Sequence record: MK774614.2
Direction: 5' to 3' (one strand)
DNA length: 64,000 bases
The notes under the pieces: model-generated
Told to the model about the DNA's origin: nothing
Seen by the model: the letters and a program-made list of their open reading frames with translations, nothing else
Databases searched by the model: none
Position numbers and translations under genes: made by a program
In this document: one piece after another, positions 1-64,000 of the stretch
How the letters are laid out: the number at the start of each line of letters is the position of its first letter
Position numbering within the stretch: position 1 is the stretch's first letter

Positions 1-903
1 TTAACCGATGTAATCCGGTCGTGCAACAGAAGACTTCTCTTGTTGCATCAGGTTGGCAATACCACCATCACGCAGTGCTTGGAGAGTCGGAGTCGGGTTC
101 ATGAACCCTGCCGGGGCTTTACGACCACCTGGGTTATAAAGAGCCATCCGTTTCATGACATTCCGTGCGATCTCTTTTGCCGCGAAGGTATCAAATTCAA
201 TCAGGCCGGTAAATTCGGTACTGATCTCGCGAACTCGACCGGATGCGTTTTCCACATCATAACCAAATTCGTATTGCGGACCTTCTTTGGGCATCTGACC
301 CAGAACCAATGCGGCGTGACGAACGTCAGTCCAGTTACGGTTAGGTTCAAAGTAGATGGACGACATGGAGATCTCATCCAACAGAAGTTCACCACCATAG
401 TTCAGGGTGATGATCTTCGGATGACGAATCACCGGATCAGACAACAGGTAGCTGATCCAAGCATCCATGGTTTTGGAAAACGCTTCACCTTCCGGATCCA
501 ACGCCATATGACTGATGGAACCAAACTGGCGCTGAGAACCCACCGGGAAACTCAAGGTAGAACCACCAGCCCAAGTGATGTCGTGGTATTCAACACTGGT
601 ACGGGAAGTGAGGCCACTCCAGTTACGAGAACGGGTTTCCATATAAGCACGCACCAAGCCATGAAGACTTTGACCTGCCGGAATACCATTAAACGCAGAT
701 GGGGTAGAAAGCACAACGCAGTACGGACGCTGAGAGACGTACGGTTGTTCGGCAACGTAACGGAAGTTGTTGGGGGCAAAGCCATATTGCCCACCAACCG
801 CTGCGTTAATCACCGGACCAGAAGCGATATCAAATGCCCGCTGGAAATCACTGTTGCCAGGCAGGAGCATGTTGTTATCACGATGCGGGTAATTACTGCT
901 CAT
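1..903 (-). CDS. Tail tube protein (phiKZ gp30-like)
   Basis: 300 aa, directly downstream of the sheath on the same strand; codon bias of a highly expressed gene; position matches the phiKZ-like sheath-tube pair. Confidence 0.7.
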   Translation of the reverse strand: MSSNYPHRDNNMLLPGNSDFQRAFDIASGPVINAAVGGQYGFAPNNFRYVAEQPYVSQRPYCVVLSTPSAFNGIPAGQSLHGLVRAYMETRSRNWSGLTSRTSVEYHDITWAGGSTLSFPVGSQRQFGSISHMALDPEGEAFSKTMDAWISYLLSDPVIRHPKIITLNYGGELLLDEISMSSIYFEPNRNWTDVRHAALVLGQMPKEGPQYEFGYDVENASGRVREISTEFTGLIEFDTFAAKEIARNVMKRMALYNPGGRKAPAGFMNPTPTLQALRDGGIANLMQQEKSSVARPDYIG

Positions 904-916
904 TTGTTAGAGCTCC

Positions 917-3127
917 TTATTGGGCCACGAGAGAATCAGCGTTGTATGCTTCCAGTACGCTGTTCATCATGTACACGCCTTTATTCAACCACACACGGGT
1001 GGTGGTGTACATCACGGATTTAGCGTTGGGTGCATCTTCTCTGAAGGTTGGATCCACTTCCCAGTTGGCCAGCACCGCGCCCAGACGTTCGCGAATACGA
1101 GCTTCTGACGTGTCTTTCATGAAGGAGATATACCCTTCTTTGGACACTTGGGAATCACCGGAGATCTGAATCCAGTTATCTTGCAGAATTTTCTCAACAG
1201 TGACACAGCGCCAGATGTTGGTCAGTTCTTTAAGAACGGAGTCCACATTGGGATAAACGGACGGCAATGCCGGACGGCAATACTGGGACACGTTAAGCGG
1301 CGTCACAGTGACACAACCTTTGATCAGGTTGTTCGCAGCAGGATCATCATCTTCGAACTGAACCAGCGGGTCGTGCATAATACGAATAGCACGATTCCCT
1401 TCATGATCGGGCATCCGGTTAGCAAAGATCTTACCATCTTCACCACCGCCTGCGTACGCAAAGGCATACATGGTATCGATGTTCAAGGAGAACCGACCAT
1501 AGGTCACTTCATCCACAACACGCGCATCCCACAGGTTGATAGAGGCACGGCAGGTCTGGGCCTGATAGACTTCACTTTCCGGGATCATCAACAGTTTGGT
1601 GTTGAGCATTTCGGCGGTAGAGTAAAGCTGTTCTTGGGTTTTGTTTACCAGGTATTCCGTGGCACACATCCCAACGATGATATCTTTACGCTTACCCAGG
1701 AAACTGATCAGGGCATCTTTGATGTCTTCATTATAACCCAGATCCCAGATAAAGCTGGTGCGGTTACGAATCACATCTTTCAGATCCAGCGAGGCCCGGT
1801 AGGTCATCAGGTAAGCCAGATAAAGGGATTGGTTCATTTCCCAATATTGCTTATGAGAGATAACCGCAGTGCTGGCTGTGTTGACAACCCAAGAACCGTC
1901 AGTTGCTTCATCCCAGCTATCCGGTGCATCTGGATACTTACCGGTTTTGTCAGCATAGGGGTTGATACCGCCATTAGCTTGCAGGTAGTGATTCAGAGAA
2001 ACACGAGTACCAGTAATGGTTACAGGACCGGTTAGATCAAGCATCCCACCAAAGACGATGTTGTAATACGGATTGCCGTTATGATCCACCATGGACAGCG
2101 GGTTCATGATCGCGCCGCGCGGGAGACGATTGGACTGAACACTTGGGACGGTCCCCAGTGCTTCAGCAGCAACGTACTCAGCTTGGTAGAGATCTTCGGT
2201 CACTTGTTCCAGATTACGACGGTACACAAATACGTCTTGGAATGGTGCTGCTTTCTCTTGGATCGGCCGGTTAACTTCTCGACCAGTAAAGCGGTTTACA
2301 CCTGCCTGAAGACCATAGTGGACGTTGTTTGCACCAATGGTATCAAACAGGGTCACCATCACATCCGGAGAACCAGTGCTGGTGGTAGCCGCAACACGCA
2401 TCCCATTGTCCAGCAGTTCACCCATTACCATGGTGAAGGGATAAGAGCCGTAAGTGCGGACAAACTTGGACAACTCGCCCCAATCGGTATTCTGGGAATG
2501 ACCGAATGTGCTGTACATCGCATTGTAGCTGTCACCGATCCCGGAGAGCAGTTCAAAGAGCGGGATAAAGCTACCTGTGGCATCAGCAGGAACAGTCAAC
2601 CCAGCGGGCGCTGTTACTTCGATGGTTTTGGCTTCACCAATTGGGGTGTCTGCTTTAACAGTAACAGTACCTGGGCAAACAAAAATACCTTTCACCGCAG
2701 GGGTGTCAGTATCGAGTTTTGGTTTACCGGCTGCATCAAACAGGTATTTGCCCTGACCATCGCGAGAATAGTTAGGTACTTGTTGATCTTTGAAAACACA
2801 AACACCAAAGACCACCCGAGCACGCTCGGTGTTATTGGTGAGACGTTTAAAGGAGAACGAAGACTGACCCGCAGCGCCCAGTTTAGAAATCGCCAGGGCA
2901 ATCGGATTGTAATAAGGACCGTACGGATCCAGGGTATCCCCGAACTTTACGCTAAAGTCACCCACTGCTACGGTGTCGCGTTTAACCGGACCACGTGGGG
3001 TAACCATCGCGAAATCCGGGAAGTGGGCTGGTGAACTAATGATAGGGTTCGTAACGGGCAAATTCTCCCGACTGACAATACCTTCGTTCTGCACCCGACC
3101 CGGAATCACTTTGGAAAAAGTTTGCAT
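917..3127 (-). CDS. Contractile tail sheath protein (phiKZ gp29-like)
   Basis: N-terminal HFPDFAMVTPRGP...TFGDTLDP motif typical of phiKZ-type sheaths. Start moved from the track's 3205 to ATG 3127, which has GGAG upstream (about 736 aa). Confidence 0.8.
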   Translation of the reverse strand: MQTFSKVIPGRVQNEGIVSRENLPVTNPIISSPAHFPDFAMVTPRGPVKRDTVAVGDFSVKFGDTLDPYGPYYNPIALAISKLGAAGQSSFSFKRLTNNTERARVVFGVCVFKDQQVPNYSRDGQGKYLFDAAGKPKLDTDTPAVKGIFVCPGTVTVKADTPIGEAKTIEVTAPAGLTVPADATGSFIPLFELLSGIGDSYNAMYSTFGHSQNTDWGELSKFVRTYGSYPFTMVMGELLDNGMRVAATTSTGSPDVMVTLFDTIGANNVHYGLQAGVNRFTGREVNRPIQEKAAPFQDVFVYRRNLEQVTEDLYQAEYVAAEALGTVPSVQSNRLPRGAIMNPLSMVDHNGNPYYNIVFGGMLDLTGPVTITGTRVSLNHYLQANGGINPYADKTGKYPDAPDSWDEATDGSWVVNTASTAVISHKQYWEMNQSLYLAYLMTYRASLDLKDVIRNRTSFIWDLGYNEDIKDALISFLGKRKDIIVGMCATEYLVNKTQEQLYSTAEMLNTKLLMIPESEVYQAQTCRASINLWDARVVDEVTYGRFSLNIDTMYAFAYAGGGEDGKIFANRMPDHEGNRAIRIMHDPLVQFEDDDPAANNLIKGCVTVTPLNVSQYCRPALPSVYPNVDSVLKELTNIWRCVTVEKILQDNWIQISGDSQVSKEGYISFMKDTSEARIRERLGAVLANWEVDPTFREDAPNAKSVMYTTTRVWLNKGVYMMNSVLEAYNADSLVAQ

Positions 3128-3250
3128 ACCGACTCCGATATTAGAGTAAAAAAGTGATAAATTTTTTTGATCAAAAAAATCAATCGTATGACCCGAAGGC
3201 CACAACAGGTCTGACGTTTACACGCATAACATTAATTTGGAACTAGAGAT

Positions 3251-4126
3251 ATGATCTTAAACGGATATGATACTTCAGTGGGTAGCCGTTATCGAGTAAA
3301 AGACAAAGTTGCTGAAACAATCAAGATGCTCCAAAGCACTGATCGTCTTGAAATTGTTGACAACATTGGGGTTTATGCGATTACTCACAACAACGACATG
3401 GGACTTCCTCCTGTTATTTTTCCAATCAGTATTCAAAACTACCTCAAAGAAAAGGTGACGGTATTTGATCAACGCCCTTATTTTAATAAGAGCGGCCAGA
3501 ATGTGAACATTCCTGAATACAACGTCATGCTCTTGGCATCGATGCTGCAACAGGATTTGCAAAAGGGAAATACCACACTGATTCGCACAGTTCGTCCCTT
3601 TACTATCAAAGCATTCGCCAACTCCATTGCACGTCGCTTAGAAGCCGGTGTCGCACTGGATATGGAACAGAAAACGACACTGCGTATTTTGCTGGCATAT
3701 TACTACGTTTGCTTACTGGAAGATCAGAATACCGATTATAATTTCATTGCTCAGAACTCGATTCAACAAGCATTGAAATTCCCGGGTATGCGTATTCGTC
3801 GCACCATCGAAGAACTGGGTTACGTTGCCACTATCCATGATCTTCTTCGCACTATTAAAGAACACCCTGAACTCCTTCCCCTGAGTCGCCTGGATTTGTC
3901 CGGTTTGATTCAGGCAGCCTCTGGTATCTTTTTTGCCAACTCTGGTTTTAAACAACTGGTACCAGCTGCACTGGAAATGCCCACTTTATTTACCGCCATC
4001 TGTCACGGCGCTGCGACACAGCGTATTTATCAAAATACCATGGTCGGTCAAGAATTGGATCCACGCAATAATAAACAAGTGGATTCTTTTATTAAGACAG
4101 TTGGGTATTATTTTAACGCTAAGTAA
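3251..4126 (+). CDS. Conserved virion-associated protein (phiKZ gp28-like position)
   Basis: 291 aa ORF divergent from the sheath, first gene of the operon leading to terminase; assignment by synteny only. Confidence 0.5.
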   Translation: MILNGYDTSVGSRYRVKDKVAETIKMLQSTDRLEIVDNIGVYAITHNNDMGLPPVIFPISIQNYLKEKVTVFDQRPYFNKSGQNVNIPEYNVMLLASMLQQDLQKGNTTLIRTVRPFTIKAFANSIARRLEAGVALDMEQKTTLRILLAYYYVCLLEDQNTDYNFIAQNSIQQALKFPGMRIRRTIEELGYVATIHDLLRTIKEHPELLPLSRLDLSGLIQAASGIFFANSGFKQLVPAALEMPTLFTAICHGAATQRIYQNTMVGQELDPRNNKQVDSFIKTVGYYFNAK

Positions 4127-4143
4127 CTTCCTGGGGTTAATAC

Positions 4144-7100
4144 ATGACAGATCAAGTCCCTGAATTTAGCTTAGAACAACGGAAGATCGTCTTAAGCGGC
4201 AATGCCATGACGGTAACCCTTGGGATTGTCCGTCACGGTGAACCCTGGGCAAGCTCGGCGACTCTTTATGATTTAACCAGTGCCACCCATACCGAAAGTG
4301 GAACACTGACCCCAACCTCTTGGGAGTTTTTACAAGAGTGGGGGGAGATCATATTTGAGATTCCTGTTGTTATATCTAACACACAACCTCTTAACTACCG
4401 CTTCGTTGGGAGTGGTTTGGTTAATGATGACAATTGTCCATTTGAAGTTAATGTCACGGTCAACCCCATCGAGTGTAAAGCATTTAACTTAACCAGCGAT
4501 GGCGATTTAGTTTTTACCTTAAAAACCACCCGACCGGATACGGGTGCGCCTATTCAGATTGAACCGTTAGTCATGGTCTATGATTACTCGTATCCTCACG
4601 ATAATCCTAATCCACGCATTCGAGAAGCCAATCTGGAAATCGGGGAAGTGGTTGTTGAGGTCGTTCAAGCTGATGCTCCCGATGACCCGACTGATCAGTT
4701 TGTTAAAGGTCGTGCTATTTTTGATTTTCCCACCTACTCTCAACGTGTTGATTTTGAAAATGAAACAGAAGCGGTGACCACGTTTGACATGTATCCTGAA
4801 CCACTGGTGGATTACGCGGTCAAGAACATGTGGGGTAATCCTGAGGTCGATTCTCAATACCATTTGAAATTGGCTAGGATTTCTTCTTCTGTAGGGTCCA
4901 TTAACGATTTCTTTTATATGGGGAAACTGTTTAGACTTCCTTCGGAAGAAGAGTTTTATATTGTTTACTCCATGGGCGGGATTGATCCTCATTTCTGGAA
5001 CATGTTTGACAATCGCACAGGGTGGTATCCTTATAACACCTGGACAGCGTTATCAACCATTTCAAATGCCAGGGGGGTTGTGCTTGATCTTTATAATGGT
5101 CAAGGGTACATGTTCCCCAGAACCACTGCATTTGCAATGGGAACTCATGAAGGTGTTACGTTGGTTGCCATTCCAGTAACCAGTCAACTCCCTCAGCCTG
5201 TGGGTCGTTCTGTTTATTTACGCTGTTACACCACAGACATTAATTTGTCCATCATCTCTTCTGCAGATCAAGAGAAGTGGCGTTTTGGATACGAGTATGC
5301 TGAGTACAGTGTTGTCGACGATCTGATTCGGGTTAAAACCCGGTTTAATGTCTTTAGTTCCTTTAATATGGGATCGGTGATCTTTTATGTTAATGGCGTG
5401 ATTACTGACATTGATCGTTATGTTCCTACAACGGGTGATCAGCTGGAAGTTTATTACGATCCCACTATCAATAAACAGATCACTTACCAGTATAAAGACC
5501 TGAACGACTATTACTCTGAGTTGGACAGTAAACGTAAACTGTTGTTGTTTCCGGGAACACTTAATAAACCCCGTGTTTATCGCTATTTTGATGATTGTGA
5601 TTATTACATTTATAATCACAAAACGGGACAAGGGTTCTACTTTAACCGAAACAGTGAAGATGCGGTAAGACAACTGACTCATCAAGACATGGGCATTGCC
5701 TCCCAATATGTCGAGTTCTTAGTTTCCCAACTGCTGGCGTTGGATAAGACACGGTTGAGCACGGAAGATGACATTCGTATTTGTGTTTGTTATCGTGCAA
5801 CAAAATGGGTCTTTAAATTAGGACCTTGCATCAGTCGGATTAATGACCTTTACTTGCTTGAAGATCCCGAACAAATTCTGGCTGCCATGGTGGGACCTAA
5901 ATCCACGATTCCAGAGTGGTCAGCTCCTGTGCTTGAGAAGAGTGCCACAAACAACGTGTTAAACAGCATTGTTCAAAAGCTCTCTACTCAAACTGTTCGT
6001 GAAGCGCTGGGATATAATGGTTGTGCGCAAGCACTGTCCCGTTCATTGGTGTGTATGCCACATCTCCTCCCAGGAGAAACACCTCCTGAGGATGTTAGTC
6101 ATGAGCCGTACGAAACCGGGTTAGGTTATCGCATCCCTGTCAGTTACATCGAATCTTCCGTGGCGTACGAGTATGATATCGATGGACATTATCTTCGTAA
6201 AAGTCCAATTATCAACCGGGAGTGGTTTACACCAGGTGAAGAAGGTTACTACGTTGAATTTGTCATGGGTCAAGCCAGCGGCACATTAGACTATGTCATC
6301 TCGCGCGCGGATGTGCTACTTAAACCAGGCTATGGGTTTAGGGTCTATAAAGCGGGATGGTTGATTGATCCTGATGTTCCAGATCCAGAACCGGTAGGAC
6401 TTTTTGATAACGAGTATCGCATTACCGGAGATGGGGAACCACTTTATCCAGAACCCACCATTGTTCCGATTGGTCTTACTGATGTTCCTTATAACGGTTC
6501 TCTTGGGAAACCAGACGGGAAATGGGTAGACATCACTGGATCAGATCAGTATCGATTAGAAAATGGGTATTTGGTTTGGAACATGGATCTCACCAACCAA
6601 GTTGGGATGGTGGTGTTTGACTCAATTCACATTTACAATGAGTTTGAATTAACGCATATTGACAAGTCCATTTGGTTTACCATTACAGACCGTTGGGATG
6701 TGGGTGGCTTACCACTGGTGTTAGAACCAGCTCAGTTGGATGTTTGGATCAATGGTCATGCTGCTATTGAGAACGTCGACTACGTGATTGATTTTCCACG
6801 TGTCTATGTAATCAGTAAAATGTGGCTAGACAGTGCCGATGTAAACACCATTGCTTATCGTGGACGGGGGTTATCACCCAGTGGACTTATCCCAAGCAGT
6901 GAACTGGGATTTGTTCAAGAAGGTGTGTTGGGAATGAACGGACGTTATAACCTGCGTATTGATCGCCCCACTAAAACTATTGTTGCTGGTAGGGTATTTA
7001 TGACCGAGGAAGTGGATTGGTCAGAGAACATCGCTCATGGTGATAACCTAAGTGCGTTTAACGGTTTCCCGTACGAAGTGAAACACATCTATTGTGCTAA

Positions 7101-7566
7101 CCGTTATGTGGATCCGATTGAACTCTATTGGGGGTTTGATGCGTCTCGAGATTTAGATAATCGCATCACGGATTATTTAACCGAGCATGTTAAATATAAA
7201 CCAGAGATCGCAGTAACACATCCCTATTTGGAAATGGACAAGTATCGCTTGTTCAGCCCATTTATGTCTCAGCTCGTCAACGAGATGGTATTGGGATTCT
7301 TGACTATTCCGGAACCTGATAATTCTATTATTGGATACAGTGATCAAGCCATTGATTCACTGACCCGTGAGTATCAGTGGTTGCTCAAATACGATCCTGT
7401 TACGTTGGGAGTGGATGAACGTTTCTTTTCATTCCAACCCTATTCCAATATGACAAGACCCACCATCACACCTAACCAGATGACTGTCTTAACCAGAGTG
7501 AATGAACTTTACTTAAAAGGTAAAGTCTCACTTGGGACTTTCTTTGAGGTATCTTCTAATGTTTGA
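4144..7566 (+). CDS. Large virion structural/baseplate protein (phiKZ gp27-like position)
   Basis: 1140 aa, aromatic/beta-rich, between sheath and terminase; synteny. Confidence 0.55.
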   Translation: MTDQVPEFSLEQRKIVLSGNAMTVTLGIVRHGEPWASSATLYDLTSATHTESGTLTPTSWEFLQEWGEIIFEIPVVISNTQPLNYRFVGSGLVNDDNCPFEVNVTVNPIECKAFNLTSDGDLVFTLKTTRPDTGAPIQIEPLVMVYDYSYPHDNPNPRIREANLEIGEVVVEVVQADAPDDPTDQFVKGRAIFDFPTYSQRVDFENETEAVTTFDMYPEPLVDYAVKNMWGNPEVDSQYHLKLARISSSVGSINDFFYMGKLFRLPSEEEFYIVYSMGGIDPHFWNMFDNRTGWYPYNTWTALSTISNARGVVLDLYNGQGYMFPRTTAFAMGTHEGVTLVAIPVTSQLPQPVGRSVYLRCYTTDINLSIISSADQEKWRFGYEYAEYSVVDDLIRVKTRFNVFSSFNMGSVIFYVNGVITDIDRYVPTTGDQLEVYYDPTINKQITYQYKDLNDYYSELDSKRKLLLFPGTLNKPRVYRYFDDCDYYIYNHKTGQGFYFNRNSEDAVRQLTHQDMGIASQYVEFLVSQLLALDKTRLSTEDDIRICVCYRATKWVFKLGPCISRINDLYLLEDPEQILAAMVGPKSTIPEWSAPVLEKSATNNVLNSIVQKLSTQTVREALGYNGCAQALSRSLVCMPHLLPGETPPEDVSHEPYETGLGYRIPVSYIESSVAYEYDIDGHYLRKSPIINREWFTPGEEGYYVEFVMGQASGTLDYVISRADVLLKPGYGFRVYKAGWLIDPDVPDPEPVGLFDNEYRITGDGEPLYPEPTIVPIGLTDVPYNGSLGKPDGKWVDITGSDQYRLENGYLVWNMDLTNQVGMVVFDSIHIYNEFELTHIDKSIWFTITDRWDVGGLPLVLEPAQLDVWINGHAAIENVDYVIDFPRVYVISKMWLDSADVNTIAYRGRGLSPSGLIPSSELGFVQEGVLGMNGRYNLRIDRPTKTIVAGRVFMTEEVDWSENIAHGDNLSAFNGFPYEVKHIYCANRYVDPIELYWGFDASRDLDNRITDYLTEHVKYKPEIAVTHPYLEMDKYRLFSPFMSQLVNEMVLGFLTIPEPDNSIIGYSDQAIDSLTREYQWLLKYDPVTLGVDERFFSFQPYSNMTRPTITPNQMTVLTRVNELYLKGKVSLGTFFEVSSNV

Positions 7567-9295
7567 TAAGACCCCGCGAACATCGTCGCTAGGTCGGGTT
7601 GTTCCTGGGGCAGGTCCCCAGGTTCCCAACAGTGACGAACGCAAAGTTGTTCATTATCTCGATCAAATTTTTGACCCCGATATTCATGACCCGGCAGACA
7701 TTGCCAAATATGTGATTCCTCAGGAAAGGGAAATCGTTATCGATGTTCCTGCTAAGAAGTTTCTTGAGGTAAAACACGTCGATAAATACGGGACGTGGAA
7801 ATCCACCTTGGAGGAGTGGGATCCTATCAGTGCAGAAGGGGATGCGGACTACGTTCTCTTTCCAAAGCACGAATATGGATTCTTGCAAGGTGAACTCGCG
7901 TTAGCCATTGATTACAGTGTTCGCCCCCCAGTTGCTCGAGTAGACAGTAATGCCATCGCTCCTGATGCTGCATATGCATTGCTCTACAAAGGCAACCTGA
8001 TCGGTGAGAAAGGGGAAATCATCTCTTCTCGTTATAGCGGTCAGGAGTTAGTGGATAACAAGATCTCTGTCTCGCCCGTGGTGTTTGATAACCTTGAAAA
8101 TCGCACTGTGATGGGTTGTGATACGTTCTCGGTCAATGTCAATGAAAATGACATGCCAAACGGGACTCGAGCCACGCTGGTTTTTTATGATGTCAATGGT
8201 CGTCCAATCCCACCGACCTATTCGGTAGCGACACAACACTGCGCTTACCTAAGGGATCATCAGTTGGGACAGCGTTATGTGAAATCCATTGAACTGATTA
8301 GTCCGTGGTTTACAAACGCGGTTTTACCCAATACCTTGTTTGTTCCCATTAACGTTGCATTGAAAACCATTGAGTTTCGAGCAAAGGTACATTACTCGGA
8401 TGGGTCTTCTTCTGATGAACTCCCAGTCAATACCTTTAATGGAAACAACGGGTTTAGTTTGTCAGGGATTGATCAGTACAAACCGACGGTTCCTGGACAA
8501 ACCAGCGATGCATTGGTACTGACTTATGCGTTTAAAGAACACGAGCAAGCGTACATCGTTCAACCGGGTGCTCCGCGTCATATTTCCGAACAGTTCACCA
8601 TTGTTGCCACGGCTGCTGAAGGGGCTTATTCGCCGCGTATTTATACTTATCCTTATTGGGATCCTACTGCTGGGTGGAAGTTACGTCATTATCTTACTGA
8701 TCTTGATCGTCGGTTCTGCCGTGATGTCACCGACGTGGTAACGTTGAATGAATCGTCCCCTGCATTTGATGGCCGTCGTTATGGTTCTGAACAGAACCTG
8801 ACCTTTAACCTGAACATGCGGGATGTCAGTGCGAATTATGAGCCATGGGCGTTTATTCAAAACACCTCCATTACGCTTTATAATGACGCAACGGTGGAAG
8901 GGCGTAAGTGGGATGTCCGTCACTCTTACGGCAAGCCTGCGTTCTCTGCACTGAGTTTGGAATTCAGTACACAGGTCGGTGGGATTACCTCTGGTAAGTT
9001 TGCAGGTGTGACTGACGTAGCAAGTTTCCTTGAGAAAGGGTATTATGCGTTTGAACCGATGATTGATCCTCGCACTGAGGCAAATCCCTTGGTTCCGACG
9101 CACTTCGATCTGTTGCGCACCAATAACACAGCACGAACTGGTATTCCAGTGGGTGATTTTGGTAACCTTCCTATTACCGATCTTTCATTGGTCAACGGTG
9201 AAGGTTTCTATGTCCGTTGGGTACGTCGTGAAGCAAACGGGAATGAACTCCAGTTGGGTGTTTCTGCTGGTGTGTGTAAGAAAGTGATTGTTTAA
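7559..9295 (+). CDS. Virion structural protein (phiKZ gp26-like position)
   Basis: ATG 7559 with GAGG upstream overlaps the previous gene's end; followed by a terminator; synteny. Confidence 0.55.
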   Translation: MFDKTPRTSSLGRVVPGAGPQVPNSDERKVVHYLDQIFDPDIHDPADIAKYVIPQEREIVIDVPAKKFLEVKHVDKYGTWKSTLEEWDPISAEGDADYVLFPKHEYGFLQGELALAIDYSVRPPVARVDSNAIAPDAAYALLYKGNLIGEKGEIISSRYSGQELVDNKISVSPVVFDNLENRTVMGCDTFSVNVNENDMPNGTRATLVFYDVNGRPIPPTYSVATQHCAYLRDHQLGQRYVKSIELISPWFTNAVLPNTLFVPINVALKTIEFRAKVHYSDGSSSDELPVNTFNGNNGFSLSGIDQYKPTVPGQTSDALVLTYAFKEHEQAYIVQPGAPRHISEQFTIVATAAEGAYSPRIYTYPYWDPTAGWKLRHYLTDLDRRFCRDVTDVVTLNESSPAFDGRRYGSEQNLTFNLNMRDVSANYEPWAFIQNTSITLYNDATVEGRKWDVRHSYGKPAFSALSLEFSTQVGGITSGKFAGVTDVASFLEKGYYAFEPMIDPRTEANPLVPTHFDLLRTNNTARTGIPVGDFGNLPITDLSLVNGEGFYVRWVRREANGNELQLGVSAGVCKKVIV

Positions 9296-9305
9296 TGGCC
9301 TTAAA

Positions 9306-9337
9306 GCTAAGTAACCCGCAAGGGTTACTTAGCTTTT
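9306..9337 (+). terminator. Intrinsic terminator
   Basis: Perfect 12-bp stem GCTAAGTAACCC/GGGTTACTTAGC, GCAA loop, followed by TTTT. Confidence 0.8.
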
Positions 9338-9399
9338 ATTCTAATAAATACGCGAGTATAAATAATCTGTTTATAACCAATAACCTAAGGGCTAATAAA

Positions 9400-9747
9400 A
9401 TGAACGTCTCTATTGATTTGACTACAATCGAAAAACTGTTTAGTGCTGAAGATAAAGAACCGCTAAGAACACATTTAATTGAAACACTGCTCGTTAACGG
9501 TCTCAGGGTAAAGGATCATCCACTTGTAAGAACCTTTCTAAACCGCGGGGCTTCTGATAGTTCAAAAGAAGTTTATGAAAAGGAGCGTTTGATTTATACC
9601 AAAGCTATTCTCATTCCTGTTAAAGACTTGAACGTGGATCAATGCAAAATTCCATTGGCTTTGACCTACGAGCACTTTGATCAGTTTTCTTTAACTGATA
9701 TTAAGAACATTATTAAATACGCCCACAAGACCTGTTTTGGTTTTTGA
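9400..9747 (+). CDS. Hypothetical protein
   Basis: The track ORF starts at 9295 but crosses the terminator; ATG 9400 has AAGGG upstream. Confidence 0.6.
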   Translation: MNVSIDLTTIEKLFSAEDKEPLRTHLIETLLVNGLRVKDHPLVRTFLNRGASDSSKEVYEKERLIYTKAILIPVKDLNVDQCKIPLALTYEHFDQFSLTDIKNIIKYAHKTCFGF

Positions 9748-9756
9748 TACCCATAA

Positions 9757-9783
9757 TTTTACAAGCAGATATTATTAACATGA
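9757..9783 (+). promoter_or_regulatory. Early-type phage promoter
   Basis: TTTTACAAGCAGATATTATTAACATG matches the motif repeated upstream of many genes in the window; resembles the phiKZ early TATATTAC element. Confidence 0.65.
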
Positions 9784-9804
9784 CACAATTATGGGGGTAT
9801 TTCT

Positions 9805-10199
9805 ATGTCTGATAACCTCATTGTTAACACTACGTTTAAACGAATTAAATCATCTAACCTGGAACGTAAACGTTAGCTGAACTGCTTTACAAAAGTTTAA
9901 AGGCAAATGGTGATCACGTCCCCAATAAATTACGTTCTGCCATTCAAATGTTAGCTGACTCAATGTTGGACAACACGCGTGATATGTTTGTGCTTTATGA
10001 ACCATATTGGCGGATTATCAGCGTTGAAAATTACACCGGTAAACAAGAAGATTTGCGGGAATGTACACTTTCTCTTTTACTAGGCAACGGAACAGTCACT
10101 AACAAACAGATTATCTTGCTGATAGCCACACTGCTCTCAATCAGTTTTGAAGATAAGCTGGTCGATCTTGTTGATCATGAATTACACTATTTGATTTAA
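9805..10199 (+). pseudogene. Frameshifted hypothetical gene (or single-base sequencing error)
   Basis: ATG 9805 (GGGGG upstream, promoter in front) stops at TAG 9874-9876. The -1 frame is open from 9870 into the 9948..10199 ORF. Adding one A at cgtAAAcg gives one ~131 aa protein. Confidence 0.6.
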
Positions 10200-10321
10200 A
10201 CTAGTACGTTCAACCTACTCCTTAATTGGGGTAGGTTGAATACCTTTGTTTTATTTTTAATTCCTGTTTGTCTTGGCAATTATCTGGAGATTAACTTATT
10301 TGCTCGTAAAGGATATAAATT

Positions 10322-13300
10322 GTGAACGACACAGAAAAACTAGGTATCGCGAATGCGCTATTAAAACACCTTAATTTAGATGCGTCTAAATTACCCGAAT
10401 TCTTGATGGATGATAAAAACAAACGCACCTTATTAGATGATCCGAATGATCGTGTTCTAGCTCACTACGAGGAAGAGTCACTCTGGACACTCAAAACAGT
10501 ACGGTTCTTAAAAGACTTCTCTCGTTTTGGGGCAGGGATTCATAAAGAAACGAATAACCGCAGTTTCTTACGTACTGCAGAACTTTTTCGTCAAATGGGA
10601 ATTAAGAACTATTATTTCCATTTGCAATTAAATAACCCATTGCTTGCAAACGTCGATCCATGGGATCCTAACTTATCCGATGAAATCAAATCCATGATCT
10701 TGGTTGAATGTAACCAGAACATCTGGTATTGCGTTCGAGAAGTGATTAAGATCGATGGACGTCGCTTTAGAGCTAACCGTGCGGTTATCTCATTTATCTG
10801 GTCTTGTTTAAACCATCTTCCCACGCTAATTTTGATGCCTAGACAATCCGGGAAAGGACATCGACGTAGTACCCCTGTACGTATCCGTGGTGGAAAGAAG
10901 AAAATAGAGGAGTTGCAGATCGGTGATATGCTAATGGCGTGGGATGGAACAGAAGCGCCATTGATCGGCATTCATCCTCAGGATAAACGGGATATTTATC
11001 GTTTTACCTTTGTAGATGGACGAACAACTGATGTGGATGACACTCACCTCTGGACAGTCTGGGATGCAGGCAAGGGTCGTAGAGGGAAATGGAGAACGAT
11101 TGATACCATTGAAGTGATTAACCGGATGGAGGAACTTAAGTACGCTAAGAACCATCTTTCCATTCCTTTGGTGTTACCGGACAAAGTCACTCCTCATGCT
11201 GATCTTCCTGTTCATCCTTATCTACTGGGTGTATTGATTGGAGATGGAACATTAAGTTACTCTACTGTCCAATATACCAAGCCGGATGAATTGCTAAAGC
11301 AACGGGTTGAGAAAGTCATTCCTCCTGGTCATGTGCTTGGTAATAGTAGTTGTCCTAAGACAGTCTCCATCATCATGGGACCTGACTTTGATAAAACTAA
11401 ACACGTTAGTATTAAAGATAGAGTTACCCAGCTTAATCTTTCTGACACCAATGCCTTTACTAAGTTTATTCCAGAGAGCTATCTAAATGCAAGTCACGCT
11501 CAGCGAGTTGCTTTGCTTCAAGGTTTGATGGACACTGACGGAACAGCTGAAAAGAAAGGGAATACTTATTACTCAACAAGCTCTGAAACGTTAGCTAAGA
11601 ATGTTCAAGAACTTGCGTGGAGTTTAGGCCATATTTGCTCAATCACCACCAGAGAAAATCCCAAGTACACTTATAAAGGAGAAACACTCACTGGTCAGAA
11701 AGCATATCGTGTTAATATTCGTTCTAAGGAACCATGGTTGCTCTTTCAAGATCCTAAACGGATTGATCGAGTTAAACATTGTTTCAGGGGAGCTAAGTTT
11801 AATAGTAAACTTGCGATATACAGCGTTGAGAAGCTCCCTGAGCAAGAGGAGACGGTTTGCCTAGAGATTGATCACCCTGATTCTCTCTTTGTGTTAGATA
11901 ACTATGTCGTGACTCATAACACAGTTGGGATGCAAGTGATGGCGTTCATCATGCAGTATCTCATTGGGCGTGGTTTCCGAGCTGGTTTGATTACACTGGC
12001 GGCATCTAACCGAATGCAGTTTGTTAACGCCATTAAGAAGATCCGTTCTGGATTACCGGAATACTTGGTTAATATGACCTACAAGGATAATGATGCAGGT
12101 AACATATTAACGTACCAGGCGTTTGGAGAGAGCGAGAAGAACACATTTGAGGTTCGGGTACCTAGCGGTGGTGAAGATGGCGCAGAGAACGTCTCACGGG
12201 GTAGTACGTTTGAAATGCTGCTTGTGGATGAACCGGCGTGGATGAAGTACATTGAAAACATCTTAAACGGTGCGGGTCCTAGTACACTGACTGCTCAGAA
12301 AAACGCTCGGGAAAAGGGGATCCCTTATTTTACTGCAAAAGCAACCACGCCTAACAGTATCTTAAAAGAAGAAGGGAAATACATGTATGGAGAGATGATG
12401 AGTAGCACAGAGTGGCGCGAAGCGTTCTTTGATAGCTTCTCGGAAAGTCATCTGGTTCAGCGTGTAATGAAAGCCTCTCCTGTGAGTACCACACATCCGC
12501 AGATCTGTATGCAGTTTAACCATTTACAATTGGGATTTGGTAAAGACTGGGTCAAAGAGACCATGGACAAGTTAAGACTGAGCTGGAGTAAAGCGAAGAT
12601 TGACTTGTTGATGATGTGGACTGAAGAAGGGAAGAATAAGGTTTTCGATGACAAGACTCGAGAGTGTTTAGCGAATGGGAAATCGGAAGCGATTTGGAAT
12701 GAGGAGATTGGAGATACTGGGTTATTCGTGGATTGGTTTATTACTGAGAGTAAGTTAAATGAGTATATAAGCGATCCTACGGAATACTTCCTGATCGGTG
12801 TGGATACGTCAGACGCCATTGACCGAGATGCGTGTACGGTCGTTATACGGCGTTTGAAGAGTGGTGAGAACGTGGCAGTGGGACGTTATCCATTGGCGTT
12901 TCTGGATGATGTAACAAAAGTGCTATTGAACTTGTTGCTGCGTATTGAAAATAGTCTGTTGATTATTGAACGTAACCGTGCGGCGCACATGATCGATACA
13001 CTCTTGTTGACGCTACCGTCTTACGACATTGATCCATTTAAACGTATCTTTAATGACATTTATCAAGATCCCATCAAATACAAAGCGGAATATAAAGACA
13101 TTCAAGACGTGCATTTTAAATTTAGAACAAAAGAGTTCTATTTAAAACACAAAGGGCGATTTGGTTTTTATACCAATGCAACCACACGTTCTCAAATGTT
13201 TAACTTTATATTGGAAGTGGTGAGTGTCACTGGAGCGGGGATTCGGTACGGCCGGTTAATTGATGAATTGATTGGACTGGAAACGGACAGTGAAGGTCGA

Positions 13301-13708
13301 ATTGATCACACTCGTAAAGGTCATGACGACTTGGTCATTGCTTGGTTACTTTCTTATTGGTTTATTAAACTGGGTTATAACAAATCCATGTACGGGATTC
13401 CACAGGGACATACCTTGACAGACGTCAGAACACTGGTGGAGGATCCCGATAAACCGCATTACAGTAAAGATCAACTGGAACTCTTTATCCGAGTGAAAGA
13501 GAGAATAGGGGAATTAACAAAAGAGCTGGAAGAAACGGATAGTGATATGGTTGGATCTCGTATTGAAATGGAGATTCGTAAACTCAGTGAATTTATTCCA
13601 AAAGAGCTTCGTAAAACAGTGACAGTGGATGAGATCATTGGGAACGCGCATTTAGAAAGAAGTAAGCGCAGAAGTGCAGGGCGATTTAATCGTTTTGCAA
13701 GAGCATAA
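10322..13708 (+). CDS. terL: Terminase large subunit (phiKZ gp25-like), intein-containing
   Basis: Walker A PRQSGK|T split by an intein; Walker B LLVDE; nuclease motifs IGVDTSD and HDDLVIAWLL. Confidence 0.93.
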   Translation: MNDTEKLGIANALLKHLNLDASKLPEFLMDDKNKRTLLDDPNDRVLAHYEEESLWTLKTVRFLKDFSRFGAGIHKETNNRSFLRTAELFRQMGIKNYYFHLQLNNPLLANVDPWDPNLSDEIKSMILVECNQNIWYCVREVIKIDGRRFRANRAVISFIWSCLNHLPTLILMPRQSGKGHRRSTPVRIRGGKKKIEELQIGDMLMAWDGTEAPLIGIHPQDKRDIYRFTFVDGRTTDVDDTHLWTVWDAGKGRRGKWRTIDTIEVINRMEELKYAKNHLSIPLVLPDKVTPHADLPVHPYLLGVLIGDGTLSYSTVQYTKPDELLKQRVEKVIPPGHVLGNSSCPKTVSIIMGPDFDKTKHVSIKDRVTQLNLSDTNAFTKFIPESYLNASHAQRVALLQGLMDTDGTAEKKGNTYYSTSSETLAKNVQELAWSLGHICSITTRENPKYTYKGETLTGQKAYRVNIRSKEPWLLFQDPKRIDRVKHCFRGAKFNSKLAIYSVEKLPEQEETVCLEIDHPDSLFVLDNYVVTHNTVGMQVMAFIMQYLIGRGFRAGLITLAASNRMQFVNAIKKIRSGLPEYLVNMTYKDNDAGNILTYQAFGESEKNTFEVRVPSGGEDGAENVSRGSTFEMLLVDEPAWMKYIENILNGAGPSTLTAQKNAREKGIPYFTAKATTPNSILKEEGKYMYGEMMSSTEWREAFFDSFSESHLVQRVMKASPVSTTHPQICMQFNHLQLGFGKDWVKETMDKLRLSWSKAKIDLLMMWTEEGKNKVFDDKTRECLANGKSEAIWNEEIGDTGLFVDWFITESKLNEYISDPTEYFLIGVDTSDAIDRDACTVVIRRLKSGENVAVGRYPLAFLDDVTKVLLNLLLRIENSLLIIERNRAAHMIDTLLLTLPSYDIDPFKRIFNDIYQDPIKYKAEYKDIQDVHFKFRTKEFYLKHKGRFGFYTNATTRSQMFNFILEVVSVTGAGIRYGRLIDELIGLETDSEGRIDHTRKGHDDLVIAWLLSYWFIKLGYNKSMYGIPQGHTLTDVRTLVEDPDKPHYSKDQLELFIRVKERIGELTKELEETDSDMVGSRIEMEIRKLSEFIPKELRKTVTVDEIIGNAHLERSKRRSAGRFNRFARA
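10856..11920 (+). mobile_element. Intein with LAGLIDADG homing endonuclease (355 aa, class 3 signature)
   Basis: Starts GHRRSTPV after GK and ends VVTHN before Thr+1. LAGLIDADG blocks YLLGVLIGDG and LLQGLMDTDG. Block B THLW, block F TVC, block G T-H-N. Confidence 0.92.
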
Positions 13709-13716
13709 AAATGTTT

Positions 13717-13750
13717 CTACTCCTTATTCCCAGTTGGGAATAAGGAGTAG
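13717..13750. terminator. Perfect 16-bp hairpin after terL
   Basis: CTACTCCTTATTCCCA-gt-TGGGAATAAGGAGTAG. Confidence 0.7.
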
Positions 13751-13870
13751 TTGTTGAGGATGTTTATTTCAAGAATGCTATGATCTATGGGAAGAGACAG
13801 GAACCCATAATACATTGGTCAGTAATACTTTATAGTGGTGTTTAAACTAACTATTAGTAAGGAAATAAAC

Positions 13871-15856
13871 ATGAGCAGTAATAACCCAGTGGGATCTACC
13901 GCAATGGTGGATCTTTTTTATAATGCCGGGAATTTAGATAAGGCATTAAACAGTGATCAAGATCACTGGCGTGATCGTTTTGGTAAAGAACGGATCACCT
14001 ATGCGTACATGGAAAAGCTAGCTAATACACAAGCATTGGTGAATCAATCAAGAGAGTCGTTACGAAGAAGTTATGCAGAAGTAGGATTAAATTTAGTTTC
14101 AGGAAGTTTTGAGCAAGGTGGAACACTGGAATCTGAAACAGATGTTTTATTGGAAGAGAAATCCGGTAAAGTCTATGGATGGGAAGGAGACTTTCCAAAG
14201 GTTGTTCCTAGTAAATCTTTACCTACTGCAAATGGATTTGTTTTACGTATCCATACTTCGCTAAGAGAACAACTGGGAATTTTTCCAGAGGGAGGTATAA
14301 GAATCTTATCCAGTGATAATGATATAAATTCAGTTATATCTTCATTACCAGATAGTGGCGGGATAGTTTTATGCCCACCTGGAGATTATACAATCACTGA
14401 CGTGGAATTGCGTGACAACATAACAATTGCTGGTTTTGGTAATTCTACCGTTTTTCATGTTCCGGAGAATCGACAGGGGTTTCAGGCCATTAGTAATGAC
14501 CCAGACCCTAGCTCTAATATCAAGGGCATTATACTTAGAGACTTTAAGATCAAGGGATCAGGAACCTTTAATGAGCACAAACATCTAATAGATTTAAATG
14601 GCGTATCTGATTACATAATTGAGGGTATCTTTGCGGAAAATCCGCAAGGTGACCACATTTATTTAGGTTCGGGTCGAACCCCAGGTATGGAAAGACATAA
14701 CGTAAATGGTCTAATTCTCAATAACAAATTTATTAGTAATGGTGTTGGTAACCGAAATGCTATATCAATAATTGATGCTGACGGTCTTAGTGTTTATAAT
14801 AATGATTTTGATGGGTGCTCAAGGCCATCAATGCCCGGGGACATTGATCTGGAACCAAATAACAGTTTTTCTGTTTTAAAAAATATTAATATTTATAAGA
14901 ATAGAAGTAAGAATTGTCGAGGGTCTACAGCCATTGTCGGATTATTTGTTAATATTTCGACTGGGTTTAACCAAGGAAACTATGAAAACATTAACATTGT
15001 TAATAACAAATTTGAAACCCCTATTAATAGTTCTTGCGCTGACTTCTTTGTAGATTTTAGCCAGAACACCTGGGTTGATGATAAAACGTTACCTATTATT
15101 ACATTTGTCAATAATAAATCAGTCGGAACGAAGATACCCTTTATAATTCGCTCTGCTCCCCATGTTAGGTTTGAAAGAAACATGTACCGTGATTTTTATC
15201 AATCTGCATTAGTGGGTTTATCACGTGAAAAGGATGCTGTTCATCTGATAGAGATCATTGGTGATGATTTTGATGATTTTCTAAACGGTGTCTATGCTGT
15301 TCGGTTTATGAATTTTAAAACACTTCGTATTAAATATTCTAGTTTTGGAGAGTTGGGCAACGGGTCTAGTAACGCAGCGCCCTTGGGATTTGTCAATGGG
15401 CGTTCTGATACCATAGAGATTTCTGGCAACACCTTTAATGGAAATAACGGGGCGCAAAAATGGATTTACTCGTCCGGTCACGTGTTTTCACCAATTAACA
15501 ATATTTGTCGCGATAATATATTTAATAGTCATAAACCTATCATGTTTCCTGCGTATAATAACAATGGTCCGCAGGAATTTAACAACGGGTACAGCGCCAA
15601 CACCCCTCCATCTTTATTGCCGCTTGGTAAAACAATTTCTTGCATAAATTCCCCGGATAGTGGCTTACCTCCCGGATATACACAAGGTATTCTTGCAACA
15701 TCAAAAATAAATGCAACCAACGGATTTTGTTGCCAACAATTTTTTCCTAGGGATGATGGTGGGATAAACAAAAAATCGGAACAAATATATAGAACTTCTA
15801 ATTCGTCTGGAGATACATGGCACGGGTGGTACAAACTCACTGGGATAGGGGTTTAA
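13871..15856 (+). CDS. Tailspike / depolymerase (beta-helix) 1
   Basis: N-terminal NNPVGS..DLFYNAGNLDKALNS..W.DRFG anchor; GSFEQGGTL..VYGWEGDFPK module; N/G/D-rich pectate-lyase-like body (LCPPGDY, GDHIYLG, IDLEPN). ATG 13871 has AAGGA upstream. Confidence 0.8.
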   Translation: MSSNNPVGSTAMVDLFYNAGNLDKALNSDQDHWRDRFGKERITYAYMEKLANTQALVNQSRESLRRSYAEVGLNLVSGSFEQGGTLESETDVLLEEKSGKVYGWEGDFPKVVPSKSLPTANGFVLRIHTSLREQLGIFPEGGIRILSSDNDINSVISSLPDSGGIVLCPPGDYTITDVELRDNITIAGFGNSTVFHVPENRQGFQAISNDPDPSSNIKGIILRDFKIKGSGTFNEHKHLIDLNGVSDYIIEGIFAENPQGDHIYLGSGRTPGMERHNVNGLILNNKFISNGVGNRNAISIIDADGLSVYNNDFDGCSRPSMPGDIDLEPNNSFSVLKNINIYKNRSKNCRGSTAIVGLFVNISTGFNQGNYENINIVNNKFETPINSSCADFFVDFSQNTWVDDKTLPIITFVNNKSVGTKIPFIIRSAPHVRFERNMYRDFYQSALVGLSREKDAVHLIEIIGDDFDDFLNGVYAVRFMNFKTLRIKYSSFGELGNGSSNAAPLGFVNGRSDTIEISGNTFNGNNGAQKWIYSSGHVFSPINNICRDNIFNSHKPIMFPAYNNNGPQEFNNGYSANTPPSLLPLGKTISCINSPDSGLPPGYTQGILATSKINATNGFCCQQFFPRDDGGINKKSEQIYRTSNSSGDTWHGWYKLTGIGV

Positions 15857-15965
15857 AGGTGCTTAAAAGTTAAATTATTTCCAGCTCCATAATTAAAACA
15901 CAAAGTAATTATACCTAAAAAAATAATGGTATTTTAATGAGTATCTAAACAACAGGATTTTTTTA

Positions 15966-16373
15966 ATGACATTAGAAACATTTCTTTCTCGTTATCAGTA
16001 TAAACCAGATCCCATTAAAAAAGATATGTGGGAAATCCCTAAACTTGTTAACAATCAATATTTAGATGATTGTGACGGGCTTGCACTAGGGATTCTTTTC
16101 TACGTCCTGGCTAATGAATCATGGTTTAAATTCTGGTTCTTGCTCATGTTTACCAATACCAAAATTATCTATGTGATTACCAGTAAAGGTATTGGTCATG
16201 TTGTGCTTAAACACAAAGACCTTTATATCGATACGTACTCAAAAGCATGGGTAACTAAACAGCAACTGCTTGATTACGGACATAAGTTCCACTGGTCAAG
16301 AATGTTCTTGTTTTGGCAAGTTGGGATTAAACTTGGGATCACCAAGCTTTATTCATTATTGAAAATTGTATAA
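15966..16373 (+). CDS. Small transglutaminase-like cysteine protease-like protein
   Basis: DDCDGLAL...GHVVL...YIDT gives a Cys-His-Asp order like the BTLCP family. Confidence 0.5.
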   Translation: MTLETFLSRYQYKPDPIKKDMWEIPKLVNNQYLDDCDGLALGILFYVLANESWFKFWFLLMFTNTKIIYVITSKGIGHVVLKHKDLYIDTYSKAWVTKQQLLDYGHKFHWSRMFLFWQVGIKLGITKLYSLLKIV

Positions 16374-16375
16374 TA

Positions 16376-16409
16376 AACTCTCTGGCTACCACTAGGTAGC
16401 CAGAGAGTT
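16376..16409. terminator. Bidirectional terminator between convergent genes
   Basis: Perfect 15-bp stem AACTCTCTGGCTACC/GGTAGCCAGAGAGTT. Confidence 0.75.
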
Positions 16410-16420
16410 CTCAATTGTGT

Positions 16421-17092
16421 TTAATAAGCAAAGTACTTCTTCATTTTGTCTTGATGTTTCTTTTGCTTCTTCAGCTCTTTACTTTGGGCAACGATTTCCA
16501 ATACATGTTCAATATTTGTTTCATGTGGTTTTAGAATCTGAACATTAACATTGTATTGGTCAACAAGGTGATCGAGTGCTCGAAGGTATTTATTCCGGTA
16601 TTGTTGAAACACGGCTTTATCTTTAAACATGAGATCTTTGGCATTGATCTCTCTACCTTCGCTCTGAACCTTCTGTAAGCGCGCTAGGAACTCTTCGTGA
16701 TTAATGTCGATAAAGAGTACCAAGTCAGGCATCAAATCAAATCCATGGTCTTTGAGAAGCTGTTTGTTGACTCTTAAGATCTCACTGGGAGAAACTGCAT
16801 CGTCGGATTGATAAACCATTGATGTAATAAAGTTTCGATCACTGACTACGTCTCTTCCGTGACTGATGTATGGCCCAATCACTTTTTGGAAAACTTCTAG
16901 ACGACTACATGCGAAACCTTGGATCTCTTGATCTTTGGTCAGTTCATTACTGACCAGTTTGGCTTTGAATGCTTTACTTTCCGGTGTTTCGCAAAAAGGT
17001 TCCATTGTCATTCTTGCTTTTAATTTTGCAGACAACACCTTTGACAATCCACTTTTACCGCTAAAATCAATTCCTTCGACAACAATGTACAT
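16421..17092 (-). CDS. tmk: Thymidylate kinase
   Basis: VVEGIDFSGKS P-loop, SDRNFITSMVYQ motif, PDLVLFID. Confidence 0.92.
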   Translation of the reverse strand: MYIVVEGIDFSGKSGLSKVLSAKLKARMTMEPFCETPESKAFKAKLVSNELTKDQEIQGFACSRLEVFQKVIGPYISHGRDVVSDRNFITSMVYQSDDAVSPSEILRVNKQLLKDHGFDLMPDLVLFIDINHEEFLARLQKVQSEGREINAKDLMFKDKAVFQQYRNKYLRALDHLVDQYNVNVQILKPHETNIEHVLEIVAQSKELKKQKKHQDKMKKYFAY

Positions 17093-17173
17093 TCTTATCC
17101 TCACTAAATTAGGTTATCCCGTGATAAACTGAGTTAATCCGCTACTTTTATTTAGTAGCGGATTAATATTATC

Positions 17174-18652
17174 TTATTTGTAATAATCCATGGTCAATGT
17201 TCTAAGCACAATGTATAACATCAGCGCAGTACGCAGTTGTGAAACTGTAAACTGGGTTTTAATCCCCGTGGAGAGTTTAACAATCTCATCCCCATTACGA
17301 CGTAATTTATGGATTAACGCATTAATGGATTTGTTACTCACATACGCACCACGTAACTTGAACATGATGCTGTTTAGGTCATTATGTCTCAAGTTATTGC
17401 TGGCCAAGTATTCAAACAGATGAGTAACCACATCATCAACAAACTCTTTGTACTTTACACCCTTTGCGTGCGCATACTGAGCAGGATACTCTTTGATGAT
17501 ATTAACCAGCTTATCTTCAAACTGCCCAGCGGTGCGGGTATCGTCCATAGCCCGCGCTGCATAACTGACTAACTCTTGTTTAAAGAAGCTGTGTTGATCT
17601 ACCAAGATACCAGAAATATAGTTACGGTATTTGTTAACTTGTTTCTGGACATCTTTGATATTGACTTCACCATCCATGATCGCAACACCCGATTCTGTTT
17701 GAACCAGATCAACGGAATCTTTTACTTCATACAAGACTTTGGTGTAATCGTTCATTACACCTTTTAAACGACTCTCCATGTCGTTGACCATGTAAACAAT
17801 TCGTTTGTCATCATTCATCTTGGTGAATGTGTCAAAGTGGATCCCTGTTTTGCGATCGATGATAAACTCGCCACGGGCTCTAAAGAGTGCGTTCCAACTT
17901 CCGTATCGCTTGATATCAAACTTTAAAGAAAGCTTGTTATACGCCGTTTGAGCCACGCTGGGTTTAACCAAATACCCAAAATAGTGGTTCATGATCGATG
18001 TTAGAATACGATAATGGAAAAGCATGACCAAGTTAATCAATGCTTCTTCTTTCATTTGATGATTTAAATCCGAATTATAAACCCGGTACATCAAATACAC
18101 AATCGACAAGTTAAACGCATCAGAGGAGACTTTAAAATCCCGATTGATCCATTTCGTTTTGATCAGTTCATCTCGCAGTTTAATTTCATCGACATCAATA
18201 ATGTCATTAAAGAATGAAACACGATCCGAGGTTTTAAACAAAATACGATGGGTTCCCAAATAAGGGGATCCAAAGAACTCAGTATGTTCATTATCCTTAG
18301 TGGCAAAGCCGTAAACAAAACGTCTCAGTGTCGACACCCACCGCGGGTTAATAACAAGATTATCCCCCACTAGTGCGTTGAAGATGTCCAAACAAGCATC
18401 ATCACGATCATAATTAAAATTAGGGCTCAGTGCTTCTAGCCCACTGATATAATCAAAATTAAGATCGAGTGACTCCATCCCGCCAAAGGCGTTTAGTTTG
18501 ACTTCTGGTTGAAAAAGAGAGGTAACTGATTCATTACCTTGATGTTGGAGTAGTTCGTAAAGATCATTAACATCCCCTGCCCAATCTTGTTCTAAAGACC
18601 GAGTAGGGGTTGGATCAAAACGACTAGCAACTTGAAAACTTTGACTAGACAT
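17174..18652 (-). CDS. Conserved phiKZ-like virion-associated protein
   Basis: 492 aa with a typical composition; position next to tmk and terminase as in phiKZ-like genomes (synteny only). Confidence 0.5.
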   Translation of the reverse strand: MSSQSFQVASRFDPTPTRSLEQDWAGDVNDLYELLQHQGNESVTSLFQPEVKLNAFGGMESLDLNFDYISGLEALSPNFNYDRDDACLDIFNALVGDNLVINPRWVSTLRRFVYGFATKDNEHTEFFGSPYLGTHRILFKTSDRVSFFNDIIDVDEIKLRDELIKTKWINRDFKVSSDAFNLSIVYLMYRVYNSDLNHQMKEEALINLVMLFHYRILTSIMNHYFGYLVKPSVAQTAYNKLSLKFDIKRYGSWNALFRARGEFIIDRKTGIHFDTFTKMNDDKRIVYMVNDMESRLKGVMNDYTKVLYEVKDSVDLVQTESGVAIMDGEVNIKDVQKQVNKYRNYISGILVDQHSFFKQELVSYAARAMDDTRTAGQFEDKLVNIIKEYPAQYAHAKGVKYKEFVDDVVTHLFEYLASNNLRHNDLNSIMFKLRGAYVSNKSINALIHKLRRNGDEIVKLSTGIKTQFTVSQLRTALMLYIVLRTLTMDYYK

Positions 18653-18661
18653 GTGTTAACC

Positions 18662-19510
18662 TTATTTTCTACGTGGAACTAGCATCCTCAGCGAGTCCGA
18701 AACCCCTTTAGGATCTGCATAAGCAAGATAACGTTGAATTTCTTCTTCGAAGAACTCTCTGAATTGTACACCAGCGTCACGATACTCATTAACTTCTTCT
18801 CGTATCTCGTCAATAGAGACACCAAAACGTGCAACAGCTTCTTGCATCCCGCGCCGACAGGTTTTATAGATATAAGCCTTTACGCCCAATTCAACCAGTT
18901 TTGCCATCTGGAAATAAGATTTTGGAGGTATTGTGCTAAAGTGTTCATCATAACTTAGAACAACCTTTGCCACCATGTTGAACATAGCGGATCCAGCATC
19001 ACGGATTAAGAACGTGTTATTCCCTACCATAGTAAAATGAGTGTAAACACGTTGGACTTGTCCGTTATCTAATCCTTGCATTAACCGGTTCATGGCATTG
19101 CCCATCTCACCGCCACCATTACAAGTCTCATAAGAACTGAAGTTATAACCAGCTGCAACAGCACGATTAATGTTTCCAGGATAAACTTCTAAGACACTTA
19201 GGATTTTTCTTCCACCTGTTAGGAAATCAGGAACGTTAACGTGAATAGTCCCGCCAGAAAGGCTCTTTATATGTGCGCCACTGAGATCTATAATTTCCGT
19301 ATTTCCTGAGGCTGCATTAAAAAGAGGGTTAATCATTTTAGCAATGACCTTTTCTCTAATCCCTTGTTCAATACTGTATTCAGTATTTTGATCACCCCAG
19401 ACAAACCCCGTGCCGTTGTTTGGATTATCAAAGGCAAGCTTTAATAAATAGTCACTGATGTCGGAAGTTCCTTCGACAACATATGAGATGCAAAAATCAA
19501 CCATGTTCAT
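18662..19510 (-). CDS. Conserved phiKZ-like virion-associated protein
   Basis: 282 aa, AAGGA RBS, co-directional with 17174..18652. Confidence 0.5.
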   Translation of the reverse strand: MNMVDFCISYVVEGTSDISDYLLKLAFDNPNNGTGFVWGDQNTEYSIEQGIREKVIAKMINPLFNAASGNTEIIDLSGAHIKSLSGGTIHVNVPDFLTGGRKILSVLEVYPGNINRAVAAGYNFSSYETCNGGGEMGNAMNRLMQGLDNGQVQRVYTHFTMVGNNTFLIRDAGSAMFNMVAKVVLSYDEHFSTIPPKSYFQMAKLVELGVKAYIYKTCRRGMQEAVARFGVSIDEIREEVNEYRDAGVQFREFFEEEIQRYLAYADPKGVSDSLRMLVPRRK

Positions 19511-19562
19511 GATTGTTTCCTTTTAATGAAGTTTGGTACAAAAGATCGACCAGCAAACATAA

Positions 19563-19597
19563 CCCCTACCCAAGCCCCATGAAGGACCTGGGTAGGG
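19563..19597 (-). terminator. Hairpin ending the tRNA-region transcript
   Basis: CCCTACCCA...TGGGTAGGG stem; on the minus strand it ends GGGTAGGGGTT, the same motif that ends the elements at 23514 and 27890. Confidence 0.5.
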
Positions 19598-19619
19598 AAT
19601 ACATCATAATTAATGTCCT

Positions 19620-20047
19620 TCCCACTGCTCCCATCAATACGATATCTCGTGGCCTTTGAGATAACATAAAGAAAGAAACAGTAGGCTGAGCACTAAAGCA
19701 CAACTTCCAAAGCGACCAGCCTTGGCGGACTGTTTACCGTTAATCATTGTTTGGTCTGGCGACTGGAGGGAATGTAATCCCTAGACCTGCCCTCAGGCAT
19801 TCTTTTCTGCAGCGCAACAAAGATCACGATATTCAAGCGCCTTGAATAACAAGGTCACTTTTTGGTTACAGTTAAACCAAATATAATAGTGAAAGTTAAC
19901 GCACCAGCGCCCAGCGCAAGTATCGTTAAATACCTTTCACACCCAGCTGGAATCAACCAGCGAGATTGGGAATCCTTCTATCTGTAGACAGCTAAATACA
20001 ATTTGTGCTAAAGAGACAAAGCGAATCAAGAAGGCACAAATAGAAGG
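19620..20047 (-). ncRNA. Candidate structured non-coding RNA downstream of tRNA-CAU
   Basis: No ORF of 60 aa or more; nested stems (19889-19901 with 19924-19940; 19830-19837 with 19841-19848; 19974-19980 with 20041-20047). Confidence 0.4.
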
Positions 20048-20052
20048 AAAGG

Positions 20053-20130
20053 TGGTGGTCCCTGGAGGATTCAAACCTACCGACATCTCGATTATGAGTC
20101 AAGAGCTCTAATCAACTGAGCTAAGGGACC
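20053..20130 (-). tRNA. tRNA with CAU anticodon (closest to Ile2, lysidine type; Met possible)
   Basis: GGTCCCT/AGGGACC acceptor, GCTC/GAGC D-stem, CT-CAT-AA loop, encoded ACCA. Resembles E. coli ileX. Has A19/T56 and a one-base T-stem bulge. Confidence 0.9.
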
Positions 20131-20139
20131 TGGGTTAGG

Positions 20140-20498
20140 TTTTGGATCTACTCTATGTCGTCATGGTAACTATGGAGTTCCATCGTGTTTGTTTACAACA
20201 AATTAACCCAATTCGAGTCGGGGATGCGCAGCTGTCGTAAACGTTGAGTGTGACAAAGTCGTGAGTCAGATCCAAAAAGGTTATTGAGTTAACTAAGTTG
20301 CCCACTAAGACCTAACACACAACGATACAACATTGAGGATTGGTTAAAGTCTTAGCTAACTCAAATAAGGAGGAATTTCCTCTCTAAAACAGGGGATGTT
20401 TGTGCCATGGGAGCGAGAGAGGAAACTCCGAAAAGGGCCGAGAACGGAATCATAAGTTTCACCAAGTCTTTTTTATGACTTACTTATGTCCGTCTCGG
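20140..20498 (-). ncRNA. Candidate structured RNA between the two tRNAs
   Basis: Four long back-to-back hairpins; two mismatches become G-U pairs only on the minus strand. Confidence 0.5.
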
Positions 20499-20534
20499 GG
20501 GTTCTGTACCAAACAGGTTTGATATAGAAGCAAG

Positions 20535-20619
20535 TGGTCCACGAGGCGGGAGTCTAACCCGCATGTCCTAAGACGGCGTGTTTTAAGCACGCTCTGTATA
20601 ACTATTCCAGCACTCGTGG
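20535..20619 (-). tRNA. tRNA-Leu (UAA)
   Basis: CCACGAG/CTCGTGG acceptor, GCGTG-CT-TAA-AA-CACGC anticodon arm, long variable arm, A73, encoded CCA. Has T19/A56. Confidence 0.92.
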
Positions 20620-20872
20620 GAATTTCGTTACATACCATTCTAATACAGTATGTTTAAATAGATCCAGATCCGAAGACCTGGAAGGTTTCTAAACACAACA
20701 TACAACTTTAACCTGCATGGAGAGTGGACCGACCATAATCGGTTCTTTACTCATTAGGTGGTAAAAGTGATTTGTGTTAAAGAATAGACGGGATCCTTGA
20801 GTCAAAAGGAAGATCTAGCTGACATGCCCAGTCAATGCTAAACCAAGTAAAACCACAAGGATCCCTAAACTG

Positions 20873-21450
20873 TCTTTTTAATCATCACTCGTTGAATAAG
20901 GATTAAAAAGAGCCAGACGCAATGCCACACCTGGCTTATTCTAAACATAAAATAAAAGGCTAAGAAAATGAAAAGAAAACTATAGCAAATTTGAAGGGCA
21001 TTACCGCGATGTAAGAACCTTCCTAATAGACACTTAATAAATATCCATTAGGAAGGTGGGAGAGTCGAGCCTCTCTCCCAACTTAATCTACTTCGTAAGG
21101 AAAACAACAATGAATCGCAACAGGTTACGCTTCTTAATAAGCTCTGAACAAGAACACATTAAGAAGTGCACATCGGTAGCGAAAGGATGCACACTTTATC
21201 TTAGTTAGGAGATGACAATGGCAATTAAGCAATGAAAGAGACGAACTAAGGCGGAGCACGTGACTTTCTTAATAGATACTCAATTGAAAATACCTATTAA
21301 GAAAGTGAGAGTTAGGGAGACTCTCACAGTATATTACCAGGAGTTAAAGTAATGCAACCTACTTTAGAAACAAAGCTCAGCGGAAAGCACCGTTTCTCAA
21401 TACACACTATTGGAAAATGTTTATTGAGAAAGTAAGCAGTCTGTGACATA
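20873..21450. repeat. Tandem array of five diverged multi-hairpin units (~110-145 nt period)
   Basis: Each unit begins with a YTTYyyAAT-N19-22-ATTrrRAAr inverted repeat (20873, 21018, 21130, 21263, 21393). In units 1-4 it is followed by a second hairpin and an RBS-like AGG plus ATG. Confidence 0.75.
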
Positions 21451-21463
21451 CAATAGTTAAGTT

Positions 21464-21495
21464 CCATAATTTTTCAAGTAGATATTATCAAGATG
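21464..21495 (+). promoter_or_regulatory. Early-type phage promoter heading the accessory region
   Basis: CCATAATTTTTCAAGTAGATATTATCAAGATG. Related copies at ~9757, 28321, 30290, 33551, 38902, 45844, 48233, 50425, 54121, 58768, 63929. Confidence 0.75.
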
Positions 21496-21558
21496 ATAAC
21501 TTGGGAAAAGGTTATCCATTGAAACACTGTTTACACTATTTTAGCAAGGGGCTAAATC

Positions 21559-22191
21559 ATGGAATTCCTCAGTATTGAAAAACTCATTAAATATTCGCTT
21601 CAACATGTCTTTGAAAAGATTGAAGTGAAGCCGTTGGTAGTAGATACTAATTTGATCAACAAACATCGACTGGAAAGTTTCCCTCATCGGAATATAAAGG
21701 CAGTTTCATTCTTTTTGGATGACTCTGTTCGCTACATCATGTTCTACATGGATGTTCGAGGAGAAACACTCTTTACAAGGCCAAAGTCTGGGATCTTAAT
21801 TAAACTGACCCAGGAGCTTCGTAGCAGTGATTTTCGAAATACCTTGACAGAAGACTTCACTGAGTATGAAAGTGTCATGGGAATATTCCTGGAACACTAC
21901 ATCAATCAAAAAGCAGAAGAAGATATCCGAATCTTTTTGGAACGGTTGGTAACTCGTCAAAAAGAGAAAACAGGCAAAGAACATAAATACACCACAGGGT
22001 ACCACGTCATCAAACACAATAAAGAAACGATGGACTATCAAGCGATCTTTGAAGTGTTTGTCAAATCACCTGATCAAGGGGATGACGAGTTTGTAGGATA
22101 CTCCGGGGAGATCAGTTCCGGTGTTCCTGCGACGTTTGTCAATCGCCAAAAAGATGGGATGAAAACAACCTTGATGGACGTTTTCTCCTAA
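21559..22191 (+). CDS. Hypothetical protein
   Basis: 210 aa, AAGGGG RBS, downstream of an early promoter. Confidence 0.7.
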   Translation: MEFLSIEKLIKYSLQHVFEKIEVKPLVVDTNLINKHRLESFPHRNIKAVSFFLDDSVRYIMFYMDVRGETLFTRPKSGILIKLTQELRSSDFRNTLTEDFTEYESVMGIFLEHYINQKAEEDIRIFLERLVTRQKEKTGKEHKYTTGYHVIKHNKETMDYQAIFEVFVKSPDQGDDEFVGYSGEISSGVPATFVNRQKDGMKTTLMDVFS

Positions 22192-22271
22192 TCCTATGTA
22201 TTACTTGAGGGGAGCGTGGCTCCCTTCGCTCTTAGTCTTGGGTTCATTTTTTACAAAAGGAAATATTTCTT

Positions 22272-22955
22272 ATGTATCATCTCCAATTGGTTATTGTCCG
22301 GATTTTGCTTAACTTGTTTAGTGTTAACCGGGATTTTGTAAACGATGTGATCAACGCAGCTAAACCGACTGTTGATATCAGCTCTGGGAAAGCCGAGGCG
22401 CTCTTACTCAGCTGGTTTAGTGTTAAGGTACTACTGGTGTATCGCAAACCCTGCTGGGGGATTTCTATTGCGATTGATGACGAGGTCTTGCTTAACGATA
22501 AGTTGACTAATGGTCGTTGGTGTTTTAACCGCTCTACCCTGTCTCGACTGGAAACTCTGTTTGGGAATCATTATCACAATGAAACGGTGAAAGCTGTCGG
22601 TGGCTGGCTTGCTAAAGATTTCACCGAAGGTCTTGCAAACATGTTCTCATTGACTGATCGGCTTATTGGTCGTCAGAAGGATCTAACGTTAGGTCAGTTC
22701 CCTGGGATGATTCAACAAATCTTGGTATCTGGTATTACCCGTCAAATTCGGGGCACTTACCTGATCGATAACATGTCTGGTTATGTTACCGCTCATAGTG
22801 CAACTGGTCCTTTGGAAGCGTTGGTTATGAATCTTCCGGTCAATAACTGGAAAGGGTGTGTTGCCAAGGATGCTGGTGAGCTGAATCGTAAGATCCAGAC
22901 ACTGCTCTGTCGTAACTTGGATGAGACACTACTGTGGTCTAAACTCCCTAAGTAA
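22272..22955 (+). CDS. Hypothetical protein
   Basis: 227 aa, AAGGA RBS. Confidence 0.7.
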   Translation: MYHLQLVIVRILLNLFSVNRDFVNDVINAAKPTVDISSGKAEALLLSWFSVKVLLVYRKPCWGISIAIDDEVLLNDKLTNGRWCFNRSTLSRLETLFGNHYHNETVKAVGGWLAKDFTEGLANMFSLTDRLIGRQKDLTLGQFPGMIQQILVSGITRQIRGTYLIDNMSGYVTAHSATGPLEALVMNLPVNNWKGCVAKDAGELNRKIQTLLCRNLDETLLWSKLPK

Positions 22956-23194
22956 ACAAACATTAACTGGTAACTGGACTTCGGTCTGGTTACTGGTTTT
23001 TATTATTTCATTACAAAAGTTACCCAATATATGTAAACTTAGATGCTACTTACCGATAGGTAGGAGTGGGGAAGGGGATTTTGTTTATATAGGGTTTACG
23101 AAGTAAACATCCTTATTTCTGTTAATCAGTAGTCTTTTAAGTTACGTTAAAAGGGATAAACTATAAGGGAATAAACGTAAATAAAATAGTTATG

Positions 23195-23525
23195 TATATT
23201 ATATGTGTGAAATAGCTTCGATAACACTTTCCCTCTATCCACCCGGGTGTTATCAATGGGGTTATTTCATTTCTTCCTCTTGTTCTTTTGGGTGGACCTA
23301 CGGGGATTTTCTTCATTCTCCTTCTACCCCGGTTTGATTACTATCTTTATATTTATCTTTAATAGACTAAGTAAAGTAAAATAGCAAAGATAATAAACAA
23401 TTAGAAAATAGAAAAGAATACAGGAAATAAGAACAAGAGAAGATTACCGGAAAAGGGGTCCGGGGAAAAACCAATTTATACCTAAAACCAATCTGGAGAG
23501 CAATCTCTGGGTTGGGTAGGGGTTT
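23195..23525 (+). ncRNA. ORF-free element A (T-rich then A-rich halves)
   Basis: Starts TATATTATATGT, ends GGGTAGGGGTTT; perfect 11-bp long-range pair 23277-23287/23429-23439; shares motifs with element B. Confidence 0.4.
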
Positions 23526-23558
23526 GTTTGTCCAATAAACATTTTAGAGGAATTTACT

Positions 23559-24080
23559 ATGAAATTAAGAATGTCTATTTTGAAAGGTCGTATTCAATCC
23601 AGAAGTCTTGACCTGGTTAAATTCATGAACAAAGAACTTGAGGAGATCTGTTTTTCAATTTCAGTTGATATGGATTATAAGTTGATTTTGAAAAGAGCTT
23701 ATGAAACCAGGTATTCCATTTCAGTGATTGACGGAATCACTAAAGAAAACAGGGACTTTGGGTTTGGTGAATACCTCCCATCCACAGGAATAAAAGACAG
23801 TGAAGTATTTTTGAAAATAGAACATGATCTACTTAGTTTATTTGGCGGGTTAATGTTTGATCAGTTTGTAAGTGTTCAACAGGAAAGAACGAAGGGGAGA
23901 AAACGTCTTCTTGCAATTATTGTTGAACATAATCCGGGATTCCCTGAAGAAAGCGCAAAAGCGTTATTGGAAAAGAAACCCCAGGGGTTAGAATCAACGG
24001 TATTGAACAATGCTTTAAAGATTTGTAAAACCAAATTTATTCATGGTCTTTTTATGGACTATGTTGATTTTCAAATATAA
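23559..24080 (+). CDS. Hypothetical protein
   Basis: 173 aa, GAGGA RBS. Confidence 0.7.
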   Translation: MKLRMSILKGRIQSRSLDLVKFMNKELEEICFSISVDMDYKLILKRAYETRYSISVIDGITKENRDFGFGEYLPSTGIKDSEVFLKIEHDLLSLFGGLMFDQFVSVQQERTKGRKRLLAIIVEHNPGFPEESAKALLEKKPQGLESTVLNNALKICKTKFIHGLFMDYVDFQI

Positions 24081-24109
24081 TCCATAACCATTTTAGAGAG
24101 GTTAAAGTA

Positions 24110-24634
24110 ATGAGGTCTTCTTTTCAATTTGGGGTAGTGCGGGATGTTGCTCATCTTAAAACACTGATGGGGTTGTTACATCGTCCAGTTTACACATTTG
24201 AAAAACATAATCGATTTCATGAGTTTATGGCGGGACGTAAAGTCAGGGCAATGGTGATGAAAGGGTTTTATATTCAATTTCATCACTGTGTTCGCCAGGG
24301 TAAGAAATGGATCGATATCAGTTACTCTGTTCGGGAAGGGAATTTGAGTTACTTTATTGGTTCATTTGAATTTATGCGTTATTCTACAAAAGCACACATT
24401 GTTAAGTTCATTACTCAGCAAATGTTGGGGATTATGTTCGATAGGATGCTCTTACAGAACGTTGTGGTGTACGAAGGTGAAAACGTACTGGCTAAGATCA
24501 AGAATGCGAATACGAGCCTTGAGAGAGCATTCTGGGACGCAGTTAGAAATAAACTCAAAAAACAGTTTATGGGAATCAAATCAGGATCGGAAAGTGATCT
24601 TCTTTACTTGCGATCCATTCCAGTTCAATTTTAA
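24110..24634 (+). CDS. Hypothetical protein
   Basis: 174 aa, GAGG RBS. Confidence 0.7.
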   Translation: MRSSFQFGVVRDVAHLKTLMGLLHRPVYTFEKHNRFHEFMAGRKVRAMVMKGFYIQFHHCVRQGKKWIDISYSVREGNLSYFIGSFEFMRYSTKAHIVKFITQQMLGIMFDRMLLQNVVVYEGENVLAKIKNANTSLERAFWDAVRNKLKKQFMGIKSGSESDLLYLRSIPVQF

Positions 24635-24644
24635 CTTAGGCAGG

Positions 24645-25610
24645 ATGTTAATCATGTTGAATAAACGCTATAACGAAATCATTCGATCCTTTAAAGAGCA
24701 GTTTCAAAAATCCACCCCGGCTCCTTTTAACTTGAGTCCCCCTTCTTGTTTGAACAATGACGAGGTGTTATCCAGTACCTTTTTCTTTATTCAAGCAATT
24801 AAAGGGCTGTTGGCTAATAAGCGGGTTGTTAATCAAACGCTTTGGATGTACCAGGATAAAAACAAATCCTTTCAGTTGGTGGTAACAAGACGGTTTGAAA
24901 ACAATATTTATTTAACGTATGAGAATGGATTATGGGAAGTAACAATCCGCTCTATTACAGGGAGTCTGGTAGGAACAACGATTGTACTTGGAGAGGATCT
25001 GTACTTCGGGGATGAAGTTTGGAATGAGCTAGAACGCACTGTATCGCGTTTAGAAGCATTTCTAGGGGATGCTGACGACTTTCTACATAAAGCGATTAAG
25101 AACCTTCCTGTGATCGATATAGGCGGGATTAAACGTAATCGTTTTAACAAGAAGATCAAACCTTCTAGTCTAACCTTTGATAATGATACACGTTACTTGA
25201 ATATCTTCACAGTTCACGTAAAGGAATCCGACAAAGGAGAGTTCTATCGTCACCTGGAAGTGAGTATTGAATTAAACCCACTGAGAGAGTATGGGTACCG
25301 AACAGGAGACTCTATCTTTGGTCGATTGATTAGTCCGGAAGATTGTTACCGGGGAGAACTCCTTGTCTGGAACAAATACGCGATTACGTGTTCTTTGGAA
25401 TGTTTTCCTGGAGATGAAGAAAATCAAATCAGGAAATTATTAACATCGCAGTGCCCTCGGATACTAAAGAACCTTCATGCTTTTGGAAACTGGGGAGAGG
25501 GACGTCTTTATAGTCAACAAAAGGCGTTGACCTTTCCACCCAAAGGCGATGGTGTCACTGACGATACTCAAGCAATACAAAATGCCTTAAACACAAATCA
25601 AGATAAGTAA
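24645..25610 (+). CDS. Hypothetical protein ending in a tailspike KGDGVTDDTQAIQ fragment
   Basis: The track start 24357 overlaps the previous gene; ATG 24645/24654 is more plausible. Confidence 0.65.
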   Translation: MLIMLNKRYNEIIRSFKEQFQKSTPAPFNLSPPSCLNNDEVLSSTFFFIQAIKGLLANKRVVNQTLWMYQDKNKSFQLVVTRRFENNIYLTYENGLWEVTIRSITGSLVGTTIVLGEDLYFGDEVWNELERTVSRLEAFLGDADDFLHKAIKNLPVIDIGGIKRNRFNKKIKPSSLTFDNDTRYLNIFTVHVKESDKGEFYRHLEVSIELNPLREYGYRTGDSIFGRLISPEDCYRGELLVWNKYAITCSLECFPGDEENQIRKLLTSQCPRILKNLHAFGNWGEGRLYSQQKALTFPPKGDGVTDDTQAIQNALNTNQDK

Positions 25611-25636
25611 TAAATCTTACTAAAAGGAAACCTTCT

Positions 25637-26440
25637 ATGTCCGCATTAACTGTTGTTTATAACCCGATGTTCAGTTTCTATAAAAATATCCGAGGTGGGA
25701 ATAATGTATTTGATCCCAGTGCCCAAGGGACGCATGAGATAACTGGAAAATTCGATGGGGTGAAATATACCATTGATATCAGTCACACTCTGGGTTCGAT
25801 GTTCTTTAGTGGGAACGTTGGGGACGGTGGGTTTATTATTCAAGCGCCCTTGCACGGAACAGCTCAGCTTTACATTGGGAAAAGCGTAGCAGATGCATTT
25901 TCTAAAAGCTTGGGTAATGATGATCCGGAAGGGGTTGCTATTCCCAGTGCTTTTTGCAATGAGTTTGCTAACGAAGACAAAGTCATTGAGTTCTTTGACT
26001 TCTTGTTCAGTGCTGAAAAGTACGGTAATGCAGTTCACACCGCACTAAAGAAAATGCATCCCGACGACTCCCAACCTAACAATGTCCCTGCAACTACGCT
26101 TAAAGATCAAGCTGATAAGTTGTTGTTAGCAAGAGCACTGGTCAGAACCTGGGGTCAGAAGTTTATCAGTAACATGGATCTTGACACGGTAGAAAAGGCG
26201 GGTGGGGTTATTGTTCCAGAAGAACTCTTTGCAGATAAACTTTGTGTAGAGTTTAAAGACTATCGTATTCAAATGTACAAACAAGACATGAAAGTCTTTG
26301 TTAAAGCATTTGACAATACTGAAGATGGCGTAGACCCTCAGTACGAAAACGTATATGTCACTGGGCCTGTCTTTGTATTGACTAGTGAAAACAAGTATCT
26401 GGTTGATCTCTTACTGGGCGCAATTAACTTCATTAGTTAA
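25637..26440 (+). CDS. Hypothetical protein (N-terminal domain shared with 30837..31160)
   Basis: 267 aa, AAGGA RBS. Confidence 0.7.
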   Translation: MSALTVVYNPMFSFYKNIRGGNNVFDPSAQGTHEITGKFDGVKYTIDISHTLGSMFFSGNVGDGGFIIQAPLHGTAQLYIGKSVADAFSKSLGNDDPEGVAIPSAFCNEFANEDKVIEFFDFLFSAEKYGNAVHTALKKMHPDDSQPNNVPATTLKDQADKLLLARALVRTWGQKFISNMDLDTVEKAGGVIVPEELFADKLCVEFKDYRIQMYKQDMKVFVKAFDNTEDGVDPQYENVYVTGPVFVLTSENKYLVDLLLGAINFIS

Positions 26441-26452
26441 AGGAAATCTGTT

Positions 26453-26845
26453 ATGGCAAATTTTATTCAAATCAGTGAAATGAGCAGTGTGTTTGTGGAC
26501 GGTAGAAATGTAATTAATTTCGAAGAAGCGCCGTTTTCAACCCATTCCCCGGTTATCTCTTTTATTAGATGGGATTTTTATGTAGAGCAGCTAAACAACT
26601 TCATGTTTGAAAAATATAAATATGATCCTGCACTAGATTTTCAAGAGCCGGACGACTGCACACTCAATTATTATGTACTTGATCCAGAATTAGTTACAGA
26701 AATAATTGACATGCTAAAAACTGCCCATGTCAGTAGCGAAAGTATCTGGAAAGATGAGCAAAAGCTTTCCGATCTGGTTGATGCACTGTTAAGATGCCAA
26801 AATGGAAGACCTGGATTCCAGTACGTGATCAGCTGGGATTACTAA
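26453..26845 (+). CDS. Hypothetical protein
   Basis: 130 aa, AAGGA RBS. Confidence 0.7.
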   Translation: MANFIQISEMSSVFVDGRNVINFEEAPFSTHSPVISFIRWDFYVEQLNNFMFEKYKYDPALDFQEPDDCTLNYYVLDPELVTEIIDMLKTAHVSSESIWKDEQKLSDLVDALLRCQNGRPGFQYVISWDY

Positions 26846-26884
26846 TTTTTGTGGGTTTATATTTAAATCTAAAAGGAAAATGCC

Positions 26885-27388
26885 ATGTTTACATGTTCGC
26901 CCAAAGATGTTTATTTTTCAATAATCGCTTTTGCAAGTAACCGGTTTAAAGTTTATCCATTAACTGTCGGTCAAGAAATACAACTCGCGCTGTGCGACGA
27001 GATCGAACTGATCGTGATTCGTGAAAATGAAGAAGACTTGAAAGTTAATCTTGTCGATACCCTAAACAAGCAGGAGTTGTGTTTGGGAAAAGTAATATAT
27101 GGGCAAACCCCAGGAGCTATTCTGAAAAGTTTAGCTGGGTTGGTTCATAAACACATGTTCCATAAAGTAATGACAGTTCATGGACTGGATGATATATTTT
27201 CACCAGATCATGAGTTTAACGAGCAGACCTACGATCGGTTAGTAGTCTCGCTTAATAAGAATAATCTCATTAAAATCAAAACACATTGTTGGAAACAGTG
27301 GTGTCGAGCCATGATGACCGAAATAGAAAACAAGTATTACAATTTGGAGAAGTTTCAAAATACTCAAGTTTCTCTATTTTTAAAGTAA
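26885..27388 (+). CDS. Hypothetical protein
   Basis: 167 aa, AAGGA RBS; followed by hairpin GGGTGG-ttaatt-CCACCC and a T-run. Confidence 0.7.
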   Translation: MFTCSPKDVYFSIIAFASNRFKVYPLTVGQEIQLALCDEIELIVIRENEEDLKVNLVDTLNKQELCLGKVIYGQTPGAILKSLAGLVHKHMFHKVMTVHGLDDIFSPDHEFNEQTYDRLVVSLNKNNLIKIKTHCWKQWCRAMMTEIENKYYNLEKFQNTQVSLFLK

Positions 27389-27458
27389 TAGAAAATGTTC
27401 TCATGGGTGGTTAATTCCACCCATTTTCTTAAATTTATTTATTTTTTCAATGTAAATA

Positions 27459-27900
27459 TATATTATATGTAATTGGTTTCATTTCTCGATTGATGAATTC
27501 ACTTTTCTGATGATTTTCTTCTTTTTATTTCACCTTATTCATTATTAAAAAATAATGTTTATGGGGGAATAAAAAGGGGGCCATCAGTCAAGCGGGGTCC
27601 ATCAGTCAAGAGCGGGTCCAATTACTCCAGTCCAATTAAGAGTCGGGTGAAACCCAATTATACTTAATTAAAAGTGAAATGAGATATATGGATAAGGATA
27701 AGGTTATGAACGAAGTGAGTAACATCCTTTATTCCATATAGCGAATGAACTCCAGTTGAATTGGCTTTAAGAAAATTCAATTACAAGAAAAGTAAATACA
27801 GAAATAAGAAAACAGAAATGAATTAGAAATTAGAGTAAACTAGACAATTAAAATACTTAACTATCTGCTTAGAGGGAGTACCTCTAGGTGGGTAGGGGTT
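27459..27900 (+). ncRNA. ORF-free element B with internal direct repeats (ncRNA or origin candidate)
   Basis: Starts TATATTATATGT, ends GGGTAGGGGTT; CCATCAGTCAAG x2 and CCAATTA x3; motifs shared with element A. Confidence 0.4.
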
Positions 27901-27961
27901 ATGTTTGTTTACTGTTAGGTTAATTACCTGAAAGAGTTATATTAGACTAGGAAAAGAGAAA

Positions 27962-28315
27962 ATGAAGGAATGGATAAGAAAGTTAATAAAAACGTGTATG
28001 AAGCGGTATACGATTGATATGTTATTTTATCATGATGTTCGCTATATGGAGAAGAGGAGGAAAGGAAGTCGTTATATGGATTACATGGGGTTAGATGGGA
28101 GATGTCACAGAGCGAAGGTAGAATGGAGACATGAAGAAGGGTATTTGGTGTTTTGGATAGTGAGGGGAAGTTATTTAGGGATACGGGAATTGGATATCTG
28201 GAAACAGTATAAGTTTATTAGTATCTGGTTATTAGAAGAACGTTATATGGGATTAACGATTGTGTATAAGAATCCGTGTTCAAGCTATAGACAAAAGAAT
28301 TTCGTTATTCTATAA
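27962..28315 (+). CDS. Hypothetical protein, strongly C-depleted gene
   Basis: 117 aa basic/aromatic; AGGA upstream; about 25 C in 354 nt by hand count. Confidence 0.55.
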   Translation: MKEWIRKLIKTCMKRYTIDMLFYHDVRYMEKRRKGSRYMDYMGLDGRCHRAKVEWRHEEGYLVFWIVRGSYLGIRELDIWKQYKFISIWLLEERYMGLTIVYKNPCSSYRQKNFVIL

Positions 28316-28388
28316 ATTTATAGAACGATATTATTACCGTGTTGAAACACGAATCGTTATTAGATTAATTTAGAATAAGGAATAGAAA

Positions 28389-28955
28389 ATGGAAAGTTAC
28401 TACGTTGAAGACATGACGTTTAAACAAGCTAGGACGCTTTGTGGGGTGTTGTTCCATAAGACAAGCAAATCTACGTTGGTAAGTGAGAAAGGTGATGTAG
28501 AGCTTCTGACGAAGGCTGAGGAAGGGTTTGATCATCTCCTTGGGAATAGTCGATTTGTTTATACCCAAACCCCCAGTGAACATAACCAACCTTTTGGGAT
28601 CACGTGGTGTTGTGGCCTGTCTGGTGACGATAATCGAACACTGATGCTTCAGTGCGGGGAAGAAACAGTTGACGATCTGGATGTCAAACTTGTTAGCAAT
28701 TTAGAAAAACTGTTTAATCCTGCTTGTCGAAGCCAGTCTATTCGATTCGAGCACAATGGTGGTGTTTGGGAGCTGGTTGTTCTGCAAAACTTTAGATCAA
28801 CGCAATATCTATTAAGAAGGGAATTGGTGAAACCAACTGGAATGGCTAACTACTTCCCTGTGTTTGAATATGAACAAGTTGATAAGTTTCCTAGATTTTA
28901 TTCTGTCATCGAACAGTTTAAACAACAGTTAGTGGATTTTTATACACCAGAATAA
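28389..28955 (+). CDS. Hypothetical protein
   Basis: 188 aa, AAGGA RBS, promoter-like GATATTATTACCGTG at ~28327. Confidence 0.7.
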   Translation: MESYYVEDMTFKQARTLCGVLFHKTSKSTLVSEKGDVELLTKAEEGFDHLLGNSRFVYTQTPSEHNQPFGITWCCGLSGDDNRTLMLQCGEETVDDLDVKLVSNLEKLFNPACRSQSIRFEHNGGVWELVVLQNFRSTQYLLRRELVKPTGMANYFPVFEYEQVDKFPRFYSVIEQFKQQLVDFYTPE

Positions 28956-28971
28956 CAAAAGGACTAAGAAA

Positions 28972-29580
28972 ATGGAAATTACTGCAAATGCAATTAAGAA
29001 TAACATCCAAGCTATTTATGAAGGAATTGAAAAGTGCCGAGTGGCTTATAAAAGTCACTCTGTGCTAGGTCAACTTTACAATGTCGATTTGGGGATATGT
29101 ACTATTGGACTTTCTAATTCGGCCATTAACCACACTTTGTTTGTTACACCATCTGTGAATGGATTAAATAAAGGATCCATTGGGTTTTCAGAAACAGAGG
29201 TTCAAGAAGACACTATCAGTATTGAAGAGTATGGATTAGTGTTGGACAACTTTATTGGTTCCATGATTGCGGGAATTAGTCAGGTTGCGTATACGCAATG
29301 GAGAGACGAAGTTCAGTTAGTTGATGTCTTGACAAGCAAATCGTACCAAGCACTCTCAGAACTCTTTCCAGAAGTGTTTGGGATGGTGTTGGATCCCGCT
29401 GTCCATGGATATGATATTCGTATTGTTGATGCGAATGGAGAACTTCTTTATCACAGTGCAGGTGAATGCGAAGCACTTGCTCACTTGGATTGGGATCGAC
29501 TGGAAATGGAAATCAAACTTGCTTGGCTCTTTATGTACAATCAAGGATTAGGTTTTCAAGACCGTGTTGTTAATATCTAA
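28972..29580 (+). CDS. Hypothetical protein
   Basis: 202 aa, AAGGA RBS. Confidence 0.7.
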   Translation: MEITANAIKNNIQAIYEGIEKCRVAYKSHSVLGQLYNVDLGICTIGLSNSAINHTLFVTPSVNGLNKGSIGFSETEVQEDTISIEEYGLVLDNFIGSMIAGISQVAYTQWRDEVQLVDVLTSKSYQALSELFPEVFGMVLDPAVHGYDIRIVDANGELLYHSAGECEALAHLDWDRLEMEIKLAWLFMYNQGLGFQDRVVNI

Positions 29581-29591
29581 AGGAAAATAAG

Positions 29592-30263
29592 ATGACTTTA
29601 CTGGAACGGTTGGAACAAGAAGATTTGATCTTTGGTGTGGACGGTTACAATGTTCACGAATTTCTCAAACGCTGGGAACGAGAATTGTCATTGTTAGAAC
29701 GTGTTACTGAAGAGGATCCGGTTTGTAGTTATCACAACTACTCACACTTAGTGGGAACTGGGATGATTATGGAGAAGCTCATTAGCCAAACCGATCTGGA
29801 TCACAGCGCCATGAAACTGGGCGTCATTGCAGCGCTTTACCATGATTTTCGTTACGGTGGGTTTAAGAACGATGATGATAACATCCGGCTGACCTGTAAC
29901 AGTTTTATGACAACAGGGACAGGAATAGTTGGTTCTTCAATAGACCGGACTATTATCAACTCGGTCATTATTCAAACACGCTATCCTTATAACCCAGCAA
30001 CTCAACTGAGTTATACTGGGAAAGTGCTTCGTGATGCGGATCGATTGTACGGACAAGTCTTCTGTTCTCCAGAGATGATTAATCGACTCTATTTGGCTCG
30101 TGGCCACATCGATGGTATTTACACGTTAGAGGAATTTGTAATACGTAATCTGGAATTTGTTAAAACATTCGAAAGTTTCTCTCAGGAAGGAAAGGTTCTG
30201 TACGAGCAAACAAAAGAGCGTTCTATTGATCTGCATTTGAAGATGCTCAATATTTACAATTAA
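29592..30263 (+). CDS. HD-domain phosphohydrolase
   Basis: YHNYSH ... ALYHDF ... LRDAD motif order of the HD superfamily. Confidence 0.8.
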   Translation: MTLLERLEQEDLIFGVDGYNVHEFLKRWERELSLLERVTEEDPVCSYHNYSHLVGTGMIMEKLISQTDLDHSAMKLGVIAALYHDFRYGGFKNDDDNIRLTCNSFMTTGTGIVGSSIDRTIINSVIIQTRYPYNPATQLSYTGKVLRDADRLYGQVFCSPEMINRLYLARGHIDGIYTLEEFVIRNLEFVKTFESFSQEGKVLYEQTKERSIDLHLKMLNIYN

Positions 30264-30274
30264 ATAGGGATTGT

Positions 30275-30325
30275 TTTAATATCCATTTTATTTCAAACCT
30301 ATATTACTAAAGTGATAAACAACCA
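30275..30325 (+). promoter_or_regulatory. 51-bp early promoter cassette, copy 1
   Basis: TTTAATATCCATTTTATTTCAAACCTATATTACTAAAGTGATAAACAACCA; 48/51 identical to 54104-54154; contains TATATTAC. Confidence 0.8.
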
Positions 30326-30352
30326 ACTTATTTTAGCAAAAGGAATACAGTC

Positions 30353-30805
30353 ATGGACATCCAAGCAAAACAGGTCTTTCTTGACAATCTCTCAGCCATC
30401 ATTTCTAATGATAACTTGTTAAGGCAAAAGCCTATAGCCGGTGAAGATTTTGTTGAACTGGTGATCAACAAACGACGTAAACTGGATGTTTTTACTTCCG
30501 CAGTTTTCGTTTACTTTACTAACGTCATTACGCAGCGCGGATACCTGGCTGGAAATATCCATCAGTTCCGGATTATTCATCTGGTTGCTGAAGTTCTGAC
30601 AACCGCATTTGTGCTTTATGACACCGGCCGTGGTCATCCGGATTTCAATAACAGAACAAAAGAACAACTCATGGCTTGGATAGATAAAAAGTTGGAGGAG
30701 TCCTTTTCTTATGGTCTCCCTGACTGTTATCGCCCCAGTGCTCAGTCACTGAAGTACATCATGGATGACTTTGATCGTCTTGTGAGTGTCGCCAAGCAAC
30801 GTTAA
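30353..30805 (+). CDS. Hypothetical protein
   Basis: 150 aa, AAGGA RBS. Confidence 0.7.
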   Translation: MDIQAKQVFLDNLSAIISNDNLLRQKPIAGEDFVELVINKRRKLDVFTSAVFVYFTNVITQRGYLAGNIHQFRIIHLVAEVLTTAFVLYDTGRGHPDFNNRTKEQLMAWIDKKLEESFSYGLPDCYRPSAQSLKYIMDDFDRLVSVAKQR

Positions 30806-30836
30806 TAGCACACCTTTATATCACCAGGAGTCAAAA

Positions 30837-31160
30837 ATGTCTAACATCAACAATCCTATCACTGAACTGCTGAAAGTGTTTTCAAATCCCGATAATACAT
30901 TTAACCCAGAAATGTATTGTGACGGCCAGGTAAATGGAAAATATAAAGGGATAGAGTATAGTCTCACTAAGAAGTTTTGTTGCGGTTCAGGATTTATCCG
31001 TGGTATGGTGGGGGATCAAAAGGTCGCGATCTTTGCGCCGTACAATCAAATGGTCCAGGTATACATCAATGATAGCGACACCGTTTCATTGAATGTAAAC
31101 CCGCACACGGTAAGAAGTTCTGATATTATTCCGGTCCTTGAACAACTGTTCGGTTGCTAA
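30837..31160 (+). CDS. Hypothetical protein (paralog of the N-terminus of 25637..26440)
   Basis: ATG 30837 has AGGAG upstream. Confidence 0.7.
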   Translation: MSNINNPITELLKVFSNPDNTFNPEMYCDGQVNGKYKGIEYSLTKKFCCGSGFIRGMVGDQKVAIFAPYNQMVQVYINDSDTVSLNVNPHTVRSSDIIPVLEQLFGC

Positions 31161-31252
31161 AGTCAATGACTTACCTTACCTTCCCATTGGGAAGGTAAGG
31201 TAATCTTACACATTTTTTATTTTGTGTATTACAACTATAAGGAAGACACGGG

Positions 31253-31537
31253 ATGATAGTTCAACTAGTAGAAGACATTTGTTACAACACCTCTGCTGCG
31301 CTTAATGGAAAAATACTTAAACGTATTTCAGCTAGAACATGTTTAATTGAAGAAACGAACAATCGACTAACAAGCATTGGCGGGAATAAATTTACGGGAC
31401 TCAATGATCGACTTCAGTTTAAACATGCTATTAAAAAGAATGAAGGAAAATGGGAAAGTAAAGTCATTGATTTGGTTGATAAAACAGAAGTATTAATCGC
31501 TCACGGGTATTTTGTTCGTGGGGAAGATTTGATTTAA
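31253..31537 (+). CDS. Hypothetical protein
   Basis: 94 aa, AAGGA RBS. Confidence 0.6.
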   Translation: MIVQLVEDICYNTSAALNGKILKRISARTCLIEETNNRLTSIGGNKFTGLNDRLQFKHAIKKNEGKWESKVIDLVDKTEVLIAHGYFVRGEDLI

Positions 31538-31722
31538 CCTAGGTTCCTTATAAAGTTATAAATGTCAACATCTCTATTACCGGCTATGGTAATAGAGATG
31601 TTATAATCAACCATTGTCTTTTGGGATTTTATGTATTTAATTACAAGAGCAAATATATGAGGTTGTTGGATGTCACCGACATAACCTTGTCTATCGTAAT
31701 AAGAAACATTAAGGAAATGACA

Positions 31723-33483
31723 ATGGGATTTAATACCAATAACCCTTTGGGGTCTAGCGACGAGCGCGACTTCTACGATAACAGCGCCAATTTAGATAAA
31801 GCACTTAATTCGGAAGCTGAAAATTGGACAGATCGTTTAGGTGTAGAGAGGCCGACGGTTGATTACGTTCTGAAACAAGCTGGATTTACACCAGCGGGGT
31901 TTGACTTTAAAACAGGTGGAACATTACGCGCGATTGATCGTAATAAATGTGTCTTTAACCAAGCTGACCAAACCTGGTATATGTGGCAAGGGGATCTTCC
32001 CAAAACAGTTGCTGCAAACAGCACACCTAATCCATTAGGAGATAATGGGTGGAAACCGGAAGCTGTTGATACAGGTGGTAAATTAAGATCTGACCTTTTA
32101 AATGGTTCTCTCGTAATGAGGAACGGACTCTTTGCACAAAGAGATTTTGTTAGTGTTAGAGATTTTGGAGTTAAAGGCGACGGTATTACGGACGATACCC
32201 AAGCCATACAGTTGGCGATAAATTTTGCAAGTTCAATTTCAGGAGAGTTAATTTTCCCACCTGGAAATTATAATTTCCAGGGTATTAATTTTGATGGTAT
32301 CCGTTATACCAAAGTTAAAGGTCTGGGTCGGGTCGTACTAAAGTACACGGGTCCTGAAAATAATTCGGCAATTGATTGTTCTGATCCTAGAGACACATCC
32401 GGAGTTATATTTGAAAACATCCAACTAGACCTTAATAATGTAAAAAATGTAAAAGGGTTCGATTTATTTTATTTTACAAATCAATCTGCTTTAATTGATT
32501 GTGGTGTAATCAATGTTTCTGATGGCAGTGTCGGGTTATATTTGGATAGATCCTGGTTTGCTCATTTTGAACGATTTACTGTTGTTGGCAATAATCGTTC
32601 CAAGACAGGGATCGGTGTTTTCTTTAATAGCCAATTAGAGGCTATTAACGGGATTGTTTTCAACAACATCCGAGTTCATTCCCTAGGGAGAGGTATAAAA
32701 CTAAAAACAGGTCAATTTAGTTGTTACGGGAATAGTTTTATTGGCGGAAACATAGAACAATGCGGAATTGGGTTAGAGATAGAGGATCTTGGCGGAAAAG
32801 AATTTAACCAGTTGAAATTTTCTGAAATGTATTTCGAAAATCATGATATACATATTAAAATAAATTGCATTTCTGTTTCAGGATATATTTCGTTTGATAA
32901 TTCTTACCATGATTTTCACACAGGGTTTATGGACACAAGTGGTAACAAAACCAGAGTACTTTTGGAAGAATGTAAATATCTCAGTATTAAAAATACTAAT
33001 GGTGATCTGATTGGCGCTAGAAACGTTACTTCTAGTAATGTACCAAACCAGGATATAGAAAATGTTATATTTTCTAGGTATGAGGATTATGTTCCTGTAA
33101 AGTCATTAACCTCAGGTACAAATAAAAATCAAAACCAAAATGTACAATTTTATCCCGTAATTGTGGATAGAATACAAATACCAGCTTCTCCAACAACCCA
33201 AAGCTATAAAATACCCAATAAACAAATCGGGGTTACAGTCCCCTCGGGAGGCGCTGTTGGTCGAATCGAGGTCTTCACTTACTATAGCTACGGAAAGGTC
33301 CCAAGACACGCACTAAGCTACGCGGTCCATAAAACATCAGATAATAAATATGGATTAATGTTGTTGTCAGGACAAGAAGTTTCTTCATTCTCGCTAACAA
33401 GAGATGAAAATACCGGAGAATTAAATTTTATGATTAATTCTGGAGATACAAGCTATCTGCAAGTTGTTTGGCATCTATTCTAA
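31723..33483 (+). CDS. Tailspike / depolymerase (beta-helix) 2
   Basis: Same NNPLGS..DFYDNSANLDKALNS..WTDRLG anchor as tailspike 1; VSVRDFGVKGDGITDDTQAIQ and LIFPPGNY pectate-lyase-3-like motifs; AAGGA RBS. Confidence 0.85.
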   Translation: MGFNTNNPLGSSDERDFYDNSANLDKALNSEAENWTDRLGVERPTVDYVLKQAGFTPAGFDFKTGGTLRAIDRNKCVFNQADQTWYMWQGDLPKTVAANSTPNPLGDNGWKPEAVDTGGKLRSDLLNGSLVMRNGLFAQRDFVSVRDFGVKGDGITDDTQAIQLAINFASSISGELIFPPGNYNFQGINFDGIRYTKVKGLGRVVLKYTGPENNSAIDCSDPRDTSGVIFENIQLDLNNVKNVKGFDLFYFTNQSALIDCGVINVSDGSVGLYLDRSWFAHFERFTVVGNNRSKTGIGVFFNSQLEAINGIVFNNIRVHSLGRGIKLKTGQFSCYGNSFIGGNIEQCGIGLEIEDLGGKEFNQLKFSEMYFENHDIHIKINCISVSGYISFDNSYHDFHTGFMDTSGNKTRVLLEECKYLSIKNTNGDLIGARNVTSSNVPNQDIENVIFSRYEDYVPVKSLTSGTNKNQNQNVQFYPVIVDRIQIPASPTTQSYKIPNKQIGVTVPSGGAVGRIEVFTYYSYGKVPRHALSYAVHKTSDNKYGLMLLSGQEVSSFSLTRDENTGELNFMINSGDTSYLQVVWHLF

Positions 33484-33489
33484 CTATAT

Positions 33490-33527
33490 TTTCTACCTTT
33501 ATCGCAAGTTTGCGATAAAGGTAGAAA
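33490..33527. terminator. Perfect 17-bp hairpin
   Basis: TTTCTACCTTTATCGCA-agtt-TGCGATAAAGGTAGAAA. Confidence 0.75.
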
Positions 33528-33604
33528 CATTATTTTAGTTCCAAAAATAATCAAGTAGATATTATCTTTATGTAAATCCATAGCAGTTTATTTTAGGATC
33601 GTAT

Positions 33605-34264
33605 ATGAAACCACATCAGTTACGTTCTAGTTCAACCTATTTGATGACATCTCCCCAAGGAAATATTGCGATACAAGGTATTCGAAAAATTAATGGAGAT
33701 TACATATTTTTATTGTACGACGAGTACCCTCCTCATTTACTCGAGTTGTGTTTTGATCACCGACCCACTCGGGAACAATTACTGAACTCAATAGTGAGAC
33801 TACAAGACAATATTGAAGAATACAGTTGCGAACAAACAAAGAAAACAGTCCAGTACTTTATGAAGTATATTAAAAAGCACAAAGGAAATGTGCTCCAAAA
33901 ACTCCATAAAGTGATCTTGGATATCAAGTTCAAATACGAAAAGAGTGATTGTTTCACCATTAATAAAAGCACAGTGTCTTTTAATATTAACCTAGGAGAA
34001 CAAGCCAAGCTCAGTTTTATTTTTAGACCTAATCTGACGCGTCCTCAAATCGATGTTCAATTAACAATAGGTGGACTTCACACAGGGTTCAAAGAAGATA
34101 TAGGTCTTTATACAACTGAGACGTTGTTAAATACATTTAACAGAAATGTTGATCCAAGACTGGCTAATAAATATAGTGACATTGTACAAAAAGCCATTGA
34201 GCAAAACAAAAACGAGTTAGAACTTCTTTTATATCGTTTTAACAATAAGCTAAGATTAGTTTAA
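33605..34264 (+). CDS. Hypothetical protein
   Basis: 219 aa; early promoter motif at 33551-33572. Confidence 0.7.
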   Translation: MKPHQLRSSSTYLMTSPQGNIAIQGIRKINGDYIFLLYDEYPPHLLELCFDHRPTREQLLNSIVRLQDNIEEYSCEQTKKTVQYFMKYIKKHKGNVLQKLHKVILDIKFKYEKSDCFTINKSTVSFNINLGEQAKLSFIFRPNLTRPQIDVQLTIGGLHTGFKEDIGLYTTETLLNTFNRNVDPRLANKYSDIVQKAIEQNKNELELLLYRFNNKLRLV

Positions 34265-34295
34265 TCCAACGTACACTTAGAAAAGGAAATAAACA

Positions 34296-34796
34296 ATGCC
34301 TGCACAAATCAACGGTACTGACCATCTTGCCCAGATTGTCAAAAAGAAAATCGCTCCATTACATTTAACCAGTCTCTGGGAAGAAGGCAATTATCATTTT
34401 GAAACAATTGCCCCAGGTTTATTGTTGGAATTTCGTGTTCAATACAGCGAAGAAACCAACAGTGTAGGTATTCGAGAACTGTGTTTTGTTGTAAGTTACT
34501 TTGAAAAGAATACGAGTAATAAAATTGTTATTGCAACAATTGAACATTTTAAAACTTATACTCATAACCAGTTGGTCAGGGAGATCCACCGAGCTCTTGC
34601 CAAAGAGATGTTTAATCGGTTGGGTCAAAACAAAGAAATGGTGTTTGACGGGATTGATTATTATAAAGAATTCAAAACAAACCCCCGATCAGAATTGGCA
34701 AAATTGGCCAGCAAAGCACAAAAGGATTTCTATCGCGGCTACCAGTATGTTCGTAACCCATTTAAAACATTAACACAACAAACTGTTCAATTTTAA
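34296..34796 (+). CDS. Hypothetical protein
   Basis: 166 aa, AAGGA RBS. Confidence 0.7.
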   Translation: MPAQINGTDHLAQIVKKKIAPLHLTSLWEEGNYHFETIAPGLLLEFRVQYSEETNSVGIRELCFVVSYFEKNTSNKIVIATIEHFKTYTHNQLVREIHRALAKEMFNRLGQNKEMVFDGIDYYKEFKTNPRSELAKLASKAQKDFYRGYQYVRNPFKTLTQQTVQF

Positions 34797-34809
34797 TTTT
34801 AGGGAATAA

Positions 34810-35559
34810 ATGGCTATGTTTGATTTGAGAACCGAATATAAAGTGTCCACCCAACAACTGCTTGATGCTCGAAATGAGTTAATCACCCAAGTTAACAGCG
34901 GACTTCAATCAATTGTTCAGCGTCAGCAAACAGGACACTTTAACCGGACTATTTATGGACTGGAAGTAAAGGGGTTTGTCGGAGAGAAAACAGATTCTGG
35001 TTTTCCATGTCATGTGAGTTTATGCACATTCCAAAGTCCTATCTTGTATGTTGATGATCAAGTCGATGTAAAGGAAATCAACACCGACATTTTGATTGAC
35101 CAGTGCATTTTGCGTATTGCTCAGCGGATTGTTTCTGACATGTATGATGAAACGTCAACTACTCTCTCAGACAAAATCAGGGTTATATTAGATTCTGGGA
35201 ACTGGGGTCAGTTTAAAGAGCTTTATCGACACTGTAGTATTTTACCTGTTGCAGGTGGGTTCAATTATCATATTGGAACACCAGGTGGTCATATTGTCAG
35301 AAGTGTCGCGTATAACGATTACCGCTTCGCTACCAAAATAGATAAGATGGGATCTGGATACTTTTCAAAAGAAGTGGAACATGGAAACTCTCCCAAGAAC
35401 AAGGTGTTCTATTTAAACAAAGAAGGTGTTTCCTCCATTAAGCACGTTAATCATGATCTGATCCACGATTATCTGATTGAAGATCTAACGCTCCTTCATC
35501 TTCGAGGTGATTTCAATCCGGCGTTAAAACAAACCGCTGTTGTTCTTTATAAGCGGTAA
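34810..35559 (+). CDS. Hypothetical protein
   Basis: 249 aa, AGGGA RBS. Confidence 0.7.
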   Translation: MAMFDLRTEYKVSTQQLLDARNELITQVNSGLQSIVQRQQTGHFNRTIYGLEVKGFVGEKTDSGFPCHVSLCTFQSPILYVDDQVDVKEINTDILIDQCILRIAQRIVSDMYDETSTTLSDKIRVILDSGNWGQFKELYRHCSILPVAGGFNYHIGTPGGHIVRSVAYNDYRFATKIDKMGSGYFSKEVEHGNSPKNKVFYLNKEGVSSIKHVNHDLIHDYLIEDLTLLHLRGDFNPALKQTAVVLYKR

Positions 35560-35589
35560 TTCTTTTCTCTTATTTTCGGGATAAATCAA

Positions 35590-35973
35590 ATGACTGTAGC
35601 TCAACAACTTTGTGGTATTGAATCTTCTTTACAAGCCCATTTTGGATCGTTTATTCACGATTTGATGAAACAGGTTAAAGATAATCAATTTAACCTTTAT
35701 AATCGAACGTATAAAACAATCAAAGGAAAGAGATGTAAATTTGATGCAGCAAAGGGGTTTCAGAAACTCGGTCCAATGCAAGTTGCAAACTGGTCAGTAC
35801 CGCCATTTGTAGATAACCCGCAATACGTACTAGCGACCTTTAAAATCAAGTTCCAAGGCAACCCTGTGGGTATGGTGAACATTACGGTAGAAGACGTTAC
35901 AGAAGGGTTCAGCGCCGAGCGCCTTGAAACTTTGGTAACCCCTCTGACTACTAATAGCATTAAATACATGTAA
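35590..35973 (+). CDS. Hypothetical protein
   Basis: 127 aa; followed by perfect hairpin AGAGAACAGAG-caattg-CTCTGTTCTCT. Confidence 0.65.
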   Translation: MTVAQQLCGIESSLQAHFGSFIHDLMKQVKDNQFNLYNRTYKTIKGKRCKFDAAKGFQKLGPMQVANWSVPPFVDNPQYVLATFKIKFQGNPVGMVNITVEDVTEGFSAERLETLVTPLTTNSIKYM

Positions 35974-36045
35974 CCCAATCACCATTCAGAGAGAACAGAG
36001 CAATTGCTCTGTTCTCTCTTTTGATCTATTACTTAGGAGATAGCG

Positions 36046-36534
36046 ATGAAAATCAGTGTTAACCAAATTAAAGAAACATTGTCCACTCACTCTCAACAGA
36101 TCAACGCTTTCTTTGATCGTAAAGTGGGATCCGTTTGTATGCAAATCCAACCTGGGACCTTGCTTTGTTTAGAACACTCAACCGATGGATATTTCATCTT
36201 CTTTCAAAGTGAGGTATTTGGAAAGGTGTTTGTCAGTTTCTCTGCTGATTACATCTATCCAAAGCAAAAGCTTTATTTGCAAGTGGATCTTCTTACTAAA
36301 GAGATCACTGGACATCTTTGGCATATCTACAAAGAAACTATGTTGATTGTGGATGAAACTACATTATTAGAAGCTGTTGATGAGTTTTCAAAACAACAAA
36401 CAGTGTATACGTTCCCCAAACGGCCAGAAGTAAAGGATATCGAACGCGCCGTTAATGGAATCAAATACCTTTTCATGGCAGGTGAATTTAAACAAGATGT
36501 GAAACTCCCCCTTTCGATTTGTGAACTTAGTTAG
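36046..36534 (+). CDS. Hypothetical protein
   Basis: 162 aa, AGGAG RBS. Confidence 0.7.
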   Translation: MKISVNQIKETLSTHSQQINAFFDRKVGSVCMQIQPGTLLCLEHSTDGYFIFFQSEVFGKVFVSFSADYIYPKQKLYLQVDLLTKEITGHLWHIYKETMLIVDETTLLEAVDEFSKQQTVYTFPKRPEVKDIERAVNGIKYLFMAGEFKQDVKLPLSICELS

Positions 36535-36544
36535 AGGAAGCAGT

Positions 36545-37009
36545 ATGTTACCGTCTCGTTACAGTTATCAAATAGAAGGAAATAAAGTTGTATTCCTAGA
36601 TAAAGAACACGATGGCGAATTGACCATCAAAATCAAGCCGACTTCGACTAAGGTCGGGTCTGTGATGATGTTTGGGATTGCCAATGACATTGTGACTGCA
36701 TTGAGCACTGGAAAGTTGGTGTTAACCCTAAAAGGAAAATCAGTCATCCGCGTTCGGCATGACTTGATCCTTGAAGGAAACGTGGTATTAAAATCATGTC
36801 ACCTGACCGATACAGTGATTGTTAATAGTGAGCTGCGATTTGTTTCGATGGAACCTTATACGGAATTTCGAGATTGCATCATCAGTCATATTGGCAAAAC
36901 ACGGTTTGGAAAGTTTGTCTTCCAAGAATGCCAGTTCAATGTCAACAGCAATATTGAGTTTCCCCCAACCCACACTGCCATGTTTCATCACAACAATCTA
37001 ATACATTAA
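36545..37009 (+). CDS. Hypothetical protein
   Basis: ATG 36545 has GAGGA upstream. Confidence 0.65.
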   Translation: MLPSRYSYQIEGNKVVFLDKEHDGELTIKIKPTSTKVGSVMMFGIANDIVTALSTGKLVLTLKGKSVIRVRHDLILEGNVVLKSCHLTDTVIVNSELRFVSMEPYTEFRDCIISHIGKTRFGKFVFQECQFNVNSNIEFPPTHTAMFHHNNLIH

Positions 37010-37017
37010 GGGCGATT

Positions 37018-37326
37018 ATGCAACCTAGTCATCCACTTGCTCGCTTTATGAAAAGTTTTACAGCGTTTATCAATAATGATCGTACAATTAAGTCAAGACC
37101 ACTTAAAGCCATCACTGGAAAGTTTAATCGTTCACTTGAAGAGATCCATATTAAACGAGACAGCAGTGGTAATGTTACCGGATACCTAATTCACCGACAA
37201 CAAAAAGTGAACATCGAAATTAAAGACAGTAATGTCGTTATTGGCGGTGCGTTCCCAACCGTGTTTCCAATTGAAGATAAATCCGGTATTGCTCACTATT
37301 TGGAACGGCTATATAACATGCATTAA
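37018..37326 (+). CDS. Hypothetical protein
   Basis: 102 aa, tightly packed in the operon. Confidence 0.65.
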   Translation: MQPSHPLARFMKSFTAFINNDRTIKSRPLKAITGKFNRSLEEIHIKRDSSGNVTGYLIHRQQKVNIEIKDSNVVIGGAFPTVFPIEDKSGIAHYLERLYNMH

Positions 37327-37343
37327 TTTAGGGAGAACATGTA

Positions 37344-37652
37344 ATGGCACTTAATTTGATCGACGAAGTAGTCTCTTACTTTACCGGTAAAACAAAACTA
37401 GATGGTAAAGTCACGTGGTTTATTCCAACCCCTAAAGGACTCTCTTCCGATCACATCACGATTCGACCAGTTGACTATGGGATCACTGGCAAACTGGATT
37501 TAAATAATAATCGCTTAGATATCACCGTTAAAGAAGACGAGCTGATTTTATCTAGCATGGGGCATCAAGAATTTCGTTTCTGTTTAAAGACAGAACTGGA
37601 TAAAATAACTGATCATTTTCTCAGTTATAAAAATATCTTTCATTTACTGTAA
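37344..37652 (+). CDS. Hypothetical protein
   Basis: 102 aa, AGGGAG RBS. Confidence 0.65.
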   Translation: MALNLIDEVVSYFTGKTKLDGKVTWFIPTPKGLSSDHITIRPVDYGITGKLDLNNNRLDITVKEDELILSSMGHQEFRFCLKTELDKITDHFLSYKNIFHLL

Positions 37653-37668
37653 AAAAAAGGAATATGAC

Positions 37669-38832
37669 ATGTGTGCTATCGAAAATAACGTTGTAACGGA
37701 GTCCCCAGAAATAATGACCAGTAAGGTGGTCAATCTGGATGTTAAAATCGAAGAGCAGTGTAAAAAGCTCTTGACCCATTTTAACCGCAAGACGTTCAAT
37801 AAAGACGGTAATTATACTCGTGCTCAAATCGATCATGTTTATAATAACTATCTTTCAGCAGTGAAAATCTATTTGGAAACCTTCTTCCAATGGTACTCAA
37901 AAATCTTAACAGATAAGGAACCTAAATTTTACAAAGAACTTCTTAACTGTTATCTTTTTGCTATAGAAGACACCTGTCCGCCCGAAATTGAAAAAGTAGT
38001 TGCTTTGCAATCAATTCCGCCGATTATTTTGCAAGAAAATCCGCAGTGGCTATGGCTATCGGAGGTCAAATCCTTAAGCGACCTAAGAACACGTTTACTA
38101 GAAGGCTACATGCGTTCTTTCCAGAACCGTTTTCCAGATTATATCAAAGAAATCGCCCTAGAATCCACTACTCAAAAGGAAACTGTAACCATGTCCAAGC
38201 CTGTCCAACGTTTGTCCCAAAATGTCCTTAATCAACTGTACACTTCTCATGGCGTCGATGAAAGGATACCATTTAAAGTAGCCGGTGAAGAAGGGACGTG
38301 CGTGATCTATAAACGTCATCGGGTTAAGTTTGATCGAGTCGCTTATTGGGAGATGACCGATGAGATGGTCAAAGAAGCTGTTGATCTGATTACCGCACAT
38401 TGTCAAGCCAAAGACGAATACAAGCAAATACTGAATCAGCTCAACGGTGCAGTCTGTTCCGGTGATGACAATCAGGTCTTCGCAATTGACCACTGCGTCA
38501 AAAAGCTGGTTGAAAGTGATTTGGACACCGCGTTGATCCAACACGGGTTTAAGGAGATCGTTACACTCTCGGTTGAGACAAAACGAATGGTTCTTGGGCT
38601 TATTTTGAATAACCAGTTCAAGAAAAACAAAATCGCTAATTTGACAGAACAGCTGGATAAACAAGCAAAGTCAGTTCCTGCGCAGATGACCGCTGCCGAC
38701 CAGCCTCATATTAAACAACCCGAAGGGGTAATCCTCATAGCGGTTCCTTCCAATCGTGGTTGCGGTTCTCTCGACACCCGGATGACGCTCTGCGATTATC
38801 TTTCCAACCTTAGCTTTAATCACAAACTCTAA
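37669..38832 (+). CDS. Hypothetical protein with an internal in-frame start at 38191
   Basis: 387 aa; internal 26-mer with RBS and ATG identical to the one in the chimallin gene. Confidence 0.7.
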   Translation: MCAIENNVVTESPEIMTSKVVNLDVKIEEQCKKLLTHFNRKTFNKDGNYTRAQIDHVYNNYLSAVKIYLETFFQWYSKILTDKEPKFYKELLNCYLFAIEDTCPPEIEKVVALQSIPPIILQENPQWLWLSEVKSLSDLRTRLLEGYMRSFQNRFPDYIKEIALESTTQKETVTMSKPVQRLSQNVLNQLYTSHGVDERIPFKVAGEEGTCVIYKRHRVKFDRVAYWEMTDEMVKEAVDLITAHCQAKDEYKQILNQLNGAVCSGDDNQVFAIDHCVKKLVESDLDTALIQHGFKEIVTLSVETKRMVLGLILNNQFKKNKIANLTEQLDKQAKSVPAQMTAADQPHIKQPEGVILIAVPSNRGCGSLDTRMTLCDYLSNLSFNHKL

Positions 38833-38981
38833 TAAATAACCCATTTAACTCTCTAGCCTTAACGGGCTAGAGAGTTATTCTATTTTTTATTTCTATTTTT
38901 ATTTCAGCTAGATATTATCGTTATGTATAAACAGAGGAGGTTATTAATTAGAGAAGGCCATTGCCCACTAGGAATACCTGT

Positions 38982-39362
38982 ATGAATACTCAAGCAATGA
39001 TAAAAGCGATCTTTACCGACCAGCTATTGGAAAACAAAGCGAAAGCGTATAAGAACGTTTATGATATTAAATCCATGAGTCCTGGTGACAGGCTCAATTT
39101 CTTTTCAACTTTTAGATATCGGTTAAATAAAATAGATGTCCTGATTGTCGGTGTTATGATCAGGTTGGAAAATCCAAACAAGAATGTGCGTATTCATATT
39201 ACTCACATTAAACTTTGGAAAAAATACACCAAAACCATTTTCAGACAAGGGATCGCAATTAACCATAAATCGATCTATGAAATACTCGATAGTGAGATCC
39301 CCAAACTCCTTGCTCCTAAATTAGAAAAAGCCATTGAGGTAATCAAGCATGAACAGCAGTGA
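38982..39362 (+). CDS. Hypothetical protein
   Basis: ATG 38982 has AGGA upstream; early promoter at 38902-38925. Confidence 0.65.
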   Translation: MNTQAMIKAIFTDQLLENKAKAYKNVYDIKSMSPGDRLNFFSTFRYRLNKIDVLIVGVMIRLENPNKNVRIHITHIKLWKKYTKTIFRQGIAINHKSIYEILDSEIPKLLAPKLEKAIEVIKHEQQ

Positions 39363-39750
39363 TCGTATCAACGTTATCTCGATCAGTATCCAGGAACAAG
39401 TTAATACAATGCTGGATGAACTGGAAAACAAACCATGGCCGCTGGTTGCACAAATTGATGACCAGCTAAGTTTTGGATTTCGAATTCTCTCCAGTGATGA
39501 ATTTCGTGTTCAGGTGGAAGCGTTCCAACAGGAAGATGGAAAGTTCACGATCACGCTCAGTGCGTGGTTCACTATTCCTGAAACACAATTCCCTGGGAGT
39601 CAAATCTTTGCGCTTGCCGTGCCGCAAGGCCGGTTGTTTAACACCAGTTATGCACTCGAAGAGATCGAAAGTGAGTCTGAACTCTTCGAGAACATTTACA
39701 ATCTGATCAGAGAGTTTATCCCGGAAGCTATTCGCAGTATCCTCGAATAA
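39349..39750 (+). CDS. Hypothetical protein
   Basis: 133 aa, GAGGT RBS, overlaps the previous stop. Confidence 0.65.
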   Translation: MNSSDRINVISISIQEQVNTMLDELENKPWPLVAQIDDQLSFGFRILSSDEFRVQVEAFQQEDGKFTITLSAWFTIPETQFPGSQIFALAVPQGRLFNTSYALEEIESESELFENIYNLIREFIPEAIRSILE

Positions 39751-39869
39751 ACCTCACAGGAACCTCTGTAAGCAATTCTTTTAACCAATACGTCTACTAC
39801 AATACTGTAGCTAGAGAAATCAAACCTAGCTTCATACAGAAGCTTTTGTTATATACATGGAGAACAGTA

Positions 39870-40823
39870 ATGCAAAAATGTTTCAATATTTATGGTCTGG
39901 GCGGTGCTGGTATCAATAACCTTAACTACCTGCTCAAAAATACCAAGCACGGGAAATTCATCGACAACGTTCTGGGGGTTGATTTCTCTGATGCAAACCC
40001 GGGTACCGATGGGGCGTACCATATCGAACGGATGGAAGGAGCTGAAGGCTCTGGTTCTAACAAAGCAACTAACGTAGCGCAAGCACCCGATCTCATCCAA
40101 CGCGCTCTGGCCAAGCTTCCTCCCAACAAACTCAACATCGTGATCTATTCTGCCTCTGGTGGTTCAGGTGCTGTACTCGGTCCTTATATGGTTCGGGAAT
40201 TGATCAAGAAAGAGATCCCGGTTCTTTCCATTGTTATTGGCGACAGTACTTCCATCAAGGAAATGGATAACACTGTGGGAACACTTCGCAGCCTATCCGC
40301 GCAAGCCGTTGCTCTGGAAGCACCCGTGCTTTTCTGTTACCGTGAAAACAACACCAAGAATACCCAAGGTGCTGTTAACACAGAAGTGGCACGGGTAATT
40401 GATAATGCATTGCTGATGCTTAACCTCAATAACGAGCGCATCGATTATGCTGACATCAAAAACCTGTTCTTCTTTACCAGCGTCGTGAAAGCCGATCCTA
40501 TCCTGTCCGAAGTCAGTTTCTGCGACGAAACCAAAGTCGCTGAATACAAACGGATGCCAGTTGCTGCGCTGTCACTGTATAGTGATATCGATCAGATCCG
40601 AGCTCCGTTTGATAACCTGCTTTATCGCAAAGCGGGTTTGTTCACTGAAGGAACCAAAGGGTTTGTCGAAACTGCACACGTGGTACTGGATCACGGTTCT
40701 ACCCTCCTGGGTCTGGAAGAGATGATGAAAGAGCAGGCTGCTAAGCAAGCCGAACTCTCGGGTCGCCATAAAGCCAAGAAATTGGATCTTAGTGGTGCCA
40801 ATGACGATGGGATGTTCTTGTAA
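39870..40823 (+). CDS. phuZ: Phage tubulin PhuZ
   Basis: GLGGAGINN, GAEGSGSNKATN and SASGGSGAVLG tubulin GTP-binding motifs; acidic C-tip DDGMFL; ATG 39870 has GGAG upstream. Confidence 0.93.
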   Translation: MQKCFNIYGLGGAGINNLNYLLKNTKHGKFIDNVLGVDFSDANPGTDGAYHIERMEGAEGSGSNKATNVAQAPDLIQRALAKLPPNKLNIVIYSASGGSGAVLGPYMVRELIKKEIPVLSIVIGDSTSIKEMDNTVGTLRSLSAQAVALEAPVLFCYRENNTKNTQGAVNTEVARVIDNALLMLNLNNERIDYADIKNLFFFTSVVKADPILSEVSFCDETKVAEYKRMPVAALSLYSDIDQIRAPFDNLLYRKAGLFTEGTKGFVETAHVVLDHGSTLLGLEEMMKEQAAKQAELSGRHKAKKLDLSGANDDGMFL

Positions 40824-40874
40824 GCTTGATTAACATCAGGAGTGGGGTAGAGTAATCTACCCCTTCTTAACCCT

Positions 40875-41153
40875 ATGCAACTTATTTTTAATTTAGCCAG
40901 CCACACCCAGAGTTTAAGCGGAATTTCTGAGTGTCCAGAAGGACTCGCGTTTTCGGTAATTCAAGATGCGTGTCTTGATAACGGAATCCCCCTTCCTCCA
41001 AGTCCCTTTGATCGCAACATCTCTTTTGAACACAGCGCGATTTATGAATTGGTTAAAGATTATGTCGATGACACCTTAACCACAGTCCCTACACCTGAAC
41101 ACGCCACCTTGGTGAACCTTGGTGCCATGCGTTTTCAATTAACCCTCTACTAG
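40875..41153 (+). CDS. Hypothetical protein
   Basis: 92 aa after a hairpin at ~40843-40862. Confidence 0.55.
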   Translation: MQLIFNLASHTQSLSGISECPEGLAFSVIQDACLDNGIPLPPSPFDRNISFEHSAIYELVKDYVDDTLTTVPTPEHATLVNLGAMRFQLTLY

Positions 41154-41164
41154 GCGGTAATGGC

Positions 41165-41653
41165 ATGTATCAATTAGATATCGAACACATTAAGGCACAG
41201 ATCTCACTTCGAGAACAAGTTTACGGGTTTGGAGATGGGTTGGGTAAAGAAGCAGATAAACTTACTTACTTTGCCACCCTGTGCATTAATAGTGTTATTC
41301 GTATCATGAATGATAAAAGCCAAAAACCAGAACAGGTTTTTGATGTCATGGTCAGTGAGTATCAAAACGAAGAACCCTTCTTTTATGAACTCGCTGATAT
41401 TATTCTGGGATTGGTTCACGATATTAAAACCCAGTTTTATCTGGCTGGGTTTGATCCCAGACTGAAATACAAGTTGTTGGTTCGCCAGTTTGGACGCAGG
41501 ACAGTCCAGTCTATCATCATGGATCTAGAAGAGACGTTCCTTGCGTTTAAGCCAACTGAATATGTAGAAGACATTGGTCAGGTGGTTTCTGATAATCCAG
41601 ATATCGAGGCATTAAATGATTTGTTCGCCGGACGTATCCACCCGGGTCGTTAA
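41165..41653 (+). CDS. Conserved hypothetical protein of the phuZ-polymerase block
   Basis: 162 aa, in a tightly overlapping operon. Confidence 0.6.
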   Translation: MYQLDIEHIKAQISLREQVYGFGDGLGKEADKLTYFATLCINSVIRIMNDKSQKPEQVFDVMVSEYQNEEPFFYELADIILGLVHDIKTQFYLAGFDPRLKYKLLVRQFGRRTVQSIIMDLEETFLAFKPTEYVEDIGQVVSDNPDIEALNDLFAGRIHPGR

Positions 41654-42071
41654 TTTTAGCGGCTTCTTTTCATTTATTCACGACGCGATTGATAATGCTC
41701 ATTTGTTCTCAAATAAATTGATCAAACAGCAGGACAAACCACTGGTCGCAGATCTTCTCTTGACGTACTTAATTAAACAATCAGGGGTATTTCAACTCTC
41801 CGGGTACTGTCGTGAAGGAGATATCAAAACGTGGTTTGATCATGATGTGTTAATAGAAGAGTTTGATGATTTGTTGTTAATGTTTAGAAGTTATTTAATA
41901 ACTAATCTTGGGCTTGATTTATCAAACACATATGGATTGAAACGTTACCTTAACCAATTTACATTTATCCTACACGGAGGGCAAGATGACTCTGTATTTT
42001 TACACGGTCAATATCTCCCCACTGTGGGAGACTGTGAATCGTTTCTCTTTGAATCCGACCCGTTTCTTTGA
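41616..42071 (+). CDS. Hypothetical protein
   Basis: 151 aa, GAGG RBS. Confidence 0.55.
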   Translation: MICSPDVSTRVVNFSGFFSFIHDAIDNAHLFSNKLIKQQDKPLVADLLLTYLIKQSGVFQLSGYCREGDIKTWFDHDVLIEEFDDLLLMFRSYLITNLGLDLSNTYGLKRYLNQFTFILHGGQDDSVFLHGQYLPTVGDCESFLFESDPFL

Positions 42072-42273
42072 ACTGGTGCAAGAGTTTATTCAAACACGAA
42101 ATGAAGAACTCTTTAACATCAGACTTGCAAATGAATACGGTAATTATGCCAGTTTGATTAAACTTCAAGTGATTGTCCAACTGAGGGATTTGATCGACAT
42201 CATCGACTATTCCGACAATGTTGTTGACTTTGGGTTTAATCGTTACCAATTTATGATCACAGGGGAAAGCTAA
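41986..42273 (+). CDS. Hypothetical protein
   Basis: 95 aa, GGAGG RBS, TAATG coupling to the next gene. Confidence 0.55.
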   Translation: MTLYFYTVNISPLWETVNRFSLNPTRFFELVQEFIQTRNEELFNIRLANEYGNYASLIKLQVIVQLRDLIDIIDYSDNVVDFGFNRYQFMITGES

Positions 42274-42587
42274 TGGAAATGCTAGCAGGAACTGTCCCTA
42301 AAGAGATGATTACCCACAATGTGGGATTTCCTGGGATACCGATAGAAACAGCGCTGAGCGCGGTAGGGGTGCTTTTACAAGCATATGGGATTCAACACGA
42401 TCTTCCGATCTCTGTTGATAACGTCGGATCCCTCTCAACAGGTGATCCGCAAATTGACACCATGCTCACTGCCCGGTATTTGGAACTCAAGAATTTCTTG
42501 AGTCTTATTAATGAAACCTATAACTTCACGCGATGTAAATGTCAAACCAATGGCTTCGTGATATATATGGTTTTTGAATGTTTTTAA
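42273..42587 (+). CDS. Hypothetical protein
   Basis: 104 aa, GGGGA RBS. Confidence 0.6.
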   Translation: MEMLAGTVPKEMITHNVGFPGIPIETALSAVGVLLQAYGIQHDLPISVDNVGSLSTGDPQIDTMLTARYLELKNFLSLINETYNFTRCKCQTNGFVIYMVFECF

Positions 42588-43218
42588 CGGTGGTCCTATG
42601 TGGGTTTGCCTAAATACGTTTAATTACGAAGAGCTGCTTAATGTAATCATCAAAGAGAAAAATCTTGCTGATGAGATCATCACAATGGATCTTCTTTCTG
42701 ACATATTCACACGTATTGGTGTAAACCTCTCGCGTAAAAATATGTCCCCTCCCACCGACCACAATGCGTTTTTAGATCTTCTTTTGGTTAAACTCCAAAA
42801 AGTCCGTAATGGACTATTAACCGAAGACGGGCGAGAAACGTTGATCGACTTTATTTGTTCACTGGATAAGCCGTTCAATGAAACCCACGAGTTCTTTGAT
42901 TGTTTAAACTTGGTCAAGAGCTATTGCGGATTTGTTAATGATGATAAACAGTACACGATCATTATTTCCAAAGACGAGATAGAAGATCTAGAAACAGCGA
43001 TCGATATTAAACTCGGTAATTTCTTTAATCCAATTGAAGAAGATGACAGTGACATTGTCATTGAACACGCGATTCGGGACTTGCTTTATCCAGAAGAACA
43101 AAATCCCTCCCTCACATGGGATTTACGTGTCATGAACACCCCCGGCAAAGTTGTAAAGCATGGCGATCATTTGATCACCTTCCCAACGTTATTTGCCATT
43201 GTGAGACCACAGTTATGA
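42574..43218 (+). CDS. Hypothetical protein
   Basis: 214 aa, ATGA coupling to the next gene; exact start uncertain. Confidence 0.6.
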   Translation: MNVFNGGPMWVCLNTFNYEELLNVIIKEKNLADEIITMDLLSDIFTRIGVNLSRKNMSPPTDHNAFLDLLLVKLQKVRNGLLTEDGRETLIDFICSLDKPFNETHEFFDCLNLVKSYCGFVNDDKQYTIIISKDEIEDLETAIDIKLGNFFNPIEEDDSDIVIEHAIRDLLYPEEQNPSLTWDLRVMNTPGKVVKHGDHLITFPTLFAIVRPQL

Positions 43219-43637
43219 AAATCAATGAACTTCGTAAAGGAGACATTGTTAACTTCGATATGATCGCACCTGGGATCTTTGGGTCCCAATATAAAGGTGT
43301 CCTTGTTCAAGGTGTTGTCGGTTATGAAGCCGCGTCCTTGATCGATCCCGAAGTCAATGTCAAACACCAAAACTTCTACCCCAAGTTTAAAGAAAACGTT
43401 AACAATATTAATGACCCTACCACCTATGATTACTTGTTGATTAAACCTGATGCCGCCACTAACCAAGTGATTGTCATTGGGGAAGCTTGGATCATGCCGG
43501 GGTCACTTGAAGTCACCAAAGGCCGTACAGCGCAAATCCTCATTGGGGATTGGCAAGCACGTTATGATGCACCCGTCAGGGACTTCTTAAATAACCTCAA
43601 TGTAAGTTACACCTTGCAAGTCACTGACAAACAGTAA
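43215..43637 (+). CDS. Conserved phiKZ-like small protein (gp49-like position)
   Basis: MKINELRKGDIVNFD...; immediately upstream of the polymerase gene; start at the ATGA overlap. Confidence 0.6.
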   Translation: MKINELRKGDIVNFDMIAPGIFGSQYKGVLVQGVVGYEAASLIDPEVNVKHQNFYPKFKENVNNINDPTTYDYLLIKPDAATNQVIVIGEAWIMPGSLEVTKGRTAQILIGDWQARYDAPVRDFLNNLNVSYTLQVTDKQ

Positions 43638-43714
43638 ACTAGAACGTTACTAAGTCTGCCATTAGGTAGACTTAGTAACTTCATTTTGTTTATCTTTTTG
43701 TTAGAGGGAACTCC

Positions 43715-45784
43715 ATGTCCGCTGCTACTCCGTTTCTCTCTGAAAATTATGAGAGTGACCGCAATATCATTAAACACACCATCACCCAATATGCCTTGGT
43801 GGTGAGTCGTATTCAGAACCTTCCTTTTGAACAAGTCAGAGAAGACCTGATCAAATACTTTAAAGCCAATAAAGACCAGTTTAAATCAAAACGCGCTAAA
43901 GTCATTGTTAAAAATAAAGTTCAAGACCGAGAAGTCAAAGTCCTTCCTCTGTCCAGTGTACTTAAGCACGTACAAGATAAAAACTACCATTTCTCTCCTT
44001 CCATGATTGCCTACACCCATTCTGATGAAGAAGAGTGTGTGAACGCGATTGGTACACGAGACTTTTTGGCTAACCGCAAACACTATAAAGATCTAAGACA
44101 AGACGCAAAAGCCGCTGGAAACAAAGATCTTTATATTAAATATAACGAACTGCAAAACGCGTTTAAAATCTTTAACAACGCCCAGTCAGGCGCAATGTCC
44201 TCCGAAGGGACACCCATTAATAATAAAACAGGTCACACTACGCTGACCTCAACATGCCGTTCGCTGACCTCAACAGCAAACCTTATTAATGAGCAGTTTA
44301 TTGCGGGGAATCGTTTTTATAATACACCAGAAAACACCATGCAGGCTCTAGCTGCTAGATTGCAGATTACTAATTTTAATAAAGTCCAGCAGGTGATGGA
44401 GAAATTTAATCTTTATTATCCTACCCCAGAAGAAGTATTGGAATTGGTAGAGCGTTCTTCAAGAAGGTACTGGGAATCTGATTCGACAATGAAGTACATC
44501 AAAACCTTCCTGGAAAAACTACGCCCTGTCGAATTAGCTACATTGGCGTACACCTTGGATTTGATTACGCTTTATAAATACAATAGAACGTTCATGAACG
44601 GGTTCTTTGACGACTATGTTCACATCCCTCCTTTTGAAGAAGGAAAACCTGGTCTTAAGCCGGACAATGGGGACAAGTATGTCCTAGCTATTTCAAAACT
44701 CCCCAGAGACCCATCAAAAGAAGCAATTAATCAGCTGAACGAATATCACATGCAGATTGAAGAAAAATACTTCGATCTACTGAATACGTTCTTTAAGTCT
44801 CAGATCCCACCCAGTGGGCTGTTTGATGTTATTTCAGCGGTTCGTGATTGTGTACTCACTTCTGATACAGATAGTTCCATTGTGACGGTAGATGCGCTGG
44901 TAGATGATTACACCGATGACCCCACCAAGGGGATTAGACTTAATGGGGTAATTACCTATTTTGTTCGAATGATTTCATTGGATCAACATGCACAACTGTC
45001 CGCGAATATGAACGTGAGCAAACGCAACCTGCACATGCTTCAGATGAAAAACGAATTTTTATTCGGCTCTTATGTTACGACTAACATGAGTAAGCATTAT
45101 TATGCGTCTCAGTTGATGGTGGAAGGTGTTACCAACAAGGAACCTGAAATAGAAATAAAAGGAGTGCATTTAAAATCTTCTAAGATAGCCCCGCGCATCA
45201 AAGATAAAGCCCAGGAATTGATGTATAGCACTATGGGGAGTGTAGAGAACAAGAAGAAAATGGATCCTGCACAAATCCTGCACGAAATCGCTGAACTGGA
45301 ACGTGATGTGATTAATGAGATCAAAACAGGCGGTTGGTCTTGGTTGTCCCGAGAATCCATTAAGAACGCTTCAGCTTACACCAACCCATTTAGTGAAAAG
45401 TACATGTACCACGACATGTGGGAGCAGTGCTTTGCTCACAAGTATGGTCCTGCGCCAGAGCTTCCATACATCGGCGTGAAAATGTCAGTCGATATGGGTT
45501 CTAAAACCAAACTTAAAGCTTGGGTAGATTCCATTGAAGATGAAGAAATTAAGCTTAAGCTCACAGATTGGTTAATTGAAAAGAGCAAGGACAAACTCAG
45601 CAACCTGTACGTCCCAAGAGAGATCCTTCAAAACCTTGGCGACATTCCAGTTGAGTTTAAACAAGCTATCGATTATCGAACAATCATTAAGCAAAATTTC
45701 AAATCTATCTATGAAGTCTTGCACAGTACTGGTATTTATGTCATGAACGACAATATCACCAGACTGATCAGTGATGAACATTAA
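43715..45784 (+). CDS. Family B DNA polymerase, polymerase-domain subunit (phiKZ gp50-like)
   Basis: KIFNNAQSG (region III-like), SDTDS catalytic motif, KHYYA and EIKGVHLKSS. No exonuclease domain, consistent with the split polymerase of this family. Confidence 0.88.
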   Translation: MSAATPFLSENYESDRNIIKHTITQYALVVSRIQNLPFEQVREDLIKYFKANKDQFKSKRAKVIVKNKVQDREVKVLPLSSVLKHVQDKNYHFSPSMIAYTHSDEEECVNAIGTRDFLANRKHYKDLRQDAKAAGNKDLYIKYNELQNAFKIFNNAQSGAMSSEGTPINNKTGHTTLTSTCRSLTSTANLINEQFIAGNRFYNTPENTMQALAARLQITNFNKVQQVMEKFNLYYPTPEEVLELVERSSRRYWESDSTMKYIKTFLEKLRPVELATLAYTLDLITLYKYNRTFMNGFFDDYVHIPPFEEGKPGLKPDNGDKYVLAISKLPRDPSKEAINQLNEYHMQIEEKYFDLLNTFFKSQIPPSGLFDVISAVRDCVLTSDTDSSIVTVDALVDDYTDDPTKGIRLNGVITYFVRMISLDQHAQLSANMNVSKRNLHMLQMKNEFLFGSYVTTNMSKHYYASQLMVEGVTNKEPEIEIKGVHLKSSKIAPRIKDKAQELMYSTMGSVENKKKMDPAQILHEIAELERDVINEIKTGGWSWLSRESIKNASAYTNPFSEKYMYHDMWEQCFAHKYGPAPELPYIGVKMSVDMGSKTKLKAWVDSIEDEEIKLKLTDWLIEKSKDKLSNLYVPREILQNLGDIPVEFKQAIDYRTIIKQNFKSIYEVLHSTGIYVMNDNITRLISDEH

Positions 45785-45889
45785 TTAAACACTCCTCTAG
45801 AACCTGGATGGGTTCTAGAGGGGGTATTTTAGATTTCCATATATTTTTAAACAAATATTATTATTGTGTACAAATAAAAGGAGTACACA

Positions 45890-46921
45890 ATGGAAATTGA
45901 TGAAAGACTATTGGCGTTTAGACCAATATCAGTCATACTTAATTTTGACTGGGAAAAGACCACGTTTGATGAACGAGTGAAAATGCGTTACGACTACGTT
46001 CAAGAACAAAAGAAGAAAAATCCTGATTACGTTGGTTGGGATTTTCTAGAGTTCTTTAACTCTCTCCATGGTCCTGCTAAAACTGATGATGTTCAGTACA
46101 TGGTAGACTTTAGAAGACTGGTCAGCACTATTGGGCAAGTTGCAAGTATTTGGCAAGGTGCGGTTTATACTTCGTTCGGTGTTTCAACCAAACATGGATA
46201 TAAACATTTAGCTGCAAACATTAACGACAAATGGAAGACTATTTTACTTCATAGGGTCGTTGCTTCTACTTTTATCCCAATTCCTGATGAACTAAAGAAA
46301 TTCAGGAAGAAATTGGTTGTTAACCATAAAAACGATAATGGTTGCTGTAACTGGCAATCAAATTTGGAATGGGTAACACAAAGGGTTAACCATAAGAAAG
46401 CGATCGAAACAGGTGCTATCCCATTAACTTATTTTAAGATGACAGTTATCTACCACGGTCCGTTATATGGAAAGGAATATTTCTTCTTTTGTAAAGCGGA
46501 TCTTCTTAAACACGGATTTAACTGTGGAAATGTTTATTACGCATGTAAAACAAAAGGGAGATATCTTTGCGGGGTTTGGGAAGAGGTCCCTTTAGAAGAA
46601 GCTAAAGGTAAGCCCGTTGGCGTTCCAGAAGAAGACATGAAAGTCATACGAGATCCAAAATACGGCGGATATAAAAGAGAGCCTCGGTTAGCAACAATTG
46701 TTTCCGATGGACCTTGTAAAGGAGAACAGTTTGTTATTTACGGGTCTAAACAAATGGAGGTCAATGGATTTAGTTCTATAAAAGGAATTCCCGATGGCGG
46801 AAGTATTAATTATAAAGGTTGTAATTGGAGCAAAATAACACTTGACCAAGCAAAGGGAATACACGTTGGGTTAACAGATGCACAGAAGAAACATCTATTC
46901 CCCAATGGGATTAAACCATAA
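45890..46921 (+). CDS. Free-standing HNH homing endonuclease
   Basis: LLHRVVASTFIP...VNHKNDNGCCNWQSNLEWVTQRVNH; duplicated C-terminal module; own promoter at 45844-45868 and a terminator hairpin at ~46951-46978. Confidence 0.85.
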   Translation: MEIDERLLAFRPISVILNFDWEKTTFDERVKMRYDYVQEQKKKNPDYVGWDFLEFFNSLHGPAKTDDVQYMVDFRRLVSTIGQVASIWQGAVYTSFGVSTKHGYKHLAANINDKWKTILLHRVVASTFIPIPDELKKFRKKLVVNHKNDNGCCNWQSNLEWVTQRVNHKKAIETGAIPLTYFKMTVIYHGPLYGKEYFFFCKADLLKHGFNCGNVYYACKTKGRYLCGVWEEVPLEEAKGKPVGVPEEDMKVIRDPKYGGYKREPRLATIVSDGPCKGEQFVIYGSKQMEVNGFSSIKGIPDGGSINYKGCNWSKITLDQAKGIHVGLTDAQKKHLFPNGIKP

Positions 46922-46988
46922 ACCAATATTTTGTAACAAACGTTACATCCCCCTCCTTCCCACACTCGGGAAGGAGGGGATTCATTTG

Positions 46989-48086
46989 TTATACATGATC
47001 TTTCAAATCTTTCCATACATTAATATAGAAGCTTGCCCAATAGGGATCTTTAATCTGGTTACTGTTATAGTTAACTGGAATTTTGTAAAAGGTCTTTAAT
47101 TTTGAGGTGGTAATGGGGTCGTAAGAACCCATGAAGTCCATAAAGTAAAGATACCCTTTTGCCCAATGAAGCGAAGCCAGTGTGTAGACCCAACCTAATT
47201 GAACAAACATCATCGATTGCTGTCGGTGCGAAAATACCATATCAGAAAGGTTTAGTGATCTAAAGCTACTAGCAGATAACTTCAGCCACTCATTAGGCGA
47301 CTTGATTCGTTCCCCTAACAACTGTTTGCGAATCCAGCTGTTGTACTCATTTTGTTGGAAGCTATATTGCTCTAACGCAAACCCAGAACGCTGAACAGTG
47401 ACGTCATCACCTTCTGCAATTAGGTTTAGGTTCACCAGTGCATTGTGCCAAACATAAGTATCTAATAAACAGAGCAAGACATAATGATGAGGTGTTAATC
47501 CGACATTAACATTATTCTCGATACGTTCTTTTAAATACCAGTAATAACCAAACACAAACTGATACACATCCAGTTCTAGAACGGTGAAGGTTTGTTCTTC
47601 CCCAACTCGTTGAACTGTATCAATAAGGTGATCTAAATTCCAGTAATGAGTTTTACTGGTGGTCATGATCGGTTTTAAACACACTCGACCTAAAGACAAT
47701 GTTTCAGTTACATTATCTTGATCGAATTCGGGTTTTTCAAACGGCATGACAATCAAGGTACGGTGATTACTTTCTGGGTACACACTTTCAGCGTGATCTT
47801 TCCCTCTATTGTAAAGAGAAGTGATCCCAACGTTACTGGCTATTTTTTTACTCTGCAGTTCAATATAGTTGTACAGCTCAGCAGGTGTCCAATTAATGTT
47901 AATGGACAATTGCAGTAAAAACTGTACCAATGGATGTTGGTTTGGAAGAACTCTGTTACCCATCGCGTAAAACGTTTTAAAGCGTTCTACATTACGTTCA
48001 TGGATGGCTTGGAGATTATCAAGTTTTCCGTATCGCGGTAAACTGGGATTTGGGGTTCCACCAGGACTTAATTGAAATTGATTCAT
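46989..48086 (-). CDS. Conserved phiKZ-like protein (gp52-like position), divergent from chimallin
   Basis: 365 aa, AGGA RBS; synteny. Confidence 0.6.
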   Translation of the reverse strand: MNQFQLSPGGTPNPSLPRYGKLDNLQAIHERNVERFKTFYAMGNRVLPNQHPLVQFLLQLSININWTPAELYNYIELQSKKIASNVGITSLYNRGKDHAESVYPESNHRTLIVMPFEKPEFDQDNVTETLSLGRVCLKPIMTTSKTHYWNLDHLIDTVQRVGEEQTFTVLELDVYQFVFGYYWYLKERIENNVNVGLTPHHYVLLCLLDTYVWHNALVNLNLIAEGDDVTVQRSGFALEQYSFQQNEYNSWIRKQLLGERIKSPNEWLKLSASSFRSLNLSDMVFSHRQQSMMFVQLGWVYTLASLHWAKGYLYFMDFMGSYDPITTSKLKTFYKIPVNYNSNQIKDPYWASFYINVWKDLKDHV

Positions 48087-48227
48087 TGTTGTTTCCTAGT
48101 TATTTATTTTTCTACCCACATTTACTATTATATGTAAACAACTAACTAATCTTCGGATTAGTTAGCAAGCGGTAGATGTACGTCATTTGTAAGTTATCCA
48201 AACGATTTACCTCAAAAATTGAAGGTC

Positions 48228-48258
48228 TATAATTTTTCAGGTAGATATTACCAAAGTG
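48228..48258 (+). promoter_or_regulatory. Early promoter of chimallin
   Basis: CTATAATTTTTCAGGTAGATATTACCAAAGTG. Confidence 0.75.
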
Positions 48259-48332
48259 TAAAGGAGAGATGAATATTTCAAATCCCTTTTATTCTTCACA
48301 ATAATCACTATTCTTAGCTAAGGAATGAACTG

Positions 48333-50336
48333 ATGATTAATACCAATGATACTCCAGAGTCGCAATCTGGGCATCAACTGGGCGAAAGTACGTTTGGGCA
48401 AGCTAATCCTCAACCTACTCCCGATGCGCCGTTTAATTCTCAAACCACTGAAAACAATACTTCTTCTCAACAAAAGGAAACTGTAACCATGTCCAATTCC
48501 GTTAACGCTCTGACCGCACTGCTGGGCCTGCACAACATCACCGCTTCCCAACATCAGATCCCCGAAATCGACGCTGTGATCAAAGATCTGGATGAGCGTG
48601 TCAAGAACCTGCGTATGAACACTGCTGCAGAAGCTCAGAAAGCCACTCTGCCCAAAGCGGTTCAGACTCTGTCTACCGAGATCTCTCCGCAGCTGCCGGG
48701 TATCGCCGTTTACACCGTGATCGGTAAATCCGTTTACGTCATGCCGGTTCTGTTCTTCAAGAATGGCATCACTGATGCAACTGACACTGTTCAGCTCCAA
48801 AACGAAGCCCCGCGTGGCTTTGCTAAGGTACCGAACAGCTTCATGACCAAAGAGATCCTGGGTCGTGTCAAACAAGCCTTTGCTTATGTTGACAGCGTCA
48901 AGATGGAAGAAGTCTTCATCCTGTCCCAGACTGTGGTCAACCTGGAACGTTACATCAAGAACGATATCACCGGTGACGATCTGATCCGCACTGTGGTTAA
49001 CCGTCTGATGGACGAGTGGGGTATCGGTCTGCTGAGCCTGGGTACCATGCTGGCTGTTAAAGCAAACATGACCCTGCCGTCTCCGTTCAAGAACGGTAAA
49101 CTGTTCGGTGAGCATGACGCTGCGATTGCGCGTATCGAAGCGATGAGCAAGTTTGTTCAAAACGGTTCCCCGACTCCGTACAACCTGTCTGTGAAACTGG
49201 CCACCACTAACCGTAACCAAAACGGTTATAACCAAAACCAGAACAACAGCAAGTCTGTGATCACCACCAACCTGAACGTTCAGCTGGAAATGATGAGCCC
49301 GCAGCAGTTCCAACAGCATCGCATGGCCCGTACGGGTGCGGTAGGTGTTGGTCCGCTGGTGCCGGTTGTTTCTATCGGTAACTCCATCCCAGGTGAAACC
49401 CTGAACCACAACTCCAGCCCGATCGCTGCTATCCTGGGTCTGTACGCTGCGCTGTCTGCGAACGGTCAAGCAACTCTGGCTGAAGCTTATCGTGGTAAGG
49501 AAGTGGGTAACCGTGGTAACCTGAGCGTGTTCAACCACTCTCTGGCTGCGATGATGCCGGGTGCTTACGGTGCGGACAAGTTCCTGACCGATAAGAACAT
49601 CATGAACATCGCAGTGGTCAGCTCCTGGATCCAAACTTACGTTTCTACCAATCCGGTATATGTCATGGATGTAGCGGCTAACCTGGAAAACTCCAGCACT
49701 TCCGAGTTCTGGTTTGGTGTGGCCTCTAAGGACTCCACCTCTCCGTACTACCGTGCCGTGGTGGCTGCAATGAACGTCCTGTCCAACGGTAAGTTCAGTG
49801 AACTGGCTAACCAGAACGCTAGCGAAGCCGGTCGTGACAAGACCAAGCAGTGGGTACTGGGTGATCCGATCGTGCATCAAACTCGTGTACTGCGACCGCG
49901 TGGTATCGCACAAGCCAAAGACGGCAAGTGGTTTGATCTGGGTGAGATCGATGCAATGTTCCTGCGCCAGCCGGAATACTACGGTCAAAACGAACAGGCT
50001 ATTGCCGAGTTCATGGGTCTGATCCAAGGCTCCATGGGTGGTGACGTTCGTGTCCGTCAGTTCAACATCATCTCTCGTCTGCAAGCACTGACCAACAACA
50101 CCGCTCAGGTAGAAGGTTGGGATCTGCGTCTGATCGTTGGTAACAGCTTTGCCAACACCATGGCACAAGCAATGGTTGCTGCCGGTACTATCTCTGTATC
50201 TGCTTCTAACTACAACGGTCAGTGGACCCATCAGGTCGACAACGAAGTGCTGAACATGCTCATGACTGCAACTCTGGCTCCTCAGAACCAGAACGCCTCT
50301 CTGGGTCTGTCTAGCATGTTCCTTGGTGGCATGTAA
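48333..50336 (+). CDS. chmA: Chimallin, phage nuclear shell protein (phiKZ gp54-like)
   Basis: 667 aa (615 from the second start at 48489); disordered Q/T/S/N N-tail; very strong C-ending codon bias; located between the gp52-like gene and nvRNAP beta-prime N, as in all Chimalliviridae I know. Confidence 0.88.
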   Translation: MINTNDTPESQSGHQLGESTFGQANPQPTPDAPFNSQTTENNTSSQQKETVTMSNSVNALTALLGLHNITASQHQIPEIDAVIKDLDERVKNLRMNTAAEAQKATLPKAVQTLSTEISPQLPGIAVYTVIGKSVYVMPVLFFKNGITDATDTVQLQNEAPRGFAKVPNSFMTKEILGRVKQAFAYVDSVKMEEVFILSQTVVNLERYIKNDITGDDLIRTVVNRLMDEWGIGLLSLGTMLAVKANMTLPSPFKNGKLFGEHDAAIARIEAMSKFVQNGSPTPYNLSVKLATTNRNQNGYNQNQNNSKSVITTNLNVQLEMMSPQQFQQHRMARTGAVGVGPLVPVVSIGNSIPGETLNHNSSPIAAILGLYAALSANGQATLAEAYRGKEVGNRGNLSVFNHSLAAMMPGAYGADKFLTDKNIMNIAVVSSWIQTYVSTNPVYVMDVAANLENSSTSEFWFGVASKDSTSPYYRAVVAAMNVLSNGKFSELANQNASEAGRDKTKQWVLGDPIVHQTRVLRPRGIAQAKDGKWFDLGEIDAMFLRQPEYYGQNEQAIAEFMGLIQGSMGGDVRVRQFNIISRLQALTNNTAQVEGWDLRLIVGNSFANTMAQAMVAAGTISVSASNYNGQWTHQVDNEVLNMLMTATLAPQNQNASLGLSSMFLGGM

Positions 50337-50360
50337 GTGACACAGTAAGCTAGAATGACA

Positions 50361-50388
50361 CAACGGGTGGGTGAAAGCCCACCCGTTG
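50361..50388 (+). terminator. Terminator after chmA
   Basis: CAACGGGTGGG-tgaaag-CCCACCCGTTG followed by a T-rich tract. Confidence 0.75.
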
Positions 50389-50490
50389 TGTTTCTTTATT
50401 CAGGAGTTTTATTTTTCTATTTTATTTCAAGCAGATATCATTATTATGTAGTAGCTGGAATAGTTATAGAAAATAGAGGAGAGTTAATAC

Positions 50491-51888
50491 GTGCTTACTT
50501 TAGCGGAAGTACTGAAACCTTATAGTGTAGAGAACTTGTTACCCACCAATCACTTTGATAAAATCATCAAAGAGACGGGGTTTAAAATGCCCAAGGATGA
50601 TGAGACATTCTACAAAGCCCTTTATCCTGATTTTGATGATTTTGATGCAAGACATGCCTGTGCAGTTAATACCCCACTGTACCTAAACGACTTCGACTTT
50701 AACAAAGAAGAAGATCGGGAACGAATCATTTCATTGCTGCGTACTGAGTACGAAGGGAACAGCTTTGATACGGTTGCTGCATGTGAGTGTAAAAAGTACC
50801 GCTCCAATATCTATTTGGATATGGGGGTCGTGTGCGAAGATTGTGGTCATCCGGTGACTAAACCGTTACTGGATAAAATTGAAACCAAAGTGTGGTTACG
50901 AGCGCCTGATAAAGTCAGTGGGTTTTTGAACCCGGCTGTGTGTAAAGTGTTCTTTGATCGCCTTAATACGAAATCTCCCAAAGTCAATTTGGTGGAATAC
51001 TGGATTAACCCAGACCTTCGTAAAGAGAAACGGTTTAAAGATCCTGACAATACGGCATATCGAATTGCATGTCGGTTAGAAGCATTCCGGGAAACACTGG
51101 GAATTGAGTTTGGGTATAATCAGTTCATTGACAACATTGATCTGATTATTAACTCAGCAGTAGAGCGGGACATTTCTGCTATTTTAGATCTGGACGAACA
51201 AAGTCGTGTCCACTTTGCCCAGTTCTGGCAGAAGTATAAACACCTTGCTGTATCTCAGTACCTGCCGATTCCAAACAAGATCACCACCATTGTGGAAAGT
51301 GATCAACGTGATCGCTATGTCAATAAGGAGAAGACGGACCTTGATAAGTTCTTCTTTACCATCGCCGACATGTTCCCGGCCTATGATCCACGGTCAGAAG
51401 AAAACCACGAATTGATGGGAAAGAACTTCACCAAGCTTCGTGATGTGATGTATAAAGTCATGGAAGCGGTGCTGTTCAAAAAGAAGGGGATGATCCGTTA
51501 TCATGCCGGTGCCGGTAAACTCCCAATGACAGGGCGCTCTATCATCACTGGTGAATCTGGAGTATGCCGGTCTGATACCATTATCGTTCCATGGTTATAC
51601 GGGATTACCTGTTACGATAAACATCTGTCCAACTGGCTTTATAGAGAGAAAGGATACAGTCCGCTCAAAGTAAAGGAGATTATCCGAAGCGCAGCAAATT
51701 ACAGACACCCTTTGGTAGAGGAGTTTTTCGATTGGATCGAAACCAACCAGTACGCCGTTTGTACTGCTGGCCGAAACCCCTCCATCCAATACCTCTCTGC
51801 CCGTGCTTTCTTTATAAAGTTCAACCGAGATGTAGAAGATAAATCAATACGTATTCCTATCACCTGTGTGAAGGAATTTGGTGCCGAT
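50491..51888 (+). CDS. Non-virion RNA polymerase beta-prime N-terminal subunit, exon 1 (phiKZ gp55-like)
   Basis: Zn motif CEC...CEDC; GRSII; GRNPSI; ends EFGAD, which joins FDGD in exon 2. Confidence 0.9.
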
Positions 51889-52327
51889 AAACTGCATTAA
51901 CACATGTTAATGCTTTAGTCCCGCTGGGGTGAAAGTCCTAGTGTGTACTTCTTGAATTGCTGGAAAGCCCACAAAAGTTCTCTACCTAAGCATGATTGGA
52001 AACATACATGTTCACGGTGTCGAAAGACAAAAACAACAGAGAACCTGTCCTAAGCTAAAACATAATGCTAAGGGATATTAACAAGGGGTTCCCAAGCAGC
52101 CGAGGTTCTAAATACATTCGAGATGAATGGATACGAATCAGGTTCAACGACTATCCCGTGGCTGGGAGTAGGGTCACCCGGTGATCTGAAGTATGAAGTA
52201 CCTAACCGTGTAATGACGTAGGTAATGATATAGTCTGCTCCACCCTAATAAGGATGGCGGGTGCCAGGTATCGCACCGGCGTTATTATGATAACCTTCGG
52301 GTGAACGGTAATAACGTGGACAAAAGG
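51889..52327 (+). mobile_element. ORF-less group I intron (439 nt)
   Basis: 5' exon ends in U paired to G in P1 (gat|aaa...tttagtc); P-like AATTGCTGGAAA at 51955; P7 GACTA 52149 with TAGTC 52231 inside GATATAGTC; terminal G 52327; splicing restores GAD-FDGD in frame. Confidence 0.92.
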
Positions 52328-52522
52328 TTTGATGGAGATCAGATGTACGCGATCATGTTGTACGACATTATTAGTCGTATTCATGCGTATAGTGCGTGGG
52401 GACACCAACAACAATTGGATCCCAATAAACCGTTTAAAACAAGTCGGTTTGCTACGGCAACTAAAACCAACTTGTTGAATATGAATGCGTTGTTCTTAGA
52501 CGAACCAATACAGGAGGATTAA
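52328..52522 (+). CDS. Non-virion RNAP beta-prime N-terminal subunit, exon 2
   Basis: Begins FDGDQMY, completing the catalytic DFDGD motif. Confidence 0.9.
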   Translation, partial: FDGDQMYAIMLYDIISRIHAYSAWGHQQQLDPNKPFKTSRFATATKTNLLNMNALFLDEPIQED

Positions 52523-52525
52523 TTA

Positions 52526-53200
52526 GTGAATGCAACTAGTGCCTTTATGTTTGGGTGTGGTGGATCGCTCTCAGAAGGAGCAGCCGCCTCGTATAACTCT
52601 TTTATGGGAGGAATGTATCAGCAGTTTAGCAATCTAGGGGGATGGCTGTCTGGTGCAGTGGAATCGGTTAAGAAATCACATGAGAAATTCATGAACTCAC
52701 GCATGTGGGAGTTTTCTAACCGAGTTGGGAAAGATGGTCATTACGTAGGACGATTTGAAATCGGCTATCTCAGTGATCTTCAATACCAACAGCAAGCATT
52801 GGGGTTCATGAGAAATTACATCATGGCGAATCCAGAGACAATGAAAATGTATCTCAGCGGTCACCTCAGTGGTTACGATGGGGAGTTTTCTGAACGCTGT
52901 TCTGGTATTGGTCGGGAGAACTATTTCTACAACAAGTCTGTTGATGGAATGAATCGTCTGAATGACGACGGTGTTCTGCTAAGAACTGATTATACCACCA
53001 CCCGTGACAGCGGAAGTCGATTGAGCGTTCGAGAGCGTATTGACATTCATCGCACTTGGAATGCGTCTAACCTTCACCTGGCTAAAGAACTGCTTGATCC
53101 TACCAGTATTGAAGGTGACCAGCGGTTTGATGATGAACAAGCTTTGGAGCGTTTGGAAGAACGGCGTAAAGCATTGGAAACAACGGAAAGTGGCGATTAA
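52526..53200 (+). CDS. Conserved hypothetical protein of the chimallin core block
   Basis: 224 aa, GTG start with AGGAGG RBS. Confidence 0.65.
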   Translation: MNATSAFMFGCGGSLSEGAAASYNSFMGGMYQQFSNLGGWLSGAVESVKKSHEKFMNSRMWEFSNRVGKDGHYVGRFEIGYLSDLQYQQQALGFMRNYIMANPETMKMYLSGHLSGYDGEFSERCSGIGRENYFYNKSVDGMNRLNDDGVLLRTDYTTTRDSGSRLSVRERIDIHRTWNASNLHLAKELLDPTSIEGDQRFDDEQALERLEERRKALETTESGD

Positions 53201-53286
53201 TCAATAAAGCAGAGTTACCCAGCGTCATGGCTGGGTAACTCCTTTATCCTGCTCTCTTTTTATTTTTTATCAAAAGGAATATAACA

Positions 53287-53619
53287 ATGGAATTGAAAAC
53301 TGAGATTATTCACACCGATGACATTTGCATGATCGTTCGCTCTGGCGACATTAACACGTATCTTGTCATGGACCAATACCAAAATGAGCTAGGAACCGTT
53401 AAATTCCAAAATGGTTCCCCTGTTAATGGTGTTACTGGGATGACACTGGAGGCTATGATCGCCACGTGTATTTATCGATTGGATGCATTGAATCAAGGGC
53501 AGTTTAAATGTGATCACAATGACATTGCACTGGATGGATTGAAGTCCGCGCTTTATGCACTTAACAATCGTGCCCAAGATCGTAAAGAACGCGGTGTTTA
53601 TGACACGGAGAACGCATAA
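53287..53619 (+). CDS. Tad1-like nucleotide-signal sponge (anti-Thoeris / anti-CBASS)
   Basis: VKFQNG...G...RL...NQGQF...N.IAL..L..AL..LNNR.QDRKERGV matches the Tad1 pattern IKFQKG...HGV...RL..FQAGPF...N..AL...EEAL..MNRR..DR.ERNV as I recall it. Confidence 0.8.
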   Translation: MELKTEIIHTDDICMIVRSGDINTYLVMDQYQNELGTVKFQNGSPVNGVTGMTLEAMIATCIYRLDALNQGQFKCDHNDIALDGLKSALYALNNRAQDRKERGVYDTENA

Positions 53620-54098
53620 TGGGAATGGGGTACGCACAGCTGGTGGTGGATGTTAAATCTGCATCAGACATGGTGGTGGCTATTAAGAAGTTTTTAAAAG
53701 ATCATCCAGACGAAGAGATTTGGGATTTGATCAATATCACCAATAATGAACTTCACGCAACGTTGATGTATGACAAACGTGATCCTGACATTGATCCCGG
53801 ATTTAATTACAATACGTACAAAGCCACTGTAACGGGTTTTGAGAAGCTCGGTAATCCGAATGGTAATTACTACGCCTTAGTGTTACTGCTTGAATGTGAG
53901 GCGATTCAGGAACGTTTTAGAACGCTTTTGGATAAAGGATTTGAGCACAGCTTCCCAGAACTTAAAATCCACGTTTCCTTGAACTATGGACCCCAAACCG
54001 ATATTGCTGCCAGAGTACTGAGAAAGATGTGGGATCAAGGATTGTTTCCTAAAACGATCACCTTGTGCGCCGAGACATGGAACGAGTGTAAAAACTGA
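53619..54098 (+). CDS. Acb1-like 2H phosphodiesterase (T4 gp57B family)
   Basis: LHATLMY and IHVSLNY HxT/HxS motifs, with LVLLLECE between them as in T4 Acb1 (IHSTICY...LVLVLDSE...PHITLSY). Confidence 0.82.
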   Translation: MGMGYAQLVVDVKSASDMVVAIKKFLKDHPDEEIWDLINITNNELHATLMYDKRDPDIDPGFNYNTYKATVTGFEKLGNPNGNYYALVLLLECEAIQERFRTLLDKGFEHSFPELKIHVSLNYGPQTDIAARVLRKMWDQGLFPKTITLCAETWNECKN

Positions 54099-54103
54099 TT
54101 AAA

Positions 54104-54154
54104 TTTAATATCCATTTTATTTCAGACCTATATTACCTAAGTGATAAACAACCA
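54104..54154 (+). promoter_or_regulatory. 51-bp early promoter cassette, copy 2
   Basis: 48/51 identical to 30275-30325. Confidence 0.8.
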
Positions 54155-54190
54155 CCATGTTTAAACTACTTTTGTATTTAGGAGCACACT

Positions 54191-54382
54191 ATGTCTATCT
54201 CTACCGCTTTCTTTGGTACCATGATCCTGATCACTTTCGTATCCCTGGGTGTTCATTATTACAAAGAGTACAAAGGGCTTCGTAAAGTCATGGCTCGTCG
54301 TAATAAGGCACCGTGGTTTGCTAAGCGCACCAATGCGCAAGGTAAAACAGGATGGTCATTTCGCTTTGGTTCTAAAGCATAA
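54191..54382 (+). CDS. Small single-pass membrane protein
   Basis: N-terminal hydrophobic helix then a basic tail; AGGAG RBS; own promoter and terminator (54388-54415). Confidence 0.7.
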   Translation: MSISTAFFGTMILITFVSLGVHYYKEYKGLRKVMARRNKAPWFAKRTNAQGKTGWSFRFGSKA

Positions 54383-54457
54383 TACGATTAGCTCAACCCA
54401 ATTGGGTTGAGCTAACGTTATCCTTCATTTATTTTTTTTTTCTGTAAGGAGTGTCTC

Positions 54458-54865
54458 ATGGCAGGTATTGTGGGAACGATGGACACGCTGGGGTGGGTAA
54501 AAGAACCCACTGTTAAAATAGATCGGTTGATTGCCTATTGGTTTGCCAATCGAAAAGATCAGTCTATTATCTTTAGGAATATACAGAGCTTCCAATATGT
54601 CGTAGGGAAACACCAAGATGATAAGCAGATTGATGGGTTTTTAGAAGATGTTCAAAATAACCTGCGAAGCTTTTTACTGGAGTGTTTTGACGCAGCCGAT
54701 GTGACTGCGGCCGCACCCGGGTGGGAACCTAACTTAAAAATGTTTACGCTGGCCATTAGCGGTCAGGTTCAACAAGACGGCAATAAATATGACATTGCTC
54801 ACGCCGTCCAACTCAATGGTAAAACATTCGAAAAAATAGCAGAAGGAAGAAGACATGTCCGATAA
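54458..54865 (+). CDS. Conserved hypothetical protein of the core block
   Basis: 135 aa, AAGGAG RBS. Confidence 0.65.
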   Translation: MAGIVGTMDTLGWVKEPTVKIDRLIAYWFANRKDQSIIFRNIQSFQYVVGKHQDDKQIDGFLEDVQNNLRSFLLECFDAADVTAAAPGWEPNLKMFTLAISGQVQQDGNKYDIAHAVQLNGKTFEKIAEGRRHVR

Positions 54866-55688
54866 ACAAATTGACGTTTCGGTAATTGATACAACCGAAC
54901 TAAACACAATTGACCGTATGGATCATGGTGATCTGATCGAGTTTTTGACTAGCTCATTTAAATATGCCGATGTGGGCGGTCAGCGTGTTATTCAAACACC
55001 GGATGGGTTGTTTGTTGAGCACGTGTTGATGGAAGAGTCCTACTTTGTAGAAAACTGGTTGACGCAGTTTGCTATTCACCAAGTGGGGGATAAAAACTAC
55101 TTCAACATGGAAGAGTGGAATATCCTCACCGATGGATTCACCAAAGGGGTGATCGTCATTAATGAGAACAAGACACCTGTTCTGATTATTCGTAAATTTA
55201 CCGATATGGGTCTATCGAGTGCAGCTGCAGATAAACTGAACTTTTGTGGATCTTACGCTTCGCGCGCTCACCATGCCCAAGATCGTGAACGAGATGAATT
55301 GATTAAGCAGTTCGCTACCCAAGTACAGGCTATTTCGGAAAGTGAAACCCGCGGAAACACGATCCCCGAGATGATCCCACTAGAGTACTATCGCCAACAT
55401 GGTGTCGATCCACTGACCATGCAACAAGTGATCTACATTCGTGACAACTATCAACATGCCGGTTCTCCTATTGATCCAGACAGTGATATTCTTAAGCGAG
55501 TAGAAAAGATTCTCTTTGGCTGGAACGTTGAAAATAAGATTACCGCTGACGATAAAGCATTTGTGCTAGAGATCACCGAAAATCAATTTAGTTTTGACTA
55601 CGATCACCATTACGTAGACACTGCCGATCAACCGAACGTGATCACAAAACCAGAAGAACCAGAAACGTTCGATCCCCTTGCTGATTAA
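54855..55688 (+). CDS. Conserved hypothetical protein
   Basis: 277 aa, overlaps the previous gene. Confidence 0.65.
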   Translation: MSDKQIDVSVIDTTELNTIDRMDHGDLIEFLTSSFKYADVGGQRVIQTPDGLFVEHVLMEESYFVENWLTQFAIHQVGDKNYFNMEEWNILTDGFTKGVIVINENKTPVLIIRKFTDMGLSSAAADKLNFCGSYASRAHHAQDRERDELIKQFATQVQAISESETRGNTIPEMIPLEYYRQHGVDPLTMQQVIYIRDNYQHAGSPIDPDSDILKRVEKILFGWNVENKITADDKAFVLEITENQFSFDYDHHYVDTADQPNVITKPEEPETFDPLAD

Positions 55689-55727
55689 CAGGATTAGCGG
55701 GTGGGTACATTGTGCTAAGGAAAAGAA

Positions 55728-56858
55728 ATGACATTAATTAAAGCGCTGTGGAGTTCAGATCACCACACTAACCACCCGCATACTCCTACATCCCATACTT
55801 TAGCGTGTATGGACAAATTTTATTACAGAGACAATAATCCTAAAGAGATTAAGCTCTCTGTATTTGGCGGAGACATGTTTCATGACCTAGCCAGTGCCAA
55901 TGACCCTAATATGATTTTGGTGCAGCGCTGGGCGAAGAAATACAACCATATCTGTCATGAAAACAAAACACATGTCAGGTATCTGGAAGGAACCTCTTCT
56001 CACGACTGGGGACAGCCTGAGCTTTTAGAACTACTTAAACCCAAAGGTTCGACGTATATCAAATACGTGAACACCCTCTCTATTGAGTATTTTCCAGATC
56101 TTGATATTCACGTGCTGTACGTTCCTGATAACTTCGGTAAAATTACCACGGAAGAAGTGTATGAAATGGCACTGGGTGAAATGGCCAAATCAAACCTTAC
56201 TCAGGTAGATTTCATTTTTCTTCACGGAGGGTTTAAGTTTCAACTTCCCCCCATTGCCGATAAACACGGAACACTTTACGATGAAGTGAAGTGGAGCAAA
56301 CTGGCTAAGCACGTTATCTTCTCTGGGCATATCCATAAGCCCGGTGAGAAACTCAATATTCGGTGTTCGGGTTCTATTAACAGAACAGCATACGGTGAAA
56401 TGCATCCAAAGGGTGCGTATCGATTTGAGTTTAATAAAGAAACGTGCCGTACCCAGTTTTGGGAAAATATTGATGCACAGATTTATGACTATATTGATAT
56501 TTCCCCCACTACCACCAGTAAAGAACTGATCAAGATCCTCAATAACTATCTTGCAAAATCCCCACCTGCTAAGACCCACATCAAGGTCAGAAACGGAACG
56601 GGTGATATTGTTGTTCCACTATTAAACGAGTATAAAGAGCAATATCCTCAATATGTGTTTGATAGTGATAACGTTAAAAAGGATAACATTGAGATTGATG
56701 ACACGTTGTATTCTGCCGAAACTTACAACGGGGTTCAGCTCACCAAAGAGAATTTAAAAGATAACTTGTACCGTTACATGGAAACCAGTTTATCACTTGA
56801 TGAAACGATTGACAGGGATCTTTTAGACACGTTGCTCGAGGAGGTCATGAATGAGTAG
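55728..56858 (+). CDS. SbcD/Mre11-like metallophosphoesterase nuclease
   Basis: WSSDHH, GGDMFH, EGTSSHD, FLHG and SGHIH metallophosphoesterase motifs. Confidence 0.88.
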   Translation: MTLIKALWSSDHHTNHPHTPTSHTLACMDKFYYRDNNPKEIKLSVFGGDMFHDLASANDPNMILVQRWAKKYNHICHENKTHVRYLEGTSSHDWGQPELLELLKPKGSTYIKYVNTLSIEYFPDLDIHVLYVPDNFGKITTEEVYEMALGEMAKSNLTQVDFIFLHGGFKFQLPPIADKHGTLYDEVKWSKLAKHVIFSGHIHKPGEKLNIRCSGSINRTAYGEMHPKGAYRFEFNKETCRTQFWENIDAQIYDYIDISPTTTSKELIKILNNYLAKSPPAKTHIKVRNGTGDIVVPLLNEYKEQYPQYVFDSDNVKKDNIEIDDTLYSAETYNGVQLTKENLKDNLYRYMETSLSLDETIDRDLLDTLLEEVMNE

Positions 56859-57666
56859 TTTAATTAGAACACTAGGAACAGTTCCAATCAGTGTGGGAAC
56901 TGCCTTAGCTGTAGAAGCTCTTCAAACTGCTCCTATGCACCGTTTCCAAACGTTCCTCATCAACATCAGGACCTTGGTACGAAATGCAAGAGAAGCGTAC
57001 GAGGAGATGCCTAAAGAAGATATCTTGTTTGACGCCGTTAAAGAAGACATGATGGGGATTGCTGATTTCATCGCTTCTTTAAAGCTAAAGACAATCCTGG
57101 ATTTAAAGTTCTACTACCCTAGCTATCAAGCGTTACCAAGACTCTTCCCGATGGCTAAGTTAAAAGAAATGGATCCTGCTAAACTCCTCGGTCCTAAGGA
57201 GCAAAACAGACGAGAACAGATTATATTAGATAATAAGGTGATTAAACGCATCTTAAAAGAATTTGAAAAGTTTATTGCTCAAGTGGATTCTTCAGTTCCG
57301 CAGTTTGGCGGTGATGGATTAATCATTACCCATCACCCCGTTGATTTAGTCACCACTGAAAGTTATACGCGTCTGCATTTACTGGAATCTCATACTGGAA
57401 CAATAAAAAACTTTCCATTGTTTAGCACCAAGCTCACTGGCGCAAGTGAAATGCCCAACATGCCATTAAACAAATTAACCATTCAGGTGTTTGGTGACAG
57501 GGCAACTAACTTTTACTCGCAATCCAGTGCGGTTAAGAATGAAGTAAAACAATTGGCAAATTCAGTGCCTTGGAGCACTGGTTCATCCGCGTCATTTGTA
57601 AGAAGTTCTATTCAGAAATTATCTGGTGACAATCCAGCAAAACCAATTTTACTTAAAATGATTTAA
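56851..57666 (+). CDS. Conserved core protein (phiKZ gp66-like position)
   Basis: 271 aa between the SbcD-like and ChmC-like genes; synteny. Confidence 0.55.
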   Translation: MSSLIRTLGTVPISVGTALAVEALQTAPMHRFQTFLINIRTLVRNAREAYEEMPKEDILFDAVKEDMMGIADFIASLKLKTILDLKFYYPSYQALPRLFPMAKLKEMDPAKLLGPKEQNRREQIILDNKVIKRILKEFEKFIAQVDSSVPQFGGDGLIITHHPVDLVTTESYTRLHLLESHTGTIKNFPLFSTKLTGASEMPNMPLNKLTIQVFGDRATNFYSQSSAVKNEVKQLANSVPWSTGSSASFVRSSIQKLSGDNPAKPILLKMI

Positions 57667-57680
57667 AGAGGAAATTTAAA

Positions 57681-58457
57681 ATGGGTTCTAACAATCAACA
57701 AGGTCAATTCCAACGTCGTCCGCAAACTCAGTTCAATGATTATCGTTATCCGATGCCCGCATCTGAAGCCCCTGTAGATGGTGCCAAGTACCCGGCTCGT
57801 TGGACCTGGGAAATGGGGTTGGATGGCAAAATCTATTTCAAAGTGAATGATGGTGTGTTTGGTAAAGACGATCGTAATGCCAAATCAAAAGAAGTTCACC
57901 TGTCCAACATGGATCGAAACGCGCTCTTTCAACTGATGCGTGAAGCATGTGACAATGCACAGTTTACTAAAGCACAATACCATGTAAAACAGATCACCTT
58001 TGGTCAAGGTGGACGTCTTAACGATCACCCGTCTACTCTGGGTATTTTTACAGTTATTCGTACCCAAGAAGGTAAGATCCAAGTTGGCTATACCAAAGGC
58101 ACTTACAAAGTCATGTTTGTCTTTAACTCTCCGTTTGAATCTATCATCATGGTTCAAAAGGACGGCGAAGCTCACGAAGACAAAGGTTTGATGTCCCGCG
58201 TTTATTGCAAAGCGTTTATTGAATATTCTACTAAGTTCCTGGATCAATACGAATGGGAACAATATAAGCCGCGGGAACGTAAGGATCAAGGCAATAACAA
58301 TAATGGTGGTAATAATAACCGTGGCGGTAATGGCGGTTGGAACAACAATCAAGGTGGCGGTAATAACTGGGGTGGTAACAATAACTCCGGTGGTAATCAA
58401 GGTGGTAACCGTAACGCTCCTCCAGCCGACTTTGACGATGATGATATTTCCTTCTGA
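57681..58457 (+). CDS. ChmC-like nucleic-acid-binding protein with G/N-rich tail and SSB-like acidic tip
   Basis: Directly upstream of the gp68-like gene; low-complexity GNNN tail; ends PPADFDDDDISF. Confidence 0.65.
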   Translation: MGSNNQQGQFQRRPQTQFNDYRYPMPASEAPVDGAKYPARWTWEMGLDGKIYFKVNDGVFGKDDRNAKSKEVHLSNMDRNALFQLMREACDNAQFTKAQYHVKQITFGQGGRLNDHPSTLGIFTVIRTQEGKIQVGYTKGTYKVMFVFNSPFESIIMVQKDGEAHEDKGLMSRVYCKAFIEYSTKFLDQYEWEQYKPRERKDQGNNNNGGNNNRGGNGGWNNNQGGGNNWGGNNNSGGNQGGNRNAPPADFDDDDISF

Positions 58458-58466
58458 AAGTCTCGA

Positions 58467-58553
58467 GTGTGTCCTGTATGTGGGACAAAAGGACCAAGGA
58501 TAACCGAACTTTATCCTAATGGTAAATGTGGCGGTTGTGGATATGAATTTTAA
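58467..58553 (+). CDS. Mini zinc-ribbon ORF (CPVC...CGGC), in frame with the ChmC-like gene past its TGA
   Basis: GTG 58467 gives 28 aa with only a weak RBS; below the ORF-track cutoff. Confidence 0.4.
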   Translation: MCPVCGTKGPRITELYPNGKCGGCGYEF

Positions 58554-58567
58554 ATAAAGGTAATCAC

Positions 58568-58696
58568 ATGTCGTGCTGTCCTAAATGTAAAGCCAAAGAA
58601 GTAGAAAAGAGTCATCCTCGAACTTACTATAAGTGCGGGAGCTCTGATTACGATCAACGATCAGGAACATTTAAGCAAGGAAAAGACTGCAAGTAG
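58568..58696 (+). CDS. 42-aa Cys-rich protein
   Basis: AAGGT RBS; MSCCPKCKAKEVEKSHPRTYYKCGSSDYDQRSGTFKQGKDCK; followed by a hairpin at ~58717-58745. Confidence 0.55.
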   Translation: MSCCPKCKAKEVEKSHPRTYYKCGSSDYDQRSGTFKQGKDCK

Positions 58697-58813
58697 TTGA
58701 TCTATTTCGTATAAAAGCTCAGAAGGGGAATCCCTTCTGAGCTCTATTATTTTTGCTGCTCCATAAATTTTGAAGTAGATATTATCTACAGGTATATACA
58801 CAGGAGAATTATT

Positions 58814-60412
58814 ATGCGTTATGATATCACGATGAGTGGTAAGCGTAGAATAGATAGTATCATCGTTTCACATGGTAATGAAAAGATCGAATTTCGTGGA
58901 ACAGCAACAGTCAATGGCGGAGATGCCACTCAAGAACTGTTCGAATTCCTAAACGAGTTCTTTGAAGGTTCTAACCCTGTTCAGATAGATAAGTTGTTTG
59001 ATCTCTTTAAACAAGGTAAACGAGTTCTTCAACCCGGTTATTTTGAAGAAGAAGAAACACACGATCTCATGAGCCTGCGAGCAAGTGGATTGGATTATCA
59101 ATTCCTGACCGAAAAACTACAAGCTATCATTAAGGAGATGTACGCGATTATTTCTCCTAATGACATTGCTTATGCTGCATCGGTCACAGGAAGAACAGTT
59201 GCACCCAAAGACCTGATGCAAATGGCCTCTCTTGGCGATTACCCAGAAGAGACTACCATTAATAATGAAAAGTATTCTGAACTGGTTAAACTGGCTTTTG
59301 CTGCCCAGTTAAGTTATCCGCTGGTCCACCAACTTCTTGATCAAATCAACGAAGTCACTGGGAAAGATTACCAGTACGCTGTAGCGGGTGGGATGATCTC
59401 GCACATTGGTTATCTTCCTGAGATGACTGGTTGGAAGATCATGGATACGTATATCCGTGCCTCCTGTGCCAGACAAGAAGCACGTCGTAATACATGTTCA
59501 GTTGTATCAGATGCGCGTTACGTCGATCACATTGTTAGTAAGGGGTTGTATAATAAACTGTGCTTGTCGTTTATCCCAAGCAAAGTAAAGGATAAAAACT
59601 TAAGCAAAGAGCTGAACAGTTTGGTTGAAGGAGAAATCCGAAAAGATCAAACCGTTAAGTTCACCAGTTTCTCAGAATCCCGTAAAGGATCTGAAGATCA
59701 ATCTATTCCAGAAAGTTACCGGATTGCGCAAGCAGTCAATGGAACAGATGAGTCAGCACTTTGCGAGTATTTCTCTTTTGGTATGTTTAATGAAAAGGAT
59801 GAACCAATCTATTCTGATTTCTTTAAACACCAAGCAATTGGATTAGGGATCCAAGACCAAGAGCTTGCAGAGAAACTGTACAATTCCCTTCCAACGGTGT
59901 GGAACTTCCGGTTTACCAATATTCAATATCAACTGCTCCAGTTGGTGTTTGTGGAGGACATCAATTACTACTTGTATCCGGCAATGGATTATCGTCAATT
60001 GCTGGCGGCGATTTGTTTGGCGCAAGTTAAACTCTTTGAAATGGGGTATGAGCGACTAGCTATTTTGTTGTGCGCGGTGCGCAATGAAAATGGACCCATG
60101 GCGTACATGGCAGATGAGTTCAAACTCAACACCAAAGAGCGTGAAGAGCTCTGCGCATTGTCCTATATGTACGATGGTCAGAACACCGCGACCACCGATA
60201 ACTATATGGTCATTGCCACACAAAGCTTCCTGGATGAATTAGCGGCATCCAGTTGGGAATCCAACATAGAACCTGGATTACTTGGCGATCGTGTTTTTGT
60301 TAATGCGATGTCATCAGGGGATATGTACTTAGTTGATCTGGTTCCGGAAATTAAGAAAGAACTTGTCGACTTCATCAAGAAAACTAATTCGATTGAAACT
60401 GTAGGAGAATAA
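58814..60412 (+). CDS. Non-virion RNAP promoter-specificity subunit (phiKZ gp68-like)
   Basis: 532 aa, early promoter at 58768, AGGAG RBS; size and position match gp68. Confidence 0.65.
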   Translation: MRYDITMSGKRRIDSIIVSHGNEKIEFRGTATVNGGDATQELFEFLNEFFEGSNPVQIDKLFDLFKQGKRVLQPGYFEEEETHDLMSLRASGLDYQFLTEKLQAIIKEMYAIISPNDIAYAASVTGRTVAPKDLMQMASLGDYPEETTINNEKYSELVKLAFAAQLSYPLVHQLLDQINEVTGKDYQYAVAGGMISHIGYLPEMTGWKIMDTYIRASCARQEARRNTCSVVSDARYVDHIVSKGLYNKLCLSFIPSKVKDKNLSKELNSLVEGEIRKDQTVKFTSFSESRKGSEDQSIPESYRIAQAVNGTDESALCEYFSFGMFNEKDEPIYSDFFKHQAIGLGIQDQELAEKLYNSLPTVWNFRFTNIQYQLLQLVFVEDINYYLYPAMDYRQLLAAICLAQVKLFEMGYERLAILLCAVRNENGPMAYMADEFKLNTKEREELCALSYMYDGQNTATTDNYMVIATQSFLDELAASSWESNIEPGLLGDRVFVNAMSSGDMYLVDLVPEIKKELVDFIKKTNSIETVGE

Positions 60413-60416
60413 GATA

Positions 60417-61949
60417 ATGCAACTTATCAGCGCAAAAGCCGGTCTGACCAACTACTACGTAAACCAAGTTCTGCGTAACAACCAAGTGGACATGTCCAAC
60501 AATGTGATCGACAACTTGGTGTCTGAAAACCTTTCGGGTGGTGTTTCTAAAGCAGCATTGATTAATGCCGCTGCAATGTCCGGGTGCCTCAACGCGCAAG
60601 CCAGTGATTTTGCTAACATTGTGGGTGGGTGGAACGATTCAAAGGGCCTGATGAAACTGGACTTTATTTGCGAACAGTCCCCGGTGAATGTTGTCTATAT
60701 GCACGTCATCGGCTACATTGTCAATAACGATGTGGAAGGTCTCTCTACCAATGCCAAGTTTGTTCCTCAGTTCTCTTGGAAAACCGAAGAGCTCCAGGTA
60801 GGGTCTGGTGATCTTTACAATCCAGTAACCACCAAACGTTCCATTGGGCATCGTGTTGACTATTTGCTTAACGATGGTTCTAACAGCAATAAACTGATCG
60901 GTCTTCGTCCAACTGACATCATTGAACTGGGGATCAATGAGGCAAATAAGGCAGACATCATCAAACAGATGGAAGAAGAAGGGCTGGTGGGGATGGCGCC
61001 GTCAATGTCAACTGCCAGCAGTGACATTAACCGTTTGGGAGTAGTGGCGTCTCGACGTTCTAACCTAAACCCTTCTCAGTTTGCCGCAGAAATGCTCAAC
61101 GCCGGGACAGATTACCAGCACCGTATTCGTAACTATCAAGGTAGTGGGTACGGGGGAGAAGCTGAGCTCTCTATCGGTGAAGGTATTGATGGCGAACTCT
61201 CCATGATCGCCCACGGTACAGGTCAACGTGAACCGGGTATTTTGCGGGATCAATTCTTCAGTGAAATGAATTCTGCACTGGGACAAGTCCGAATGAACGG
61301 TTTTAATGGTTATTCTATCGGAGATCTCATTTATATGTATGAGAACTTCGAAACCATTTTGGATTTGACCTTGTACGATAACAGCATGTTCACTCCGGCA
61401 GACTTTACCCAAACTGCACAAGTGATGGGGACGTCTTCTATTGGAGAGATCATTGCGCACCAGGTAATGTTCAACGTGGCTGACTTGTTAGTTCGTCATG
61501 GTCTTGCGGGTGTTTCATTCCGTGGATCCAACTGCGACGGATTTGGGGGAGACGACGATTTCAGTAACGTTATTCTTCTGCCATACGGTGGTGTTAGTTT
61601 GTCTAACGACGATTGGGGACTGGGTCCGAAAGTGGAGAACTTCTGTAATGATCTATCTAACCAGATCTTTGCAAGACTCAAGGGTGAGGGGTATAATACC
61701 ATGACCCCAGTACGTTTCGAAGTGTACGCTGAACTGTTTGGTTCCACCACCATTAACCTTCAGATCGTGGATGATGCAAATATCCAGTCTGGGTTCTCAA
61801 TGGACCAAACCGGTGCAATCGAAGGAATGAAACAATGGGTCTTCCCGACCTTTGCCATTAACAACGCCAGCTCTGTTGTGGGGACCAGTGACGTTGCGCT
61901 GATGAGTGGGGCCAACTTCCTGGATAACATCCGTAACTATTTCTCTTAA
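60417..61949 (+). CDS. PicA/Imp1-like nuclear import factor (phiKZ gp69-like)
   Basis: 510 aa immediately after the gp68-like gene; GWNDSKGLMKLDF segment; mostly synteny. Confidence 0.6.
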   Translation: MQLISAKAGLTNYYVNQVLRNNQVDMSNNVIDNLVSENLSGGVSKAALINAAAMSGCLNAQASDFANIVGGWNDSKGLMKLDFICEQSPVNVVYMHVIGYIVNNDVEGLSTNAKFVPQFSWKTEELQVGSGDLYNPVTTKRSIGHRVDYLLNDGSNSNKLIGLRPTDIIELGINEANKADIIKQMEEEGLVGMAPSMSTASSDINRLGVVASRRSNLNPSQFAAEMLNAGTDYQHRIRNYQGSGYGGEAELSIGEGIDGELSMIAHGTGQREPGILRDQFFSEMNSALGQVRMNGFNGYSIGDLIYMYENFETILDLTLYDNSMFTPADFTQTAQVMGTSSIGEIIAHQVMFNVADLLVRHGLAGVSFRGSNCDGFGGDDDFSNVILLPYGGVSLSNDDWGLGPKVENFCNDLSNQIFARLKGEGYNTMTPVRFEVYAELFGSTTINLQIVDDANIQSGFSMDQTGAIEGMKQWVFPTFAINNASSVVGTSDVALMSGANFLDNIRNYFS

Positions 61950-61998
61950 TCACCCGGCTTACTCTTTAACTCTTTAACTCTTTTATAGGACAAGAACA

Positions 61999-63489
61999 AT
62001 GAACGAATTGAACAAATTGTACGAAGCAATGCTCCTTTCTTGGAACGTCGTGTTTGACAGTGAATACGCGTTGATGTTGTCTATGGGTGGACAAGAACAT
62101 CCGGTTAAAGTGGACGATAAAAAGGTCTATCTGCCAACCGCTGATAACCTGGAAGGGATCACCATGGGGAAAGTGTTCTTTCACCCAGCATGTGAATCCA
62201 TCATGTCCAAGGAAACCGAGATCTTTAAGGTTATTCGTAAACTGACCTGTGCAAAGATCTATTCCACGTGGCAGCCGATTGCACAAGTCCTCTTTGCTGT
62301 AGCCGGTAAAAAGACAGGTAAAACGCTGTCTGATAAAATGATCGAAGTATTGGCGCCGTTTAAGAATGCCAGTAAGGAAGTCAAGCAACAATTGATTGAT
62401 CTGATCAAAGGTGTCGGTATCACACTGGACAGTAAAGGGATCGATAACCGTCTTATCTCCTTTAACATGAACAAAGGTGGAAAGGATGAAAACGATCGCC
62501 ACATTTATTGGACAGCTACTCCCGTTTACCCTTACTACAATGAGCTGTGTAAATTCATGCTCAAGAACCAAGGTGTCAATGGGGCGGATAAACTGAACTT
62601 TAATGGCAGTTCCGTTAGTCGCGATGCATTGATGCTCATGATGCATTTGTTGGAAGTCTGCTTCCCGTCAGCCAGTGATCCTGAAATGCACAGCTGTTAT
62701 GTGGTTTCACCCGACGCAGCTCGTCTTACCGCGTACCTGAACTCCTATGTGTTAGTTGCTCGTGGTCTGAACTCCCTGATCGGTAAACACCGTAAAGAGT
62801 TTGATTCAGCGGGTCAATACGGGATTGAAGTAGAGTGGTCAGTGGAACTCGATAACCTGGGTTCCCTGAAAGGCCTGATCCCGACCCTGGATTACAATAA
62901 CCATAACGTATCTACCAGCCATGAAGAAACCCAATCTAATAATGGTGTTTATAATGGTGTACTCAATACCGTAGGTGGTGGGAATAATGGTGGACAACCT
63001 CAGTCTCAACGGACTGTTGTTAACCCTCCGATTAAACCTGCTCCCCGTGGTAATGAAACCCACATTGGAACCGATTACATCGAGGCCAACGGTCTCTTTG
63101 AATATCGTTACCAAATGCCCAATGGACTGGAGCGTGTGGTGGCTGTTAACGAATCAGGTCAGCTGATCTCTGAAAACATCCGTAACCCGATGGCAAACAA
63201 CATGATGGCTGGAATGCCTAACATGGGAATGCTGGCTGGTAACTTGGATCCGCGTGTTCAAGCGGCACTCCTGCTAGCAGGCGCTGGTAATAGTGGTGTT
63301 CCGCCACTAATGGGGATGGGGAATGGAATGCCCGGCTTTGTACGTGATCCGTACACCGGACAACTGGTCCCTGCTCAGAACAACAATGGTAATGGTTGGG
63401 GAAATACCGCCCCGCAAGCCAACGGCTGGGGTGAACAACAAACCAACCCGATGGATACCATTGGTGGTTTGAACATCAACGGTTTCTAA
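61999..63489 (+). CDS. Conserved core protein (phiKZ gp70-like) with G/M/N-rich disordered tail
   Basis: 496 aa, GAGGA RBS; FFHPACES motif; synteny. Confidence 0.6.
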   Translation: MNELNKLYEAMLLSWNVVFDSEYALMLSMGGQEHPVKVDDKKVYLPTADNLEGITMGKVFFHPACESIMSKETEIFKVIRKLTCAKIYSTWQPIAQVLFAVAGKKTGKTLSDKMIEVLAPFKNASKEVKQQLIDLIKGVGITLDSKGIDNRLISFNMNKGGKDENDRHIYWTATPVYPYYNELCKFMLKNQGVNGADKLNFNGSSVSRDALMLMMHLLEVCFPSASDPEMHSCYVVSPDAARLTAYLNSYVLVARGLNSLIGKHRKEFDSAGQYGIEVEWSVELDNLGSLKGLIPTLDYNNHNVSTSHEETQSNNGVYNGVLNTVGGGNNGGQPQSQRTVVNPPIKPAPRGNETHIGTDYIEANGLFEYRYQMPNGLERVVAVNESGQLISENIRNPMANNMMAGMPNMGMLAGNLDPRVQAALLLAGAGNSGVPPLMGMGNGMPGFVRDPYTGQLVPAQNNNGNGWGNTAPQANGWGEQQTNPMDTIGGLNINGF

Positions 63490-63509
63490 TCACATAACGC
63501 ACATACTCG

Positions 63510-63537
63510 CCAGGGAAACCCAATTGGGTTTCCCTGG
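63510..63537. terminator. Bidirectional terminator
   Basis: CCAGGGAAACCC-aatt-GGGTTTCCCTGG between convergent genes. Confidence 0.75.
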
Positions 63538-63552
63538 CTTTATGTATACTCT

Positions 63553-63888
63553 TTATTCTCTAACGACTCGACTTACCTGTATGATCGATGTCACCACACT
63601 TTTATCCACTAACCAAATCCCTTTTAAATCAGAAAAGTCTTGATTAGGATTTTCTATCCCATTAATAAACGCATTTACCCAGATCATGTCTTCTGGAATG
63701 CTGGGATTTTCTCCTCCAATAGAACGCAGTAACTTATGGAAATTACCCCGATACGCATGTTTAATGGCCGGATTGTCAAAGGGTGCAAAACTTGCCCTTG
63801 CTAATATCATCTCTTTGCAAGAACGAATCACGACTTTAAATTCATCCGAATAAAAATATTCATTTCCAGGTGTTAATGAAATTGGCAT
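63553..63888 (-). CDS. Conserved hypothetical protein
   Basis: ATG 63888 preferred over the track's TTG 63933. Confidence 0.6.
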   Translation of the reverse strand: MPISLTPGNEYFYSDEFKVVIRSCKEMILARASFAPFDNPAIKHAYRGNFHKLLRSIGGENPSIPEDMIWVNAFINGIENPNQDFSDLKGIWLVDKSVVTSIIQVSRVVRE

Positions 63889-63928
63889 ATATAACAAACT
63901 CCGTATAATTTTACTGCTCTTATATAAA

Positions 63929-63951
63929 TACAAACCGATATTATCAATATG
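63929..63951 (+). promoter_or_regulatory. Early-type promoter for the gene starting at 63988 (truncated by the window edge)
   Basis: TACAAACCGATATTATCAATATG, then AGGA and ATG GAC ATT GAT. Confidence 0.55.
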
Positions 63952-64000
63952 TATAGTACAAGAGAGTTATTCAAATAGGATTAATAAATGGACATTGATA

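Follow-up and report, generated by a model that had tools for sequence, protein, structure and literature searches.

The tertiary pair G19-C56 is taught as an invariant feature of tRNA and as a docking platform for RNase P, T-box RNAs and the L1 stalk. Large lytic phages, both jumbo and T4-like (including Aswh_1), encode codon-supply tRNAs, which have an encoded CCA, read A-ending codons and serve an AT-richer phage in a GC-rich host. Another kind of phage tRNA is represented by those that escape host nucleases. These are phage-encoded versions of host isoacceptors with changes at conserved positions and fast allele turnover among close relatives, and the described escapes are changes in the anticodon loop. 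Outside phages, animal mitochondrial tRNAs have lost the canonical G19-C56 identity, and their D/T-loop interaction is weakened or lost. Literature searches on elbow variants of phage tRNAs returned neither the anticodon-loop escape cases nor any description of A19-U56 or other elbow-pair variants in phage tRNAs. The pair itself has been mutated in other tRNAs. A yeast suppressor tRNA tolerates no single mutation at either G19 or C56 (Guy et al. 2014). In tRNA-Leu of Aquifex aeolicus, G19C leaves no measurable charging, and the double mutant G19U:C56A restores leucylation, with a relative kcat/Km of 0.54 (Yao et al. 2008, PMC2377443). RNase P, the T-box and the L1 stalk recognize the elbow by stacking, which is not sequence-specific and is biased toward purines (Zhang and Ferre-D'Amare 2016, PMC4919913). 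The minimal substrate of TruB/Pus4 has been defined as 53-GUUYRANYC-61 (Roovers et al. 2021, PMC7912444).

The two tRNAs of Aeromonas phage CF8, which have A19-U56 in one case and U19-A56 in the other, can be compared with each of these systems. They resemble the codon-supply tRNAs of large lytic phages in their encoded CCA, in the A-ending codons that they read and in that the phage is AT-richer and its host GC-rich. With the nuclease-escaping tRNAs they share the character of host-isoacceptor copies deviating at conserved positions, as well as the fast turnover of alleles among close relatives. However, the deviation in CF8 is at the elbow rather than in the anticodon loop, and we know of no cognate nuclease, nor of any nuclease or defence system that reads positions 19-56. 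As in animal mitochondrial tRNAs, the canonical identity of the pair is lost, but in CF8 a Watson-Crick pair and the other tertiary nucleotides are kept. The engineered Aquifex double mutant matches the CF8 tRNA-Leu both in tRNA identity and in the exact replacement of the pair (PMC2377443). This mutant was made in the laboratory and assayed in vitro with the enzyme of a thermophile, whereas the CF8 allele is natural.

The window analyzed here, a stretch of 64,000 nucleotides, is 100% identical to the genome of CF8 (MK774614.2), and its coordinates equal those of the record; the genes, hairpins and spacer located below are all on the minus strand. CF8, which was isolated on Aeromonas hydrophila, belongs to the genus Chaoshanvirus in the nucleus-forming family Chimalliviridae and has a genome of 238 kb. 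ARAGORN, on which the tRNA structures rest throughout, finds only two tRNA genes in the whole genome, labelled in GenBank as tRNA-Leu and tRNA-Ile (with the note tRNA-Ile2). Published work citing CF8 does not discuss them. The tRNA locus (19511-21558) comprises ~2 kb without annotated genes and contains 11 terminator-like hairpins versus 2.0 expected. One of these, followed by a T-run, is located just upstream of tRNA-Leu (20663-20682) and persists in relatives, where the bases of its stem have changed. Directly downstream of tRNA-Leu there is a conserved long hairpin (20435-20500), for which RNAalifold predicts 21 pairs, five of them with compensatory changes, from the sequences of CF8, ZPAH34 and AerS_266. 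The two tRNA genes are separated by a conserved non-coding spacer of ~230 nt (20131-20362), found only in Chaoshanvirus, which is possibly structured, as weak evidence from three sequences suggests. A strong terminator-like hairpin of 16 pairs (19563-19598) closes the non-coding tRNA locus and precedes CF8_0013. Neither Pfam nor PHROGs yielded a function for the flanking CF8 genes, and tRNA-directed enzymes, such as an RNA ligase or a CCA-adding enzyme, are missing from the CF8 annotation. In ZPAH34 and AerS_266, a gene for a SAM-dependent methyltransferase, absent from the CF8 window, adjoins the tRNA locus. It was considered as a partner of the elbow change and dropped, being a generic, sub-threshold match to Methyltransf_23 with no tie to tRNA.

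The gene with the CAU anticodon (20053-20130) encodes a tRNA of the Ile2 type with an encoded CCA, recognized by ARAGORN, by the Rfam tRNA model RF00005 (53.7 bits) and in the GenBank annotation (tRNA-Ile2). Its D-loop, AGTTGATTA, gives G18 followed by A19 (20112), and base 19 is the one difference between its D-arm and the very common GCTCAGTTGGTTAGAGC arm. Both the sequence and the structure place U56 at position 20073, the third base of the T-loop TTTGAAT. RNAfold regenerates the cloverleaf. In its minimum free energy structure, the 5' strand of the T-stem, GGTAGG, is opposite CCTCC, and U 20079 bulges amid five Watson-Crick pairs; this is the extra T-stem base noticed in the sequence-only reading of the window. 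The CAU tRNA of Klebsiella phage KB57 has an equal T-stem architecture, with a bulged C and a canonical elbow, so the bulge is an inherited trait of this tRNA family, separate from the elbow change. When whole tRNAs are compared, many other Klebsiella phages match the CF8 gene at ~80% identity, and it aligns with Ile2-type CAU tRNAs from other phages of Gammaproteobacteria. The best full-length matches in Escherichia coli (75.6% identity) are annotated as tRNA-Ile. No homologue of tRNA-CAU with more than 81% identity was found, and an exact-arm scan of IMG/VR with its T-arm gave no match.

The second gene (20535-20619, GenBank CF8_0246) encodes a tRNA-Leu(UAA) of class II with the typical long variable arm and an encoded CCA. 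Its D-loop lacks the GG dinucleotide, so that numbering relies on equal-length alignment to canonical loops. ARAGORN calls an 11-nt loop closed by a 3-bp D-stem, equal in length to the GG-containing loop of relatives, and U19 (20601; G18 is 20602) is aligned to the second G of their GG. A56 (20555) is the third base of the 7-nt T-loop TTAGACT, as defined by the sequence and the ARAGORN structure. RF00005 does not match this tRNA at E<=10, either in the window or in the homologue from the metagenomic contig L322 described below, whereas the canonical tRNA-Leu of ZPAH34 scores 56.8 bits in the same model (gathering threshold, 29 bits). The TruB/Pus4 consensus is fitted by tRNA-CAU, with its U56, and violated by A56 of tRNA-Leu; since A56 departs from the consensus, U55 of CF8 tRNA-Leu may be poorly modified.

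In their other conserved nucleotides the two tRNAs are canonical. Both have a complete cloverleaf with a 7-bp acceptor stem, a 7-nt anticodon loop containing U33 and A37 and a 7-nt T-loop, and both carry A73 and the encoded CCA. U8, A14, the R15-Y48 Levitt pair, G18, G53-C61, U54-A58, U55 and R57 are all in place. G19 and C56 are absent from both, and complementarity between positions 19 and 56 is retained. The observation of the sequence-only reading that both tRNAs exchange G19-C56 for a Watson-Crick pair, A19-U56 and U19-A56, respectively, is thus correct, and every coordinate that it gave for these bases is exact.

To place the two genes among their relatives, we relied on the phage GenBank collection; the neighbouring virion protein used as a query in IMG/VR retrieved no relatives. 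The nearest relatives of CF8 are ZPAH34 and AerS_266. Codon-supply tRNAs occupy the same locus in ZPAH34, AerS_266, PS1 and pAEv1810, and a tRNA-Leu(UAA) with G19-C56 is found at the syntenic place in these four phages and in AhC3_1. The Leu-UAA isoacceptor is therefore shared by CF8 and every sampled relative; a CAU tRNA is also present in PS1 and pAEv1810, whereas the position of the second CF8 tRNA is taken by tRNA-Asn in ZPAH34 and AerS_266. Every other tRNA called at the locus in the five related Aeromonas phages is canonical, including the CAU tRNAs of PS1 and pAEv1810. A survey of positions 19 and 56 in related jumbo phages, which had been proposed as a check, thus sets CF8, with U19-A56 and A19-U56, apart from its sisters. 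The Leu genes of CF8 and its nearest relatives are also non-orthologous in sequence. Between CF8 and ZPAH34, tRNA-Leu is 60% identical, with unrelated stems, versus 84% identity for the neighbouring protein.

A diverged homologue of the CF8 tRNA-Leu was obtained by scanning metagenome contigs with its anticodon arm, a selection independent of positions 19 and 56. The contig OEQO01000808.1 (L322) contains a tRNA-Leu identical to that of CF8 at 76 of 85 positions (89%), with the same G18-U19 and A56. Eight of the nine differences combine into four fully compensatory pairs, located in the acceptor, D and T stems, and the ninth is at D-loop position 17; positions 18, 19 and 54-58 are unchanged, and the anticodon arm is identical. 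L322 derives from a Ferozepurvirus whose neighbouring protein is 99% identical to that of pAEv1810, 97% to that of PS1 and 66% to that of CF8. By contrast, pAEv1810 and PS1 carry two other Leu(UAA) genes, which are unrelated to each other and unlike the CF8-type gene of L322. The DNA shared by L322 and CF8 consists only of the tRNA and about six flanking bases, and homology between L322 and pAEv1810 restarts inside the last five bases of the tRNA. Since CF8 and L322 share the tRNA alone, the U19-A56 tRNA-Leu has crossed between genera as a cassette no larger than a tRNA. Ferozepurviruses with a 97-99% identical neighbouring gene thus contain three or more unrelated alleles of tRNA-Leu(UAA) and, judging from these sequences, the Leu gene is replaced very quickly at the CF8-type tRNA locus. 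Such turnover looks like diversifying selection rather than drift. Alternatively, it could come from recombination near homing endonuclease genes, which are present at the locus in PS1 and pAEv1810. In IMG/VR, an exact-arm scan with the Leu anticodon arm gave no match; the Leu T-arm pattern matched nine contigs, where three of the matches are tRNAs, all of other isotypes.

To find out how bases 19 and 56 vary together, IMG/VR, which may include some cellular DNA, was scanned for one common D-arm with each base at position 19, and the T-loops were then read, so that the selection was independent of position 56. G19 was found at more than 118 loci, and C56 accompanies it in 110 of 110 unique tRNAs among the matches listed. 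A19 is present at 46 loci, with U56 in 30 of 32 unique tRNAs, U19 at 14 loci, with A56 in all four unique tRNAs, and C19 at nine loci, with G56 in four of five. The association on this fixed D-arm is very strong (chi-square p ~1e-82, unique sequences only). Because the partner at 56 tracks the base at 19, we conclude that 19-56 is a genuine covarying Watson-Crick tertiary pair. Independent variation of the two positions, which would have spoken against selection, is not seen; instead, they covary tightly across phage and bacterial tRNAs. Together with the L322 homologue, which keeps U19-A56 along with its four compensatory stem pairs, this near-perfect covariation bears out the earlier proposal that the double substitutions reflect selection and not decay. 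The order of abundance on the fixed arm, A19 over U19 over C19, matches mutational accessibility of A-U, U-A and C-G via a G-U intermediate.

Swapped pairs are uncommon. Among 439 phage tRNAs unselected at positions 19 and 56, which are neighbours in phage loci and hence non-independent samples, five lack C56 (1.1%; 95% CI 0.4-2.6%) and none has A56. All five have U56; four of them have A19, assigned without regard to the T-loop, and the fifth is unassignable. The description of G19-C56 as nearly invariant is therefore valid for the textbook set of tRNAs but too strong for those of phages. If the two CF8 tRNAs were independent, the probability of both being swapped by chance would be at most ~7e-4, using the upper confidence bound of the background, and two swaps in two tRNAs do exceed chance. 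However, independence is doubtful since swapped tRNAs tend to share a genome: among the neighbours of such tRNAs, 4.8% are swapped too, versus 1.1% (Fisher p = 0.0016), suggesting that genomes vary in their propensity for the swap. Loci with swapped tRNAs are slightly more AT-rich (GC 0.338 vs 0.372, p = 0.004). AT mutation pressure was considered as the sole cause of the swap and rejected: the GC content of the CF8 tRNA-Leu is 54%, its T-stem is rich in GC, and two transversions are required for U19-A56.

The same exchange is also found in cellular genomes. Over 120 contigs of bacterial genomes contain the A19 arm, and U56 accompanies it in 108 of 109 tRNAs there. Among the 80 bacterial matches listed, 38 are from Saccharibacteria and 15 from Alphaproteobacteria MAGs, with Spiroplasma, a phytoplasma and others among the rest. 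The isotypes are mainly Ala and Val, and the neighbouring tRNAs are canonical. The CF8 genes are thus similar to the tRNAs of these bacteria, and to ~1% of phage tRNAs, in that a Watson-Crick swap is found in an otherwise canonical molecule. The difference is that in bacteria and in phage arrays the swap is confined to particular tRNAs and many others are canonical, whereas in CF8 the whole two-gene set is swapped.

The codon usage of CF8 offers an ordinary reason for both genes. In the 40 long open reading frames of the window, UUA accounts for 15.9% of Leu codons and AUA for 10.8% of Ile codons, with a GC3 of 0.44, and the CF8 genome has 41% GC. Aeromonas hydrophila is GC-rich, and both codons are rare there. 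Because CF8 uses codons that are rare in its host, the supply of UUA and AUA decoders would be a sufficient reason for carrying the two genes. We thus favour, with a probability of about 0.6, the explanation that the CF8 tRNAs are functional codon-supply tRNAs whose elbow, a covarying pair, is in an alternative state that is tolerated, the Leu allele having been acquired as a cassette. The two tRNAs would be transcribed together and trimmed by the processing enzymes of the host. Host LeuRS would charge tRNA-Leu, and host IleRS would charge tRNA-CAU after lysidine formation, providing decoders for UUA and AUA, both of which the GC-rich Aeromonas host presumably reads poorly. The elbow would have been replaced by U-A or A-U through compensatory double substitutions, with selection preserving the Watson-Crick geometry at 19-56 and not the identity of the bases. 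Swapped states would arise at low frequency (~1% of phage tRNAs), persist for long and spread horizontally. By analogy with the systems studied, both LeuRS and the known elbow readers are expected to accept swapped elbows. We prefer this explanation because swaps are found in bacterial chromosomes, are sporadic in arrays, follow mutational accessibility and are predicted to be tolerated, and we infer that both tRNAs are expressed and charged and have no special anti-defence role. Several observations sit less easily with a tolerated state: two of two CF8 tRNAs are swapped, and differently; all tRNAs at the locus in the five sampled relatives are canonical; U19-A56 needs two transversions via a mismatch, and single mutants at position 19 are inactive in the systems tested; tRNA-Leu(UAA) alleles turn over very fast; and the Leu gene escapes the Rfam tRNA model.

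The same observations could be read as signs of evasion. The sequence-only reading had proposed that the tRNAs are functional and were redesigned to evade a host nuclease or modifier that recognizes the elbow, or that they act as decoys for one. Function and selected pairing are the parts that agree with the present results; for redesign, whether for evasion or as decoys, no supporting evidence was found. In an adaptive scenario, a host nuclease or modifier would read G19 and/or C56, or the exposed T-loop, and the phage would keep the fold and change the bases, so that its swapped tRNAs would sustain UUA and AUA decoding during an attack on host tRNAs. Such a scenario would account for two different swaps in two tRNAs against a 1.1% background, for the canonical state of close relatives and for the exchange of the U19-A56 Leu allele across genera followed by its maintenance, and an arms race would predict that near-identical Ferozepurviruses differ in Leu(UAA), as they do with at least three unrelated alleles. 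A base-specific reader of this region does exist in TruB/Pus4, the only one identified in the literature consulted; its consensus, with Y at position 56, is violated by A56 and satisfied by U56 (PMC7912444). However, the same swaps, seen in ~1% of phage tRNAs of many isotypes, are also found in bacterial chromosomal tRNAs, where escape from phage defence explains nothing. Most tRNAs in large phage arrays are canonical, with a minority of one to four swapped among 8-22, and the known elbow readers recognize the pair by stacking and not by its sequence (PMC4919913). The relative abundance of A-U, U-A and C-G tracks mutational accessibility, and the fast turnover of Leu alleles could also result from recombination near homing endonucleases. 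We therefore regard evasion as unlikely, with the two differently swapped CF8 genes among canonical relatives and the rapid turnover of tRNA-Leu alleles lending it some plausibility. The broader proposal, that changing the identity of the pair while keeping its geometry is a recurrent counter-defence device against an undescribed host factor reading G19/C56 or the T-loop, appears rather improbable; if it were true, the fully swapped set of CF8 and the cassette spread of the U19-A56 tRNA-Leu would be arms-race signatures.

Functional tuning, in which a weaker or differently stacked elbow pair would act together with the T-stem bulge of tRNA-CAU to adapt modification, or kinetics with EF-Tu and on the ribosome, to the needs of the phage, for instance through loss of pseudouridine 55 in the A56 tRNA, is likewise doubtful. 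A56 does lie outside the TruB consensus, the bulge sits in the stem bound by EF-Tu (albeit in common with the KB57 CAU tRNA), and leucylation of G19U:C56A at about half the wild-type efficiency implies that the swap is not fully neutral (PMC2377443), but the same isoacceptors of sister phages work with canonical elbows. That the two RNAs are decoys or tRNA-like regulators outside translation is very unlikely. The locus is rich in other non-coding RNA that is structured and conserved, and the Leu gene is unrecognized by the Rfam tRNA model; nevertheless, both RNAs form complete cloverleaves with U33, A37, A73 and encoded CCA, the Leu gene has its long variable arm, the CAU gene resembles tRNA-Ile2, the anticodon arm is unchanged in the diverged Leu homologue and both isoacceptors suit the codons that CF8 uses. 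Least credible of all are decaying pseudogenes or sequencing artefacts. Altered 'invariant' nucleotides, a bulged T-stem and a Leu gene without an Rfam match might be taken in this sense, but both changes are paired, all other invariant positions are intact, and the independently assembled L322 contig has U19-A56 together with compensatory changes in the stems.

The present data show that 19-56 behaves as an ordinary covarying Watson-Crick pair, occurring in all four identities, in the tRNAs of phages and of some bacterial lineages with reduced genomes. Swapped tRNAs thus become natural, functional test cases for the requirements of the elbow readers. CF8 is a phage with its entire tRNA set swapped, and its swapped tRNA-Leu moves between phage genera as a gene-sized cassette. 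If there is a tRNA conflict between Aeromonas and its jumbo phages, this fast-turnover locus is where it would show. For annotation, the CF8 Leu gene, omitted by Rfam, illustrates that covariance models can miss swapped tRNAs. Among cultured phages other than CF8, 80 tRNAs from ten loci include one clear swap, which affects the tRNA-His of Aswh_1, a T4-like Aeromonas phage. A possible second swapped case among cultured phages is a 'hypothetical tRNA' of phi92.

The tRNA-Leu(UAA) gene has been swapped as a tRNA-sized cassette, as revealed by comparison of the window with the corresponding loci of the Ferozepurvirus phages pAEv1810 (L007) and PS1 (L006) and of the related metagenomic contig OEQO01000808.1 (L322). 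Such replacement is seen between phages with adjacent genes of 97–99% identity at the protein level. At least three mutually unrelated alleles of tRNA-Leu(UAA) are found at the locus. The gene content of the locus is also variable, with genes for Arg, Met, Asn and Asp tRNAs and for HNH endonucleases having been gained or lost there.

Apparently structured non-coding elements accompany the two tRNA genes of CF8. Directly 3′ of tRNA-Leu lies a long hairpin (20435–20500, minus strand), which is conserved in CF8 and its nearest relatives, ZPAH34 and AerS_266, with compensatory changes in 5 of its 21 pairs across the three genomes. It may act as a processing signal, or else represent a small RNA. 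The tRNA-Leu and tRNA-CAU genes are separated by a conserved non-coding spacer of ~230 nt (20131–20362, minus strand), for which a multi-helix structure is predicted. The spacer is limited to the three Chaoshanvirus genomes, and no counterpart was found in Ferozepurvirus or in the related Aeromonas phage AhC3_1. Overall, the 2.3-kb region 19400–21700 contains 11 terminator-like hairpins versus 2.0 expected from shuffled sequences. Upstream of the tRNAs, the segment 20620–21558 carries no annotated gene.

ZPAH34 encodes a third, unannotated tRNA-like element downstream of tRNA-Asn (L002:5468–5546), which matches the Rfam tRNA model with 38.2 bits and is not called by ARAGORN. Its elbow is canonical, and its anticodon loop comprises 12 nt, versus 6 in the Rfam model. 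No counterpart of this element is detectable in CF8. ZPAH34 and AerS_266 also share a gene for a SAM-dependent methyltransferase near the tRNA locus (L002:1721–2365 and L003:1698–2357, respectively). The corresponding place in CF8 (22956–23558) is a 600-bp gap holding only a 43-aa ORF, and no homologue of the methyltransferase is present anywhere within the CF8 window.

Beyond the 19-56 pair, an apparent second tertiary covariation was observed, in which D-loops where AG replaces G18-G19 co-occur with T-loops starting with TGC, that is, with G55 instead of U55. This combination occurs in eight cases among the neighbouring tRNAs that were not selected by bases 19 and 56, and is found in both viral (e.g. 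L010, L028, L052 and L058) and bacterial loci (among L181–L300). The co-occurrence of the two loop variants points to a putative A18/G55 contact in place of the one between G18 and pseudouridine 55. Two IMG/VR contigs, L343 and L345, contain short tRNA-like sequences, not called by ARAGORN, in which a D-arm with C19 almost directly joins a T-arm with G56, the anticodon arm being apparently missing.

Elsewhere in the window, an Rfam search identified a group I intron (RF00028, 62.1 bits) at 51889–52257 on the plus strand, the start of which coincides with the 3′ end of CF8_0053. In a profile search, the latter gene product matched a family of phage RNA polymerase beta subunits, the match covering profile positions 3–418 of 478. 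CF8_0054, a downstream 59-aa ORF, may be the second exon; in the MK774614.2 record, CF8_0053 and CF8_0054 are listed as two separate hypothetical proteins.

Follow-up and report, generated by a model that had tools for sequence, protein, structure and literature searches.

The array of five hairpin units at positions 20,873–21,450 of the window (the whole analyzed stretch of 64,000 nucleotides from record MK774614.2, which comes from Aeromonas phage CF8, a jumbo phage of the OBP/phiKZ-like kind with a genome of 238 kb) is, as we propose with moderate confidence, the DNA footprint of a minus-strand non-coding RNA of about 0.8 kb made up of co-transcribed antisense modules similar to the csRNAs of streptococci. 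This proposal draws on the computed structure and strand preference, on conservation across genera, on confinement to a single locus, on the enrichment of seeds in the linkers and on one co-varying complementarity. A module would consist of a long A+U hairpin (H1), an unpaired linker and a short G+C hairpin (H2) with a U-rich tract behind it; this tract also forms the 5′ arm of the H1 that comes next, so that the five modules are chained head to tail. Each linker would act as an antisense seed pairing in vivo with phage (or host) mRNAs at their ribosome-binding region; this pairing would block or modulate the initiation of translation by the same logic as in streptococcal csRNAs, while the hairpins would stabilize the RNA and display its seeds, and might also offer points of termination or processing at which small RNAs are released. 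On a broader and more tentative reading, OBP-like nucleus-forming jumbo phages may possess a natural "multiplexed" antisense RNA, in which a single transcript located by the tRNA genes carries 3–7 sRNA-like modules with different anti-RBS seeds between protective hairpins, at least one seed being tuned to a virion gene beside the chimallin gene.

The five perfect inverted repeats described in the original prediction were all found, with maximal perfect arms of 11 nt at 20873 (gap 17), 11 nt at 21017 (gap 19), 9 nt at 21130 (gap 19), 13 nt at 21263 (gap 18) and 10 nt at 21393 (gap 19). The original prediction had also asked whether such repeats are common in shuffled sequence; 1000 dinucleotide-preserving shuffles of region 20850–21460 (arms of at least 9 nt, gap 15–24) contained 0.021 of them on average and never more than one, versus the five observed. 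The four second hairpins (GCCAG/CTGGC, TGGGAGAG/CTCTCCCA, GTGCA/TGCAC and GTGAGAGT/ACTCTCAC) were likewise present, and the (C/T)ACT motif common to the loops proved to be real, being the complement of a conserved AGUG/AGUA of the other strand. The divergence of arms that nevertheless stay complementary was borne out by compensatory change across 36 units from 12 phages. As for the geometry of the hairpins, the repeats stand, but the "loops" of 19–22 nt do not, as they are mostly paired on the minus strand, giving stems of 16–20 bp with loops of 3–9 nt. The period of the array was 110–145 nt, and column identity between the units was about 58%. Neither identical repeats nor cas genes were found, as had been noted previously; a CRISPR array was rejected given the column identity of the units, the lack of identical direct repeats and the lack of annotated cas genes within ±5 kb of the array. 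A type III toxin–antitoxin RNA of the ToxI kind, with near-identical repeats of about 34–40 nt, was rejected given the longer period, the diverged units and the lack of an adjacent toxin-like gene.

The array had been described on the plus strand, whereas the fold, the pattern of U·G pairs and the covariance model (CM) scores favor the minus strand. The folding energy of the minus strand is −255.6 kcal/mol (z = −11.1), compared with −212 kcal/mol (z = −5.3) for the plus strand, and each unit is 3–9 kcal/mol more stable on the former than on the latter; the score of model R1 was about 13–21 bits higher on the minus strand in all five units. The H1 stems attain their 16–20 bp by way of conserved U·G wobbles. 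In the alignment of H1 (36 units, 12 phages), 92.4% of the cells were paired, double changes occurred in 15 of the 19 pairs, and compensatory cells numbered 135 versus 43 in shuffles; because the units were first chosen by a perfect 8-nt inverted repeat, these statistics are partly circular for the outer stem, while in the inner stem, which is free of that selection, 87% of the cells were paired. At two positions of H1, U·G was the commonest pair (17/36 and 21/36), and these pairs become A·C when read on the plus strand, where roughly one in four inner-stem pairs of H1 is lost in this way. The whole-RNA alignment of three phages had a column identity of 85% and included 28 pairs with compensatory changes; the broken pairs, as assessed by eye in the same alignment, were G·U on the minus strand only.

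The same strand asymmetry bears on a reading of the array as a DNA element, that is, cruciform-prone or dimer-binding repeats serving as an origin, partition or packaging site. Such an element would accord with A+T-rich repeats lying at a switch in gene orientation and with a terminase gene a few kilobases away in relatives; however, the arm sequences differ between units, U·G pairs occur on one strand, and the H2 stems and the long-range helix of the 3′ domain covary like RNA, which makes this reading extremely improbable. The array of DNA sites for a dimeric protein, suggested in the original prediction as its third alternative, is contradicted by the asymmetric U·G pattern and the differing arms. 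Iterons or centromere-like repeats were rejected on these same two grounds, and a replication origin proposed from GC skew was rejected because the skew merely follows gene orientation.

The putative RNA, with its inferred ends, occupies positions 20655–21456 and is read on the minus strand from 21456 to 20655 through five hairpin modules and a 3′ domain, all of the elements named below lying on that strand. The first in the RNA is H1 of unit 5 (21391–21434; model R1 scores of 35.6 and 22.7 bits for the minus and plus strands; helix supported by alifold), which has no G+C hairpin before it. Linker 5-4 (21328–21390), with CAUUACUUUAACUCC at 21354–21340, leads to H2 of unit 4 (21305–21327), where GUGAGAGU/ACUCUCAC is followed by UUUCUUAAU and forms a terminator-like hit with three compensatory pairs across three phages. 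H1 of unit 4 (21263–21307; 51.0 and 31.3 bits, respectively) is a 17-bp helix with U·G. Linker 4-3 (21194–21262) carries CAUUGUCAUCUCC at 21220–21208 and has a mean P(unpaired) of 0.74; it is followed by H2 of unit 3 (21165–21195), the sequence of which is invariant among three Chaoshanviruses, and by H1 of the same unit (21128–21169; 43.1 and 29.6 bits). Within linker 3-2 (21081–21129; mean P(unpaired) 0.67), the stretch 21116–21097 (AUUCAUUGUUGUUUUCCUU) complements the translation-start region of a gene designated here as gpX. H2 of unit 2 (21057–21080), formed by UGGGAGAG/CUCUCCCA, has undergone compensatory replacement of G-C by A-U and of A-U by G-C, phage ZPAH34 showing a G·U intermediate on the minus strand only, and H1 of this unit (21017–21058; 53.4 and 32.9 bits) is an 18-bp helix. 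Linker 2-1 (20937–21016) includes CAUCGCGGUAAUGCCCUU and UUUCUUUUCAUUUUCUUAGCC, and its UUUCUUUUCAU is kept in CF8, PS1 and AhC3_1; no conserved partner was found for this linker. Unit 1 consists of H2 (20911–20936), in which GCCAGG and CUGGC are followed by CUUUUUAAU (a terminator-like hit) and GCCAG/CUGGC is replaced by GCCAAA/UUUGGC in relatives, and of H1 (20872–20913; 45.5 and 27.7 bits). The 3′ domain (20689–20865) contains a long-range helix of 14 bp (20865–20852/20803–20790) around nested hairpins, as well as a second domain (20779–20689); here, a compensatory change from GGGAUC to GGAGUC was found, and G·U pairs arise on the minus strand only. At 20663–20683, about 45 nt before the tRNA-Leu gene, there is a terminator-like hairpin that has a UUCG loop and is trailed by a U-rich tail; on the opposite side the RNA is bounded by the early-promoter-like motif of the divergent gene gp14 (21462–21489, plus strand), which lies outside it.

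The array is located directly upstream of two minus-strand tRNA genes and on the same strand, namely, tRNA-Leu (UAA) immediately downstream of the RNA (20535–20619; ARAGORN and GenBank annotation) and a tRNA with the CAU anticodon (20053–20130), assigned to Met by ARAGORN and to Ile2 in GenBank. This context was overlooked in the original prediction, as was the conservation across genera. Arrays of 3–7 units were detected in 13 related phages, always on the tRNA-sense strand and upstream of the tRNA cluster; besides CF8, these are ZPAH34, AerS_266, AhC3_1, PS1, pAEv1810, AVP1, D6, OBP, Yubaba, N1M2, SXP01 and pEt-SU, so the homologous arrays that the original prediction had called for do exist. 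The CM found ten more units absent from its seed, while in the CF8 genome the five units were its only hits; a generic genome-wide terminator or promoter element was rejected, as the hits are confined to one locus in 238 kb. No array was found in phages EL, Miami and phiKT1028. The search of IMG/VR with gp13 gave no further relatives, and the search of the same database with the arm pattern gave OBP itself and unrelated single palindromes (54 unrelated loci without arrays). Sequence comparison shows the RNA to be conserved in six genera or more and to evolve at a slower rate than the adjacent protein genes: the protein of gp14 (21559–22191), the divergent gene beside the array, has an identity of only 38–42% versus the 85% column identity of the RNA in the three-phage alignment. 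No Pfam or PHROG family was matched by gp14, gp15, gp17 and gp18. ARAGORN and Rfam RF00005 revealed no tRNA cloverleaf in 20620–21560, and a search of 19400–21700 against Rfam at E ≤ 10 returned tRNA only, leaving the csRNA, GOLLD and ROOL models unmatched; a divergent tRNA, a tmRNA or another Rfam family was rejected for lack of a match in these searches. The original prediction knew of no described element with this layout, and indeed no such family was matched in Rfam or found in the literature, where searches also turned up no transcriptome of an array-carrying phage.

Phages of the phiKZ-like group use their own polymerases, and the constant position of the array, presumably close to a promoter and ahead of the tRNAs on their own strand, would suit a cis-acting leader of the tRNA operon that acts on the phage RNA polymerase or on RNases, whether by put-like processive antitermination, by graded attenuation at the H2 and U tracts or by RNase III/E processing and stabilization of the tRNA precursor. 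The module of two adjacent stem-loops, 60–78 nt in size, may be likened to the put RNAs, and terminator-like hits on the minus strand of the array gap numbered 11 versus the 2.0 expected. In the terminator scan, H2 with its U tract scored as a hit in units 1 and 4; some H2 loops, however, are 11–14 nt long, and the U tract is paired within H1. The putL and putR sites of phage HK022 are about 70 nt long, comprise two stem-loops just downstream of the promoter and act as RNA (PMC9378689), but they occur once per operon and bind the host RNA polymerase, whereas arrays of the CF8 type have 3–7 copies. Five to seven copies together with a 3′ domain of 180 nt exceed the needs of a put-like site; moreover, between the array and tRNA-Leu of CF8 there is a terminator-like hairpin, the linkers are conserved in sequence, and phage AH04 retains a tRNA with no detectable array. 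Consequently, we hold a leader of this kind to be rather improbable. Small RNAs beside phage tRNAs are known elsewhere. The tRNA cluster of phage T4 yields RNAs C and D, small stable non-coding RNAs without known function that are processed with the phage tRNAs; unlike the CF8 RNA, they are single RNAs with no repeated module. In the jumbo phage 201phi2-1 (and in PAK_P3), ONT-cappable-seq revealed a small RNA that derives from a 5′UTR and ends just upstream of a phage tRNA (PMC11512511). It serves as a precedent for the antisense RNA proposed here, but the RNA of 201phi2-1 is single, and this phage is outside the array-carrying clade.

The niche by a phage tRNA island, the similar size and the extensive covarying structure would also fit a large self-assembling RNA of the GOLLD/ROOL type, whose repeated modules would build a particle of higher order; phages and prophages encode GOLLD and ROOL as large structured RNAs, frequently beside tRNA islands (10.1101/2024.12.08.627333). 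However, their models were unmatched even at E ≤ 10, a search of the unpaired columns gave no conserved tertiary, kissing-loop or long-range pairing of 6 bp or more, and the CF8 RNA is a string of tandem simple hairpins rather than of multi-way junctions and pseudoknots, so an RNA of this type has very little probability here. The CF8 RNA has a clear modular architecture and a concrete candidate target. Even if the antisense reading is wrong, it would still be an unclassified and strongly covarying family of large RNAs next to phage tRNAs, a type whose other members, GOLLD and ROOL, remain functionally unexplained.

In the antisense reading preferred here, the functional parts would be the linkers, which are 45–80 nt long, largely unpaired, pyrimidine-rich and conserved at the sequence level, and which carry the pattern 5′-CAU-N(4-10)-CUCC/UCCU-3′. 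The pattern of CAU and anti-Shine–Dalgarno (anti-SD) sequence occurred 29 times in the 13 arrays versus 9.5 ± 3.2 times in shuffles (maximum 21), whereas the opposite-sense pattern occurred 5 times versus 7.0 expected. In the folding ensemble, the seeds are unpaired in part (mean P(unpaired) of 0.42–0.74), and the CAU of linker 5-4 is CAA in ZPAH34 and AerS_266. The AGG and ATG sites reported on the plus strand at 20968, 21110, 21212/21218 and 21352 are present and open 5–32 codons, but these are not conserved ORFs, and the RNA strand reads CAU-N-CUCC, i.e., an anti-start with an anti-SD. The reported likeness to the gene starts at 24110 and 28972 is real, yet no stronger than that among the real start regions of this phage, and in general the similarity of linkers to real start regions does not exceed the similarity of such regions to one another.

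The layout of H1, linker and H2, which is present in every CF8 module, recalls the streptococcal csRNAs, in which two stem-loops surround an unpaired anti-SD/anti-AUG stretch (PMC3091779). The likeness concerns the unpaired anti-SD and CAU between stem-loops and the several related copies per genome; csRNAs act on the initiation of translation (PMC3091779), whereas for the CF8 RNA this role is only proposed. The csRNAs are separate genes with their own promoter and terminator in Gram-positive hosts, while in CF8 a single phage locus holds five fused modules, each terminator-like U tract serves at once as 5′ arm for the hairpin after it, and the 5′ hairpin is long and A+U-rich with conserved U·G. 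No relationship of the array to csRNAs was found in Rfam or at the sequence level. In Listeria, the multicopy sRNAs LhrC1-5 bind the start regions of their targets through redundant CU-rich motifs (PMC4132741); these motifs are copies of one sequence, whereas the CF8 linkers all differ, as do the host and the architecture.

The candidate target of linker 3-2 is gpX (46989–48086, minus strand), which encodes a virion structural protein of 365 aa (phrog_14481) and whose translation-start region (48098–48080) is complementary to this linker. In CF8, the complementarity is exact over 15 nt (17 nt with G·U), and in ZPAH34 the orthologous linker and gene share an exact match of 19 nt with a sequence different from that of CF8; this start region is the site of the longest exact match (19 nt) of the ZPAH34 RNA locus elsewhere in its own genome. 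The spacer between the SD and AUG differs between the two phages (AAACAAC in CF8 and TTTGAC in ZPAH34), the linker and the gene having changed in step. Only 0.3–0.5% of the control start regions (n = 368) reached the run lengths of gpX in CF8 and ZPAH34, and the energies of the cognate duplexes between linker and gpX were −23.6 and −29.0 kcal/mol. In AerS_266, the match was 17/19 with two A·C mismatches, and in AhC3_1 and PS1, which belong to two other genera, the longest runs were 9 and 8 nt, within the background. The duplex energies of whole linkers in CF8 did not single out gpX; ranking of targets by this measure was rejected as too noisy, since cross-genome controls score alike. In Chaoshanvirus, linker 3-2 would accordingly be directed at the start of this conserved gene for a virion structural protein.

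As its first alternative, the original prediction had proposed antisense RNAs that act on translation starts, and this alternative is favored because the folded minus strand is antisense to the supposed RBS and ATG mimics, the linkers are enriched in the seed pattern, and the match to gpX co-varies; the placement of the array on the plus strand and the targets named in the prediction do not hold. The match of the gp18 start (24110) to linker 5-4 is not conserved in ZPAH34, and that of the 28972 gene start is within the background and has no ZPAH34 counterpart; both genes were rejected as antisense targets, their likeness being at background level and not conserved. GroEL was also rejected, its 16-nt match being found in CF8 only, with no co-variation. 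RNA-based regulation in nucleus-forming jumbo phages is almost unexplored, and small RNAs without an assigned role, one of them upstream of a tRNA, appear in their transcriptomes. Should the antisense reading be right, the RNA would provide a handle on how the translation of virion genes is tuned after mRNA export from the phage nucleus, as well as a natural design for compact regulatory RNAs with multiple seeds; if the multiplexed reading is true, it would represent an undescribed way to time or balance the translation of phage (or host) mRNAs in the cytoplasm.

The match to gpX can also be read in the sense orientation, as an identity of 15–19 nt to the gpX start, which would suit a functional plus-strand RNA, i.e., a leader or decoy with genuine RBSs and mini-ORFs, one of them copying the gpX start, that titrates a repressor of translation or the ribosomes themselves. 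The sites on the plus strand cannot be told apart from the real start regions of this phage, and the arrays of Chaoshanvirus are flanked at both ends by a plus-oriented motif otherwise found upstream of gpX. In CF8, this motif occupies 21441–21456 (plus strand, CTGTGACATACAATAG; RNA strand, CUAUUGUAUGUCACAG), with a second copy at 20625–20640, and on the RNA strand it is the reverse complement of the conserved gpX-upstream motif. In AhC3_1 and PS1, however, the motif is single and next to the promoter on the gp14 side, and thus there is no obvious driver of plus-strand transcription across the arrays. Such an RNA would moreover be formed by the strand that folds worse and in which about a quarter of the inner-stem pairs turn into A·C, and its mini-ORFs are not conserved; we consider it very unlikely. 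Small proteins encoded on the plus strand were rejected, as the ORFs have 1–32 codons with frameshifts and no conserved peptide, and in the longest mini-ORF all five substitutions change the amino acid. Sense decoys for CsrA or an RNase toxin, the second alternative of the original prediction, are at odds with the poorer fold of the plus strand, with loops without GGA and with repeats that are not identical. A TATG-type promoter at 21447 and 20631 gained no support, since the 13-mer is not over-represented and TATG is not enriched upstream of genes; the copy at 20631 sits inside a conserved hairpin.

Returning to the minus-strand RNA, some features of H1 are unexplained by the antisense model. 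Three base pairs of H1 are invariant (36/36) and two U·G positions are conserved amid covarying neighboring pairs, which suggests a protein partner or a processing enzyme. These features, the 3–7 copies per phage and the confinement of the element to one locus are consistent with a protein scaffold or sponge, in which the repeated H1 would offer multivalent sites for titrating or assembling a helix-binding protein. In nearly all units, H2 abuts H1 with a linker of 0–1 nt, forming a quasi-continuous helix of 25–30 bp that would also suit such a function. The partner might be host RNase III, another double-strand RNA binder or a phage protein, following the logic of CsrB/RsmZ with a different motif; no recurrent GGA was found in the H1 and H2 loops, and the RNA is therefore not a Csr/Rsm sponge. 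However, the genes adjacent to the array, gp14 and gp15, have no recognizable RNA-binding domain, and a scaffold or sponge leaves unexplained both the enrichment of anti-start/anti-SD patterns and the co-varying match to gpX, so we regard it as unlikely.

Two minor observations concern gpX. On a metagenomic contig with a gpX homologue, the position of the array would be beyond the 10-kb flank. The gpX gene itself adjoins the gene of the nuclear-shell protein (chimallin).

The genome of Aeromonas phage CF8 (MK774614.2, 238,150 bp, genus Chaoshanvirus; window and record coordinates coincide over bases 1-64000) carries the array inside a 2-kb gap without genes (19511-21558), with the virion genes gp12 and gp13 on the left (minus strand) and the divergently oriented gp14 (21559-22191, plus strand) on the right. 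Many phiKZ-like jumbo phages, Pseudomonas phages OBP and EL among them, encode a homologue of gp13, which places CF8 in the OBP-like branch of nucleus-forming jumbo phages. The gp14 gene evolves fast (27-42% identity across relatives), matched no protein family, and also adjoins the array in AVP1, pEt-SU, AhC3_1, OBP and Yubaba. Two minus-strand tRNA genes lie in the gap, namely, tRNA-Leu (20535-20619) and a CAU-anticodon tRNA (20053-20130), the latter identified as Met by ARAGORN and Rfam but annotated as tRNA-Ile2 in GenBank. The remaining ~0.9 kb (19511-20052 and 20131-20534) contained no ORF, tRNA or Rfam match; the corresponding region in relatives holds tRNA-Asn/Asp and a weak tRNA match. 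An inverted repeat, TTCCTCTCT-N30-AGAGAGGAA, is located at 20377 within this part. A strong 16-bp hairpin followed by TTATGTTTG was found just upstream of gp13 (19563-19598, minus strand); this combination is also kept in PS1, AVP1, Yubaba and SXP01 and probably represents the end of the tRNA transcription unit together with a late-type promoter for gp13.

Each of the five perfect inverted repeats of the original prediction (20873-21450) is present, as are its second hairpins and AGG plus ATG sites, and the repeats are far beyond chance (five observed, versus a mean of 0.021 and a maximum of 1 in shuffles of the region). The 19-22-nt "loops" described between the arms do not stand, since on the minus strand they pair on via U·G wobbles into 16-20-bp stems with small loops. 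Folding of 20620-21460 gave -255.6 kcal/mol (z = -11.1) for the minus-strand RNA versus -212 kcal/mol (z = -5.3) for the plus strand, and the minus strand was the more stable by 3-9 kcal/mol in each unit. An alignment of the long A+U hairpin of the units (H1; 36 hairpins from 12 phages) had standard pairs in 92.4% of cells, versus only 45-52% in controls with slid partners, with both-side changes in 15 of the 19 pairs; the compensatory change proposed among the diverged units was borne out by 135 compensatory cells versus 43 in shuffles. It should be noted that the outer-stem figures are partly circular, because the units were initially gathered by requiring a perfect 8-nt inverted repeat; the inner eight pairs, outside this criterion, were still ~87% paired. 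At two inner positions, U·G is more frequent than any other pair (17/36 and 21/36), and the inner stem contains at least 71 G·U or U·G cells, which would be A·C if read on the plus strand. With the covariance model of H1 built from this alignment (R1), the scores of the five CF8 units were 35.6-53.4 bits for the minus strand, compared with 22.7-32.9 bits for the plus strand. When CF8, ZPAH34 and AerS_266 were aligned, all broken pairs checked by eye (in H1 and the second hairpin of unit 2 and in the long-range helix) proved to be A·C as plus-strand RNA, which corresponds to G·U as minus-strand RNA; for the minus strand of just these three sequences, RNAalifold gave 241 pairs, 28 of them with compensatory changes. 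Several independent lines of evidence thus indicate that it is the minus strand, which also carries the tRNA genes, that folds. An alternative reading would take the repeats as a DNA element.

On the RNA strand, read from 21456 to 20655, each module consists of two hairpins, H2, which is short, G+C-rich (6-11 bp), variable in sequence and covarying, and H1, which abuts it with a gap of 0-1 nt and has the consensus 5'-YUUYYUWAWR..UAUUU-loop-AAGUG..YWUWARRAAR-3'; the first unit in the RNA (the fifth on the plus strand) is without H2. Since the U-rich 5' arm of H1 lies immediately 3' of H2, the two together resemble an intrinsic terminator, and 2 of the 4 such combinations passed the terminator scan (11 terminator-like sites observed versus 2.0 expected on the minus strand of the gap). 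The modules are separated by pyrimidine-rich linkers of 45-80 nt. Beyond the last module, a covarying 14-bp helix (20865-20852 with 20803-20790) closes a 3' domain of ~180 nt; next come a UUCG hairpin that has a U-rich tail (20683-20663), one more hairpin and then tRNA-Leu.

Related phages have homologous tandem arrays with a period of 100-180 nt, always in the tRNA sense and flanked by a divergent early-promoter region on one side and, on the other, by the tRNA cluster beside the gp13 homologue; the covariance model detected ten units outside its seed. Five units were found in ZPAH34 and AerS_266 (Chaoshanvirus), Yubaba (Petsuvirus) and N1M2 (Nimduovirus), at least five in SXP01 (genus not assigned), four in AhC3_1 (genus not assigned) and in PS1, pAEv1810 and AVP1 (Ferozepurvirus), three in D6 (Ludhianavirus) and pEt-SU (Petsuvirus), and at least 6-7 in OBP (Petsuvirus). 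The OBP array (IMG/VR copy, 8197-9957) is longer than in the other phages and comprises four strong units (9454-9957), two or three weaker ones and an isolated unit adjoining the first tRNA. In AH04, the search beside the gp13 homologue gave no array; the result was the same in EL, Miami and phiKT1028, which also have no tRNAs at this place. The five units were the only matches of the model in the complete CF8 genome, which therefore rules out a generic terminator or promoter, and 54 unrelated IMG/VR loci with the arm pattern contained isolated palindromes only, with no arrays. Apart from tRNAs, Rfam 15 recognized nothing in the window gap (E ≤ 10) or in 12 related loci, and no description of the element was found in the literature. 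We consider the element a new, unclassified RNA family, so far found only in OBP-like jumbo phages. Among the three Chaoshanviruses, the identity of the non-coding region is 82-85%, compared with ~75% for the gp13 protein and only 38-42% for gp14.

The predicted likeness of the plus-strand "RBS+ATG mimics" to gene starts was upheld, these sites being indistinguishable from real CF8 translation-start regions. The mimics were rejected as genes: their ORFs have 1-32 codons, with frameshifts between close relatives and no conserved peptide in any comparison, and in the longest one 83 of 88 nucleotides are invariant between CF8 and ZPAH34, with all five substitutions changing the amino acid. Their RNA-strand sequence, 5'-CAU-N(4-10)-CUCC/UCCU/CCUU-3', combines an anti-start codon with a downstream anti-Shine-Dalgarno (anti-SD) sequence and lies within the linkers, 12-20 nt upstream of H2. 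This pattern occurred 29 times in 13 arrays versus 9.5 ± 3.2 (maximum 21) in dinucleotide shuffles, and 17 times versus ~5.7 expected with one phage per lineage, whereas the opposite-sense pattern was found 5 times versus 7.0 expected. These sites are unpaired in part of the CF8 ensemble (mean probability 0.42-0.74).

When the arrays were searched for exact matches to every start region in the complete genomes of CF8 and ZPAH34, the longest strings common with CF8 start regions were 10-16 nt for its own linkers and 7-12 nt for foreign ones. In ZPAH34, the RNA locus has its longest exact match with the rest of the genome (19 nt, next best 15) at the start region of a gene for a virion structural protein (OM810292, 216741-217835), and the two longest CF8 matches are the GroEL start (16 nt) and the start (15 nt) of the orthologue of that gene (46989-48086, minus strand), hereafter gpX. 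Both gpX matches fall in the linker between units 3 and 2 (linker 3-2), and their sequences differ (AGGAAA(A)CAACAAUGAAUC in CF8, AAGGAUUUGACAAUGAAUC in ZPAH34), so the SD-to-AUG spacer has changed in step in linker and gene. Only 0.3-0.5% of 368 control start regions reached such run lengths against the same RNAs, and the energies of the cognate duplexes were -23.6 and -29.0 kcal/mol. The AerS_266 pair matches at 17 of 19 positions, with two A·C mismatches; in AhC3_1 and PS1, complementarity between the gpX start and the array was not above background, and whole-linker duplex energies in CF8 were too noisy to single out gpX. The case for targeting rests on one linker in one genus. GroEL was rejected as a target, its 16 nt common with linker 3-2 in CF8 (AAGGAAAACAACAATG, genome 188733-188748) being absent in ZPAH34 and AerS_266, and the originally named match to gp18 (24110) lacks co-variation. 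No conserved partner was found for linker 2-1, which in CF8 only is complementary (17/18 positions, one indel) to AATAACAAAAGGACTAAGAAAATG, an identical 24-nt start region of two unrelated genes (28948-28974 and genome 73706-73732, both plus strand). The gpX family is phrog_14481, "virion structural protein", and in AerS_266 and a metagenomic relative, gpX lies between a chimallin gene and a DNA polymerase gene. The 667-aa ORF divergent from gpX in CF8 (48333-50336, plus strand), without a Pfam match at E ≤ 0.001, is syntenic with the chimallin-Pfam gene of AerS_266 and an ENA contig.

The identity of linker 3-2 and gpX could also be read on the sense strand, as a plus-strand decoy or shared recognition; the folding evidence speaks against such a reading. 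The proposed action of an array processed into antisense sRNAs against translation starts is the best supported of the readings, although on the strand opposite to that described and with a different target. In a module, an unpaired anti-SD/anti-AUG stretch separates a first stem-loop from a second, terminator-like one, the same layout as in the csRNAs of streptococci, which are presumed to block the initiation of translation (PMC3091779); LhrC, a group of CU-rich multicopy sRNAs, acts similarly (PMC4132741). Because of this common layout, the element may be read as csRNA-like modules chained on one transcript, and anti-SD/anti-AUG sRNAs appear to be its closest functional analogues. The array would act either as one long RNA or as 100-150-nt pieces after cutting or termination. 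The invariant pairs and U·G motif of H1 are not explained by antisense action, which suggests an additional protein or RNase partner; a rival reading is a protein sponge. In its genomic niche, the element matches the large phage RNAs beside tRNA islands, and a GOLLD/ROOL-like assembly is a further rival, as is a put-like or processing leader of the tRNA operon (PMC9378689). In the transcriptome of jumbo phage 201phi2-1, a small RNA ends just upstream of a tRNA (PMC11512511).

A 28-nt motif, TTCCATAATTTTTCAAGTAGATATTATC, is repeated at 21462-21489 and 58759-58786 (both plus strand) and is probably an early promoter class. Ten places in the CF8 record matched parts of a 941-nt query, of which other Aeromonas, Serratia and Klebsiella jumbo phages matched only the TTCCATAATTTTTCAAGTAGATATTATC stretch; the words most enriched upstream of genes were the hexamers TAGATA, GATATT and ATATTA. 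A second motif, TTGT(T)TACATATAATAG (13-16 nt, rare at 3-5 copies per genome), is kept in six lineages ~45 nt upstream of gpX, directly after a terminator hairpin; on the RNA strand, it is present as the reverse complement, in the interval from the gp14 early promoter to the first H1. In CF8, the motif TTGT(T)TACATA(T/C)AATAG is found on both sides of the RNA locus (20625-20640 and 21441-21456, plus strand), before gpX (48125-48140, minus strand) and at 27461-27472 (minus strand). Its plus-strand form is ACATACAATAG in CF8, ZPAH34 and AerS_266 and ACATATAATAA in AhC3_1 and PS1; the second flanking copy in Chaoshanviruses lies just before tRNA-Leu. The motif could be a promoter class common to gpX and gp14 and unrelated to the RNA or, alternatively, an additional stretch complementary to the gpX leader, in which case the T/C difference would produce a U·G pair. 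Downstream of the copy at 27472 lie TTTAAGAAAATGG and a hairpin.

Follow-up and report, generated by a model that had tools for sequence, protein, structure and literature searches.

The locus in phage CF8

The window analyzed here, a stretch of 64 kb from GenBank record MK774614.2, derives from Aeromonas phage CF8, a nucleus-forming jumbo phage. Three genes downstream of chimallin, within the conserved block of chimallin, non-virion RNA polymerase and SbcD genes, lie CF8_0056 (110 aa) and CF8_0057 (159 aa). Both are "hypothetical protein" in the record, as an earlier note made from the DNA letters had expected of automated annotation. Their slot, downstream of chimallin and the phage RNA polymerase gene, is bordered by a phiKZ gp59-like core gene (CF8_0055) on one side and a gp62-like core gene on the other. 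No compositional anomaly was found for the pair, and its GC content gives no hint of recent acquisition. The features of the locus are as follows:

53212..53241, + strand: 12-bp G+C-rich hairpin right after the stop of CF8_0055 (gp59-like); terminator-like upstream boundary
53244..53268, + strand: putative phage promoter, a TTATCCT...TTATTTTTT motif located after the hairpin and ahead of ORF1
53287..53619, + strand: ORF1 (CF8_0056), 110 aa; predicted Tad1-family protein, core domain only, without the capsid-packaging N-terminal extension
53607..53621, + strand: Shine-Dalgarno sequence (GGAG, 53607-53610, within the 3′ end of ORF1) and stop/start overlap (TAATG, 53617-53621)
53619..54098, + strand: ORF2 (CF8_0057), 159 aa; predicted Acb1-family 2H phosphodiesterase
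53754..53762, + strand: HxT motif of CF8_0057 (H46-A-T48)
53970..53978, + strand: HxS motif of CF8_0057 (H118-V-S120)
54191..54382, + strand: CF8_0058, 63 aa, single-pass membrane protein with an MA[RVTK]RN motif
54388..54415, + strand: 12-bp hairpin; terminator-like downstream boundary of the unit
54418..54437, + strand: second copy of the TTATCCT...TTATTTTTT motif, about 20 nt ahead of the start of CF8_0059 (gp62-like virion protein)

The two reading frames are tightly joined. The TAA of ORF1 (53617-53619) shares one nucleotide with the ATG of ORF2 (53619-21), giving the TAATG that the earlier note had read at this position. Each gene has a Shine-Dalgarno sequence 8 nt upstream of its ATG: AGGA at 53275-53278 for ORF1 and the GGAG inside ORF1 for ORF2. 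Since ORF2 carries a GGAG of its own and begins on the last base of the ORF1 stop codon, CF8_0056 and CF8_0057 are probably co-produced and may be translationally coupled. The overlap is in itself ordinary, since neighboring genes overlap too (0059/0060 and 0061/0062). The sister phage AerS_266 has the identical arrangement of Shine-Dalgarno sequence and 1-nt overlap, while LAh10, SXP01, OBP and N1M2 have an intergenic gap of 1–11 nt with a Shine-Dalgarno-like sequence.

The boundaries of the unit point to a single transcript. By RNA folding, the upstream hairpin has a stability of −28.1 kcal/mol (z −5.3; 0/200 shuffles equally stable), and AerS_266, LAh10, OBP, N1M2, SXP01, pEt-SU, AH04 and EL have its counterpart just after their gp59-like genes. 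The composite TTATCCT...TTATTTTTT pattern, which was derived post hoc, occurs twice in the 64 kb window against 0.02 expected, and relatives keep a T-rich tract at its position. Because two strong hairpins surround the genes and the same T-rich motif follows each, CF8_0056, CF8_0057 and probably CF8_0058 are most likely carried on one transcript. On comparison with relatives, CF8_0058, though inside the hairpin-bounded unit, is a conserved block gene and not cassette cargo: similar small ORFs occupy the same position in OBP, N1M2, AH04, pEt-SU, AerS_266 and RisingSun, the last of which has the homologue (gp33) and lacks the Tad1/Acb1 pair. The motif TATATTAC, which we take to be the phiKZ-type early promoter, occurs 4 times in the window against 2.2 expected, with no copy upstream of ORF1, and a sigma-70 promoter scan gave no excess over chance. 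Two wastewater RNA-seq runs contain short contigs across both genes that are directionless and indistinguishable from DNA carry-over.

Sequence, predicted fold and ligand-site residues of the two proteins

Homology and predicted structure place both proteins in families that act on immune signals. As a word-indexed homologue search returned just 3 matches for CF8_0056 and 10 for CF8_0057, an exhaustive representative search and a phage tblastn search were used. CF8_0056 matches CmTad1 (8kbb, E 1.7e-6), phiKZ gp184 (1e-4) and CbTad1 (3e-3) in a phmmer search of the PDB and phrog_2428 at E 4e-18, and it has a precomputed assignment to PF24729 (Acb2/Tad1 hairpin), with no match in the local Pfam copy. 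SBSphiJ7 Tad1 finds it by tblastn (E 2e-7), which yielded an alignment with this validated Tad1, and 1290 family representatives were collected at E<=1e-3 in the exhaustive search. Its AF2 model (pLDDT 94.3) has strands in residues 5-40 and helices at 54-68 and 76-101. The best 20 Foldseek matches are all Tad1 (TM 0.69–0.84), and the next match has E 0.2. On homology far beyond chance and on the modeled fold, CF8_0056 is a Tad1-family protein, which bears out the earlier note's Tad1-like call.

Ligand-site residues are retained in part. ORF1 encodes G71-Q72-F73, N78, N93-N94-R95, D98-R99 and R102, so the phenylalanine, asparagine and two arginines highlighted in the earlier note are all present, but its phenylalanine, F73, corresponds to CbTad1 F87 and not to the adenine-stacking F82. 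In CbTad1, where gcADPR contacts have been mapped, F87 is the ribose buttress and F82 stacks on the adenine (10.1101/2022.05.03.490397); the changes F82A/N92A and R109A/R113A abolish gcADPR binding (10.1101/2023.11.15.567273). CF8_0056 keeps H9, G43, R64, F73, N78, R95 and R99 (CbTad1 H29, G55, R78, F87, N92, R109 and R113), and the family varies little or not at all at the positions of N78, R95, R99, F73, R64 and G43. Altered are F82 (L68), R57 (a non-basic residue) and the C-terminal lid positions G120 (D106) and N122 (E108), and T50 stands where the family has a near-invariant Asn. CF8 has Leu at the F82 position and AerS_266 has Phe; Gln or Cys occurs there in further members of the clade. 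With this position and the lid residues changed, CF8_0056 may bind gcADPR less tightly or differ in specificity. Leu at the F82 position also occurs in 19/109 aligned family members and thus appears to be a tolerated variant.

The cyclic-trinucleotide site, which lies at the hexamer interface and is formed in CbTad1 by R90/T97 (10.1101/2023.11.15.567273) and in CmTad1 by R88/T95, is missing: the equivalent residues of CF8_0056 are D76/D83. No member of the jumbo-phage clade has Arg at the R90 position. At the trinucleotide-site positions, Arg is found in 16 and Thr in 20 of 109 aligned Tad1-family sequences, CF8 included; these residues define a Tad1 sub-function, not family membership. Tad1 sponges characteristically assemble into homo-hexamers, as trimers of dimers, and sequester their signal uncleaved; the CmTad1 hexamer-interface residues Q98, E99, M102, W103 and K106 are also not conserved in CF8_0056. 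The earlier proposal that the sponge takes up several CBASS signals as well as gcADPR therefore stands only in part: with the trinucleotide site absent and the stacking Phe replaced by Leu, CF8_0056 probably covers gcADPR and perhaps some dinucleotides.

CF8_0057 passes the threshold of the Pfam Acb1 family (PF23474; 49.4 bits against a gathering score of 27, E 5.2e-13), the sole Pfam family that it matches at E <= 10, and its homologues all carry PF23474. It also matches phrog_755 (E 4e-21), a PHROG labeled "RNA ligase", the name that several GenBank records give to its orthologues. Compared with solved Acb1 structures, the AF2 model (pLDDT 89.5) has a helical insertion spanning roughly residues 12-45, and its least confident stretch lies there. 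BCSR5 PDE and FBB1 Acb1 take ranks 1-5 in Foldseek. With VIA-align, Acb1 structures score Z 13.9/13.9/13.2/12.7 (rmsd 2.8–3.1 Å across 136–145 residues), while CPDase, LigT and Usb1 reach <=9.7 (about 8–10).

Acb1 enzymes have an HxT/HxT tetrad, aromatic nucleobase clamps and a C-terminal lid; without needing a metal they cleave 3'3'-cGAMP, cUA, cA3 and cAAG on the 3' side of adenosine and so inhibit CBASS (PMC9117128). Across 20 homologues of CF8_0057 the HxT and HxS motifs are invariant, with Y5, H46, T48, H118 and S120 unchanged and E152 and W154 nearly so; both 2H motifs are thus kept, as had been noticed before. Ser in place of the second Thr is usual within the 2H superfamily. By sequence position alone, Y5, F112 (6 residues ahead of H118) and E152-x-W154 are candidate counterparts of the Acb1 clamps (Y12, W74, F107, W147), E141 and lid. 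With a predicted 2H fold closest to Acb1 structures, CF8_0057 is an Acb1-family 2H phosphodiesterase, in agreement with its first description as Acb1-like.

The slot in related phages

The pair is shared by a clade of nucleus-forming phages. An adjacent, same-strand Tad1-Acb1 pair with spacing of at most about 20 nt is present in 26 phage records (phage tblastn) and on a metagenomic contig, and synteny was confirmed in AerS_266, OBP, N1M2, SXP01 and LAh10. At least five genera have the pair at the CF8 position (carriers are Chaoshanvirus, Ludhianavirus, Petsuvirus (OBP), Nimduovirus and Shewanella phage SXP01), in phages of Aeromonas, Serratia and Shewanella as well as Pseudomonas OBP and Klebsiella N1M2. 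AerS_266 is 74% (Tad1, WNV45880.1) and 66% (Acb1, WNV45879.1) identical to CF8, and order, orientation and spacing are kept while identity drops to 36–40%. Distances from CF8 are broadly alike for Tad1, Acb1 and the gp59-like gene (itself matched in 165 phage records), with Chaoshanvirus nearest, Ludhianavirus next, and then OBP, N1M2 and SXP01, whose ranking by divergence is not the same for the two genes.

Outside these genomes the slot varies. EL has nothing there, and phiKZ, RisingSun and Aphrodite1 have unrelated genes; pEt-SU retains Acb1 alone, and Noxifer and phiKZ have Tad1 at another locus, with no Acb1 match in phiKZ by phage tblastn. In other phages Tad1 relatives lie beside NADAR or Rnl2, so adjacency alone is no proof of joint function. 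In five AH04-like genomes a degenerate Tad1 domain, missed by BLASTP and detected by profile–profile comparison, is fused in frame to Acb1. These are the sole Tad1::Acb1 fusions found; the long Tad1-family proteins P0037, P0091, P0093, P0056, P0073 and P0064 have no Acb1 domain by Pfam or phmmer. The overlapping phiKZ genes gp60/gp61 (111 + 154 aa), considered as divergent orthologues in the same slot, gave no signal with HMM --max and Pfam and are unrelated cargo.

The pair had been described as inserted into the core block. This holds against the family-wide core, where the EL slot is empty; in the clade that carries it, which spans at least five genera, the pair keeps its synteny, lacks a compositional anomaly and looks inherited. 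AerS_266 orthologues already bear the automatic labels "Anti-Thoeris, immune evasion protein" and "Anti-CBASS, nuclease", and the Ludhianavirus orthologue of CF8_0057 is "Anti-CBASS protein Acb1" in UniRef. Because current pipelines already label orthologues, the identities of the two proteins are unsurprising. Judged from these comparisons, the CF8 pair is a real and largely expected finding, a cassette conserved throughout a clade of nucleus-forming phages.

Proposed role and related systems

The phage nucleus shields against DNA-targeting immunity, not against signaling or RNA-targeting immunity (PMC13282480). We propose, with a probability of roughly 0.72, that CF8_0056 and CF8_0057 form a two-gene anti-signaling cassette. 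As a minimal Tad1 sponge that keeps most pocket residues for 1''-2'/1''-3' gcADPR and some cyclic dinucleotides, CF8_0056 should sequester the Thoeris signal. CF8_0057, with its HxT/HxS tetrad intact, is expected to cleave cyclic di- and trinucleotides that contain adenosine and 3'-5' linkages; its targets would be CBASS signals and the cA3 of type III CRISPR. The pair was earlier cast as a sequester-and-destroy module. Two anti-signaling families are indeed present, but since R90 and T97 are both Asp in CF8_0056, a division of labor with Acb1 fits better: the enzyme would clear the cleavable CBASS signals and leave to the sponge gcADPR, which 2H chemistry should be unable to cleave. Together the two would cover the signaling-based immunity that the nucleus does not block. 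The cassette sits in a variable slot of the chimallin / non-virion RNA polymerase / gp59-like / gp62-like / SbcD block and appears to be co-inherited across the clade.

Several alternatives bear on this reading. The two could be independent anti-defence genes that share a recombination-permissive slot, uncoupled functionally and translationally and each working alone. Such independence would be in keeping with the unrelated cargo of the gp59-like/gp62-like slot in phiKZ, RisingSun and Aphrodite1 and its emptiness in EL, the lone Acb1 of pEt-SU, the Tad1 genes located elsewhere in Noxifer and phiKZ, the NADAR or Rnl2 partners of Tad1 relatives, and the frequency of overlaps in the core block. 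However, order, orientation and spacing of at most about 20 nt persist over at least five genera despite 36–40% identity, the in-frame fusion of a Tad1 remnant to Acb1 is conserved in the five AH04-like genomes, and the Shine-Dalgarno sequence within ORF1 adjoins a stop/start overlap; we consider independence somewhat unlikely. A Tad1 fold with a shifted ligand (cyclic dinucleotides only, or another ADPR-derived signal), or a decaying sponge, is less probable still. The replacement of the stacking Phe by L68 and of the near-invariant Asn by T50, the altered lid and the gene decay exemplified at this locus by the AH04-like lineage would fit it, and Tad1, Tad2 and Acb2 homologues do shift specificity, with about one quarter of tested sponges inhibiting 0/7 systems (PMC12393519). 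It is opposed by the retention of N78, R95 and R99 (CbTad1 N92/R109/R113) with F73, R64 and G43, all near-invariant in the family, by the 19/109 members that tolerate Leu at the F82 position, and by the Phe that AerS_266 has there.

It is very improbable that, in place of an anti-CBASS nuclease, CF8_0057 is a housekeeping 2H enzyme, either a 2',3'-cyclic phosphodiesterase or an RNA repair enzyme of the LigT type. RNA repair enzymes and 2',3'-cyclic phosphodiesterases do use the 2H fold, LigT, CPDase and Usb1 are structural matches at Z 8–10, the second motif is HxS, and PHROG 755 and several GenBank orthologues carry the "RNA ligase" label. Yet Acb1 is the single Pfam match at E <= 10 and scores above its gathering threshold, Acb1 structures rank first (Z 12.7–13.9 against <=9.7), the small size (about 155 aa), the invariant Tyr near the N terminus and the Glu-x-Trp near the C terminus recall the Acb1 clamps and lid (PMC9117128), a Tad1 sponge is the conserved neighbor, and UniRef names the Ludhianavirus orthologue for Acb1.

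Beyond the anti-signaling cassette itself, one tentative extension is that the pair is an ancient co-inherited operon whose proteins have specialized against each other. The sponge would have given up its trinucleotide site to the nuclease and kept the gcADPR pocket; in AH04 (Meadowvirus-like) it would have lost its ligand residues and become fused as an N-terminal domain of Acb1 with another role. According to a 2026 review, no anti-defence protein other than phiKZ Tad1 (gp184) has been described from jumbo phages (PMC13282480). If co-specialization holds, the operon would be the first counter-defence unit described from Chimalliviridae that joins an enzyme to a sponge, and it would bring the known anti-defence functions of jumbo phages to just two.

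Restriction enzymes and DNA-targeting CRISPR are kept away from nucleus-forming jumbo phages, and diffusible-signal immunity (CBASS, Thoeris and type III CRISPR with cA3) still reaches them. A fixed Tad1 and Acb1 cassette in one core-block slot across a clade would thus point to the host defences that matter. The gp59-like/gp62-like slot is a defined hotspot to mine for counter-defence genes, with the unrelated cargo of phiKZ, RisingSun and Aphrodite1 as the obvious starting point, and the separate genes, fused genes and lone nuclease provide a natural series on how sponge and nuclease share their work. In phage therapy against Aeromonas, the cassette could help to predict host range on CBASS- or Thoeris-bearing strains.

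Compared with known sponges, CF8_0056 shares the Tad1 fold of four N-terminal beta-strands and two C-terminal helices with SBSphiJ7 Tad1, CbTad1 (7UAV/7UAW/8KBE-H) and CmTad1 (8KBB-D) at TM 0.82–0.83, as well as the signature FQxG...G...R...F.C..N...R...R..R. It is shorter (110 aa against 123–142 aa) and divergent, with 21–25% identity to solved Tad1 in Foldseek alignments and 33% to SBSphiJ7 Tad1. The closest parallel by host phage is phiKZ gp184 (PDB 8Y6V chain I), also a Tad1 domain from a Chimalliviridae phage and also lacking the trinucleotide-site Arg/Thr (Glu and Asn instead). However, gp184 has 230 aa, whereas CF8_0056 is a bare domain, which must therefore be produced after infection, and is encoded at another genomic locus; the CF8 slot holds the unrelated gp60/gp61 in phiKZ. 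CF8_0057 has the compact 2H fold of Acb1 (T4 gp57B), Erwinia phage FBB1 Acb1 (7T26/7T27) and Burkholderia phage BCSR5 phosphodiesterase (9Q2G/9Q2Y), and shares with Acb1 the two His-x-Thr/Ser motifs and PF23474, but it is 14–18% identical to solved Acb1 and has HxS in place of HxT as its second motif. The AerS_266 pair matches CF8 in slot and 1-nt overlap and differs in keeping Phe at the F82-equivalent position. Counter-defence genes against signaling immunity are likewise clustered in T-even islands, where acb1 lies beside ipI, acb2 and others (PMC9117128; 10.64898/2026.05.06.722914). Unlike in those islands, the sponge and nuclease of CF8 form a fixed two-gene unit amid a conserved core block of replication and transcription genes.

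Two overlapping genes of the Tad1 and Acb1 families

Both genes of the pair carry the product name "hypothetical protein" in the deposited record of Aeromonas phage CF8 (MK774614.2; 238 kb, genus Chaoshanvirus), as an earlier note on this DNA had predicted. The window covers the first 64 kb of that genome.

53287-53619, + strand: CF8_0056 (ORF1), 110 aa, putative Tad1-like sponge
53619-54098, + strand: CF8_0057 (ORF2), 159 aa, putative Acb1-like nuclease

The two are joined by the TAATG stop/start overlap described in that note (53617-53621), with AGGA 8 nt upstream of the ORF1 start and GGAG 8 nt upstream of the ORF2 start. By itself the overlap is unremarkable, since other genes of the same block overlap too. 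The quoted residues were likewise all found: G71-Q72-F73, N78, N93-N94-R95, D98-R99 and R102 in CF8_0056, and both 2H motifs, H46-A-T48 and H118-V-S120, in CF8_0057.

CF8_0056 is a Tad1-family protein by sequence and predicted fold. Among PDB sequences, phmmer matches it to CmTad1 (8KBB, E 1.7e-6), phiKZ gp184 (8Y6V chain I, E 1e-4) and CbTad1 (E 3e-3). It also matches PHROG 2428 (E 4e-18), an exhaustive search recovered 1290 cluster representatives of its relatives at E <= 1e-3, and the experimentally validated SBSphiJ7 Tad1 is reached by tblastn at E 2e-7. A search of the local Pfam copy gave no match; the precomputed label in the sequence collection is PF24729 (Acb2/Tad1 hairpin domain). 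An AlphaFold2 model built from a 109-sequence alignment (pLDDT 94.3) has four strands at its N terminus and two helices at its C terminus, and in the Foldseek comparison proposed as a check its best 20 PDB matches are all Tad1 structures (20/20, TM up to 0.84), the first match beyond these having E 0.2.

CF8_0057 is an Acb1-family 2H phosphodiesterase by the same two kinds of evidence, with its catalytic motifs intact. Pfam PF23474 (Acb1) scores it at 49.4 bits (gathering score 27) and is carried by all its homologues; the Ludhianavirus orthologue bears the UniRef name "Anti-CBASS protein Acb1". Across 20 homologues both His motifs and Y5 are invariant and E152-x-W154 is near-invariant. The Foldseek check on its AlphaFold2 model (pLDDT 89.5) returned Burkholderia phage BCSR5 phosphodiesterase and FBB1 Acb1 structures as top matches, and re-alignment to these four entries gave Z 12.7-13.9 (rmsd ~3 A over 136-145 residues), compared with at most 9.7 for other 2H enzymes, including CPDase, LigT and Usb1.

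Ligand residues of the Tad1-like protein

In CbTad1, the adenine is stacked by F82 and R109 and read by N92, the phosphates are bound by R57, R109 and R113, and the riboses are contacted by F87, H29, G55, R78, G120 and N122 (10.1101/2022.05.03.490397). We mapped CF8_0056 onto these contacts via sequence alignments, including the 109-member family set. H9, G43, R64, F73, N78, R95 and R99 of the pocket are kept, and the changes are F82 to L68, R57 to a non-basic residue, and the C-terminal lid residues G120 and N122 to D106 and E108. The earlier note's Tad1-type phenylalanine is therefore present but aligns with CbTad1 F87 rather than with the stacking F82, whose equivalent is L68. Leucine occupies this position in 19/109 relatives; it is Phe in the sister phage AerS_266 and Gln in OBP, N1M2 and SXP01. 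Judged from these alignments, the gcADPR/dinucleotide pocket appears mostly intact.

Cyclic trinucleotides bind elsewhere, at the hexamer interface, through CbTad1 R90/T97 (CmTad1 R88/T95), and mutants lose cA3 binding (10.1101/2023.11.15.567273). CF8_0056 has Asp at both positions (D76, D83), and the alignment contains no Arg at the R90 position within the jumbo-phage clade; the canonical trinucleotide site is thus very probably absent.

The core block and its variable slot

The pair sits downstream of chimallin (CF8_0052, which aligns with the nuclear shell protein of EL across 640 residues at 26% identity, E 2e-54). Gene order is DNA polymerase, a minus-strand virion protein, chimallin, a non-virion RNA polymerase beta'-like gene, CF8_0055 (homologous to phiKZ gp59, with 165 matching phage records), the pair, CF8_0058, CF8_0059, further genes and an SbcD-like nuclease. 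Hairpin modules lie on both sides of the cassette.

53212-53241, + strand: first hairpin, 12-bp, directly after CF8_0055, z -5.3
54388-54415, + strand: second hairpin, after CF8_0058
53212-53268 and 54388-54437, + strand: repeated hairpin-TTATCCT-TTATTTTTT modules

Downstream of each hairpin come TTATCCT, the T-rich TTATTTTTT, ~20 nt and a start codon; this composite, a pattern defined post hoc, has two sites only in the 64-kb window, against 0.02 expected. Eight other chimalliviruses likewise have a hairpin and then a T-rich tract at the orthologous position, after their gp59-like gene. The modules may each combine a terminator with a phage promoter, and would then bound a single unit, CF8_0056-0058. 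Short contigs over both genes of the pair in two public wastewater RNA-seq runs were flagged as probable DNA.

Other features of the block were observed alongside.

45890-46921: CF8_0050, HNH endonuclease gene between the DNA polymerase and minus-strand virion-protein genes
50491-51888, + strand: CF8_0053, exon 1, ends ...KEFGAD; matches OBP_058 residues 4-466
51889-52327, + strand: group I intron (Rfam RF00028, 62 bits, E 1e-14)
about 52328-52522, + strand: CF8_0054, exon 2, starts FDGDQMY; matches OBP_058 residues 467-529
54191-54382, + strand: CF8_0058, 63-aa single-pass membrane protein, C-terminal MA[RVTK]RN motif

CF8_0050 is probably a mobile homing endonuclease, since AerS_266 and OBP lack a counterpart at that place. 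The intron interrupts the catalytic ADFDGD motif of the RNA polymerase beta'-like gene, whose exons are annotated as separate genes, each "hypothetical"; AerS_266 shares the split. CF8_0058 has counterparts at the same position in OBP, N1M2, AH04, pEt-SU, AerS_266 and RisingSun, which marks it as a tiny core gene. A food-metagenome run contains a phage that shares >99% identity with CF8; there, contig breaks and branches to alternative sequences fall within 54120-54441, just past the stop codon of Acb1 and near the second hairpin, and one joint omits 54143-54530, which suggests strain-level variation around CF8_0058.

The same gene order and adjacent pair recur in AerS_266, LAh10, Pseudomonas phage OBP, Klebsiella phage N1M2 and Shewanella phage SXP01. 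Gene coordinates place the Tad1-like and Acb1-like genes side by side in 26 phage records, and the pair is also present on a metagenomic contig. Elsewhere, contents of the slot (the interval between the gp59-like and gp62-like core genes) differ.

Slot contents in other phages (L numbers denote comparison loci)
EL: empty
phiKZ (L021:6544-7330): gp60/gp61, related to neither Tad1 nor Acb1
RisingSun (L023:6701-7606): gp31-33, other small genes
Aphrodite1 (L024:6683-7361): 0134-0133, other small genes
pEt-SU: Acb1 only
AH04 and four IMG/VR relatives: a single ORF (240-255 aa) that joins a degenerate Tad1 domain in frame to Acb1 (L004:8725-9450, Erwinia phage AH04 gene 67; L008, L011 and L013 at 5725-6447; L009:5686-6453)

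The 88-aa Tad1 remnant of the fused ORFs aligns to the Tad1 family (hhalign probability 93.9%, E 1.6e-7); its FQxG loop is gone, as are the N and R ligand residues. The fused frame is kept in five genomes at 65-82% identity. The slot genes of phiKZ, RisingSun and Aphrodite1 showed no Pfam match and no Tad1 or Acb1 similarity and, given the cargo in CF8, are candidate counter-defence genes.

Tad1, Acb1 and the core neighbour CF8_0055 rank the relatives in a broadly similar way by their divergence from CF8: Chaoshanvirus is nearest, then Ludhianavirus, with OBP, N1M2 and SXP01 farthest, the order of these three not being the same for Tad1 as for Acb1. The pair has the GC content of its flanks. 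Synteny, flank-like GC and similar divergence order indicate that the pair is ancient and has been passed down by descent in a clade spanning at least five genera. The proposed insertion into the nucleus core block thus holds as cargo of a variable slot, but not as a novelty of CF8.

Another sponge-plus-enzyme pairing was seen on a metagenomic contig (L026:3001-3798), where the gene of a Tad1 homologue (46% identity to CF8_0056) lies 7 nt ahead of one for a 159-aa protein with an ADP-ribose-processing NADAR domain.

Proposed division of labor and relation to known systems

Acb1 cuts 3'3'-cGAMP, cUA, cA3 and cAAG 3' of adenosine; cGG, cA4 and 3'2'-cGAMP resist it (PMC9117128). In the mechanism we propose, the two genes would be co-transcribed and translationally coupled, the sponge taking gcADPR and possibly also 2'-5'-linked dinucleotides that Acb1 cannot cut, and the nuclease destroying 3'-5'-linked CBASS di- and trinucleotides and the cA3 of type III CRISPR. 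Both activities would counter immunity that works through signals, a kind of defence that the phage nucleus does not keep out (PMC13282480). All available computational tests support the earlier interpretation, with corrections: family, fold, motifs and linkage favor an anti-signalling pair, but "sequester-and-destroy" is better read as a division of labor than as action on the same molecules.

Several elements are already known. Tad1 occurs in another nucleus-forming phage as phiKZ gp184, which is capsid-packaged and then injected (10.1101/2025.11.23.690004); unlike it, CF8_0056 has no packaging extension, and so must be synthesized after infection. The Acb1 family is known to be widespread, and the orthologous pair of AerS_266 already bears automatic anti-Thoeris and anti-CBASS labels. 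A full-text literature search found no description of a conserved Tad1-Acb1 cassette in Chimalliviridae, and a 2026 review names Tad1 as the sole anti-defence protein described in jumbo phages (PMC13282480). Against this background the new points are modest: the slot is fixed, the trinucleotide site has very probably been lost, and variants exist in which the two genes are fused or only the nuclease is present.
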